This document shows, piece by piece, positions 1-64,000 of a DNA stretch of 64,000 nucleotides. This stretch comes from Somniosus microcephalus (Eukaryota). The notes under the pieces are model-generated. The model saw only the letters and a program-made list of their open reading frames with translations. It was not told where the DNA came from and searched no databases. Position 1 is the stretch's first letter; every line of letters begins with the position of its first letter. Made by a program: the position numbers and the translations under genes. The stretch spans positions 49,538,001 through 49,602,000 of the forward strand of contig CM126222.1 in the NCBI GenBank assembly GCA_052327205.1, read 5' to 3'.

Positions 1-248
1 GAGGAATTTCTTCTGAGGGTCGTGAATCTTTGGAATTCTCTACCCCAGAGAGCTGTGGAGGCGGAGTCAGTGAATATATTCAAGGTGGAGATAGACATAT
101 ATTTGAGCTACAGAGGGGTCAAGGGTTATGGGGAGCGGGCGGGAAAGTGGCGTTGAGGCCAAGATCAGATCAGCCATGATCTTATTGAATGGCGGGGCAG
201 GCTAGAGGGGCCGAATGGCCTGCTCCTGCTCGTATTTCTTATGTTCTT
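1..248 (+). mobile_element. CR1-clade LINE 3' end
   Basis: End of ORF2 (VNLWNSLPQRAVEA...IFK) followed by the ggccgaatggcct hairpin and ttcttatgttctt tail. Confidence 0.85.
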
Positions 249-472
249 AAACACAGTTTCATTACTGTCTGCATAAAAATAACAGCTGGCACCAAGTTTG
301 CTCTTGAACATCTATGCATTGTTTTTTTTTAGAGAATTTACAGCACAGAAACAGGCCTTTCGACCTGACCCATCTATGCCCATGTCGGTTCCACTTGGAC
401 ACTGCTGGACTAACAAGTCCACTGAGCATCACATTCCACAGAATTGAGTATGCAACAGAGCTTGAATCGATT

Positions 473-668
473 GGGGACAATCTTAACATAACCCGCCCGT
501 CAGGAAACCATGGGATTGGGTGGAACGCCAGTTTTACACCCCGTCCAATGTTAAACTGCTCTGCCTTCAATGGAGAGTGAAATCAGGTAGTGGGGGCGGG
601 GTGTAAAACCAGCTTTGCACCCGATCCCATCAGTCTCCCACTGGGCGGGTTAGCTTAAAATTGTCCCC
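473..668. mobile_element. Palindromic MITE (~196 bp), Harbinger-like
   Basis: TIRs ggggacaatcttaacataacccgccc / gggcgggttagcttaaaattgtcccc. Inner arms (ttttacaccccg / cggggtgtaaaa) also pair. Flanks are att/aat. Confidence 0.75.
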
Positions 669-3600
669 AATATGTGTATATACATGCTTTCATTTTTAGG
701 AGATGATTAAATTCATTGATTGGATTAATACACCCAATTTCAGCCCAAAAAGCTGTTATGCACTCGGCACATCTAGAGACTCTGAAAATGCCAAATATTC
801 TTGTAACCCATTTCTAATTTCTCGAAACATTTACTTCAGAATGATTTGAAATCACTGAAGTAACTTTTTATATTTGACTTATTTCTGCACAGTATCTATA
901 ATAATTATTGGTTTTAAAATAAATATTTCACTAGCCTGTCTGCAGGCACTATTAACTGGAAATACTATGCAAGAGTAAATAGGTGGAAGATGATAAATCA
1001 GATTCAGTGCTGTAGTAAGCCTCCAGAGGAAGTTGTCATTTTGCAGTAAAAACATTTCAGGGAAATATAAACAGAGTGTTTTATATTTCAGTAACAACTG
1101 CTACATATTTCCAGCTACCACATGATTTGTCATAAAATATCAATTGCACTGAAGCAACAGCCAATATGACCCAGCAACTTGTCAAGGTGAATAAATTAAT
1201 CCAGAAACATCCATGCCTTAAACCAAATATCATTAAACTTGCCATCATTTTTAAACTCTTAACACCTGAATAATGTGTCTTAAAACATAAGAAAATAAAA
1301 CTTGCATTTGCAGTATGATCCATCCCTGCAACAGAACGATTTTTAACACAGCACTATAGCTCACTATTGTTTTTGTTAAGTGCCACAATCCCTACTAATG
1401 TCCCACTGAAGGGCAACTCCTTAGAATACTTTGAGGTGCTTCGCCACAGATAGACATGGATCTGTACCTACATCCATCTAGCAATAATTCTGATTCAATG
1501 CCTACTTACCGTTCACCAACCAGATTTCACTATTTAACTGTTCAAAGTCTTTGGAAATAAGAATAGGGCGAGACGTAAAACAGACTGCCAATTCATTATC
1601 GCCCGCTTTACACTATCGCACAAAGTCAAAATTGCCCCCTCAGTCTTTCCAATCCGGCAATGATTAACTTGTGCAACTAGATGTCCAAGGACTCCACGGT
1701 CCCTGCCAGAATATTCATGAGAGAACGTGTTAGGTGATTGAGCTTCCTTGAAGGTGTCACATACTCTGCATTACAAAAGTCCCTCCTGTAGCACTGCAGT
1801 GGCGATAGCCCTGATTTGGAGAAGAGCATGCAAGTGCAAAGTGAAAGATGTCACGGAACCCTGCTGCAAATGTGCCCTGCACACTGTACTGTATGTACAA
1901 GTGCTGTAGCAAGGGAAACCGGTTCCTCTTATCCTAGAACTCTGGGGGGGCAGGGAGCAACAAACCCTTAGTGCCACCCCTTCCACGGAGACGGAGGCGG
2001 CATGTGTGAGTAGAGTAGAGACCACTTACCTTGGCTCTTCGGTGGATGCCTGAAGACTTTATCTGTATTGCATCCAGGTTGACTGGACATGGGGGACATT
2101 AATTAATCTGCTCCACCCCTCCTCCAGGCAGCTTGTCCTGTCGCCTGTGCAGGAAGGTAGTATTCTGGTGAACCTGCGCTGTACATTCTCTGCTTCTTTG
2201 TTCACACAGACAGACAAGGCTCAGCTCCCCCCTCCGACCACTGACACTCGCCCACTTGCTAAAGGAGCTAAGCGATGGCTATTTTGGTTTAAACCATATC
2301 AATAAAATATTCTAACACCCTGTAAGGACAGGCAACATCCCTTTTAAATGCTTTAGTTACAAATTTCCAGTATCCACAATATTTTGCTTTTGTATCCCTT
2401 TTTAAATGCTTCTGACTGAGCAGATTTTTCAGCTGGCAGCCAGTTGGCTTTCAGGCCCGATTCCCCTGCCATGTTTTCTATGCTGAGGGACCCTGAGGTA
2501 GTTGAAGGAATAGGCCTGACATTGCAAAATTTGGCATGGCCCACTCCCTGTGCTGCACCCGCAGTTGCACCCAAATCACGGACATGGGCAGTAACCAGTG
2601 TTTCCGGGATTGCAAAATCAGGGCTTACATCTTCATTTCATGGTATAGCCATTAATCTCTGCCTTCCTAGTGGACTGGAAGTGCAGCAGTTGTTTAGCCT
2701 ACTGTAGAAATAGTGTCACAGTCTAATACATCAGTTTACTGTATCATTTTAATATACAGTAATTGAACATTACAGTTATGTAAAGTATCAGGGTTATTGA
2801 TTTAAAACTTCTGTACAGTATTGTTTTATTTATTGGAAAATGCTTATCAGGAAATTAATGCACATTTCAGTTTCAGTTAAATAATTGAATATTAAATGCA
2901 TTTATTTAAGTTAACTAGAAATGTTGAGTAACTCCGTGAGACACAATGCTGTAGAATGTGAATCTCCAACACACTGTGCTATCGAGTAGTAGGGCATGGG
3001 TTCATGTCAGTGATTCCCAGGTCGTCCATTTCTAACCCAAGTCATGCCATTATGGGCAAGCACTGAGTGGAACCAATAGGCTTCCACAAAGGTAGGGAGG
3101 AAATATCGGAGGGGCAGTCACTGAGGCAGCTGTCAACTGCTTCCCAGTGGCCAGTTATAGAGTGGTCTTGTCAAAGGGCTAGGACCAGATTGTTGTGTTA
3201 GCCTAGAAAGATGTCTCATACAGAGAGACTTCAGGAGAGAAGTAGAAAAACATTCCCAGGCACTTCGCAGAGGCACAATCAGAAAAAAAAAATCACTGGT
3301 TTAATATCACAAAGTAGCAGAGAAATTTTGGAAACTAGAATATCTCTGAAGATCACTGTAACCTTTCAACCGACTAAAAGAACTGCCTTCTATTTCAGAG
3401 ATTGTCAAACATTTCCTTGTGGGAGATCTGCTGCAGACACTATCACACTCTCAGGGACCCCTGCCCTAAAGTCAATAGGCGGTGTTAGCACTGCAAAATC
3501 CGTGCCCTTTTCAGTGTCACTTCAATGCATGATTAGGACAAGTACATTTTTTTGCCAGGAAAATGGGGCAGAAGTTATTAACACCAGGCATCTGCCTCCC

Positions 3601-4755
3601 TGAAATTCCCTCATGCTTTTTGGCCCCTCTCACGATCTGCCCACCGGGTCCGAAGTGACCCAGTTAGCAGCTCTGAGTTTCCTGCTTTTACTCTAACAAA
3701 GCACTCAGGGTAACTTAAACTAAGAATGATATGGTGCAGCAGTTGCCAGCGTCAGCTGAGACGGGCAGAAGCGAGCAGCTCCTGAGCCTAAAAAGTGTGG
3801 AACGTTTCACTCGTGATTTCTGTGGCTGTGGACCACTTCTTGCAGCAGTATTTTTTTCCCATTCTGCCTATGCACAGCTTCTCACTGGTTCTGACAGGGT
3901 CAACCCCTTTAGATTCCAGTGAAGATGCAACACGCTCCATTGGTGCCTGCAACAAAGACAAATCTTGCCTGATGTTGCCACAAATGAGAGCTGTAAGCTT
4001 GAGAATCATGCCTGTCAGTTGCTGCACAGTCTCAGAGACTGACCTCAGAGCCTACACACAGGTGTGATGTTCCTAAAACATCCTTCTTTTCAGGCAAGTG
4101 CAGGAGTTCTGAATCCCATGACTCGAAAGCCATAGGCAGGCCTCTTCTCCAATGAGAAGGTGGCACATCCTCATCCACTTCCCACTCCTCCGACTCCCTT
4201 ATGCTCTGTGAATCATCTGGTGCCACATCCTTACTACCACCATCTAATTGTCTTGGGTGAAAGTATCTGAGCTGGTGCATGGGAGTGAAGAAGTGACACC
4301 GGGGGTGAGTTAGAGGTGCTAAGGCAGCGGAGCACGGAGCAGGAGCTCGCAGCTTTAACACATGGGTGCACTTGAGTCCAAATTCATCTCTTTTCAACTC
4401 TCTGTCATCATCCTCCTCATCATCCTAGTCCACAAGGAGCTAATTATTTCTCCATTCTTTCTCCTCATCATCATCTTCCTCCTCCCATGCCACTCGCTCT
4501 TATGGTGGATCTGCAGGAAAGGAGGGCAGAATGTAAGAATGGGCGAGCCGTACCCACTCACTGATTCCTGGTGCCACCTGCCCGCTGGCACTAATGAGCA
4601 GCACGGAGGATAATGGTGGGAGCAGGAGGTTGAACGGAAGAACAGATGGAATATGGAGTCTAGCAGCCGCGGATTGTGAGGGGACACTGGGGGCATGTGG
4701 GTACCTGAGATCAGGGGGCAGTGATTCTTTAACATAGTAATACATAGAATCTACA

Positions 4756-6296
4756 GCCCTAGAAATAGTAGATGCATTGCTGGTCATCTTCCAAAATTCT
4801 ATAGACTCTGGAACAGTTCCCATGGATTGGAGGGTAGCTAATGTAACCCCACTGTTCAAAAAAGGTGGTAGAGAGAAAACGGGGAATTATAGACCGGTAA
4901 GCCTGACATCAGTAGTGGGGAAAATGCTAGAGTCCATTATAAAAGATGTAATAGCAGAGCACTTGGAAAACAGTGACAGATTCAGACAAAGTCAATATAG
5001 ATTTACAAAAGGTAAATCATGCTTGACTAATCTACTGGAATTTTTTGAGGATGCAACTGGTAGAATAGATAAGGGAGAGCCAGTGGATGTGGTGTATTTG
5101 GACTTTCAGAAGGCTTTCGATAAGGTCCCGCATAAGAGATTAGCGTGCAAAGTTAAAGCACATGGGATTGGGGGCAAGGTATTGACTTGGATAGAGAACT
5201 GGTTGGCAGACAGGAAGCAAAGAGTTGGAATAAACGGGTCTTTTTCCGAGTGGCAGGCAGTGACTAGTGGGGTACCGCAGGGATCGGTGGTAGGACCCCA
5301 GCTATTCACAATATATATTAATGATCTAGACGAGGGAACTAGATGTAATATCTCCAAGTTTGCAGATGACACAAAGCTGGGTGTGCATGTGTGCTGTGAA
5401 GAAGATGCCGAGAAACTCCAGTATGATTTGGACAGGTTGGGTGATTGGGCAGATGCATGGTAGATGCAGTATAATGTGGATAAATGCGAGGTTATCCACT
5501 TTGGTGGCAAAAACAGGAAGGCAGATTATGATCTGAACGGCAATAGATTGGGAAAAGGGGAAGTGCAACGAGACCTGGGTGTCTTTGTGCACCAGTCGCT
5601 GAAGGTAAGCATGCAGGTGCAGCAGACGGTTGAGAAGGCAAATGGTATGTTGGCCTTCGTAGCTAGAGGATTCGAGTACAGGAACAAGGATGTCTTGCTG
5701 CAGTTGTACAGGGCCTTGGTGAGACCACACCTTGAGTATTGTGTGCAGTTTTGGTCGCCTTATCTGAGGAAAGATGTTCTTGCCATGGAGGGAGTGCAGC
5801 GAAGATTCACCAGACTGATACCTGGGATGGCAGAAATGACATATGAAGAGAGATTGGGTCGACTGGGCTTGTATTCGCTAGAGTTTAGAAGAATGAGAGG
5901 GGATCTCATTGAAACTTATAAAATTCTAACAGGAGTAGACAGACTAGATGCAGGAAGGATGTTCCCGATGGTGGGGGAGTCCAGAACCAGGGGTCACAGT
6001 CTAAGGATAAGACGTAAGCCATTTAGGACAGAGATGAGGAGGAATTTCTTCACCCAGAGAGTGGTGAACCTGTGGAATTCTCTACCACAGAAGGCAGTTG
6101 AGGCCAATTCATTAAATATATTCAAGAAGGAGTTAGATATATTTCTTAAGGCTAAAGGGATCAAGGGATATGGGGGGAAAGCAGGGACAGGATACTGAAT
6201 TTGGATGATCAGCCATGATCTCATTAAGTGGCAGAACAGGCTCGAGGGGCCGAATGGCCTACTCCTGCTCCTATCTTCTATGTTCTATGTTTCTAT
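4756..6296 (+). mobile_element. 5'-truncated young CR1 LINE (HER1-like), RT domain, one in-frame TAG
   Basis: ORFs 4777-5463 and 5464-6198 in the same frame: NYRPVSLTS, YLDFQKAFDKV, GVPQGSV, FADDTK. 3'UTR hairpin and ttctatg-repeat tail. Confidence 0.95.
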
Positions 6297-6603
6297 TAAA
6301 CTGTACAACTCCAACCCCAGTCCTACCGAACCTCAGAACTACCCCCTCAATTGAGCCAAACACCACAACCCTGCCACTTTCTCAGCATCCTTGCCTCTGT
6401 GCTGCTAAACTCCAGGAATGCCCGTCTTCTGCAAAACATCAGCACTTCCACAAGGATCCTGCCTAACCTCAGGATGCCTACCACAGTCTGCAACATATCT
6501 CACTCAGCTCTACCAAATGCTGCTGAACCTTACGCTCCCCTATTCTTCTAAACACCAGTGCCGAGAATATCCTCGAGGTTTCTCCCGATCAGCCACCACT
6601 ACC

Positions 6604-6987
6604 ATAGAAACATAGAAGATAGGAGCAGGAGTAGGCCATTCGGCCCCTCGAGCCTGCTCCGCCATTCAACGAGATCATGGCTGATCATCCAAACCCTAGC
6701 ACCCGGTCCCTACACCGACAGCCATCCCACCCAAGCCCTATCCCCGTAACCCCGTAACCCCACGTATTTAATCCCCCCTAACACTAAGGGCCAATTTTTA
6801 TCATGGCTAATCAACCTAACCTGCACACCTTTGGACTGTGGGAGGAAACCGGAGCACCCGGAGAAAACCCACGCAAACACGGGGAGAATGTGCAAACTCC
6901 ACACAGACAGTCACCCGAGGCCAGATTTGAACCCGGGTCCCTGGCGCTGTGAGGCAACAGTGCTAACCACTATGCCACTGTGCTGCC
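6604..6987 (-). mobile_element. HE1-type V-SINE (tRNA head, V core, HER1-derived tail)
   Basis: Minus strand ggcagcacagtggcatagtggttagcactg...ggttcaaatc (A/B boxes), core gtgtggagtttgcacattctccccgtg...ggtttcctcccacagtccaaag. The tail matches the CR1 3'UTR at 6200-6296. Confidence 0.9.
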
Positions 6988-7189
6988 TAGGCAGAAGATT
7001 AGCGGAAACACCGGATAGACACGTAAATGGGATTGCCGCCAATTTTCCACCAAAGTTACAGCAGCCGATTGGGTGACCCCCCCCAGGAGATTCCTGGCGC
7101 AGGTACTACCTCCAACATGATACATCTTAGCAACTGGCTGTGTCTATTTCACTTATGAAATGGTAGGAGATTCAAAGCTGAGTACGTAG

Positions 7190-8060
7190 GTGAAGTAGTA
7201 TATTTGTGGAAAAGGACGGAGAATGAAAATGTAACCTAACCGTTAAAACTCTCAATGGATTGGAGGAACAGAGAGTGGGTACAGATACACTAAGCTTTAG
7301 TACATCGAGCCATTGAACACACAATCAGGCGGAGATGATGAATCTGTACAAGACATTGATCAACCACAATTGGCGTATTGTATCTAGTTCTGTGCACCCC
7401 ATTTTAGAAAGGATATTCGAGTCATGAAAAAGTGCAGCGTAGACTTACTAAAGAAAGAACTTGCATTTAAATGGTACCTTTCATGTCTCCGGATGTCCCA
7501 AAGCACTTCATTGCCAATTAATTACTTTTAAAGTGCAGTCACTGTTATTTTGTAGGCAGACACAACAGCTAATTTGCACACAAACCAACAAGCAGCAATA
7601 AGGTAAATGATTAGTTAATCTGTTTTAGTGGCGTTGGTTGAGGGGATAAATATGGCCTATTCCTCTACTCCTGATCCTATTTTCCTATAAAGACAGTTGA
7701 GGTACAAACCATCCATGAACGAATTGGCTGAACAGCCTCAAGGGGCTGAATGTTCCTATGGCTAGGACACCAGGAGAACTCCCCTGCTCTTTTTCAATAG
7801 AGCTGTAACATATTTTACCTCCACCTGAGAAGGCAGACAGAGCCTCAGTTTAGCATTTCATCTGAAAGACAGATAATACCAGGGATGAGAGGATCCAATT
7901 ATGAGAGACTTGAACAGGATGTGTCCACTAGAGCAGAGAAGGTTAAGGGAAATCTAACAAAAGTATTCAAAGAGTTTGAAAGGGTAAAGAGTGAAAGATT
8001 ATTTATACTGGTCAGTGAATCGGTAACAAGGGGGCACAACCTAAAACTGTAGAAGGGGTG
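7190..8060. mobile_element. Degenerate CR1 fragment (+) interrupted by a DeuSINE fragment (-, ~7450-7870)
   Basis: Decayed ORF2-end sequence; aaagaacttgcattta...cccaaagcactt is the reverse of the SINE tail. Confidence 0.6.
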
Positions 8061-8690
8061 GTGCTAAAATCCTATAATGAAAGCAAATTCCAGTTTGCAT
8101 AAAATAAGTCATTTTTTCCACACACCTCCTATCAGCTAGTCATCGAGCAGTTTGCCATACAGCAGACCCGTCTTCCTTTTTGATCAGAAACGGGGTGGGT
8201 TAGAGAGGAGAGAGGTTGTTCTGAACAAAAAATCATTTTCACCTCCCTGGTCATCAAAACCCATTTCTCCCCAGTGCCTGTTGAATACGGAATATTTTGA
8301 AAGCATCAGCTAAATCTAATTTCACTGCACAAGGCTGCAGTCTATTCCATAATTTAACAACTCTTACTGTGAAGCAACACGGTGGAGGAACATGTGTGGC
8401 GCTATGAAATAATGAGACATGAATTTTGCACCAATGATCTCCTACACTGCCGAGTGTTTGATATTAGCCAGATTGTTACAGTGAAATGCTGAGTGGAGGC
8501 CACTGACTTCTGCAAAAGGAAAAAGGAAAAGTCAATGAGAACAACCACTCTGCCACACTTCCCAACAACTAGCTCGGAGCAAAACTGACAAAGGCCAAAG
8601 AGTAAGTCATCTGCCCATTCTCACAACCAGATTTGGTGTTGGTGCAGTGAGGTCTGAGGATAGGTAGAAAGCTGATGGAGCAGCACTTTG

Positions 8691-8935
8691 AATCATAGAA
8701 TCTTACAGCACTGAAGGAGGCCATTCGGCCCATTGTGTCTGTGCCGGCTCTTTGAAAGAGCTGGCCAATATAGCCACAGACCCGAGCTTTTTCCCCATAA
8801 CCCTGAAAACGAGTCCACTGCAAATACATGTCCAATTGGCTTTTAAATGTTCCTATGGAATCTGATTCCACCATCCTTTCAGGTAGTGCGTTCTAGATCC
8901 TAACAACCCTCTGTGTGAAGAAACTTCCCCTCTAG
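8691..8935 (-). mobile_element. CR1 LINE 3' end
   Basis: catagaatcttacagc...ggccattcggccc tail. The minus-strand ORF reads VESDSIGTFK. Confidence 0.75.
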
Positions 8936-8989
8936 TTTTGTTGCCGATCACATTTTCACACATACTTGTGAATTAAAAAACAAAACTTT

Positions 8990-10562
8990 GGGGGAGAAAT
9001 TCATGTGGTTTGCGCCACACATTAGCGTTACGAGATGGTGTTAAAATGCCGTTGAACGCTTTAACGCCACCTGAAGCCGGTTCCAGCGCTGCACACCATA
9101 TCGGTGTTGCTGGTAGCGCTGCAGCTGAACGCGATTGCCAGGGACCTCGCCATCACGAAGATCGTGACGTCAGTGAGTGTGCAATGCTCACTTGACACCC
9201 GATCTCCCAACTTCATTACAGCTAATGAACTTACCAGCTGGAGAAAACAATGACAGCTTCAGGTGGCGTGCAACAGCAGGAAGCCGGCTCCATCAATACT
9301 ACTTAAAGGGATCATCACCAATCACACTGACCTGACAAGCTTTTGAAGTTTGAGTGGCTGCGTGCTACTTCCTGCTACTGGAAGAGTTTTCTTTATTCAT
9401 TTCAAGGTTCTTTGGTATCAGGGAGTGTTGCGGCAAGTACAAAACTCCATAATTATTTCTGAAAAGCTCCAACCTACAACACTTGCTAAAAGTCATGGGG
9501 GCTGTAATGGCAGTGGACCTCGCCCTCCAGGATCTACGGCGGAGGGAGCGGAGGCAGCGAGACAATCGGTCTTCCGGACGGGCTGTCTGTAACCAGCTCA
9601 TCAGACTCCAATGCGCATGAATGAAACCCCAGATCCCCGTAGCTCACCATATCTCCATCATACAATCCCTGTCTTACGCCATATCACAGCATCCTCCTGG
9701 GTGCAAAAGTGAAATGAGAGAGACCAAAAAATATTCCAAACACCATCAATAAAATTTATCTATAAACATATCACACACATCACATTAATTCTAATAACTA
9801 ATAACCCTTGTGCCTGCCACAGTTGAATAGCTGTCATTGTGTGCAAGGTGTGAAATGTGGATGTGAGTGTTGGTAGGTAGAGAGTATTGGTGAGCAAGTG
9901 CTGGGGGTGTGGTGCATTGAGCAGTGTGTGAAGCCTGTGGTACAGATGGTGGTATGTAACATTTGTTGAAGCCTTCACTCACCCTGACCACCTCCTCCTG
10001 CACTGTGTGTGGGTCTGGGGGACCACAGTGCTGCCCGTAACGTGCTGTGCCACCTCCCTCCGCACAGTCCGGCAGACTTGTGGCGAGGGCCTCCTGCCAG
10101 TTGGCGGGTACAAGACCACCTGCCTTCTCTCCACCGTTAAAACCAATGCCTCCAAAGCTTCATCGGAAAACCTCCGGGCTCTCTCCCTGGGGCAGCAATC
10201 TGCCATCAGGATTTGTAAATAAGTGCTCCTTCTCCTTGTCTTTCTTCTTATGGTTGTTGAGGCAGCTGCACACCCAACAATGCTGAGAATGAGGTGCTGC
10301 AGCATTAATGAACCTTCCCTTTAAGCAGTGAAAAAAGCCTGTGGTAATTATTACTTGCGCTTAGACTACCCCTGATATTGGTCCATCTTTTCAGTGTAAT
10401 GCCAATGAGCTTGGATTTTTAGATGAGAATCATGACTGCAATCATTTTAATGAGGAGTGAGGATGAATTTTGCGTGCAGCCTAGACTATTTTCAACTTGT
10501 GCTACTTAACCATTTTTAGTCTGAACACTGCCCATTTCTTGGCCATAACGAATTTCTAGCCC
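8990..10562. mobile_element. Internally deleted PIF/Harbinger transposon retaining a Myb/SANT-like exon on the minus strand
   Basis: TIRs gggggagaaattc / gaatttctagccc and 3-bp TSD TTT. ORF 9979-10305(-) RARRFSDEALEALV...TQCRRRW is a Myb/SANT-like domain. Confidence 0.8.
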
Positions 10563-11050
10563 TTTTTAAAATATTTAATTTTAATATAATTACTCCTTAA
10601 GCCATATTTCCTTAGCTTGTAATCACGGCCCAAGTTCTCTTTCTTTGGGTCAACACAAGAAATGTCTTCACATCCATCCCACTGATTCTCTTTGTGACTT
10701 TTTGGCCTTTTGGCATTTTCTTCACCAATGATTCTCCCCATCTCTGCTGAAGACACTGCTCCCTTGCTGAGGTACAGTTCCACAGGAGTGAATAAGTTGC
10801 CCCATGGTCCACGTGACTATTATTCATGTGCAAGGTCTGTTGGTTGCATAGGCCTGATCATTTTATGCTAACTCCCACAGGTGGGATCAGCTTCATTTAC
10901 ATAACATGGCCAAGTATTTAGCCCATATTGGACTTGGTATTGGAAGCTTGCTAGAAGGGGCCAGGAAATTGCATGCAAGTAACCCTTAAAGGGCGGCTTA
11001 CAAAAAATGATGGTTAAATTAAAAGGGATGCAGCCACATGTGGAGATGAA

Positions 11051-12488
11051 GGCCCAACATTTGCGACTGGAGGCTTCCCGCGGGCGGATGCCCCCGACCT
11101 GTAAAATATCTACGCATTTACCTGGTGGCCCGGGAGATACGGAGGCTTATGATCCTGGGTCTTTCCGAGTACACGCGGGCAGAGGCCCACATATCCCAGG
11201 GGCGCATGCGGTTCGCAAGTGCCCCTGGGATCACATGGGCTGGCCCAACCAATAAAAGAAGGGAATCCCCATTCATACTTAATGGAGTTCTGAACGTACG
11301 GAACTCCCATAAAAATGAATGGGGATTACTTAAAAAATTCGTGAACACATGAAATAAAAAAAATAAAAAATTACATATTTAAAATTAATTAAAATGCCAT
11401 TTAATTAAATATTTTAAACAAAAATGTAATTTTTTGAAATTATGGGGGAGCAATTGAGTATAGCCCTGTTTGGGGCGCCAGCCTCGCCAGGGCGCTAAAA
11501 GTAGCGCCCCAGAAACATTCGCGCCCCCACACCGGAAATTGAGTGGTTGCGCCCCAAAGGGAAGCGCGGCGCTACTGGAGGCGCCCCACATCCCTCTTGG
11601 GGCTCTGCGAGTGAATATCGTGGTGCAACGTGCTGCAGCACCACACGCTGCGGCACGTCGCGCTGCGGTATTGCAGGCCTTCCTCCCCTTCTTAAAGGGG
11701 AGGGGCCTTGTGCAGCGTGATCTGGGGCCCAGCTGGGCCCCCGAGGATCGGGAGTGCAGGCAAAAGAGCCCGGCACCAAAGAGAAGTGCCGGGCTCTTGG
11801 AGCGCAGTCGGTACTCCGCGGGGGGGGTTCAGGAGGCCGGGGACAGGAGCGCAGGCAGGTGCCCAACAACAAAAATGGCCGCCCCGCACCTTGCCTTTAA
11901 TTTGCGCCTCCCCGGCCGCAGGTAGACCTCCCTGAACCCGTTGGACATAGCGTCCGGCGGTAAATCAGGGGGCGCTGCCGAATATCGCGGCCGGGGCGTC
12001 AGCGGGGCGCTGCGCACACCGATGATGTCATCCGCAGCGGCGTAGCGCTAACGGTTAGCGCCACCACTAACGTCCCACGGAATTTAGCGGGAGGCATGGG
12101 CAGTGCCGTGCCCGGGCGCCAGTTGGCTTGCAACCTATTGGCGCCCTCTTAAGGCACTAACGGGTGGCGCAACCAACTGAATTTCTCCCCCTATATGTTT
12201 TAACGGGGCTAAAAATAAACTTAACTTATTTTATTTTTCTATTTTTTAATAACTCTTATGCCGGTAATAGCAAGCCTTATGCCTGCCTTTACCAGGCGTA
12301 AGAATTTCACGGACATTCAGCAGGCGGAAGTTGGGCAAATAGTGCAACTCTCCACCTGCAGAGGCCCATCTCCCGGGTATGCGGAGGATCTGTCAAGAAG
12401 ATTCGCATGCCTGAGCCCGGAACTTGCGCGGCCCCTACGGGCATATGCACACTTCGTACGCACCCGTAGAGGTCGCAAAATACGGCCC
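11051..12488. mobile_element. Non-autonomous Harbinger-like element hosting a nested MITE
   Basis: Imperfect TIRs ggcccaacatttgcga / tcgcaaaatacggccc. The interior is similar to 30188-30929 (cccaggggcgca...ccctggga, ccaatcaaaa). Confidence 0.7.
11444..12191. mobile_element. GC-rich Harbinger-type MITE (~750 bp)
   Basis: TIRs gggggagcaattga / tgaatttctccccc and TSD TAT. Closely related copy at 61727-62453. Confidence 0.85.
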
Positions 12489-13036
12489 ATTGTGATTTTA
12501 GCCTTGGCAAAGGCTAATATTTTAATGTATATCTTAGCCTTTTCAAAGGTTAGTTGGGTAATAAAAATGCCTGACAAAACTCAGTGGCTATACAGTAACT
12601 GTGGAGGCACAAAGTTTGTGACCATGTGATGGAGTGGCATAACATTCTCAACACCACCTTCAGGTGAAGCAGAGTTAGAGAGGTGGGTAATTGAATCAGA
12701 GTGCACAGATTCCCCATTTTAAAGTCATACATTCAGTCCTTATTTTTATATTTCCATTATAAATTCCTGTCCAGATTTATAATGGAAATTGCCTAGGTCA
12801 GTGTTGGCTTACTAGCCACATGTGGCTAATTGGAAATCCAGATGTGGATAATTGCATTTCTGATTAGTAAATAAAAATGAGTATTAGACACCATCATTGG
12901 GCATGTGATCTCAATGCAGTGTACATTAATCTTTAATGCATTTGTTGGTGCAATGGTAAGATGAAAAGCACCATGTGCGAGTGTTGTTTGATTGTTAGTG
13001 TTTTACTTCCATGGTTACTGACTGATGGTAGATGTT

Positions 13037-13414
13037 TGTCAGGGAAAGGAACATTCTTTCCAGCCAGTGATAGCTTTAAGTATGGAAGGTTCTGTACAAC
13101 ATGGGTTAGCTGCAACATAAACCTTCTATGCACAACCAACAGTAGCTAAACGTACATCTGTATTGTGTAAGTGAATGTAAGCCATTTTCTACAAAAATTA
13201 GTGTATTTGGCTAAAACAATGCTGCTGTTGCAATTTCTATTGGATAACACTATGTAAACGTGTCAAGCTGTAATTCTCCCTCCCATCAGTGGTGGCGCTG
13301 TATTGCTTTTACCGGCAAAGAGGATGCAATTACAGCATGACAAGTTTACTGTGAACATAGGAATTTATCAGTAAAAAAGGGACTGTGGCAGTGTAAGGTT
13401 TTTAATGTATGAAG

Positions 13415-13455
<41 letters not shown>

Positions 13456-13856
13456 TTTTTGCTTGACAACACTACACAATTAACAGCAATAAACTAATTT
13501 AGATTCTGCTGCTGTACATTGTTTAACTGCCAGTACATTTGAAAATTTTATGGTTTTTTTCACTGAAAAGTATCTGTTTCACATCTCTGCTATTTTAAGA
13601 AGGTCATGTAGATGTAGCTTTGTTGCTACTATGCGGGAATAAATTCAAAAAAGGTACTTCCTATATGAAGGCAGTGTACACTGGTTCAATATATTAATGA
13701 CATTCTTGTGTCTGTGATTCTCATTAAAGTCAGAGGTAAGTGTCAGGGAAAGTAACATTCTTTCCAGCCAGCGATAGCTTTAAGTATTGAAGGTTCCGTA
13801 CAACATGGGTTAGCTGCAGCATAAATCTTCTATGCATGACCAACGGTAGCTAAACG
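13037..13856 (+). repeat. 116-bp dispersed direct duplication (13037-13152 and 13741-13856)
   Basis: tgtcagggaaag.aacattctttccagccag.gatagctttaag...gtagctaaacg occurs twice with few substitutions. Confidence 0.9.
13418..13450. repeat. (AC)n microsatellite
   Basis: Direct reading of the sequence. Confidence 0.95.
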
Positions 13857-14041
13857 CCAACCTCAGAAGATTCACCTAATCTCCTCTGCTTCGTACTCGT
13901 GTGATATTTTTATTTCCCACACTCTCTATTTGTAATCAGATTGTGATGCATAAAGATCTGAAAAGCGCATTTGATGCCAAATTGAAGACTTGTTTAGAAT
14001 TGTAAATACAGCTGAGTTGAGAACTACGCTGATAACTCAGT

Positions 14042-14600
14042 AACAACTTATATTTATATAGCACCGTTAACGTAGTAAAACGTCCCGAGGCGCTTCACAG
14101 GAGCGTTATAAAAAATTGGACACCGAGACACTTAAGGAAATATTAGGGCAGATGGCCAAAAGCTTGGTCAAAGAGGTAGGTTTTAAGGAGCATCTTAAAG
14201 GAGGAAAGAGAGGTAGAGAGGCGGAGAGGTTTATGGAGGGAATTCCAGAGCTTAGGGCCTAGGCAACAGAAGGCACGGCCATTATTGGTGGAGCAATTAA
14301 AATCAGGGATGCGCAAGAGGCCAGAATTTGAGGAGCGCAGATATCTCAGAGGGTTGTGGGGCTGAATGAGATTACAGAGATAGGGAGGGGCGAGGCCATG
14401 GAGTGATTGAAAAAGAGGATGAAAATGTTAAAATTAAGGCAGTGCTTAACTGGGAGCCAATGTAAGTCAGCGAGCACAGGGGTGATGGGTGAACGGGACT
14501 GGGTGTGAGTTAGGACACGGGCGGCAGAGATTTTGATGACCTCAAGTTTACGGAAGGTAGAACAAGGGAGGCTGGCAAGGAGTGCATTGCAATAGTCAAG
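14042..14600 (-). mobile_element. L2-clade LINE 3' end
   Basis: Reverse of the L2 tail (aagcgcctcgggacgttttactacgttaa...tatataaatataagttgtt) and LWNSLP-like ORF end. Confidence 0.8.
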
Positions 14601-14689
14601 TCATTTAAACGCCACAAACTAATTTCACAACCGTCAGGAAGATGAGAGATCTTCAGCTCCTTTACATGAACTAAAAAAACGAAGGTCTA

Positions 14690-16440
14690 AGAAAATGAAG
14701 TGGGATAGATTTTCGCGTAGGAATAGACTGGATGTTGGGCGGGTCTTCTTTTCCCAGAGAGCAGAGAGCCTCTGGAATGCGTTGCTGGCTGGTGTGGTGG
14801 GAGCTGACTCTCTGGATGCCTTCAAGGGAGAGTTGGACTGGTTCTCGACTGGGGCAAGGATCGCATCATATAGAAGGTGACTGGCTTTACAGTTAGCACA
14901 TGATCCATGTGATCTCCTGGACTGGTTTTGATCGCTTGAGGGGCTTAGAGAGGAATTTTCCATAGTACTGTTTGCCTTATTGGCCAAAGGCTTTTCTCTT
15001 TTTTTGCCTCTTCCAGGAGATTACATAGCTATGGGTGGAGTTGGAAGTAGGACAAATCAGGGACAAAGTTAACAGTCACTTGGACAAATGTGGATTAATT
15101 AAGGAAAGCCAGCACAGATTTGTCAAAGGCAAATCATGTTTAACTAACTTGATCGACTTTTTTGATGAGATAACAGAGAGGGTTGATGAGGACAATGCGG
15201 TTGATGTGGTGTACATGGACTTCCAAAAGGCGTTTGATAAAGTGCCACATAATAGGCTTGCCAGCAAAGTTGAAGCCCATGGAATGAAAGGGACAATGGC
15301 AGCATGGATACGAAAATGGCTAAGTGACAGGAAACAGAGAGTAGTGGTGAAGGGTTATTTTTCGGACTGGAGGAAGGTATACAGTGGTGTTCCCCAGGGA
15401 TCGGTACTAGGACCACTGCTTTTTTTGATATATGCTAATGACTTGGACTCGGGTGTACAGGGCACAATTTCAAAATTTGCAGCTGACACAAAACTTGGAA
15501 GTATAGTGAACAGTGAGGAGGCGAGTGATAGACTTCAGGAAGACATAGACAGGCTGGTGAAATGGGTGGACACGTGGTAGATGAAATTTAACACACAAAA
15601 TTGCGAAGTGATACATTTTGGTAGGAAGACTGAGGAGAGGCAATATAAACTAAAGGGTACAATCCTAAAGAGACCTAGTATGTGCACAAATTGTTGAAGA
15701 TTGAGAAAGCGGTTAAAAAAGCATACGGGATTCTGGGCTTCATAAATCGAGGTATAGAGTACAAAAGCAAGGAAGTTATGATGAAGCTTTATAAAACACT
15801 GGTTCGGCCTCAACTGGAGTATTGTGTCCAATTCTGGGCACTGCACTTTAGGAAGGATGTGAAGGCCTTCGAGAGGGTGCAGAAAAGATTTCCGAGAATG
15901 ATTCCAGGGATGAGGGACTTCAGTTATGTGGATAGACTGGAGAAGCTGGGATTGTTCTCCTTAGAGCTGAGAAGGTTGAGAGGAGATTTGATAGAGATGT
16001 TCAAACTCATGAGGGGTCTAGACAGAGTAGAGAGAGAGAAACTGTTCCCATTGGCAGAAGGGTCGAGAACCAGAGGACACAGATTTAAGGTGATTGGCAA
16101 AAGAACCAAAGGCGACATGAGGAAAAACTTTTTTACGCAGCGAGTGGTTAGGATCTGGAATGCACTGCCTGACCTGAGAGGGTGGTGGAGGCAGATTCAA
16201 TCGTGGCTTTCAAAAGGGAATTGGATAAGTACCTGAAGGAAAAAAAATTCATGGCGATGGGGAAAGGGCGGGGGAGTGGGACTAGCTGAGAGCCAGCACG
16301 GGCTTGACGGGCCGAATAGTCTCCTTCTGTGCTGTAACCATTCCATGATTCTATGTCTAGTCATGATGCTCCATCTATCATGAGTGCGAGACAAGCTTGA
16401 TGGATCAGCTGGTCTTTTCCAGCTCGTTAGTTTTGTTTCT
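14690..16440 (+). mobile_element. Nested CR1 LINEs: an RT-bearing copy (~15050-16355) inside the 3' end of another CR1
   Basis: ORFs 15035-15580 and 15682-16236 (YMDFQKAFDKV, GVPQGSVLGP). The tail ccatgattctatg ends at ~16355. The host ORF end is at 14695-14880 and its 3'UTR appears to resume at 16356. Confidence 0.88.
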
Positions 16441-17618
16441 TTGTATCTGCGTAATGGCAGGAAAACTGGCTACGCTCTGCCTAATGTGTTCAATGCTGTC
16501 CACCTGATTTTCCTCTCTGCACTCCACCCAGGTAATACTTTACACCGAGGCAATTACAGATGAGAATTTACCCCATTGCTTCAATGCACTGACTCCATTT
16601 ACCAGCATCCTCTCTGTTGAGGCTGCATTTTAAAAACTAATGCTCATATTGACTACTATGACACCAATTTCCAATCAGAGAAAATAAATCTGTGGGCACT
16701 CAGCCTGTAGTGTATCTGAAAGGATTGTGCTTTAATAACCTGACCTAGCCAACCTTCTACTCAGGAAGTATTCCTTTCTAGTTACCATGAAATGGTTGAC
16801 TGGTCCCATTTATTTTTTTTTAAATGTTACAGATCTCACTTAAATGGTCCGCAAGCTATGTTTTGACATCAGCGATCATTTAGAAAGAGGTTCTGTGAAT
16901 TTCTCTGCATCTGTCACCTCTCTTAGATGTTCTGATGTGTCAACTAAGCACTTTGAGCCCGCTGTTTCTCCAGCAGAAAATAGAATTCATAGACTTTTCA
17001 CAGCAATTAAAATGAGAGTTTTGTAGTAATTAGCCATTTATAAAAAAAGCCTTTATTATGTCCTGTCAGAAAAGGAGAGAGATCGCGATGAAAATCTCAA
17101 CTTGTCTCTAAAGGTTCATTAAGATTTAAAACACAATGCAGTAATTGGACAGAAAAATGCTGCCCTCAAAAACAATACTAAAAGAGGAAGAGGGAAGATA
17201 TTGATATTACAGTGAACAAAGAGAAATATTTTTTAGCAAAAGAAATCTCATCTGCTAATTCCTAGCCCTTTAAATTGGATCAATGCACTTTATGTTTGTA
17301 AAGCCCCATTTCCTCTACATTGCTCAAAGATGACTATAATTTGGATTGTTTGGTAGGGTAATCTATATATCTTATTAAAAGTCTTGTGTATCCGCACACA
17401 TCTTGTCCACAAACCTTATTCCCCGTCAATAAATCTTACTTCCTGTTCTAATTTTTTTTTAACATCATAACTGCCTATGTAAACATTTATAAGGGGAATT
17501 ATCAGTGTAAACAGTTGCTTGTAACATTTATTCATGAGCCAATCAAGTCACTCAAAATGCATTTTCAAAAAACAAATTGATGCCTGCCTTTTTTTCCCTT
17601 AGTAACAGAAATCTATAT

Positions 17619-18312
17619 GGCCTGAAAATACATGGGACGCAACATCAGCAGTTACATGGGACGTTGCCCACTGGTGCCCTCCAGTAATGAGACCACCAGA
17701 ATATGCGCCCATTTCCGGGTCCAAACATGGCGCTGGCGGAGGCCCAAGGATCGGGTTCGGGCTTCATCTGTATACTCGGGGCGAGCTGTCGGCACTGACT
17801 GTGCTTTTCACAGGCAGCTCTCCCCACGGAAGAAAACGATTTTCGGCTGCCTGCCTGCCTGGCAGGAGCAGGGTTGGAGTGGGCTATGGCGGGGAAGGGA
17901 GCGATTGTGATTTCTGTGGAGTCGCGGAAGCACTGCTGCTCCTCCTGGCTCATTAGGAAGGTGACATTTTTTAAAAAAACTATCTTTGGTTGGCAACTGC
18001 AGGGGCCGCTGAAGAATCATGAACGGGGCAGGCCCAGGCCCAAACCTACCCCTCTCATGAGGTGACTAATTTGTGAAAGGGGTCCTTTAGCAGGCGTTCG
18101 ACCCTTAATGTATATGTTTAGGCTTAGAACGCCTAAAAAATTGGTCCCACAAATTTGGCAGTGTGACCAACACCTGCACAGATTGGGTACAGCTAGTCCA
18201 TTACTAAATTGCGCCTGTTTTACGTCCAATAAATGGGTGCAACGCCTAACAATTTGTACCCCTAGTCTGCCCCTGATAAATCTTAAATTGGGCAAATCGA
18301 GTTTCAACCACC
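17619..18312. mobile_element. Probable non-autonomous Harbinger-like element
   Basis: GC/CpG-rich island in AT-rich intron with ggcctgaaaat / gtttcaacc-type ends. The TIR is weak. Confidence 0.45.
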
Positions 18313-19425
18313 CAATTTCACAACACATTCACAGGGATCTTTATTTGCAGTTTTGGAATGAAATGAAATGATAAAAAGAGCAAATAGAATTGAGTACTAA
18401 AGTAGGACTGGAAGCTATTACTGTTTAGTCAGCAACCGTTTTTCTGCCAAAATTGTATTCACTTATCAGAAATAGTCATTGAATCCCATAAGCATTAAAT
18501 AACAATTTGAACACCGGCAAAAATTCCAACAGAAGACAGGACAATTCAGTTCACTCTCTGAATATTACAAATTACAGATATGATACAGATACAAATCTGT
18601 GGCTCTGTTCAGTTCTCTAATTTGTTTTATAATCAGAATGAATCGTTTGCAGGAAATCATTTGTGGAGATTTTGATGAAGGTGTTTGGAGTGGGAAAGCT
18701 AAACAGAGTATTCAGTAATGAAAAAGTGTCCAGGAATTCTAAGTGGAATGTTACTTTGTTTTCTCTAGAAATATTTCTGCTTTACTTTTAACTAAAAGAT
18801 TTATTCATGATGAAATATTAAACACCCTTACCTTAGCTTAAACTTAATATAATGGGAAATTAAATTTAAAAAACACAGAAGCAGCTTTAGAGGCTATAAA
18901 ATGTGGATAAAATACATGTACTGAAAATTAATTTAGATAAAAATATTCAGTCATTAGGTATAAATGCTAAGGATATAAAAAAAATAGATTATGCTTTTCA
19001 ATCAATATTCATTGAAATGCTCACTTATGACCATCTTAATGTTTGTTTAATGAGAATACCTGGATAAGACAACTATGGTAGAAATCTCCTTGGTTGCAGA
19101 TTATTAATATGTATATGGGCTTTTTCTGAAATGTAATAAGTAGGGACTTTTCAGAACCAACAAAATGAAGGAATTTTTAACCTTTGAAAGGAACAATCAC
19201 AGGAGGCTGGGTACAGAATTGCCCAGGGACCACAGAGACAGGCTTCAGAGATGCCCCTTAATTGGATGACTAGGTCCAGAGTTAACCTGGGACCACAGAT
19301 GCTGGGTCCACAGTTTGCCTTTAAGAAAGACATTGGGAGGAGAGAAACTTTGGGAGCATAAGCCCTCAAACGAAATCAGCACAAACATTGCCATTCTTTG
19401 TTGTGTTTCTCACACCAGAGACATG

Positions 19426-20185
19426 TGCCGCGATTTTGCGCCTGGAGGCGGGATGGTGGCGGGTCCACTGTTTGGCGGGTTCCGGTCTCGCTCCCAGTTC
19501 CCTCCACCCTGCAGTTGAAATTTTCCGTTGATTGGCCTCGTTAAGGGCGACATGCGGGTTCTCCAAGACAATTGCCGAGTGCGGGTCAGCTGCTCGCGTC
19601 TGATGAAGCAATGTTGGACTGATTATTTAAAGGGGCCATGTCCCCTCCGCAGATTAATTTCCATTTTGTTCCCTGAAGTGCTGGCTGCTGCAGGTATAGC
19701 AGCATAAAAACCTAAGGCTGCTCCCCGCTTCGATGAGGTTACAGTGGATCTATAGTGCACAACACATACTTGCAGCCTAAACACAGAATATGTCCCCAAA
19801 ATTATTCAATCACCAACCTCGCAGATTTCTAAATGACCAGATTTGAGAGTGCAGCTTTTACACTGCAGTTGCAGCTGTGAAGTCTCCAGCTCGCTGGTGT
19901 TCACGCCTCACTTACCTGGCGTGTTGTCGGAACGTCGTGAAACCCGACCCAGAAGCTGGAAAATCCAAAAACCCGGTGAAAATAGCTCTCAACTACCACT
20001 TAATAGGCAGTTAAGTGCCTTTAATCCCTTTCCCGCCGCTTGGTGTCGGGTCCGTTAGCAAATCGGAGACCCAACACTCGGGGAAAGTTGCGTGGAGGCA
20101 GGATCACGGCGGGTTCGGAATCCGCTGTCAATCATTGCGAATTTAACCTCTGTCCCGACCTCTGAGCGCCAGCAAAATTCTGGCC
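19426..20185. mobile_element. Non-autonomous Harbinger element
   Basis: TIRs tgccgcgattttgc / gcaaaattctggcc and TSD ATG. Remnant Myb start (AAPRFDE) near 19715. Confidence 0.75.
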
Positions 20186-20382
20186 ATGGTTCCCACGAAG
20201 CAATCAGCTTACTCAAATATAAAACTCCATATCCAACAGCTCATTTTTTTCATACAACATATGCAAGCTGCACTATTCCTTTGTAACATGCAGAGAAACA
20301 AAACCCAATATCACTGCTGGAGCCTGTAGATTATTTCCCTGTAATTTTCATATCTGCATCACATGTCCATTGCTTCTGTTAT

Positions 20383-20840
20383 GGCAGCCAGTGGCTCAGG
20401 TGGTAGCACTCTCGCCTCTGAGTCAGAAGGTTGTGGGTTCAAGTCCCACTCCAGAGACTTGAGCACAAAAATCTAGGCTGACACTCCAGTGCAGTACTGG
20501 GGGAGTGCTGCACTGTCAGAAATGCTGTCTTTCAGATGAGACGTTAAATCAAGGCCCCATCTGCTCTCCCAGGTGGACGTAAAAGATCCTGCGGCACTAT
20601 TTTGAAGAAGAGCAGGGGAGTTATCCTGGACAATATTTATCCCTCAATCAACATCACTAAAACAGATTATCTGGTCATTATCACATTGCTGTTTGTGGAA
20701 CCTTGCTGTGTGTTAATTGGCTGCCACGTTTCCTACATTACAACAGTGACTACACTTCAAAAAGTACTTAATTGGCTGTAAAGTGCTTTGGGGCGTCCTG
20801 AGATCATGAAAGGCACTATATAAATGCAAGTCTTTCTTTT
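20383..20840 (+). mobile_element. DeuSINE (SacSINE1-like), full length
   Basis: tRNA head (tggctcaggtgg...gggttcaagtccc), Deu core (gatgagacgttaaa...gaagaagagcagggg), L2-like tail tataaatgcaagtctttc. Confidence 0.9.
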
Positions 20841-22053
20841 TATGTATTATACCTGTTGTTCTTTATTCCCGACAACCTCCTGTTCAGTGCAATCACCTTT
20901 CCCAATGTAATACCAGGCTTTTTCATTAATAAAAATGGCTTGCACAATAGTAGGTTTATGAATTACAGATCTGTATGGAGGAAGGAGTTCCTCATTGGTT
21001 TTGGGCCTGTATATACATGAATACAAAATGACTTGTGCTTATCACTTACATATCTGCAGTTCACCACAGTCATTCATTATTCTACATATACAGTTGTTAG
21101 AATGGTATTACGGCTTATGCCCGCACCCATGTGGTAATGGATGGACAATCAAGCCACTACATTGATCTAGTTTTGATTATGTTTTAACTGCAAGCAGAAG
21201 CTCAAGTAAGTAATATTTATCGACACCCGAGTATGTGACTGCCTCAGCCCACTTGTTGCTGCCATGTGTATGCTCTAGGCTGATTTTCTTTCCTGAAGAG
21301 TTATCAGCTCCTTGATGGAGTGTCGCCTCATAATGTTTTGTGGCCAAATGTCAGTGACTGAGGGTTATTGCTCACGTGTGTGCTGCTTACTTTGGTGATT
21401 TTTTTTCTTTTAGTTGGGCAATTTTTGGGATGTTTTGGTGCTACCCCACTTTAAAAAAATATATATTTATCAGTACAGATATTTTCACCTTGTTCACCTC
21501 ATGGATTGAAAGCCATTAATTCTGGTGCAAATAACAATGTAGTAATGCAGTCACTTTCTCTGTTACTTTAGAGTAAGCTCATAACCATAAAACTCACATT
21601 GTTAATGAAATAATATGAAATAGTCAAAAGTTGAAAAATGCATTTTATATGTCTTTAAATGGTTATTGGGTTTTAATGGTCTTAGCCTGAAAATTGGAAA
21701 GCCTTGTCATGTATTTTCAATAAACTTACAAGTAATTGCATGACACTTTTTAAGAGAAAATTATAAGTGTTATCTTCTGTGTTGCAGAGATAACCCTATT
21801 GTTGAAAAGAGTTAACTGAACACTGTGATGCAATTAAATTGGAGAGTGGTAACTCCCATGACATGATGCTTGCGTGTTCAAACTCCTCACACAATCTCTA
21901 CATTCTGCTCCCCTTCAGCACTATGAGCGACTGTACGTTTGCAAGGAAGCAGGAGTTTCTCAGCTCCATATGAAAAGGATTGTTTCTGAAGTTTGTACTT
22001 TGTGAATCACAGTGTAATATTTCTAATGATTGCCTCTCTTGTTTCTTTTACAG

Positions 22054-22107
22054 CAATTTGGTAAAATTTTAGACGTTGAAATAATTTTTAATGAGCGGGG
22101 CTCTAAG
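22054..22107 (+). CDS. RBFOX3: RBFOX3 (NeuN)-like coding exon, RRM part QFGKILDVEIIFNERGSK (54 nt)
   Basis: Polypyrimidine tract + cag acceptor (22051-53), AAG|gtaagc donor. The peptide is identical to the RBFOX RRM segment. Confidence 0.96.
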
Positions 22108-22280
22108 GTAAGCGACACACTCCAAACTTGTTCGCTTCATCTTTTAAAGTAGTTTCAGTAAATTAACAGAGACACTGTAGGTATTTTACGTTATGTGTGA
22201 GTGTACTGAATACTGAATTAGACACATAGATACTCATAGGTTATTGTATAAAACACATTCTTAATATTGGACAGCTTTGC

Positions 22281-22370
22281 TTATCAGAATGCCTACGTGT
22301 ACACGTGTATGTGACATCAGTAGTTTTATCAGAATGCCTACGTGTACACGTGTATGTGACATCAGTAGTT
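22281..22370. repeat. Perfect 45-bp tandem duplication
   Basis: ttatcagaatgcctacgtgtacacgtgtatgtgacatcagtagtt x2. Confidence 0.97.
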
Positions 22371-23197
22371 TTTCTGCTAACAATATCACAAATTTCCGAA
22401 GAGTTATGTGCTCACACGATAGGATAGACTGCCCAATGGCCTCAATTGGCAATACACACAGGTAAACACAAATCTCAATTTGAAAGAGGATTCTGTGCTC
22501 CATTTTAACAGTCTGCTGATTATTTTAGTAATGAGTGCTGATGACATAATTGTGGTAACTAGCGTGGGCGAGCGACTGAGTTGGATAGTGAACAGGAGCT
22601 CAATTAACGTAGAGAGAGCTGTGGCATTCTAGGTTAATGGCTGCTAACAGCTCCATTGTACCATCAAGCCCAGCAACACTGACACAACAGCTCCCTCCAT
22701 TCTGTCACCAGCACTCAGTAATACAGTAAAACAGATACCGCATCCTGTTTCCTCACAGCTATTTGTCTTTAACAAGGGTGCAGATGATGACACACGCTGA
22801 TGTCAGTGAGCTGGTCTATGTGGATCCTTAATGATCTGTAAGAATTGCAATGACATTCTTGCACATCTGAAAGTAGCAGAGATTAGGTTGAGGATCAGCA
22901 CACAGCGCTGTAGTTATGGGCATTAATGGATGTTCTTACTGTTTTCTTGGAAAGGCAGTTTTCAATTGCCCCCTGTGATATTCATATATGTTCACATATC
23001 ATGGAATTGTTTGTGAAAAGAGTGGCTGATTTCTGTCACATCTAAAGTTTATACACGTTGAAAAGTATCCCGAGCCTTAGTCACCAAATGGGTGTGATAA
23101 CATTCGAATTAAGGATTTTGTGGAGAATGATTTCAGAAATTACAATGTCATAAAACGTGAATGCTTTTCAGAGGCTGCAGAGAGGTCTGTTGTCCTG

Positions 23198-23410
23198 AAA
23201 GGGTTATGGGGTGAAACAGCAGCTTTAAAAGGATAATGTGTGAAATAGCAGGATTAGAGGATTAATGTGTGAAGCAGCAGGGTTAGAGGATTAATGCATA
23301 AAACAACAGGTTTAAAAGATTAGTGTGTGAAACAGTCAGTTTAAAAGGTCAGTGGATGAAACAGCAGGTTTAGTGGGCTAATGTGCAAAAGAGTAGGTTT
23401 AGAGGATTAA
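23198..23410. repeat. Degenerate ~29-bp minisatellite (~7 units)
   Basis: Consensus approximately gtgtgaaacagcaggtttagaggattaat. Confidence 0.8.
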
Positions 23411-26299
23411 AAGGGCAAAATGTTCCTGCTGATAGTAGCTGGACATGGTTTTGCACCATTATTATACCAACCTCCCTCTAGCACCTGCAGTAGGGGCAGG
23501 AGGAATGGGGCAGGCTGGATGTGAAGCTAGTGAGTGCTATTGATCTGCCACCCAATTGTCACCACAGTGGGGTGGGGGGGGGAGTGTGGCGGGGTGGGGG
23601 GGGAGGGGGCGGAGAGCGGGGATCATGAGGAAGAGGCCCGTTCGAGGTTAGACATTTTTATACTGGCGCTGTTTGCTTTGGATTCCGGAAGACCAGTATC
23701 CGTTAGCATTTACACTGCTAAATCCAACTCCCTTATCCTAATGGCAGAATCATAGATCCAGTTTGCCACTGGGAGAAGGGAGCTGGACTTTGTAGTATAA
23801 ATACCAGAAGCAGTGGCAGTATAAAGTGGCTGTTGGTGTTATCTCTACTTTGTTAAATTATTTGCCTAAACACTATACTACTACTTTAACTTAACTATTA
23901 TTTCACTTCTACATCTACTACTATTACTTCTACTTTACTACAACATTACAATGAAACCCATTCACCAGCAGGACAGGACTCTGGCCAGGTGTCTGCTCCA
24001 TTAATTTTCTCACTGTACTCCGACAATGGTTTTCAAAAACAGATACTAAAAACCGACAATGCAGCTTTCAATTTTAACCATGAGGTTAAAGAGATAACAG
24101 GCCAAGAACTGGTCCCATTGGTGGTAGAACCACCAGTATCCATCAGCATGAAAAGTCGGCCCATTGTGTGAACTACGATAAAGACTTTATGCCATGTGAG
24201 TGAATGTCTTTTAGCCATTCACATGCTAGACTCTAGCCGATGGCCTTAATAAATGACAATAATCAAAATCCCCTCAATTTTTCTGGTACTAATGTAATGC
24301 TAATTGACCGCAATTAAGTATATATTTTTTTTTAATATTCCAAAATCAATATGAACATATGTAATATGTCTGGTATACCTTCTGCCAATCATGGAGCATT
24401 ATATTACCTGTTGAAGTATTGTAGTTTAGTCCATTGAGTGACAGATTTCCCATATGTTCTTAATCAACCACATCTATTCTGAATCATGGAGTCATTTGGA
24501 AGCAATGACAGCATGCCTTTAATGTATCTTAGATGAGTATAAGACTCCCTTTAATATGCTGCAGATATTTTTGACAGTATATGGAAGCAACCACTTTAGC
24601 TAGTGCAGTAAAATGTTTATTATAAGACCAATATTTAAAAACCACTGTTTCAGAATAATTTCAAAAGTAACAGAAGTATGTAACCTGTACTTAAACAAAG
24701 TGTAAATAATTTTGTTTCACTATGCATGATTTAGAATATGTTTGGTATATTGGTTCCTACTTGTCTATTTTACCTCAGCCTCATTTCAAGGCTAAGGCAA
24801 AGACTAATGTTCTGAATATTCAACATACCAGTTGTACCATCCGCTAAACAGAGCGAAGATGACAGAACAGGGGCTCAAAATGCAGATGTGATTAATCAAA
24901 TGGCCTATAGTATTTTCTGATCGCGGTCTTCAGATACAGTCTTGTGCATGTACCTTCCCAATGTGCCAATGCTATCCTCCCACAGACCACCCAATTTCCC
25001 TGCTAAACACGATGTTACCATTTCCTAGAGCTGCCAGTATCCTCTCCTTATCCTGCACAAATAGAATTAGTTTGAGAAAATCTCCCAAATCATCAGCAAT
25101 TCCCCTGGAATAGTTGATCATTTTTATGGTTTTGTTTTTTTAAACAGCTAATGACTTTGATACAAAACAATTTTTATTTTCTCACCCAACCATAAGTAGT
25201 CAAATATCTTATAGAAAAAACACTCTCCTGCCCAAACTCTAATCTTCCTTATTTGTGCAGACAGCAGAACGATATACCACCTCACTATGTATCAGAAAAT
25301 GATAATCAGGAATACAAGTTTAAAGCTGAACAAGTAGATGAAATTTAAGTCTACATGAACTGCATTTTCAAAGCAAAAAAGAACACTTGAAATGGGGCTG
25401 TAAGGCTGCCTTAGTGGCTGAAGGGCTAAACTTGTTTAAGCAATTTAATTTGCAAAAGGATATAAACCCCCTTAAGCACATGAGGTACAAATTTATAGTT
25501 TATGGTATAAATATGATTATTAGAACAGATTTAAAAAGAGTCTAATTACAAGGCAATTTAATGTGTTAACTTTTTTTCTTCAAATAACCCTCTTCCTTGT
25601 CTAACAGCATAAGTCTGATACAATGTTAGGTATATTTTCTGCCTGCCATCAGGCCTGAAATCACCACAAGACTTGAAAATGTACAGTAGCTCTTGGCTAC
25701 GAGAGATAGTAATTTGGCTACTACATTTAAAGTTCCGTGTGCTAATTGCTTTTACATGTATAGGGATCCTAACTAGGTCAAAGAATGCCATTCTGATCTC
25801 TACATGTTAACAGTGTAATGACAAATGTTACTTTTTACTCTGTGAAGAATGGAGTACAGGATACTTATCACTATAATTACCACATTAAAACACTTTCGAC
25901 ATGTCAAACTTATACGACGTGGGCATTGTGACTTTAGAAGTCAGGAAAACAAAAATAATGACCAGGCAAGCTTGTAATCATGTGCATGAGACTATAAAAC
26001 ATTTTAATAGATTATTGCATTTGTTAAGTGGACAAGCTGAATAGTTACTTTTTTTAAAAAATAGAAAAATGCTATCCTTGATTCACAACCCTCAACACAG
26101 AAAACAGAACAACCCCTGTTTAGAGGAACAGAGTCACTTATCCCACCTCTGTGGAAAATGCTGAATTGTTCTGCATCATCATTTTCTGAGAAGTCATCTC
26201 AATCCAACATTGCATACTTATGTTTCACTGATGTGTAACAACACAATCATTCAAATCCAGATCAATTATCTTTAAAAGCCTTATACCAGAAAACCTACC

Positions 26300-27460
26300 G
26301 GGCTCAATGGCATAGATGCCCTGGTTTGACAGAGCTATCAAAGGAACCAGTTGATCCCAGTCCATCATTTTCAACAGAACTTGACAGCTGAAGTTTCCTT
26401 ATCTGATTGGAAAGCAGCAAACATTGTGCCTAACCAGAAGAAAGGATCTAAATCAGACCCTCAATAACTGCCATCTATTACCTGTTTCGCCAATAAATGG
26501 AAATGCACGAAAGCCGGAGAAAATAAAAATTGTTGCAATATCTCAACCATAACAACCTGCTATTTAGACATTAATTTGGCTACAGAGCAATTCTGTTAGA
26601 TGAAAATTTGAATCAATTGGCCTAAAAAATGAAGCGGTTCTCACAACTCTAGCACCCACTGAGAACTGCAGTCCTTGCCGTTTTTAGGACTTTTTATATA
26701 GCAAGAAATCCCAGCTTCATTGAGAAGATGAGTTGTAATGTGCTGAACTGAGTATGTTACTTTCTAAGAGGACACAAGTTCATGTTAATTAGTCTTATTA
26801 CGTCAGCGTCACAGGGTCCTTGTGAGAAACATATTTGGCTCCATCTTGTTTCTTCCCTTCATTAATGACTTGGTACATATTATCAAAAGTGGCATTAGCC
26901 CCTTTCTTGATGGCACCAGCTTCCATAGAGCTGCAAAGTAAGGCTAGCAAAAACAAAATCAGTCAAGGCAGACAGAGTGAACATTCAACATTGGATGACC
27001 AAATGGCAAATTACCTTCAGCACTAAGGGGACCAATCAATAGCTCTGTTGAAAATGATTGCTTGTGATGTTATCAACCTTTCTCCACGCTGTAAAGTTTC
27101 CAAACTCCTTTTAGTTACAACCATTCAGATCTGTGACCTGGTAATCGCATCTGACCTACCTTGGGGAAAGCAAGTGGCAAGGATGGGTGAAAAAGTTGCC
27201 AGTAAAGTGAGACTCCTCAAGAAAGCTTGGCTTTCCTCACCCCTGTTGGCAACTTTCGAGTTCTACAAAGCCTATCCACTCAAGTGATCCAATATTGTAG
27301 CTCTGTTTAGTTGACTGCACAGAAATCATGTCTAGATCCACACAGACCAGTGGACTTGATGAGGATATATTCTTCAATGCCAGACCCTTTACAACTGTGG
27401 AGAGCTGTCATCGGCTGTCAGTTCTCGACAAGATAATGACATGAGCGGCACCATGAGTTG
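26300..27460 (+). mobile_element. Highly decayed LINE RT fragment
   Basis: tggaaagcagcaaacattgtgcct...aaaggatctaaatcagaccct reads WKAANIVP..KKGSKSDP, the motif that precedes the RT domain. Confidence 0.5.
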
Positions 27461-28575
27461 CTAGAGTTTAAACCAAGCCTCTCCATTTTTGTCAGCAACC
27501 ACAGGAGCTGCACCTCCATACACTCTCCTGCTCCGCACACAATACCAGCAGCAAAGCTTCACACACTGCTTGTGGAAGTATCTGCCACACCGTGTCATCA
27601 CTCAGAGCTCTCCTTTATACACACAAGTTCAAGCATAGAGTTAGTCATTACATGTTGAGCTAGAGTTGCTGCATGTACATTAAGCTATGGGAAGCTATGA
27701 GTAACTTCCCCATTTTTATCCAGTACAAATACTGCAAGACAAAATTTGTCTTAATGTTTGTCCATGGCTGCATCATATATGATGTGGCATATAATTTAAA
27801 AATATTAAACATATAAATTAAAATCCTATGCAACCATTATTTCTCAAGACTTTTGGATATCTAAAGGCCTGTCTCTACCTGCACTGCAAAAAAAAAAAAA
27901 AAAGCCTGTATCATTATATTTATTCTGGATAAACTAAATTCCAGCCTTGTTGCTACTTGTTGCTTCATTTTATATGGTTTCAACTGAAGTAACGTTGCTG
28001 GTGTCAGAAACTATAGGCATCTTGTGATCAATTTTGAAACTGGGACTGTACTGTCTGATCTTCTTCCATGAAATTCCCCAAAACTTAATGTAATTGTATT
28101 TCAGTACATAAGAACCTAAACTAAAAACTATTTTCTTACGTTTGGTAGCTTATTTTACTGGTTACTTTCCAAAAAAGGGATGTGATGCAAAGGAACTTCA
28201 TTGGGCACAGGTTGGGTTTAAGAAAAGTAAAATGGTCCCATCTAGGTTAGATCTTCACAGTTTCTAATGGTACCCACTTTACTTAGTCACACAATCACTG
28301 GAACGTGATCTTTCTGCTTATCCACTTATACCTGTGTAGAATTATCAGGTCCTAGCAAGCATAATATAGCTGAACCACAATTACCGCAAGCATGTAAATA
28401 ATCTAATTATGTGTTTTCAATTGCTCCAACTATCTCTTTCCCTCTCAGTCTACTTTCCGTTTTGCATTCTTGGGTCTGGTTGCTCTGTGGTCTCATAGAA
28501 TGACTTTGTTACCTTGATGTTCCAGCTGGTGTACTTAACGTATCAAAAGACTGTCTTATTCCCTGTATAATCATA

Positions 28576-28611
28576 TGCATGTCACTCTTTTCCTTTTCTC
28601 TTACCTGCATG
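28576..28611 (+). promoter_or_regulatory. Two RBFOX-binding TGCATG elements upstream of and overlapping the 3' splice site of the 93-nt exon (autoregulatory silencer)
   Basis: TGCATG at 28576-81 and 28606-11. The second runs into the acceptor (TGCATGCAG|). Confidence 0.85.
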
Positions 28612-28614
28612 CAG

Positions 28615-28707
28615 GGATTTGGTTTCGTAACTTTCGAAACCAGTGCTGACGCGGACAGGGCCCGGGAGAAATTAAATGGAACAATCGTAGAAGGTCGTAA
28701 AATAGAG
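28615..28707 (+). CDS. RBFOX3: RBFOX3-like 93-nt RRM exon [31 protein letters not shown] (RNP1)
   Basis: tgcatgcag| acceptor and GAG|gtgcag donor. FETS and KLNGTIVEG are RBFOX3-type residues (RBFOX1/2 have FENS and KLHGTVVEG). Confidence 0.96.
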
Positions 28708-29821
28708 GTGCAGGTCCAATTCTTTCTCTTCTCCCTACTTGTCTACTTCATCATTTTCTATTGGTTAGTTAGTGTGCGTTTTCCATTTCCTCCTTTCCCA
28801 TCTTCCATACTTAAATATATGGCCTGAAACAGGTGTCTTCATTTAGCAAAGGACTCACGGTGCCTGGTTTGGTGTTCCTTGTTGCTCTTTCAATGCAGTG
28901 GATGGGGTAGTATTTGAGATCAACAACCTATAAAACTCTATAAAATCCTAGCTAATAATGAACACTGCCAATTAAAGCCACTCAGTAATCAAGTAAAACT
29001 CTTTTTATTTTATAAGAACATCTTATTTCCCCAAGAACACATGCTGGTTAAATTCAAGGAAATCTGAACTTTATAAAGACAAGGCTTCACTTGGTTTTTG
29101 TTTATTACTGGAGCTAATAGAAAAGATATCAAGATCATGGATAAAAAAAAAATACATTATCAAAATAGGGCCCAGCTATTTTCCGTTTTCTTCATATATG
29201 TTGATGTCATTTTAGACAGAATATTCCCGTCTAATACTTTTGCTCAAACACTTCCTGTGCTGGGGACAGTTAATATGCCCACTGGAGCTAATAACACACC
29301 CACTGCCTTGTTTTCTAAAATAGATGAGTGAGAGCAACTTCCTCAGCCACGAGCATCACTGAGACGAAAGAGCAAGTGACCTTTCAGTTGAAGACATTTT
29401 AAAAGCTTGTTCTAAGCCATCTTTACTGTGATGTTTTGTGTTACTTTCATTTCCATTAGTTTTTGCGTTCACCTTAAGGCTCACTAATGAACTCTGATAT
29501 TAAGTGAATCCCATGGGAATTAATCTACAAGTCTACAGCATAATAATAATGCCCAATTTCTTCAACTTGAAATTTGCAAGACTTAGCTGAAAGTAGAAAG
29601 AATATAAATGTCCTGGGGTTTTGACGGTTTCCTTTGCTGCCACCACAGTGCTGGAGACTTCTGGAATACAGCAGGACAGTATTTTGGGCATTAATGATAG
29701 ATTAGTACAATTGCTGAATGGAGACCGGTGCAATGTACTACATGTATCAACAGTGAATCAGTATTGATAACAAGGAAGGTATACTTAATTACAGGACCAT
29801 TGTAAGATTACAATCAAAATG

Positions 29822-29846
29822 CTCTCTCTCTCTCTCTCTCTCTCTC
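29822..29846. repeat. (CT)n microsatellite
   Basis: Direct reading of the sequence. Confidence 0.95.
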
Positions 29847-30187
29847 ATGCTATTTCCCAGTTTATAATAGTTTTTTGTTGGTATCAGTACTGGTACATAT
29901 GGGTACTGACTGACATTGGTAATGGCTCAGAGTGAACAAACAAATTAAGGCACCAGAGTTACTGTAACTATTCATGCTAGTAGTAACTCCATCGTCATTT
30001 AAGTAGTTGGAGCTGGAAGGCAGATTCCAGTACTTGAGAATTATTAGCACTGCTCAGTACTATCAACTAATAGAGATAAAATAATCCATTTGCCAACATT
30101 GTAGATACAAGAAAATAATTGCAACATCGAATGCATGTAAAGTAGTGTCATCACAAATATACATTTGCCTTGAAGTTTGAATATATT

Positions 30188-30929
30188 GGCCCTGAATTTG
30201 TGGTGGGAGGCATACCAGAAGAAGACACCTCCAAAACGAAAAATAAAATCTGAACTTTCCTGGTGTCTTCGGAGCCTTCGGGTCCTGGGCCCCCAGGCGT
30301 ACGCCTGCGTAAAGGCCCGCGCATCCCAGGGGCGCACGTGGTTTACAAGCGTCCCTGGGATAATGTGGGCCCGGCCAACCAATCAAAAAGGGGGATTCCT
30401 ATGATGCTTATGGGGATTCCATTTTACGGAATCCCCATAAAAAAATTACAAATCCCCAAATAAATAAGAATTCACACCACTTAAATAAAAATAAATGATC
30501 ACATGTTCAAAATTAATCAAAAGACCCTTTAAGCTTTTAAAATAAAAATTACATTTTTTGAAAAGTAACTAATCATTGTAAACCAGGCCAAAATTTACCT
30601 AAGCTAATTTTAAATGTACATATGTACGTGTATGTTTTAATCATTTAAAAAATATATATATTTTAACATTTATTTTAACCCTTACGCTGGTGAAAGAAGG
30701 CCTTATGCCTGCTTTCACCAGGCATAAGGGTTTCCTGGGCAGTAATTGGGCTCCGCCAGCGATGTTTCTGCAGCGGATGCGAAGGATCTGTCAACGCGAA
30801 ACTTGACAGATCACAAGTTCCAGGTTTTCGCGCATGCGCAGCACAAGTGGAGACCCGAAACTCGCAGGGCCATTCTGAGCACTTACGACAGCGTATGCTG
30901 TCCGTCATCAGCCCCGTAAAATCCAGGCC
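30188..30929. mobile_element. Non-autonomous Harbinger-like element
   Basis: TIRs ggccctgaatttgtgg / ccgtaaaatccaggcc and TSD ATT. Related to 11051-12488. Confidence 0.8.
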
Positions 30930-32219
30930 ATTGTGTTTACAAAATTAAAGGCAGGCTTATTTACCTGTATTTTCTTTTACATTTTGACACAGTAGAATGC
31001 CAAAAGATTTTACAGAACTTCCTCTTACACTCAGTGATCCAAATATAGTATACCTTGACGAATAAGTAGGAGTTCGGTATGGTTAGCACATCAGATGTAA
31101 TAGTTAAGGTTGTTATGGCTAAAAATGCCCATTTTGGTATAATTCAGTGATCCTGGAAACAGTGAGATTTACTTCTATTAGACTGGGTCTTATGAGTTTC
31201 ACAAGTGCACAGTAGGGTTTTCAAAGCTTGAACAGTCTGGACTGGGAAGCGATTCTGATCCAGCGCTAGATGCCTGAAACACTGTGCCCGAGTTCTTCCA
31301 GTCCATCACCACTGATCCGTACCATTTCTGTGTCACTTACCTGTGTCTACTTCCATCACTTTTCATTTATGAAGTTCACGCCATACCCGTATAGATCATT
31401 TCATAGCTTCTTATTCAAGGTAAGCATGTTATAAGCAAAACCACTTAGTTTAATATAGTCGGCAGTGTGTGCTTTGAAGTTAAATTATTTGTCGATTGCA
31501 TTAAGATGTGCACTACTGCCTGTTACTGGAAATCTTTATTTTCTAAAATGTGTCAAGGGGGACGTAATTTTTTTTTTTAATTGCGCATTTGTTATTAAAA
31601 AAAAGCGTTTCGGTGTGAGATTTTTCTCTGACTGAAAGCATGAACTGTTAATGGTAGAGAATTTTCATTTTTGAGCTTTTTGCAACAAAAATCATCAAAA
31701 TAAATATAATTCCTATTTCCTTAACAATTTGTTGTTTTATAGAGGTGAATAAAATCTACTGGTTTAATCTAGTTCTGGTAATATCTTATCTAGATGTATA
31801 CTAGTAGTACGGTTAATCCTTTATTGAACAGTAAAATTTCAGTACAATTGTCACGAATCAGGTCATCATGGAAGAAGACAATTACTTCATGTAAATTCTG
31901 GTGTATAAATGTACCCATAACAATGTAGCTAGTTCCCCTCACCCCCATGAGGCCCCACATATGCTGGGACAGGCAGATTCTTCTCCCATCTGTTAGCAGG
32001 GCCAAAGCACCCTGGAACTGTACCCGAGAACCAGGCAGCACAGCTTTGAGCGGCCACCACAGAATGGTAGGATTACTTAAAGGGACCACTGCCATATGAT
32101 CACCACACCACGGTTGTTATTACTTTTTTTACAAATTGGTCATCTTTACCAGGATAATCCCAGAACTGAGAGGTTAGAACTATCAGGAAAGACTGAACAG
32201 GCTGGGGCTTTTTCCAATA

Positions 32220-32750
32220 GCAAAATACTGCGGATGCTGGAAATCTGAAATAACAGCAGAAAATGCTGGAAACACTCAGCTGGTCAGGCAGCATCCGTGG
32301 AGAGAGAAACAGAGTTAGCGTTTCAGGTCTGTGACCCTTCGTCAGAACTGGAAACAGTTAGAGATGTAACCAGCTTTAAGCAGGTGCAGGGAAAGGGGGA
32401 GGGGGAGGGGAAGAAAGAACAAAAGGGGCGGTCTGTGATAGGGTGGAAGGCAGGAGAGATTAAATGTTGCAAATGGGGATGGCTGAAAAAAATAGGGGCA
32501 GGGGTTATAGTCTGAAATTGTTGAACTCAATGTCGAGTCCAGAAGGCTGTAAAGTGTCTAATTGAAAGATGAGGTGCTGTTCCTCGAGCTTACGTTGAGC
32601 TTCATTGGAACAGTGTAAGAGGCCGAGGTCAGAGTGGGATTGGGAGTGGAGCAGAGAATTAAATTGACAAGCAACCGGAGGACTGAACGGAGGTGTTCCG
32701 CAAAGCGGTCACCCAATCCGTTCAGTCCATAAAGGGTGACCCTGAGCTTC
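32220..32750 (-). mobile_element. Penelope-like retroelement 3' fragment (GIY-YIG remnant + terminal repeat region)
   Basis: Minus-strand LGDRFAEHLRSV (GIY-YIG C-terminal helix). Tail gatgctgcctgacc.gctgag...ttccagcatccgcagta. Confidence 0.8.
32313..32349 (-). ncRNA. Minimal type-I hammerhead ribozyme motif of the Penelope element, probably inactive
   Basis: Minus strand agtt-CTGACGA-agggtc-aca-gacct-GAAAC-GC-T-aact: core boxes, stem II and stem I (agtt/aact) are present, but U16.1 is replaced by C. Confidence 0.65.
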
Positions 32751-35284
32751 CAGTCGCTTGTCACTTTAACAGATGAGGTAAGGGCACAGAATGCCAAGAA
32801 GCCTATGTACAACAGACAATCCAACAGATATAAGCCACAGTAGGACTATTTTTTTCTCTTGGCGCTACCTCTGGTTTAGCGTCCTGCAGAGAATATATGG
32901 AAGTGGTATGTTGAATGCATACGGAAGCGGTGTGCCAAAATGTAGTAATATGCAAATGTTTATCTGCTTATTTTGATCATTGGGGACTAATGGGCATCAG
33001 TTGGATTTCTCCTGAGATTATCCCGAGATTGGATTTAAAGTCTTTGGAACTGATCAATGGATCAAGTTATCCATTTAATTATAAGCATCCTATAGGGCTG
33101 TTTTCAGTATGTATTTGTTTGGCAGCTGTGCCTGTCTAGGCAAACACCATTTTGAATCTTGAGAATGACTGAAAGCCTAAATATAGTGATGAGAAATACA
33201 TTTTTGCGGTCCTTGTTCTGGGGTATCTTCAAAGGAATTTGCAGCTATGTCTTGGGAAGTATTGCACAAAGACAGCAGTCAGTCTGATACCATTAGGGGT
33301 ATGAGGCTAATCAAGAGATTCTGTGGCAGCAGATGGCTTATGAAATATAAGTGACCGTGTTTCAAGAGTTGGTTTTACGTTGAGAGTTAACACAGAAGAA
33401 GTGCCTTTGTTGTTTTTTGCATTTTGAGGAGATTAATAATGTAATTTTTGTAAATATACTATTTGTACTCAGTGCTGTTCATTAACCTGTTTAAAGTTAA
33501 TAAATTGTTTGTTGGTTTACAGCCTTAACCTCAGTTTGATACAATGTACAGTATATTCTTCCATTTACCAAATATGAGGAAATCACGTGTCAGCACATGA
33601 TGTTTTCCAGCAGACCAGAATACAATGACAAGGTTTCTTTATTCGACCCTTGGATATTGTAACTTATATACTTAAATACCGGGCAAGTAAAGGCACAGTT
33701 TGGTTCACAGGGGACGCGAGGAGTTGCATACAGGAGTGGCTGGTGACAGTGAATCCAAGGATATGCCTAGCATAAAACCCTCCCAAAAAAGCAAATAGGT
33801 ATAAGGGTCTCAGTGTACAAGATTGTTCACTGTAGTCTCTTTAGTGGTACAGTAAAATGTGTTTACGTACAAGATTGCCTACATTGAATGCGGCACAAAA
33901 TTTCAATAAAGAGCCCATGTGTCTCTGCTATTTCCATGTGTCTATCATTTGCAGCACAATCTAGTGTGACAAAGCAAGCCTCGTCAGCCATCACTGGGAG
34001 AGCAAGTCTACAGCTTATATAAGTGAGACCTCTATACGCGTTTCAAATATAAGGGAGCAACATTCATACCAGTGAAGCTTATAGATCAGATTTTACAATA
34101 ATTAAAAAATCTTTCACGCTTATGAAAGATTAATTCCCTGAAGAGTTTACAATTTTAATTAATACAAAATTCAGGGGCACTTACTACAATATTAGCTGGG
34201 GAAACAAAAATGGTAATTTTTCTCATATTATTGCAGACAGGGTAATGTGTAAAGTGTTGACTTTGCTAAAGATATATACTTTTAAACCCAAATATTTCAG
34301 AGGAGTTTAGTGTTGATAATATACCCTGGGAGGGGCGGATTTCTCAATTTGGGAACGCCCATTTTACCTCCATAAAATGAGCACTAAACCATTGATAGTT
34401 GGATCATGATCTCGCATATCTGTTTCACACGTTGGTACCAGTTTCAGTCGGGGCTTCTTTTAGGCATCCAGGGCATCCGCCTGAAAACAGCGGGCACTTA
34501 TTCAAGCATGGGCTTGTTTTAAAACCCACATTTTTCAGCCCTTTTCAGCTCTGGTGTCCTGTTCGGCAATTCTAAATCAGTCACGAAAATCAGGGATGTG
34601 AACTGCCTGGAGGGTGATATTTCTAGCGATAATTCAGGGGATCACCAGCTGCTCTCGGGTAAATCACTGGTTAATTTATTTGGTGCTGCTTTCGAGCTTT
34701 TGGGAGTTTTGGCTGCTGGAACGGACAGTAATCGTTTCTGAAAGTATTTGGTGAGTCAGCAGAGGGTTTTTGACCAGGGGCTTCCGGCAAACTTCTGATT
34801 GGTTTCAATGAGCTTGGCGCCATTGTGATTGGAAGAGGAGGAGGAGGAGCAGGCTAGAGTCCATGGAGCTGCAGAGAGAAGAAGTAGAAGGAGTGTAGCT
34901 AGCAGGATCCCACAGGAAAATACAGGCCCAAAACTTCTTACCTGCAGTTCACTAGGGAGCAGTGTGTGAGGAGGCTCTGCTTTACTCGAGAGCCTGTCAC
35001 AGAGTTCTGTCACCTACTGCAGCACCAACAGAAGCCATGTATGTGCTTGCCTGTGTCTGTCAAAGACACGGTGGCCATGAACTTTTATGCCTCGGGGTCA
35101 TTCCAGTCTGCAGCAGGTGACATCTGCAACATCAGCCAATTAGCTGTTTAGGTCAACATTCGCGAGGTGACGGATGTGTTCTTTGCCAAAGCCAATGACT
35201 TAATTTCCTTCCCCATGAATGCCACGAAGCAGGAAGACAGGGCTCGGGGCTTCGCCAGGATTGCATCATCACCCACGTGTTGAG

Positions 35285-35468
35285 TGTAATGATCAGTAAC
35301 ATGTCATTCTAGAATGGTACACTAGGTGGAGCTGTATGTTTAAGAGTGGGCTACCCACAAGGCAGTAGTCAAGATGGATGCCTGTACACTAGTCCACATG
35401 GCTGAATAAATGACTAGCTCAAGCTAGCTGTTCATAATGAAAACGTCTATTTATTTATGAACATAACA
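35285..35468 (+). mobile_element. 184-bp solo LTR
   Basis: TGTAATG...CATAACA termini, 5-bp TSD TTGAG (35280-84 and 35469-73), AATAAA at 35405. Confidence 0.8.
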
Positions 35469-35778
35469 TTGAGCATCATCGACTGCACACACATAGCGTT
35501 GCGTGCTCCAGTAGGAGAGTCTGGAGTCTATGTGAATACAAAGTGGTTTCACTCACTGACCGTCCAGCTGCTGTGTGACAACATGCAGCACATCATGCAG
35601 GTCTGTGCCAGGTTTCCTGGTAGCTGCCATTATGCCTTTATCCTGCCCCAGTCCTCAATCCCACCCCCCTTCTCTTTCACACTGAGCATTGAGTCAGAGG
35701 CTGGCTGCTTTGGGACAAAGGCTATCCTTTCCAAACCTGACTAATGACACCTCTCAGGATACCAAGCACAGATGCAGA

Positions 35779-36050
35779 GATAGGAACGCAGGAACGGTAG
35801 GTCATTTAGCCCCTCGCGCCTGTTCCGCTATTCAATGAGATCATGGCTGATCTGTGAACTAACTCCATATACCTGCCTTTGCCTCTTATCTCTTAATACC
35901 GCTGCTTAACAAAAATCTATCAATCTCAGATTTAAAATTAACAAATGACCTAGCATCAATTGCTGTTTGTGGAAGAGAGTTCCAAACTTCGATCACCCTT
36001 TGCGTGTAGAAGTGTTTCCTAATTTCACTCCTGAAAGACCTGGCTCTATT
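35779..36050 (-). mobile_element. CR1 LINE 3' end
   Basis: ORF 35886-36074(-) RKHFYTQRVIEVWNSLPQ plus the 3'UTR hairpin. Confidence 0.85.
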
Positions 36051-36904
36051 TTCTTTTTTTGAGATGAGGCACAATCAGTGCCTGCTGTCATCTGGAGAGG
36101 AAACAACACGCACCTCTCCCATGGTACCATGGCTACTTGCATGGGACGGCATCTCAGCACTCCCATTGAACTGTGGAAGAGCAGACTGTCGGAGTGTTGT
36201 GACATCTTGGAAGCCCCTATCAATACTTTCCTTCCAGCTTAATTAGCTTCCAGAAATGGATGAGCCAAGGGCCCGTTTGGTCTCAGTAAATGCATCCTTG
36301 AGTGGTGCTACTGCTGGTGCCAGAGACTCATAGCTAGAGGGCCCAACTGCTCCACGGTAGAGTGCAGTAATGATGCCATGTATGACTGCCACACAGAAGT
36401 TAGAAGTAGACGCCTCCACACCCTTCAACATGTCGTGTTGCCCCCAGACATTCAGCCTACTACACCTGACAATTCCTGGTTACGTAATTAATTTTCGTCT
36501 TTTGAAAGCTGGGCCTTGGAAGTCATGATCTCCACTCCCTACAACAGGGCTAGGAAAGTGAACTCGGCCTCTGGTAAGCAGTGTCCCGAGTTGTGCTCTC
36601 CTCCTACCCTTGTGCCTGTGCATTTGTGCTCGGTAATCAGCCAAAGCCAACCCTCTCTAAGTCACTAACTAAAGGTCACAGAGTGACAATTTTTGAGCTG
36701 CCACTTGCAAGGGTAAGAGCAAGTGTTGATGCGTTTTCAGTTGTAGATTCTTCCTTGCCCTCCTCTACTACTAATGGGCCCGAGACTTCATCAGGACAGG
36801 CAGCACGAGGCCAGGTGCTTTCCCACAGATTGGGTGAATGAAAAATTGGAAAGAGAGTAAATTTAGGTTCATCTTTCACCTTGTAGTTAGTTTCAGATGA
36901 GATT

Positions 36905-37760
36905 AGAGGAGCTCCATTCGCAATTCCTCAGATAATGAATAAGTCCATGGCCACATGCATTAAGATCTGGCTATCATCCAGGCTTGGGTTGATAAGTAGC
37001 AAGTAATATTTATGCCATACAAATGCCAGGCAATGACTATCTCCAACAAGAGGGAGCCTAACCACCTCCCCTTGGAATTCAACAGCAGTACCATTGCCGA
37101 GTCCCGCACCATCAACATCTTGGGGGTCGTCATTAACCAGAAACTCAACCAAACCAGCCACGTAAAAGGAGAGGCTATTAAAGCAGGTCAGAGGCTGGGT
37201 ATTCTATGGCGAGTGGCTCACCTCCTGACTCCACAAAGCCTCTCCACCACCTACAAGGCACAAGTCCGGAGTGTAATGGAATACTCTGCACTTGCCTGGA
37301 TGGGTGCAGCTGGAACACTCAAGAAGCTCAACACCATCCAGAAAAAAGCAGTCCGCTTGATCAGCACCTCACCATCCGCCTCTTTCACCACCAATGTACC
37401 CTAGCTTCAGTATGTACTATCTACAGGATGCACTGTAGCAACAAGGCTTCTTCAGTAGCACCTCTGAAACCCACGACCTCCAGTACCTAGAAGGACAAGG
37501 GCAGCAGGCGTATGGGAACACCACCACTTCCACATTCCCCCTTCAAGTCACACACCATCTTGACTTGGACATATATTGTCATCTCTTCATTGTCACTGGG
37601 TCAAAATCCTGGAACTTCCTACCTAACAACAGTGTGGGAGCACCTTCATCACACAGACTTCAAAAAGAAAGCGCAACATCACCTTCGCCACCTTCTCAAG
37701 GGCGACTAGGGACAGGTAATAAACACCGGCCCAGCCAGCAATGCCCATATCCCGCCCGAG
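36905..37760 (+). mobile_element. 3' part of a second LINE family (CR1/L2 group)
   Basis: ORF KCQAMTISNKRE...YKAQVRSVMEYS. Same family as 48847-50262(-) and 58960-59140(+). Confidence 0.85.
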
Positions 37761-39640
37761 ACAGTCATTTTTTAAAAAGGCCTGAAGCAGTCAACTGCCA
37801 TCAATGGTGCATAGCACGAGGATCAAGAATAGGAATGGGAGAAGAATGTGAACTGAAAAATTGAGGGGAGAAACTACAGAAGTGTTGTCGTTAAAACTTC
37901 AAATGCTAATTCATTTTACACAATGCTATTAAATTTTGATAGTTAAGAATAAGTTGTGGAGAGGTGTGAAGGATGACATTTAGAGAGAGTAGGCCTTACT
38001 ATTTGCAATGGACCATGACGTGTTCAGTTGCTGCATCTAAAAGAACATTACTAAGGATTTCCATTTGCAAAGGTGAGAATTGAGGTCATTAATAAACTGC
38101 ATAAATGTGAATCCAAATGCATCATGTGTATGGATTGTAAAACTATATACTTAGACAGAAATCACCGTCACTGCCGTGCACTTAATAGAATAGACTTGCA
38201 TAGAAACTGTTCGGGGACATTGTGGTTTTTATAAATCACCACATTTAAAATAGAACCACATTTAAAATAGAAAACGTCTCATCTGTATTGTCCAGTCAAT
38301 TTAACAGACTTTAGTCTCTACAACAATATGGAACAACGCAGCAGTTTTTCCAAGATTAATTTATTACCGTATGATAAAAAATTTCATAGGTTATGTACAC
38401 TCAAATTTGATTTGCGAGGAATGTTTTAATAATTTTGCTACCCAAAGCCATTTAAATATTACAGATTGTCAATGATTATGAAAAGTGCAGACTAGAGTAT
38501 CTGTCAGGGGCGCTCCATGTGCCAGGGCAATGTCAAACTGTTTCCACTAACTTTAGCAGACTGTTTAGATGAGTGGATGACAACAGTGTGTAAAATACTT
38601 TTCTGAAACATTACCCTGGAACATGAACTAACCAACCAGTTAGAGTCTTCTCTCACTCTCTTTCTGTTTCACATTTGCTCATTGATTCTTTTAGTTTGTT
38701 GCTATCACTCTCAGCTTCCCTTTCTTTGCCTCTTGCTTCTTGGTATTAGGGACTACCAGTGAAATACGAATTCAAAGCAGTTTTAATTTATTTCCAAGTG
38801 GGCATCAGTTCACAGCACAGGAAGATGTTTCAACGCAAAGTAACAGTCTGAGATAAGAGACCATAACTGATCGTGGAGCTTGGATATGCCCCTTAGATAC
38901 AATGGAGAACATTTGAGGTGGGATTGAAGTACATTGCAAGGGGAACTGAGCATAGCACTATATCTATGCTACAAACCCGTTCTTGGAACACATTGCCCTG
39001 CAATGTAATGCTGCCCCTGGGACCAAAGTGAAGAGCAAAACCTTGCCTAGGTCGGTCATTTCTTGTCTGCATGACTGCCAAAAATACATGGGGCGAATTG
39101 CACTGTGTAATATTGAATGACTTAACATGAAACTATTTTGTCTGCTGTTTTAACAGAGGTGTTACTGCAATTACTTTTGTTAAAAGAGGAGTCATGGCAA
39201 TTATAGATACCTGGGAAGCTTGTAACTAATTCATGGGTTCAAACAATGGCTTAAACTGCAAGATAAAACTCTTAACAGTTCAACAAACGTCATCTGTGGA
39301 TTATAGCTTACAATGTACATTCAAGTACCTTGTTATTTTGCACGATTATATATTATGATTAATATACAGTGTTTTAGTTTTAAATGAACGGCTGCAAACT
39401 GGCAGTGTTCTACAGAATGCACAGAGTGCCTACAGCAAGATCATGGGACTCACACAAGCTGTCGCAGTCCTTTCTGAAATAATTAATACAGGATTATTAT
39501 TTCACATCACTGAATAGAGACAATTCCAAGGTTCTTGGGTTTTTTTTGTGGTCGACTGCAGGTTATTCAATACATTATAGCTTACTCCAAGAGGATCCTA
39601 TTAATTCCTGAATGTGATTTGTTTCATTGTTTAATCACAG

Positions 39641-39701
39641 GTAAACAATGCAACAGCAAGAGTAATGACGAACAAAAAGACCCCCAATCAATACACAAAT
39701 G
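39641..39701 (+). CDS. RBFOX3: RBFOX3-like exon VNNATARVMTNKKTPNQYTN(G) (61 nt)
   Basis: ttaatcacag| acceptor and ATG|gtaagg donor. In frame with the previous exon. Confidence 0.96.
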
Positions 39702-42700
39702 GTAAGGCAACCAGCAGCCGATGACCGAATGAATCAGTTATTTCTATGGAGAAGATTATTTTTTAATATATCAATAGCAATGGTAAATACAATTCAATTG
39801 TGACTTAAGAAGCAATATTAAATAAGGAGTCTCCTCAATGAAAGGTATAATTACAGCCAAATTTTCCCTTTTGTATTGGACACAGATTATGCATGGGCAA
39901 ATAGTATTTACTTCTGGGGCAAGCGCAAAGCAGGTTCTGTGGATTCTTTTTGTATTATTGATTTCAATGAATCAGGAAAGCACAGTAGGAAGATGGACAC
40001 TTGCTCTGGAGTGTGCAGAAGTTCAGGTATTCCTTTGCTGGACAAACTCAGAAATAGCCTGTGATGAGAGGCAAGAGCTCCCTGTGTTATAGCAAATTAA
40101 ACTTGAATATGCATACATAAGTGTACAAGGAAAATTACAGATCTGAACATTAGCAGATTAGTTTCCACACAGGCAAATTAATGGGTTTTCAGTTTCAATT
40201 ACATTATTTTTAAACCTGCGAGAAGTAACTAGTAGCAGCAATTAAAACGGCACTAATCCAGATTAGATACACTTCTGACCAACATATTGAAGCGCATCAG
40301 TGTTTAGTATCTTCCAGCCCACAGAGCAGTGCTTCCCAGCACCTGCACAGGTGAGGTAGATTAAACTTTATAGAAGACAGAAGTTAATTTTGTTAGCAAT
40401 TTCATTAAATAAAATGAGAACAATAGTTGCAACAAAAAAAATGATCGCCCTCTAAAATTGTCAGCAACTCCTAAGAGGTTGTCAATGCCTTCTTAAAATT
40501 GTGACAGTAATATCTAACAACCCTCTCCTAATATGAGTTGGGAGTCGGGATTACTTTTCTTTTCTAGTTAATGATATATGATTTTTAAAAATGGTGATAA
40601 GTAATGCTTTATTTCCCCGAGTCCATTTCTAATGAGTTAAGCATCTAAATGGGAATCTCTCTCAATATTGACGAACAAATCATTGAATTGAGCAATACGT
40701 TCTTCCAAAGGCAGTCTGTTCAGACTGTGTCCCTTCAATACATTAAGATCTGTTTGAATTTGCATAGAGAGTGCTTTTTTGCTGGGCCCTCCTGCATGAG
40801 ATTGATGCCTCTGTGGGCAATGTCCCTGCTTTTCAACACTGAGGAGTTTGAGTCCTTAACTCCACTCCTGCTGCATGCAGCCTGTTATCAATGTGTAACA
40901 TACACAGCAGTGTAACTGGAGCTGGATGGAGCAGGCCTCACCCACAAGCTACAGAGATGTAGAGGACCCAGTCATGAGTTACCACTGCTGAAGCAAGTCA
41001 GCATGGCATAGGCCAAAGTGAAATCAGTGAAAAGGGGGCAGATTAAAAGCTGATTTTATTATGTTTGATATTGAGGGACTTTTCCTTCTTTACAATTGCC
41101 AGGTTGTCCAGCAAGAACTCATAAGCTGCAAATAAATAAATTGCCCCTCAATGAACTTTTGTTGCTCTTTCTTCCCAATTTTTTTTCTTGAAAATGTATG
41201 TCTTATTTCCATACTTGACAGATTGCAGGCTGAAGAGTTTGGAGGACAAGATGCTGTTAAACTTAATTTGTATTTTCTACCCAGAAGTATGGCAATTGTG
41301 CTATGAGAAACGTTTTAACAGATGCATCTAAAATTCCCCTCTCCACTACTTTGATGAAGGCATCAACCTGTTTAAAATAAATTGGTTAATGCTACCACTA
41401 AAATATCAGAGAGAGGAATGCATTAAGAGAATGCATTAAGGGTTTGCACACCATGGTGCAATTTTAGGATCCAAGAGTGGTTCTTAAATAGGCAGTGAAC
41501 TAGATCAATCTCCCAGTTTTCCTTTGTAATAATGTAAAGAAATTTTAAAAACTGAGGTAAAATTTGCTTTCTGCCATTATTAATTGTTTAAATTACTTTT
41601 TAAGGAGGAAGAAGTTTGAAGGTGCATTAAACAGATCCAGTTCCAATTAATTGGGGAAAATATTCAGATATATGTAAACTTTGAAGTAAGAGGATTCCAT
41701 ATGCGGACCCTCCAAATCTGAATCTGTTTAGATAAAAAGCCCAACGCAGGAGCAGAATTTCCTGAACCACCAGGGGCTCCGGAGCTTGCGGCCACTCGAC
41801 TCATACACTTAGACTACTATGTCCTCCCTCCACCACCCCCATATTATTGGGCAACCTTTATTTAGATATATGCTAATGGCTCCAGCCACCAGTGTTAGCC
41901 AGTGTCAAGGGAATCTTTGAACAGGAGAGTTTGAAAATATACACAAGACATTTTGTTCCTCTAGTCATTGTTTTTTAATGGTATGAAATAAGCCAAAATA
42001 CTTTTTTTCTTAATGAATTCAAGTAAGGCCATTTCGGGATTGGGACTTCAGATTTGCTGTTTGGCCCGAGTTAGGTCCATTAACTTTATCCAAATCAAAC
42101 TATCTTGTGAATAGAACGTCAGTGGCTGGACACCAATCAGTGCCTTCACTTACCTGTTGGTAAGTTAACCTTTTGTTTGTTTGTTTTGTTGTTATAAACT
42201 GGTTGGAAGAATTGATCTTGATGTGGAGTCATGAAGATGCTATTCTCACAGTAATATGATTAACATTATAGTGATGTGGGAAGAAACAGTCAATTTGAAC
42301 CTCAATGCCCATATCTAAAGGTTTGCTCTCTTCATTTCGATCATGACTAAGTTACTTTTGTAATGACAGGAAATGGTGCGGTTGATGACAAAATGTTCTT
42401 TTTTTTTTAAAGGAATTTATTCCTAACGAGCTTATCTTAAACGGGGTTTATTTTAAATTAAACAGAACAAAATTGACTAACTAAAGCAGATGATTGGATT
42501 AATTTTGGCTAAGTTATATTGAAAAAGGTCAGCTGCCATATCATCAGAAAGCTTAAAATTGATTCGTAAAAATCTGTTCATTTCATTGAATGGTTAGGAT
42601 TTACACATCCAATCAAATTATTAGAATCACAAATGTCATCGTCTGGTTGAATATTTTGAATGTAACAGGGCAGTTTCAGATTGTAATTGAAACAGCAAAA

Positions 42701-43872
42701 CCTTCACTGGTTTAAGCAATGTAATAAATGATACTCATTCTTTCTATTTCTCATTTATAAAACAAAATTTCCTTTTACAGTTAAAACCCAAGTACAATCA
42801 TGTGTGAACAACACATTGTGCACTTTTATATTTACTCCGGGAGTTGAAATTCATGTGTAAATTAATGACTTGATTAAAATAAGACACACAGGAATTTAAC
42901 ACCAATGTGTTAGCCAGTGCTCTAAAAATAGTGCGCGGAGAAACTTTAGCTCTAACATACATGTTCGGGATAGTGAGTGTTTGCAATTTATTTCACCAGT
43001 GAGTTCACGCTATGAAAGGTTTTCCTTACAAGTGCAATTAACTGTGTAATTATACAATGTATGGTTTTTAAAAAATGATATTGGTCAAATTGAGTTTCCC
43101 TCAGAGAAATGTGTCTGTAGTGGGAGCTTTCATTTTCATGGGATGTCAGCCTGGATTTTCCGATCAGCATTTTTTTCAATGCATTAAAATTAACCCCAAT
43201 TGGAAAGTCCAGGCTATCATGTCATGGCTTGCTCTTCCCTCTCAAAAATAATTAAATATTGGGGGCAATATTTTTTCGTGGTTAATTTAAAATGTGAGCG
43301 ATTTAAAAAAAAAAAAAAAAAAAAAATGAAAGCTGTTGCAGTATTTTTTAAGCTCTGACCGCTGTTACAGTGGAGGGGGAAGAGAATTTCCTCTGTATTG
43401 TGTTTATAGCAAAACCCATTTGTGAAGGAGACATTTATGATTTTGCTACAAATAGTGAACAGAGGACATCTCCCCTCTGCAGGCTCTCGGGTCAGGTTGA
43501 CTGCAGGTAAATGGACTGGGACTGGCGAGCTCAGCCAGACAGTAGGTCGTATATTGAGCACTGAATTTCGATTGGATTATTTACCAGCTCTTAAATAGCT
43601 ATGTTTATCCACGTGTGTTGTACAAATATTGTTTTACGCCAAATGGTCGTCTGGTATTTGTTTGCATTCTTTCATCTCGTCAATGGGGTCTCCTCTGTTA
43701 AACTAACCTTTTTGGCTCCATGGATGACTCTGTATAAATAATTTATTCTAATAAATAAATACAAATGTGAAGTTAAACTCTGCTGTAATTACCAGTCCGG
43801 TGTGTATGAAAGTGACTGCTAAGCTACGAGTGAAGACGAGTGCTAAGCACTGGGGTTAGCTATGATGAATGA

Positions 43873-43980
<108 letters not shown>

Positions 43981-46069
43981 TAATTTTACAAGTCAGAAAA
44001 TAAGTGAAAGCAATAAAGAAACCTGCAGGATAGCAGTATGAAAAGGAGAAACAGAATGATTGAAATGAAAGCAGGTGACAGAAAGAGCTCATTTTTCATT
44101 TTTATTTCCTTTTCCTGATGCTGTACCAAATCATCTTTAATGGATACTGCCTTCGTTTCAAAGCAAGGCAGTCTGTCGAGCTCACTTGATTAATTTACCA
44201 CAAATCTTTTCTCTCCCCTAACCGTAGTGCTGCAGTTTGCCAAGTCTAAACGCTACCATATGTTTTGTATTCTCAGGAGAGGCAGTAAATAGCCGTCTTT
44301 GCCTGGCCACATTCCTTGGATATATTCACAAATAATTATAGAAGGATTTAATATACTTTCAAAAGGAATAAACTGGATAGACAGTAATTAATCACTGTTT
44401 ATCAGCGGGCTCTCTATACTGGAGTTCAGTGCTATCAGTCACCGTAAATCCAGTACTGATGACAGGCAAGTCTCCCTCCATTCATCCCCAGGCTTAGTTT
44501 TATTATAGTCAAATCTGCTTCACCACAATGACAAATGGAGCAGTAACCTGTTTAAAGAGACTGTATCCCTTTTCTGCTGCCCTGCACAGTCCAATTTTCC
44601 ACCCAATATTTTACATAAATATCTCCTTGTTTTGCTTACTGAGGCCTTCTCGCAGTTAGAAATTGATTTAAAAACTCGAGTGCAGCTTTTAAACCTGCTG
44701 CAACCAGCATCCAATGATCTGCTTGTCGATTTCCAGACAGTTCCATGAATTCAGAATGAAGCAGCGAGTGATCACAACATACTGGGGGTGCTTTGCAAGC
44801 AGGACTATCAGAAAGCAGATCACTGCAGTAATGTTTAAATTACATTTAACCCTTATCCAGCAGTATAAATGTGAGACCCACTTAGCCGGAAATATGGATG
44901 AAAGAGGAAGGTAGTCTCTTTTTGAATCACTTTACTCCATTCTTGTAACAATTCCTTGTAAACGTTAACAAGAAAACCATATTAAAATCGAGTAAACTGA
45001 CTCAACAAGAGACTATTTCTTCCTTTTTAACAGACCTCAGTGGAGTGAATAAAAGCCCTTAAAATGTGATTGCTGTAAATTTAAAGCCACATTGCCCCAT
45101 ACTTGCTTAATTGTTTCAATATGATATATCAGTAGGCGCATACCTACCTGTCAAAACGTGCCATTGTGAGGAACATTCATTTTTCACAGCAAATGTCAAT
45201 TTTACAAACACTTAATTTTTGTACTCCTGTTACTGACCTCCGATTTCTATCATAGTTTGGGGTTTAAGGTTAGCCAAAGCTCGAGTGAAGAATGAAGAGC
45301 ACAACCCATGTCTTCCCAAAATGGACTTCCACTTTTAATTCTCCAGTCTTGTGAGTCACTGTATGCAACACTTTAAGATGCTTTGATGTGATTCGCAGCT
45401 ATATAAATATAAGGTTTTTTAAAAAAAAACATAATATTCAGAACAGATTATTTTCCTTAACTGCCACCCAGGCCACTGCAGCTTTAAGGTCAGTAGCTCG
45501 GGGTAAGAGTTCCTCCAGTGTGTAGCAACATTAGAAATGCATTCCTAAAGTTTACCTCTTGTCAATATTTCTTAGAAATCATAGAAACCTTCATGAACAC
45601 ACTTACAATTTTGCTAGCACTATCTACCTGAGGAAATCTTCATCAATGCATTTCTAATATTAACACAGGAATCAGAGAAATTCAACAATGCCCACCGATC
45701 TCACTTATGCCAACTGAATATTTCAAGAGATTAATATTCTAGTGCTTATGAAAAGACCATTTTTTTCTCACCGGTTTTCTCCACTCATCTCTTCTGAAGA
45801 TGTTGATTCCTTGCTGGGGTTTGGTTCCAGAGATACCCTCTGGCACTTCACCAAGCTTTGACCGATCCTGCCCTAAGTTGACGCCCACACTTGGACCCTT
45901 CCAGCAGGGGGCAAAAGTGGCCAATTTCCCCTTTTATTTTATACTTTTCTTGCCAATCTCTTTTGTATTTGCCTGCTCTCCTGCAGGCCTTGATTCCTTG
46001 CTGGGGTAAGGGTACATAGCCGCAATTTGCCCTCCAGTACCTTGCGCAATTGGACCGCATTCATATACA

Positions 46070-46331
46070 ACTAGGTTCTTCATCCATAGGGTCGTAACAG
46101 CTCAGCCCAATTTTGTCCACCCATATAATTCAACAGAGGTCACTGGATAACAATCAAGAGCCCTGGTGATTTTCCTCTCCTTGACCGAGGAGTGCTGAGG
46201 CCAATTGCATGACCTCTACTGCCATCCTAGCTGAGAACAGCTAATGTAGCACAGACCAATGTTTGAACCTGATCCTTGCTGATATGCATTGCTCAGCTAT
46301 GCAATGGCTGAACTTGCTAAGCCATTGGGGG
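46070..46331 (-). mobile_element. Old tRNA-derived SINE (AmnSINE2-like)
   Basis: Minus strand ggttcaaac...ggtctgtgct...tagctgttctcagctagg...caattggcctcagcac resembles my recall of the AmnSINE2-type core. Confidence 0.55.
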
Positions 46332-47939
46332 ATTTGTATTATTGAAGGATTAACAAAATATTTGAAGCAATGATTTACGTGCAATATATTATCAATTAGT
46401 CAATTAGGCCAGCTAATACACTATAAGCTAAAAGTGCATTGCAGAGCTTGTCTTTCTGTTATACTGATGTCAGCCATCTTCCATAGAACAATACCAGATC
46501 AAATGTGTGACTGATTCGAAGAGAAAATGATTAATCCACTATTTAATCTTCTGTTGATTAGCATTTTAATTGAATAATCAGCACAGCTGTAATAGCTCAT
46601 TCACTTGTTATTGGTTGCAGTGATATAATTGTGATTGAGTGTGCTCCCTTACAAACAATTTTTACACTGAATATAGATAAACCAAACTGTGAATGAACAT
46701 GTCTGGAACAATAAGTCCCCAACAATAGGGCATAGCATAGGGTTGAAATGTCCTGCCAGTGTAGCACAGAGACTAATGGTGTTGTTTGGCATCTGTCCAG
46801 ATAATTCAGCTACACTGACTAATATTAACTCTGTTACATAGACTAGGATGCACGAGCTGCAAGCACTAGTTTCTCTGGGTTCCTCCAGAACTGGAAGCAC
46901 TGCTGCACATTTACATTCATGTACACGATGCATCATAAGTTGCATACAGTCTTGTGCATACAGTGGTGCTCTGAGTATCAGTGGAAGTCAGAATGCCCAG
47001 CACGTGTAGTTAGTATCCTGGTCAGTACACTTATCTACCAACACATCAGTTTGTCAGTTTGTGCCAGAGGGAAATATAAACAGTGCTTGATGTGACCGAC
47101 ATGATATTCCATTGTCAAGATGTCTATTGGATTCTGAGTTGTTTGTCAGCTCCTTATGTTAGGCTACAACTGGGACAGCATTGTGTCACCTCCAGATCAC
47201 TGCCACAGGAGACAACGTGGTTAGGACCACTTTGACTTTGGCGCTGTACTGACATTTACATGGCACATTTACACTGCTGTGATTGGTATAAATGTCCTAG
47301 TATAACAAGGGTATTAAGCATTGTTAGGAAAACATGATGGTAGCTGAACACTAATGTTAGTGTCATGGGTGTGTACCTTTCTTAGCATTGACATTTCCAG
47401 AGATGGCCAATTCACTGATGTGCAATGTCAACAGCGATTGTTTTTTATTCCCAGAGAAAAGCTGTACTACTTGATTGTGCCAAGTTTCTGGTGTTTCTGC
47501 AATGCCTTGTAAGGGATAAAACTTCCATCCACCATTTACAAGGCAAATGACAGCCAGGGCAGGGAATTCCTAACCAGCCAGGTGTTTCCGCTCCTCAAGC
47601 TGCAGTGGGATCCAGTGTAGAGGTGGCGGCCAGTATGCTGATTGAGAGGAGGTATACTGGCTTCCATATCGGCATATGTGATGATCAGCCCTCTTGCTCA
47701 GGGGGCTGAGAGGAATTGTGCCAGGGTTGGACTTGGAGGGGGGCCTTGGTATACCGAAGGCAAAGTTCCCATGGGCAAGGGGCAAACAGATGCCAGAGAT
47801 GTGCCTATAGTGGTGCTTGAACCCCATGCTAAGATGTGCCATCATACTGACCCCATAAACTCTGGCAATGTCAATGCTGCACAGGCAGGTGCGATCCCTA
47901 TGTAAATGCCAGGATCGTGACCTGAAGATTTTCGAGGCC

Positions 47940-48360
47940 AGTGCCTTGGTAGCACTCTCGCCTCAGAGTCAAAAGGTCAAAGTTCAAGCCTCACCCCATG
48001 GCATAAGCACACAAATCCAGACTGGCATTTCATTGCAATGCTGAGGGAGTGCAGCACTGTCGGAGGCCCCGTCTTTTCCTCTCAGGTGGAAGTAAAAGAT
48101 CCCATGCTACTATTTCAAAAGGGGTTCTCCCAGAGTCCTGGCCAACATATATCCCTCAACCAATATCACCAAAAAATAGATTATCTGGTCATTTATTGAA
48201 TTGCTGTTTGCTGGATCTTGCTGCTTACAAATTTGCTGTTCCATTTCCCTACATTACTACAGTGACTACACATCAAAAAAGCTGCACTTCATTGGCTGTA
48301 AAGCACTCTGGGACATCCTAAGGTCATGAAAGGTGCTATTTAAATGCAAGGTCTTTCTTT
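47940..48360 (+). mobile_element. DeuSINE (SacSINE1-like), degenerate
   Basis: Aligns by eye with 20383-20840, with internal deletions. Confidence 0.85.
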
Positions 48361-48681
48361 ATTTAACACAGACACTGACATAAGTGGCTGCAAGCAGGCT
48401 TTTCTATGAGGAAAAAGTAGCTAGGAGCAGATAGCATGAGGCAGAGCGATCTGGGGAATCCTGGGAGCATTACTCAGTGTAGTTAATGCATTACATCTAG
48501 ATGGTGCCTGCTTGTAAGAAGAACTTGGAATGGAAAATCAAAGAACCTGGCGATAAAAATTGAAAGTGCTCATCTTATCAGCTGACTAAAGGAGTTATGC
48601 AAATTCTGGGAATCAAGGAAAGCTGGAAACAAAATCTGTTTGTACAAGTGTGTTAGTTCCCACCAGATGTGTATATGGAAT

Positions 48682-48731
48682 TCCTCACGCCTGAAATGTT
48701 TCGCCCTCCTCACGCCTGAAATGTTTCGCCC
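48682..48731. repeat. Perfect 25-bp tandem duplication
   Basis: tcctcacgcctgaaatgtttcgccc x2. Confidence 0.95.
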
Positions 48732-48846
48732 TTTGTCTAAATTGCTTTTAATCTGTGTGATTGTCTCGCAGAAATAGTTTTGACTGCTGTAGCCGGTTAG
48801 AGGTTGCCAGAAACCAATGCATTAAAATGGATTTAAGAATTGGAAG

Positions 48847-50262
48847 TTTTTTTTTATTCGTTCCTGGGATGTGGGCGTCGCTGGCAAGGCCAGCATTTAT
48901 TGCCCATCCCTAGTTGCCTTCGAGAAGGTGGTGGTGAGCCACCGCCTTGAACCGCTGCAGTCCGTGTGGTGAAGGTACTCCCACAGAGCTGTTAGGGAGG
49001 GAGTTCCGGGATTTTGACCCAGCGACAATGAAGGAACAGCGATATATTTCCAAGTCAGGATGGTGTGTGACTTGGAGGGGAACTGGGAGGTGGTGGTGTT
49101 CCCATGCGCCTGCTGCCCTTGTCCTTCTAGGTGGAAGAGGTTGCGGGTTTGGGAGGTGCTGCCGAAGAAGCCTTGGCAAGTTACTGCAGTGCATCTTGTA
49201 GATGGTACACACTGCAGCCACGGTACGCCGGTGGTGGAGAGAGTGAATGTTTAAGATGGTGGATGGAGTGCCAATCAAGCGGGCTGCTTTGTTTTAGATG
49301 ATGTCGAGCTTCTTGAGTGTTGTTGAAGCTGCACTCATCCAGGCAAGTGGAGAGTATTCCAGCACACTCCTGACTTGTGCCTTGTAGATAATGGAAAGGC
49401 TTTGGGGAGTCAGGAGGTGAGACACTCGCCCCAGAATACCCAGCACCGGCCCGGTCTTTTTGCCACAGTATTTATGTGGCTGGTCCAGTTAAGTTTCTGG
49501 TCAATGGTGATCCCCAAGATATTGATGGTAGGGTATTCGGCGATGGTAATGCCGTTGAATGTCAACAGGCGGTGGTTAGACACTCGCTTGTTGGAGATAG
49601 TCATTGCCTGGCACTGGTGTGGCGTGAATGTTACTTGCCACTTATCAGCCCAAGCCTGAATGTCATCCAGGTCTGGCTGAATGCGGGCATGGACTGCTTC
49701 ATTATCTGAGGAGTTGCGAATGGCACTGAACACTGTGCAGTCATCAGCGAACATCCCCACTTCTGACCTTATGATGAAGGGAAGGTCGTTGATGAAGCAG
49801 CTGAAAATAGTTGGGCCTAGGACACTGCCCTGAGGAACTCCTGCAGCGATGTCCTGGGGCTGTGATGATTGACCTCCAACCACCACAAACATCTTTGTAC
49901 TAGGTATGACTCCATCCAGTGGAGAGTTTTCCCCCCGATTCCCATTGACTTCAGTTTTACTAGGGCGCCTTGATGTCAAGGGCAGTCACTCTCACCGCAC
50001 CTCTGAAATTCAGCTCTTTTGTCCATGTTTTGACCAAGGCTGAAATGAGGTCTGGAGCTGAGTGGTCCTGGCGGAACCCAAACTGGGCATCAGTGAGCAG
50101 GTTATTGATGAGTAAGTGCTGCTTGATAGCACTGTCAACGACACCTTCCATCACTTTGCTGATGATTGAGAGTAGACTGATGGGGCGGTAATTGGCTGAA
50201 TTGGATTTGTTCTGCCTTTTGTGGACAAGACATACCTGGGCAGTTTTCCACATTGTCGGATA
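48847..50262 (-). mobile_element. LINE (second family) RT region to poly(A) tail
   Basis: ORFs NYRPISLLSIISKVME, QFGFR, GVPQGSVLGP, FADD. The tail reads ...cccacatcccaggaacgaataaaaaaaa on the minus strand. Confidence 0.92.
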
Positions 50263-50928
50263 GATGCAAGTGATATGTTCACTGCAAAATGTACTGGCAA
50301 GTAAAACTAAATCCCACACAAAATTACTAATGGCAGCTTATAACAAATACTAACAAAGAATTGATCCCTTAAAGTAATTCTAATATTAAATATTAAAATA
50401 CTAAATATACACGATTGGTGCCCAATCTGCGTTCCTCTCCTGCCAATGGCATGTACCAGACAAAAAGGAGTTTTTAACATTTGTGTGAGAAAATGGATTT
50501 ATGCAAATGGCTATGTAAAGCAATCGCCAACACTGGCCAAGTGGCCCCCCATTGTGCTGAAACTTCGATGAGCACTTTCACGAGCATGTCATCCTGTGGA
50601 ATTTGCAACTGGCAGAAAGTAGAAGAAATATTTTTCTGCATTTTAGCTGGTTATTTTCTTTGAGAAACCCTTGCAAAGTATTTTACTCTGTCTCAGAGCA
50701 CACAATCGGAAAGTCTCAGTAGGGTCGATAGACCTTTCAACTTTTAAAAGATAGCATCAGGGATATGCCTTAGAGGTTAAATTTTAAAAGGAGAGACTTT
50801 AATGGTTCAGATACATAAATCTTTAAACATGGGAAGACATGTTTATAAAGCTGCAAAAAGAAAAGGCAAATGGGGATTATACAACAGCAAAATACTGGTC
50901 AACCTTTACAAATCATTAGTTAGCAGAC

Positions 50929-51309
50929 GGGTAAAAATTTGTTACGACCATTTTCAGGCACATAACTGACGGCACAGTTCCAGGGAGGGAGGCTGATCAC
51001 AGGCCAACAGCGGCCCTCAACGGTGCTGTGGAGCCGGCGGGAGCACTGCTGATCCTCATGGCTCCACAGGAAGGTAAGTGGGGGAAAAAAACACCTTTCT
51101 TTTTGGTGACATTTGCCAGTTAGGTCGTAGCGCTCCCACCAAAGCTGACGCTAACAAATGTTGCTGAGGGGTCCTTAAAAACAGGTGCTCAGCACTTCAT
51201 TAGCATATGCAAGGGGCCTAACATCTGTTTACGGCAGCTTCCCGGGATGCCTGAAAATCATCCAAGGCACAGGGTCATTTTTGCCCGTTTTCTGGACCAG
51301 TTTCTACCC
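50929..51309. mobile_element. MITE inserted in a decayed CR1 fragment (50760-51600)
   Basis: TIRs gggtaaaaatttg / cagtttctaccc. The CR1 KSLV...YCV motif is split around it. Confidence 0.6.
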
Positions 51310-51689
51310 TACTGCGTCTAGTTTTGAGCGCCCGTCTTTAGGAACGATGTCAAAGCCAAAGAAAATGTACAGAAGAGTTTTACTGAGATGACACCAGGGA
51401 TGAGAGGCTTTAGTTCTCAGGAGAGACTAGTGAAGCTGCTGCTTTTTTTCAGTAGGACAGAGAATGTTAAAGGAATATCTGATCAAGATGTTCAAAAAGG
51501 TATGAAGCATTTTGCAGGTAAATGGGGAAAAAAAACTATTTCCATCAATCGTTGAGTCAGTAAAATGGCATAACTTTAAGATAATCATCAAAGGACCAAA
51601 GGGTGAGGTTGGTATAGTGGGCGGGCCACACCACATTCTGTGTTGGGAATTCCTCCCCTAATTAGATTCAGTGAGGCAGCAGCTCTTTA

Positions 51690-51898
51690 TAGGTTCCACT
51701 CTCTGGAATTCCTTCCTGAAATCTCACCGCCTGTCGACCGTCCTCTCCTCCTTTAAGATCTTCCTTAAACTCCACCTCATTGACCAAACTTTGGTCGCCC
51801 TCCTAATATCTCCTCTTTTGGCTTAACGTCCATTTATTCTCATGCCTCTGTAAGACAGCTTGGTACCTTTTCCTTCACTATATAAATGCAAGTTGTTA
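51690..51898 (+). mobile_element. L2 LINE 3' end
   Basis: ctctggaattccttcct...cctttaaga...tataaatgcaagttgtt, the inverse of 14042-14600. Confidence 0.65.
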
Positions 51899-51919
51899 TA
51901 TAGAGTTGCAGCTCACCAT

Positions 51920-53070
51920 AAAAGGGGAAGTTGTGGTGCTGGCAGAAAAGTAGACTAACTGTTCAATGGTACAATGGAGACATATGGGAAATGATGCGCA
52001 CTATAATGCTGAAGATTTGGGTGTCCGGCAACAAAAGCTGCGCTGAAGGAGGGTACCTCCATTTGGGGCTAAAAGCCACCATGCATTAAAAGCACAGGTG
52101 GTGGCTGAATGGAGGAAGGTTGCTAGCCAAAGCATTGCATTTATCCAGGTCCCTCATACTTGGCTGTAAATAGGTAAAAATGTGCTGGCATCAGGAGCAA
52201 GGTAAAAGTAAGTGTGCTGCTTACTTTTGCACACGTTTCTTGTAACACACTACTATGTCACATTGGGAACTCTGCACTCATTGGGCGATATCATTTAAAG
52301 CATTGTGCTCAACTAGTGACTTTCTGCACACTACCTTTCGATAAGTTGCATGGCACACTTTTCATGGGGGTAGCAGCAGATGCCATGGAGTTCAGGTCAA
52401 GGCACACCTTTGCTTTTAAAAGGATTCTCAGTGGGATCAGCCGCCATGGATGCAAAGGATAGCTCTATTCTCCGAAGATCCATCTACCCAGTGTTTTTTT
52501 ATCCTTCAAGTAATGCAGGCATTTTAGAATACCACATATTGAAGGCATCATGCCTGCTTCTTGGATATGCATTGTGATGTTTCTATGGCCAGAGTACAAA
52601 TCCTCTCTCTTCATGAAGGCCACGGGGATATGAAGAGCTCTGATACCCACACGATGGCTATCAATGCTACCTTGCACTCCAGGGAACAGTGACACCCACT
52701 GAAAGCTCTGCATCCTATTCAGCTGATGCCTCCTTTCCATAGGGAAAGTGTTGCCCGATACAAGCATAGCATTAATCACTTGCTTGATGCATGTGTGCAC
52801 TGCAGACTGGCTGAGGTGGTTGATGTCTGCTGTGCTGATTTAGAAGGATTCAGCAGCATGAAAGCTTAATGTTGTGGTAAGCTTCACTTCTACAAGGAGA
52901 ACCATCCCTGAACCAGATAAATGCCCATCACATCTGGTTTCGGATTGGGAAAAAGATAGCCACCCTACCCCTAAGCCTACCCAATTTTTTGATGGATTGT
53001 TCCATTGGCGTTGTCATGCATTTGAACTTGGTCAGGCCTCTGCTGTTCGCTGATTGATTTATGACATCAT
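51920..53070 (-). mobile_element. Decayed Harbinger (transposase on -, Myb remnant on +)
   Basis: ORF 52465-52800(-) HTCIKQVINAM...FPGVQGSID..VGIRA resembles the HARBI1-type FP.VQGAIDCTHV motif. Confidence 0.65.
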
Positions 53071-53148
53071 CCAATGATAGCTGGGAAAAAGAGCAGACTT
53101 TTATCATTAGCACTTAAGATGTAGATTCAAGATTTTAAAATAATTTTT

Positions 53149-53620
53149 AAGAAAGAAAGACTTGCATTTATATAGCACCTTTCACAACCTCAGGCCGTCC
53201 CAAAGCACTTTACAGCCAATGAAGTACTTTTTCAAGTGTAGTCACTGTTGTACTATAGGAAACACGGCAGCCAATTTGCACACAGCAAGCTCTCACAAAC
53301 AGCAATGTGATAATGACCAGATAATCTGTTTTTTAGTGATGTTGATTGAGGAATAAATATTGGCCAGGAAACCGGGGAGAACTCCCCTGCTCTTCTTCGA
53401 AATAGTGCTATGGGATCTTTTCCATCCACCTGAGACAGCAGATGGGGCCTCGGTTTAACGTCTCATCTAAAAGACGGCACCTCCAACAGTGCAGCACTCC
53501 CTCAGTACCGCACTGGAGTGTCAGCCTAGATTTTTGTGATCAAGTCTCTGGAGTGGGGACTTGAACCCGCAACCTTCTGACTCCTAGGCGTGAGTGCTAC
53601 CCACTGAGCCACGGCTGGCA
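53149..53620 (-). mobile_element. DeuSINE (SacSINE1-like), full length
   Basis: Reverse complement of 20383-20840 with high similarity. Confidence 0.9.
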
Positions 53621-54031
53621 CTGGTTTTAATTTTGATTTTAATAAAAGATAAATGAGCCATCGAAATTTTAAAAGTGTTCTTTTAAGCCAGGCTTCTATT
53701 AATAGCCTGGGTGTCTGAAAGCACCCTTACCATTTAGTTCAGTTCATGCCAGCCGAACTCAACACTCGGTCCCACATTGAATATAATAATACACAACCCT
53801 GGGCAGCTTAAAGGGCAGCACTGTTACAATCAGTATCTGCTGGTGTTTAGCTGTTGACTTATAGTCTTCAGAAGATTGGGGTCTTGTCACGCTGGCTTTT
53901 TCTTTAGATTCATTGACGCATTTGTCGACAGAAATTCTCTGTTGGAATTTATGTATGTAAAATTTTTGAAGCTCGGGTTATAATATTTCATTAAAAAAAA
54001 AAAAAAATGCCACGCTACATAATGATTTAAT

Positions 54032-54764
54032 GGCCCGGAATTTGCAGTCAGCAGCGAAGCGAAGGCATTCGCCACTAGCCCCGAACTATGCTCTGCACAA
54101 GGATCTCGTGATGCCTGTGTCGAGAACTTTGGGTTTTCCAACCTTCAATTCAATTCAATTCAATGGAACTTAATGGGGATCCCCTTGTGCGAACTGCTGT
54201 GACATCAACAGGCTGTCTGAGCAACCAATCAAAAGACAGAATTCTCACAGATAGCGAACAAGGAAGTGAGTAAGCTCTTAAAATTCTAAATTAGAGCTAA
54301 ACAAAATTTTGGGGCTCTCACATGGGGAAAGGTCAAACCTGAAATAAAGATGGACAAACTTTAAAAAAAAGTTTAAAAACATTTTTGAAAAGTTTAACAA
54401 TTTTATTTTTTATTAAAATGGACAAATTTCACACTGCACAATACTAGAATTAATTTTCCAGGCCCTTAACATTTGTTTAGCTATCAATACACAGCTAAAA
54501 CCCTAGTCACACCTAATCCCTTTGGATCTAACTTTTAGTGAGGAAGTTTTAAAGGCGTAATTACTGCGGAAGAGACAAATTTTCATCAGTTTCAATGATT
54601 TGGCTGATTACACAGATTGCCGGCTATATTGTGGGGGGGTTGGCACGGTGCAGCCAGTTTCGGCGCCGTCAATGACAGACCGCAACTTCAGGATTTCCGC
54701 ATGCGCCTGCGCCAAATCCCAAACACTGCCAGTCCGCCGTCCTCCCGACTGCAAATTCTGGGCC
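54032..54764. mobile_element. Non-autonomous Harbinger-type element
   Basis: 18-bp TIRs ggcccggaatttgcagtc / gactgcaaattctgggcc (17/18 match) and TSD AAT. Confidence 0.88.
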
Positions 54765-55899
54765 AATGAATGTTCCAAAATGATTATTTCCAGCACTGCC
54801 CCATGGTGCCCTGAGGCCACCGCTGAACATCAGACCATGGTACTTTGTGAATGTAACTGTTTTCACATTTTGATAGGCAGTGCGACTGGCAGTAGGAATC
54901 TTAGGGTACAGTAAAGTTAATACTTTCATGTTGATGCACATTGACAACAAAGTGGTAGCATAACTCCAGAATCGGGTCCCAACTGTAATAAGTTGCCCGG
55001 GTTGCAGTGTGATTCTGGAAAACATCCAATCCAAGCAGTGTAAGATTCTCCTCCAGCGGGCATTCTCACAGCACTTGGGCTGGAGAACAAGTGGGATATA
55101 ACTCGAGCGCCGCGTGACGCTAGACTTTCAATGTTGTGAGAAAGCTGATGTTCCTGCCTGCTCTTTCCTAATATTAAAAAATACAGCTTCAACAATTAAA
55201 AAAATATATATTGAGAAACCGGAGCTCTGTGCACGGTGGAAGCAAACCTACAGTGTTCGATGAATCTTGCCAAATGAACTCCACAAGGACCCACCTCAGA
55301 CCAGTAGTGCAGTTTACAGCAGTGTTGGTGCCCGAGTGTGGCTACTGATTGGTTTCTTTGGTGAGATGTTGGTGTGGACAATGGCTAATATCGCTATAAG
55401 TGAGTGGGCGATGAATTCCTCCGGTCACTATTTCATACAAAATTGTAAAAACATTTAAAAAGAATGGGTTTATGATTTTGCTGGAAATAGCACTGAGGAG
55501 ATCGCCCCACTGCGGTTCCAAAATATTAGCCATTCTGAAGACACAGTTTGGAATTTTCTAGATATGATCAGTGTGAAGAAAACTATCGATACAGATTGTA
55601 TCGGAAGGCGATTTAAAATCGATTTTGCACCAAGGCCTCATATTGATAACATTGCTATTGTCTGCTTGAGGCCACTCTCATTCACTGAACACTTTATATG
55701 GAAGGTTAGATCTAGAAAACCATGACACAGGAGACATAGAGGCTACGTTTCAACTTTCTGCTGGAGCATAAACCCGGTGTCATGGGTCTGGCGCCCGTTA
55801 ATAGAAACCAGACGATTTTCCCTTCCATTGATTTCAATGCCAGTTCTCACTCCAGCAGTAACTTGAAAATTCCCCCCATTATTTCAGCTACCCAGTGTC

Positions 55900-56200
55900 T
55901 GTCAGATATGCCGTGGTTAGAGGCAGAATAAAGCTCACTTATATGCTGTACCCCAACAATTTACCTCAGCCTCCCCCCTCTTTCAGAAGAAGGCCCCCCT
56001 ATAAAGCCATACTGTGGTCTCTGAGTGAGATTGTCAAATAATGCTTTGGCCCCATAGCCAATAAGAGCTGGATTAAGACCACCCAAACTCATATCACTTA
56101 GGGCACTTATAAGTAGCAAACACAGACTTTCACCCTGGGCTGAATTGGAACCCAGGTCCCAGAGGTGAAAGGCCAGTGTGTAACACATTGCACCACCCAA
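55900..56200 (-). mobile_element. LF-SINE-like element
   Basis: Minus strand gcctttcacctctgggacctgggttccaattcagcccagg...gtgatatgagtttgggtggtcttaatccag matches my recall of the LF-SINE head and core. Confidence 0.65.
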
Positions 56201-57779
56201 GTTTCTCTATTTTTCATCTTCCAATTTTTATTTTCACTGAAGTGAAATAATGAACTATCGTGCAATGAAAATAACCATGATAATTGTAGAACAAGTTCTA
56301 TTTTAAATGACAGAACAAGTAGCAGGATGTTGCACTGGTGACCTCCAGTGTGTTGAGGTCTTCCATGCATATGAAAGATAATCAGCCTCATCTTCTATTC
56401 ATTAATCACTGCTGAGTTCAGAATTAAACACCTTCGAGAATGCAGCCCACACTGTTGAACCGTTTGTATTTTTCATTTTCCTTGAGTGAATTATAACTGA
56501 TCAGTAAAAGCATGCTCACTCTTGTCAGGTGTCCTGTATTTTGCTTATGTTCTGTAAAGATAAGCTGGAATGCTCTCAGTGACTGGGGCTGAGTTGAATG
56601 CTTTCATTAACGTGCAGAGTTGCGATTTTGTTTCCTTCATTACACTAGTCAGTTATTATTGGTGCTCAGTGTCTGTGGTGCCTGCAGCCGAGTAGCCAAG
56701 CTACAGCACCTGGGCCATTTCTAGTCGTTGACTCCTGGCAATCTGGCCCACAAAACCCAGGCTGCAGTTCTATTTGGGCTTTTATTTCTTACCCACTGAT
56801 TGGTCCTGCTTAATTTTATGGGCCTGAAGATTTGAAAAGGGCTCTTCGCGCTGTTGTCTCATTTTTAAAAAAACACCTATGCAATTAGTCAATTTTGGAT
56901 CTGGCACATGTTGGTATGTCTGTATGACATGAAGCATACTCAAATTTCACATTTATTAAAAACACTCTTAAAGCCTAGTTCACGCAACTCTGAAAAATTT
57001 CCCATTCACAAAAAAGATCCGATCACGTCCCTAAAAACTAATTTTCCAAGTCCTTTGAATGGCCATGTTGGTTCCCCGCCTGCCCACACTATGCTGGCTA
57101 GTTACCAGCAACAATGGCAGAGACGGGTGTTATAAATGGCAGTGAACCAGGAGATAAGTTGAATTTGCCTGTTTTTTGTTCTTTCTCTGTTGCTTTCTCT
57201 GTTGCTTTCTGTCTTCTGCCTAAAAAAAAGTGAAATTGATGTTTTCTTTTTAAAACTCCTGTTACTTCTTAAAGGGCTTGCTAATGAGCTTTCAGAGAAA
57301 GGTAGAAATGAGCTTCGTTGCTGCATTTGAGTTAATCAACTATGAAGCAGTTAAACTTTGCAGTAAAGTATCTATTCAACGGGAGATTTTCAGCAATTGT
57401 TGCATCAACTGGTTCAGTGTTGGAGGTGATAGAAGGTAGCCAAGGTGTTTTGACTTCACCAGGGATAATCGCGCCTGCCATCAATGAGCGTTGTTGCACT
57501 CACCGGCACTTTAAGCAGCACAGGGCTCAGAACACTTATAGACAGATGAACAGCAAACTCCAATGTCGTGCTCAGATTATACTTCATTCTCCCTCGTAGT
57601 GCAGTTTTAATGCATACTACAACAAGCAGATGATGTACATAATTTTTACAACTTGAATTGTAGTTACATGCCCCCAGCCTTGACTCCGTGGATCTCCCTG
57701 ACTGCCACCTTAGGCTGAACCCGGAAGTACGGAGCCTTGCTCGACCCTCAGCTCAGCATCTTCCCCCCACATTTCCCCG

Positions 57780-58380
57780 ATCACCACGACCACTTTCTTT
57801 CATTTCTGTAACACGCCCATCTGCCCTTCTGCCATCAAAACTCTGATTCATGCCTTTATTATCTCACGGTAAATTTCTCTAATGCTCACCCTGCTGGCCA
57901 CCGCCATTCACAAAATAAAACTCATCCAGAACGCTGCGGCACATATTCTCACCCACTCTAAGGCCAACGTTTCCATCACACCTGTCCTTGACAACTCTAC
58001 TGGCTCCTCATGCCCGAGTGAACTGACATGAGGAACCTTGTCCTCACCTTCAAATCTTTCACTGCCCCAGCAATCTCCTCCACTCATACAGCCCTGCATG
58101 CATCCTCCGACACCAGCCTACTCCTAGTCCTTACTCCACCATCACTGGCTGCTCCTTCAGCCAGTCGCCCCTAACCGTGGGAATGCTCTTCCCCAGCAGC
58201 TTTGTGACCTCCCTCCCTCTAAATGCCTTCAAAAGCCTCTGAGACCCCTTTCCCCTCAATTGTGCTTTCAGCCCTCCTCTCGGCCTCTCTTTTTGCCTTT
58301 CCCCTTCCTGTTTGGTGTCTACTATTTTTCCACTACCCTGTAAAGCATTTTCAGATATCACTCTGCACCTGAGAGCTGCA
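57780..58380 (+). mobile_element. Decayed L2 LINE 3' region
   Basis: TLIHAFI and KLIQNAAAHIL...ITPVL..L motifs. Confidence 0.7.
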
Positions 58381-58552
58381 AGTTTTAAGGAACATTTTGT
58401 AAGTGATGTTTTACATCTTTGTGTGCAATATGCTGCATAATGAAATCAATCAAATGAGTGCTCGTATGAAACACTTAATCAATTTAGCTTCTAATTGAGC
58501 TGTAATGAATGCAAGGCAATCTAGTAAACCTGATTTTCCCCTCTGTCTCTAG

Positions 58553-58685
58553 TGACTGGTTTTCCATACCCAGGAGCTGGAGCAGCTGTGGCCTACAGAG
58601 GAGCTCATTTACGGGGGCGAGGTCGCGCTGTTTACAACACCTTTCGCGCTGCACCCCCACCACCGCCTATCCCAACGTACGGAGC
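58553..58685 (+). CDS. RBFOX3: RBFOX3-like exon [45 protein letters not shown] (133 nt)
   Basis: ctctgtctctag| acceptor and AGC|gtaagt donor. [25 protein letters not shown] is the RBFOX3-type sequence, and EFYA joins VTGFPYP directly as in RBFOX3. Confidence 0.95.
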
Positions 58686-58959
58686 GTAAGTAGCAGTGCA
58701 AAACTGTCATCGTCCTTGACTTGGCAGATCTGTTTATTTTATGGCCCATTATCAAGTGTTCAGTGCAAAATGCTTTCTAAGAATTTAAATTCCTTAAATG
58801 TAGATGAAATAATAGATTTATACAGGGAGAGCTGTTTTGGGCTTGTTCTGTGAGCGCTAGGATTAGAGCCTCGTTTTAAATTCAATCCCTGCTGTTTTGT
58901 GTAGCATTAGGCTATAGTGTGGCCAGCCATGACATGTGGTGTGTTATATATCTGCATTT

Positions 58960-59140
58960 GTTGCTTCATCGTCGCTAGGTCAAAATCCTGGAACTCCCTC
59001 CCTAATAGCACTGTGGGAGCACCTTCACCACACGGACTGCAGCGGTTCAAGAAGGCAGCTCACCACCACCTTCTCAAGGTCAACTAGGGATGGGCAATAA
59101 ATGCTGGCCTTGCCAGCGACGCCCACACCCCATGAACAAA
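58960..59140 (+). mobile_element. Short 3' end of the second LINE family
   Basis: tcaaaatcctggaactccctccctaa...gggcaataaatgctggccttgccagcgacgccca. Confidence 0.85.
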
Positions 59141-59414
59141 TACAAATTTGTGCTCTGATGCTATGGGGATGATGCTATTTTCCTTTATGCTGTATCACCA
59201 GTGAATAATTTACAATAGATTACAGGCAAATTCTGTAAGCAGAACCTACTTGATGCTACAAAAGAACATCCTCTCTTACTCTTGTCTCTGTAAACTGTTT
59301 TATTTTGAAGCGGTTAAACGTAATGGGAAATTTGACACATCTATGGGGAAAGGTTTCTACGGTATGCTAGGTGTGGTGAAATTGTAAACCCATTTATCAA
59401 GAGTGGGCTTACAA

Positions 59415-60145
59415 TTTTGCTACACTTAATGCAAAGAAATCTTCCTTCCTCCCCACTCCAATCATTAACCTAGGTCTTGGCCCTGGAGTTAAATTCCCTG
59501 TAATTTAGTGGCGAGAGTAGCTCACTTTCCCTGTTGTTGTGGCCTTTCAGAGCTGTACAACCTTTAGAGGAGTGTTTTTCTAATTTAAAAAAAAGTATAG
59601 ACAATAAATGTTGCTACCAAAAAGAAAAGCTGGTGGGAAAAATACTTCAAATGTTGCTGTAACAAAGTGAAAGGGAGCCGCTACAACCTGGTTAATGTGA
59701 GATACAGAGGGCAAATTTGCTTTTGAAAGATTATTTGTCTTACACAGCATAGATGCATAATTGGATCGCATTTTAATTAAAGTTTTAATAGGAAAATTAT
59801 TTGTCTTCAATTTATGTTTGAAGTTCCTATTTTTCACTACAAATGTGGTTAATTATTCTCCTCCACCTTCCCCCCGCAACTGCCCTGAATTGTTCTAATT
59901 ATCGAAAAGAATTTGAAGGACTTTCCCACCAGCTATTTTTTTATTGGTAGCAACATTTATTGTCTATACTTTTTGTAATTAGGAAAACTCTCCTCTAAAG
60001 GTTGTACAGATCTGAAAGACCACCACAACAGGGAAAGTGAGCTACTCTCGCCACTAAATTAGAGAATTTAACTCCAGGGCCAAGATCTAGGTTAATGATT
60101 GGAGTGGGGAGGAAGGATGACTTCTTTGTATTAAGTGTAACAAAA
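59415..60145. repeat. Long inverted repeat, arms 59415-59652 and 59911-60145, ~260-bp spacer
   Basis: For example aatttagtggcgagagtagctcactttccctgttgt pairs with acaacagggaaagtgagctactctcgccactaaatt. Pairing continues over ~235 bp. Confidence 0.95.
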
Positions 60146-60257
60146 ATAGAAAATGTCCCTTTTCAACCTTACCCTGCAACATTTTGCAGATTGTCTAGAG
60201 CAGGGTCACACATATTAGCTTAATTTTTTTGTTCTCTCTGTTTGCTTATATTAACAG

Positions 60258-60261
60258 AAAG
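60258..60261 (+). other. Candidate 4-nt microexon AAAG (or recursive splice site)
   Basis: ttttttgttctctctgttTGCttatattaacAG|AAAG|GTGAGC: long pyrimidine tract, TGC at -15, CAG acceptor, strong donor. Confidence 0.5.
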
Positions 60262-60266
60262 GTGAG

Positions 60267-61127
60267 CATAGAAACATAGACGATAGGAGCAGGAGTAGGC
60301 CATTCGGCCCCTCGAGCCTGCTCCGCCATTTAATGAGATCATGGCTGATCATCCAAATTCAGTACCCTGTCCCTGCTTTCTCCCCATATCCCTTGATCCC
60401 TTTAGCCTTAAGAAATATATCTAACTCCTTCTTGAATATATTTAATGAATTGGCCTCAACTGCCTTCTGTGGTAGAGAATTCCACAGGTTCACCACTCTC
60501 TGGGTGAAGAAATCCCTCCTCATCTCTGTCCTAAATGGCTTACTCCTTATCCTTAGACTGTGACCCCTGGTTCTGGACTCCCCTGCCATTGGGAACATCC
60601 TTCCTGCATCTAGTCTGTTCAGTCCTGTTAGAATTTTATAAGTTTCAATGAGATCCCCTCCCATTCTTCTAAACTCCAGCGAATATAAGCCCAATCGACC
60701 CAATCTCTTCTCATACGTCATTCCTGCCATCCCAGGTATCAGTCTGGTGAATCTTTGCTGCACTCCCTCATGGCAAGAACATCCTTCCTCAGATAAGGCG
60801 ACCAAAACTGCACACAATACTCAAGGTGTGGTCTCACCAAGGCCCTGTACAACTGCAGCAAGACATCCTTGCTCCTGTACTCGAATCCTCTCGCTATGAA
60901 GGCCAACATACCATTTGCCTTCTTAACCGCCTGCTGCACCTGCATGCTTACCTTCAGCGTCCGGTGCACAAAGACACCCAGGTCTCGTTGCACTTCCCCT
61001 TCTCCCAATCTATTGCCATTCAGATAATAATCTGCCTTCCTGTTTTTGCCACCAAAGTGGATAACCTCGCATTTATCCACATTATACTGCATCTGCCATG
61101 CATCTGCCCAATCACCCAACCTGTCCA
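60267..61127 (-). mobile_element. Young CR1 (HER1-like), 5'-truncated
   Basis: ORFs 60739-61152 and 60359-60817 are nearly identical to 5464-6198. Confidence 0.95.
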
Positions 61128-61509
61128 CGAGGTGTGAAGCCAGTTTGCCCACTTTGTTTGCTTTCCAACTTTGTTGACGACATTACAAAATGGAAGAACG
61201 TGCACCTTAACGTGCCTTTTCTTCAAATGTTCCATTCGATATGTGGATGCATGATTGCAATCTTATCCTTCAAAATTGGCTTAGTCTCTTCATAACTCAG
61301 TAATCAATGAAATATTTATCCCAGTTGATTTAGATATGAATTACTTGCAAGCTGCAAAACACAATTTGGCCAGCCTTTCTCACCAGATCACCTCAGTGTG
61401 ATTGTAATCAGTAAACTTGTAATCTAGTAGCTCGAGTCCTACAGCTACACCATAAGCTCTGGCCTCCCTTGTAGCTGAGGAGCTGGGAACTTGCTTTCAC
61501 TCTGAAGAT

Positions 61510-63275
61510 GAGTTGTCGTTACCCACGCGGAGTAATTTGACAGGCTAAACAGAAAAGGTTACACAAGTACAAGGTGAAGTGGAAATCCAGCGGACTGGGA
61601 GAGCTAGTAAAAGTAACAAATGGATACAAAGAAAGTAATAAAAAAGCGTAAAAAGGGAATATGAAAAACTTGCAAGGGTTATGAAAGCTAACAGCAAAAG
61701 GTCTTATAAATATATTAAGAGCTAAAGACCTAGAAATTCACTATAGCCCCGTTTGGGGCGCCAGCCTCGCCAGGGCGCTAAAAGTAGTGCCCCGGAAGCA
61801 GTTGCGGCCGCCCGCCGGAAATTCAGTTTGCGCGCCCCAGAGGGAAGCGCGGCGCTACTGGAGGCGCTCCGCATCCCTCTTGGGGTGCTGCAACTGAATA
61901 TCGTAGCGCAACGTGCCGCAGCACCACACACTGCGGCATGGCGCGCTGCGGTACTGCAGGCCTTCCTCCCCTTCTTAAAGGGGAGGGGCCTTGTGCAGCG
62001 CGATCGAGGATCGCGAGTGCCGGCAAAAGAGCCCAGCAGCGAGGAGAAGTGCCGGGCTTTTGGAACGCAGTCGGCACTCCGCGGGGGGGTGCTCAGGAGG
62101 CCGGGGACGGCAGCGCGGAGAGGTGCTGGCAGGCGGCCAGCAAAAAAAATGGCCGCCCGCACCTCTCCTTTAATTAGCACCTCTACCGCCGCAGGTAGGC
62201 CCCCCTGAACCGGTCGCAAATAGCGCCCAGATAGCGCCCAGTGTTAAAGCAGGGGGCGCATCTAAATATCGTGATCGGGGCATTAGGGCGCTGCGCACGC
62301 CGATGATGTCATCGGTAGCGGCGCAGCGCTAACGGCTAGCGCCGCCATTAGCGCTTTGCTGAATTTAGCGGGAGGCATGGCCAGTGGCTTCCGACCCATT
62401 TAGCACCCTCTTAAGACACTAACGGGTGGCGCAGCCCACTGAATTTCTAGGCCAAAGAATGGTAAAGGGAAATGTGAATCCATTAAAGACAGGAGCAGGT
62501 GAGAATATAATAGACTATAAGGAAACAGCAGACATGTTAAATGAGTACTTTGTATCCTTTTTCACAATGGAGAAAGAGGACAAAATACAAGGGAGCTTAA
62601 AATAAGTCAAGGAGTGGAACTTAATGGATTTAATATAAGTAAACAAAAATGGTAATGGAGAAAATAATGGGATTTAACATATACATGCTTTCAGGAGCTG
62701 TTGGTTTCCACCCCAGAGTATTAAAAGAAATAGGTGAGAAAAGTAGTCATAATTTTCCAAAGTGCTCTCAATTCAGGAATTGTACCTTCCGATTGGGAAA
62801 TTGCTAATGTCACTCCATTATTTAAGAAGGGAAGGAGGGAGCAGCCAGGTAGCTACAGACCTGTCGGTTTAATAACAGTTAAGGGGAAGTTACTGGAATC
62901 TGTCATCAGGGACAGTGTGACAGTACTTGGGCAAGTATGAGCTGATCAAAAAGAGTCAGCTTGGATTTGTGATGGGTAGATTATGTCTGACTAATCTAGT
63001 TGAATTTTTTTTAAGGAGGTCACTAGCATAGAGTGTCTATGGATGTTGATTATTTTGACTTTCAGAAGACATTTGATAAGCTTCCACACGAGATAATTAG
63101 CAAACACGAAAATGCATAGTATTGGAGGTAACCTTATGACATGGGTTAGTAATTGGTTGGGAGGTAGCGGACAGAGAGTAGGGATAAAGGGAACATTCTC
63201 TGATTGGCAAGATGTGACAAATGGTGTTCCCCAGGGATCTGTACTGTGGCCTCAACTTTTCTCCATATATATTAA
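61510..63275 (+). mobile_element. Older CR1 ORF2 fragment split by a MITE
   Basis: NSKRSYKYIK upstream of the MITE; WEIANVTPLFKKG, SYRPV and GVPQGSVL downstream. Confidence 0.85.
61727..62453. mobile_element. GC-rich Harbinger-type MITE, second copy
   Basis: TIRs gacctagaaattca / tgaatttctaggcc and TSD AAA. Paralogous to 11444-12191. Confidence 0.88.
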
Positions 63276-63528
63276 TAGGAACATAGAAACTAGGAACAGG
63301 GGGAGGCCATTCAGCTCCTCGAGCCTGTTCCGCCATTCAATTAGATCATGGCTAATCTGTATCTTAACTCCATCTACCTGTCTTGGTTGCATAAACCTTA
63401 ATACTCTTGCCTAACAAAACTCTATCAATCTCAGTTTTAACATTTTTAATTGACCAAGTCTCAACTGCTTCTTTTGGGAGAGAGGCCCCAATTTCCACTA
63501 CCCTTTGTGTGAAGAAGTGTTTCCTGAC
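63276..63528 (-). mobile_element. CR1 3' end
   Basis: RKHFFTQRVVEI plus the 3'UTR hairpin. Confidence 0.8.
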
Positions 63529-64000
63529 CATAGAAACATAGAAGATAGGAGCAGGAGTAGGCCATTCGGCCCCTCGAGCCTGCTCCGCCATTCAATGAGA
63601 TCATGGCTGATCATCCAAATTCAGTACCCTGTCCCTGCCTTCTCCCCATATCCCTTGATCCCTTTAGCCTTAAGAAATATATCCAACTCTTTTTTGAATA
63701 TATTTAATGAACTGGCCTCCACCGCCCTCTGTGGCAGAGAATTTCACAGGTTCACCACTCTCTGGGTGAAGAAATTCCTCCTCATTTCAGTCCTAAATGG
63801 CTTACCCCTTATCCTTAGACTATGACCCCTGGTTCTGGACTCCCCGGCCATCATAAACATCCTTCCTGCATCTAGTCTGTCCAAGCCTGACAGAATTTTA
63901 TAGGTTTTGATGAGATCCCCTCTCAATCTTCTAAACTCCAGTGAGTATAAGCCCAATCGACACAATCTCTCCTCATACGTCATTCCTGCCATCCCAGGTA
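63529..64000 (-). mobile_element. Young CR1 (HER1-like) 3' end, runs off the window
   Basis: Near-identical to 60267-60740 and to the reverse complement of 5820-6296. Confidence 0.95.

Follow-up and report, generated by a model that had tools for sequence, protein, structure and literature searches.

The closest described relatives of the element discussed here are the SRRM3/4 neural microexons. These are 3–27 nt long and, according to the available sections of 10.1101/2024.09.17.613571, combine a strong 5' splice site with a pyrimidine tract and a branch point that are set back from the AG, and with the bipartite enhancer UCU_CUC[N1-50]UGC. UGC is present in 79% and 74% of two microexon classes (section 10 of that source), and cryptic microexons with a PSI under 10, with or without the UGC/UCUC motifs, form a described class. 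A second point of comparison is the pair of exons B40 and M43 of RBFOX1/2, both 1 mod 3 in length, that affect the C-terminal stretch of the protein (PMC7214753 and PMC5577181, available parts); skipping of B40 is known in mouse Rbfox1 and rat Rbfox2, as far as the accessible literature goes. RBFOX genes are also described as using exons coupled to nonsense-mediated decay (NMD), and RBFOX3 tunes Rbfox2 via the poison exons 5* and 6* (PMC13542418, available part). Under the NMD rule given in the accessible part of PMC3126832, a stop more than 50–55 nt upstream of the last junction leads to decay. Finally, a recursive splice site is defined in the available part of PMC10156609 by a pyrimidine tract and a YAG directly before GT. 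Here we describe a putative 4-nt exon, AAAG, that from its sequence context is a plausible cryptic or poison microexon of a shark's RBFOX3.

The RBFOX3 locus

The product of RBFOX3 is the neuron marker NeuN. The window, by which we mean the whole 64-kb stretch of DNA analysed (G000:C21:49538001-49602000, part of a 6.4-Gb genome), carries on its + strand those exons of an RBFOX gene that encode the RRM and the C-terminal region. The peptide of the TYGA exon (Table 1) has 100% identity to the RBFOX3 of sharks and chimaera, and the candidate AAAG sits in the intron bounded by this exon and the B40 exon, the latter lying 10.7 kb downstream of AAAG; the YGRVY exon and then the last exon are also located 3' of the window.

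Four further genomic loci match the TYGA exon at 71–86%. The loci on C11 and C28, which we take to be RBFOX1-like and RBFOX2-like, respectively, carry B40 and then M43, at 1.8 kb and 0.8 kb downstream of B40. The C43 paralogue has B40 only, and at the C27 locus no downstream exon was found within the 30 kb searched. This C27 copy (C27:2148776-2148880 in G000, L004) is a fifth, diverged version of the TYGA exon that resembles the C43 paralogue and has no donor at the usual place; it is possibly a duplicated fragment or a pseudogene.

Table 1. Features of the RBFOX3 intron around the candidate exon (window positions unless C21 is given)
Feature	Position	Strand	Remarks
RBFOX3 coding exon (TYGA exon, VTGFPYP...PTYGA)	58553..58685	+	133 nt; upstream partner of AAAG
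Inverted duplication, left arm	59415..59652	+	single-copy; 90% identical to right arm
Inverted duplication, right arm	59911..60145	+	ends 112 nt before AAAG
Branch-point match TTAAT	60220..60224	+	branch A at -35; motif match, putative use
Pyrimidine tract	60224..60245	+	T-rich; holds TCTCTC and TGC, a bipartite SRRM3/4-type enhancer by the published motif definition
TCTCTC, 5' half of enhancer	60233-60238	+
TGC, 3' half of enhancer	60243-60245	+	at -15
CAG acceptor	60255..60257	+
Candidate 4-nt exon AAAG	60258..60261	+	predicted from splice signals
GTGAG donor	60262..60266	+	+1 to +5; AAG/GTGAG context
CR1-like LINE, 3' end	60267..61127	-	5'-truncated, 861 nt; begins at donor +6; other copies 92–96% identical
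TGCATG (RBFOX site), weak	61248..61253	+	121 nt past LINE; one of 25 in window
RBFOX3 B40 exon	C21:49608938-49608977		40 nt; beyond 3' end of window
RBFOX3 GGYAAY exon	C21:49616442-49616506		beyond 3' end of window

Anatomy of the AAAG site

An earlier note on this DNA had pointed to an AAAG/GTGAGC site in RBFOX3 about 1.6 kb past the TYGA exon, with an AG-free tract, a TGC at -15, a CAG acceptor and a strong donor only 4 nt further on. All these elements were located: the intron between the TYGA exon and AAAG is 1,572 nt long and, with the nearest upstream AG at 60217, the acceptor is preceded by an AG-free zone of 38 nt. The SRRM3/4-like anatomy proposed there was borne out and, besides the TGC, now includes a branch-point match and the TCTCTC half of the enhancer, separated from the TGC by 4 nt; TCTCTC had not been used in the earlier note and constitutes a partly independent match to the SRRM3/4 enhancer. 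We scored TTAAT as a branch point against yUnAy, which we take to be the relevant consensus, and the strength of the donor, the tract and the branch point was likewise judged by consensus.

The site has 4 nt between AG and GT, within the 3–27 nt range of SRRM3/4 microexons, carries UCUCUC..UGC between the branch point and the AG, and combines a strong 5' site with a set-back tract and branch point. By its anatomy, it may thus work like an SRRM3/4 microexon and is a candidate member of this class. AAAG resembles the SRRM3/4 neural microexons (10.1101/2024.09.17.613571, available sections) in length, donor, set-back tract, enhancer and neuronal host gene, and differs from them in that it shifts the frame, that no conserved counterpart was found and that its inclusion and SRRM dependence are predictions.

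Neither the AAAG motif nor the LINE is an assembly error, since 60088-60290 is covered by a DNA contig of organism I that differs at one position only, 60118. The stretch is single-copy by read depth in organism I, and an origin of the motif from a repeat was ruled out, as 60140-60266 matches only itself genome-wide.

Flanking LINE and inverted duplication

The LINE fragment next to the donor presumably belongs to the CR1 family, a name that we assigned from its ORF2-like peptides. The C of the GTGAGC in the earlier note is the first base of this antisense fragment, which is flanked by a possible GAG target duplication. Creation of the donor by the LINE insertion was ruled out, because the element begins at +6 and positions +1 to +5 are host sequence. 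On the other side, the two arms of the inverted duplication yield a predicted pre-mRNA stem of ~240 bp (z = -41 versus 20 shuffles) that ends 75 nt before TTAAT, and the AAAG site is situated in a 121-nt island between the duplication and the LINE. Such a stem would shorten the effective upstream intron, and the duplication is a possible substrate of A-to-I editing or a possible modulator of splicing.

Organism J carries the inverted duplication too; its two samples show 7 substitutions and 1 gap in the 302 nt of 59760-60061. The right arm has no substitutions in 142 nt versus 7 and an indel in 160 nt of the loop (Fisher p 0.008–0.016; the test is post hoc, with the differences assigned to the pieces by inference). 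The TGCATG behind the LINE is ~1 kb away from AAAG now and would be ~126 nt behind it if the LINE were removed; with 25 sites, or one per 2.6 kb, the density of TGCATG in the window equals background.

Reading frames and protein evidence

The four combinations of AAAG and B40 were translated. B40 without AAAG gives the normal C-terminal end (RFTPY), and AAAG without B40 gives TYGA-K-GGYAAY with the frame kept and an Ala-Lys junction, so that the frame arithmetic of the earlier note (AAAG is 1 mod 3 and in frame on its own) proved correct. With neither exon the frame is shifted as well. When both exons are included, the frameshift leads to a stop within the GGYAAY exon. In the shortest model, 82 nt separate this stop from the last junction; this distance exceeds 50–55 nt, and the product is therefore of the NMD type, as expected of a poison exon. 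The earlier note had expected a frameshift with loss of the NLS or NMD; the translation confirms the frameshift and the NMD-type stop. The Rbfox2 exons 5* and 6* (PMC13542418) and the Bak1 microexon (PMC3126832) are alike in that, in the parts of these papers available, a small exon introduces a premature stop and triggers decay, in an RBFOX-family or neuronal context; unlike AAAG, which is only predicted, they are experimentally demonstrated and belong to another gene or position.

The headline of the earlier note, the equivalence of AAAG to B40/M43, holds for the length modulo 3, fails for position and homology, and finds no support as regards mutual exclusion or an Ala-Lys isoform. The M43 exons lie just downstream of B40 and AAAG lies upstream of it; by this position, and by the lack of homology, AAAG was ruled out as the M43 counterpart. 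Short-word alignment of the AAAG island to three paralogous regions revealed no homology to their introns and no matching site, the only 4-nt match there having a weak GTAAC donor, and neither short-word alignment nor peptide patterns turned up a remnant of M43 in RBFOX3. No feature was found that makes AAAG and B40 mutually exclusive. AAAG thus shares with the RBFOX1/2 exons of PMC7214753 and PMC5577181 (available parts) its 1 mod 3 length and the same C-terminal stretch, and differs from M43 in its 4 nt, the lack of homology, its place upstream of B40 and the absence of any sign of exclusion.

We retrieved 376 RBFOX proteins (the best 120 of 1,856 and the best 120 of 1,569 matches, plus the listed cluster members). 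The exon-end motif was present in 347 of these and missing from 29; after the motif, B40 comes next in 282 proteins, the sequence stops at the exon in 23, and 42 differ. Neither Ala-Lys nor Thr-Lys follows the exon in any of the 347 proteins among the matches listed, and a search that used a protein without B40 as bait returned no Ala-Lys cluster representative among the matches listed, though such a protein should rank high. This is a weak test, as 90% clusters hide their members and gene models rarely contain 4-nt exons or NMD products. Of 81 cartilaginous-fish models, 80 have B40 directly after the TYGA exon, and the remaining one is without the TYGA exon. However, six pigeon RBFOX3 RefSeq models (P0118, P0329, P0330, P0332-P0334) omit B40 with no replacement and with a shifted-frame end, which, together with the skipping of B40 in mouse Rbfox1 and rat Rbfox2, counts against an assumed constant inclusion of B40.

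RNA data, other species and published catalogues

The AAAG motif is identical in organism I only, which shares 0.83 of its words with the window and, being near-identical, is too close to reveal constraint. Organism J and RNA run X7 have no contig over 60157-60245; for organism J, contig filtering beside repeats can give such a gap, and no weight is placed on it. No RNA data set was listed as containing the stretch. One contig of RNA run X2 covers the TYGA exon and 14 letters beyond it. The raw RNA runs X23 (24% read) and X24 (31% read) gave zero reads on the RBFOX3 exon itself and are thus uninformative on AAAG, and the metagenome and prokaryote collections scanned contain no host-derived RBFOX3 DNA.

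The mouse Rbfox3 3' end was placed on chr11 by its presumed coordinates. The mouse MicroExonator table has no entry at these coordinates, while a control term was found; its only AAAG microexon among 2,988 rows (PMC7821500, supplement file 2) is on chr1. A gene-name search of the PMC7821500 supplements was empty, the main table giving transcript ids and not names, and the supplements of PMC4317164 other than file 1 contain no RBFOX3. The available part of PMC3126832 lists, for mouse Rbfox3, exon 6 acceptors 3 nt apart, exon 8, exon 12 and alternative acceptors of exon 15; like AAAG, these events represent alternative splicing near the B40-equivalent exon, but no 4-nt exon is among them in that part of the paper. 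No description of a 4-nt RBFOX3 exon was found by title or abstract start, a search that did not cover the VastDB, Irimia 2014 and Torres-Mendez 2019 catalogues.

Frequency of chance matches

As a control we used 658,400 strand-bases, comprising the antisense of the RBFOX loci and both strands of 20 arbitrary 10-kb stretches. A loose pattern (pyrimidine fraction of at least 0.7, at least 30 nt free of AG, YAG, 1–27 nt, GTRAG) occurred there 11 times, or about 1.07 per 64-kb strand, three of the matches being near-identical copies of one repeat. A TGC was present in four loose matches, an AG-ending exon in one, and the two together in none; TCTCTC..TGC accompanied two, or one at a pyrimidine fraction of at least 0.7. 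On the sense strands of the RBFOX loci (258,400 bases), the AAAG site is the sole match with the bipartite motif. The full set of signals is expected by chance in a number of windows of the order of 1 in 10 to 1 in 100, with filters that were picked after the AAAG site had been seen. The rarity of the motif is suggestive and not decisive: it is uncommon, yet it may be reached by chance in a large multi-window scan.

Discussion

The explanation that we favour, and to which we give about an even chance (the probabilities of all readings are our own judgement), is that AAAG is a cryptic neural microexon, mostly skipped, which when used joins B40, shifts the frame and sends the RBFOX3 message to NMD. 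SRRM3/4 would assist exon definition in neurons by binding to the UGC; inclusion would be low, in a minority of transcripts; B40 would stay included beside AAAG; and the product would be lost through the frameshift, the premature stop and the decay that these are expected to cause. No selected function is claimed for AAAG here. The set of signals that is unique in the 258,400 sense bases, versus one or two in 658,400 control bases, argues for such an exon, as do the single-copy state of the stretch, the B40 that follows the TYGA exon in 80 of the 81 cartilaginous-fish models, the stop created by AAAG plus B40 and the described class of cryptic microexons. Against it stand the look-alikes at ~1 per 64-kb strand, a second of which lies in this gene, the post hoc filters, the lack of Ala-Lys among the 347 proteins, of an Rbfox3 entry in the mouse table and of a matching site in the three paralogous regions, and the fact that no junction read was observed. 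If AAAG is spliced and regulated, SRRM3/4 and RBFOX, which are the main splicing programmes of neurons, would be linked by a 4-base exon of a kind that escapes standard aligners and gene models, and a case of lineage-specific microexon origin would be at hand; a cryptic or unused AAAG would simply illustrate the frequency with which the large introns of sharks resemble microexons.

A pure look-alike, AT-rich intron sequence matching splice signals by chance and never spliced, is somewhat unlikely in our view, although the 11 loose control matches, two of them with the bipartite motif, the position of the site in an island between a duplication and a LINE and the lack of a counterpart in paralogues, protein models and the mouse catalogue are all what it would lead one to expect. 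What speaks against it is that all the signals occur together, with distances between them that resemble those in real microexons, and that no control combined a TGC with an AG-ending exon. The same anatomy could have been kept by selection as a poison microexon through which SRRM3/4, and possibly RBFOX itself via TGCATG, tunes the RBFOX3 level by decay, an unlikely reading that is in line with the NMD-coupled exons described for RBFOX genes, with the place of TGCATG before the LINE is counted and with the unchanged arm of the hairpin in organism J. Against it stand the tolerance of 861 nt of LINE at donor +6, which moved TGCATG to ~1 kb, the background density of this motif and the absence of a counterpart from the mouse MicroExonator table. 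Improbable in our estimation is a bolder version, in which sharks gained a 4-base neuron-specific RBFOX3 switch behind a 240-bp hairpin, which kills the message with B40 and yields a tyrosine-poor Ala-Lys isoform without it; were it true, four bases would re-invent the M43 choice of RBFOX1/2 and tie SRRM3/4 activity directly to the NeuN dose.

The use of AAAG as an in-frame substitute of B40, with the Ala-Lys isoform standing in for the missing M43, was the main proposal of the earlier note and appears very doubtful. AAAG alone does keep the frame, RBFOX3 is without a detectable M43, and B40 can drop out, as in the six pigeon RBFOX3 models and, in the literature available, in mouse Rbfox1; but none of the 347 proteins among the matches listed, including those of the search with the B40-less bait, has Ala-Lys, 10.7 kb separate the two exons, nothing forces them to exclude each other, and AAAG is on the opposite side of B40 from M43. 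The strong acceptor signals and the AG/GT at 60260-60263 would also fit a recursive splice site, as the earlier note had suggested, or the acceptor site of a terminal exon formed by read-through, for which a stop is present after six residues in the LINE tail. We give this pair of readings hardly any probability: the CAG is followed by AAAG before the GT and the second AG is part of an AAG, which departs from the YAG/GT definition in the available part of PMC10156609, and the strength of the donor speaks for exon definition rather than read-through.

Further observations at the locus

At ~58960-59146 of the window lies a SINE-like repeat of high copy number that has an A-rich tail and is plentiful in RNA runs from sharks. 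Two additional C-terminal exons (RYTQES... and REWDG..., at ~C21:49631570 and ~C21:49632320, L011) are situated after the YGRVY exon and before the last one; they occur in many shark and ray RBFOX3 models and alter the C-terminus and the localisation signal. RBFOX3 contains a second loose microexon-like match at 45987-46005, of 19 nt (1 mod 3), with 68 nt free of AG, a TGC and a GTAAG donor, which is single-copy in the DNA examined. Outside the window, in the same intron as AAAG and before B40, a 12-nt in-frame microexon-like site with an AG/GTAAGT donor is found at L008 8261-8272.
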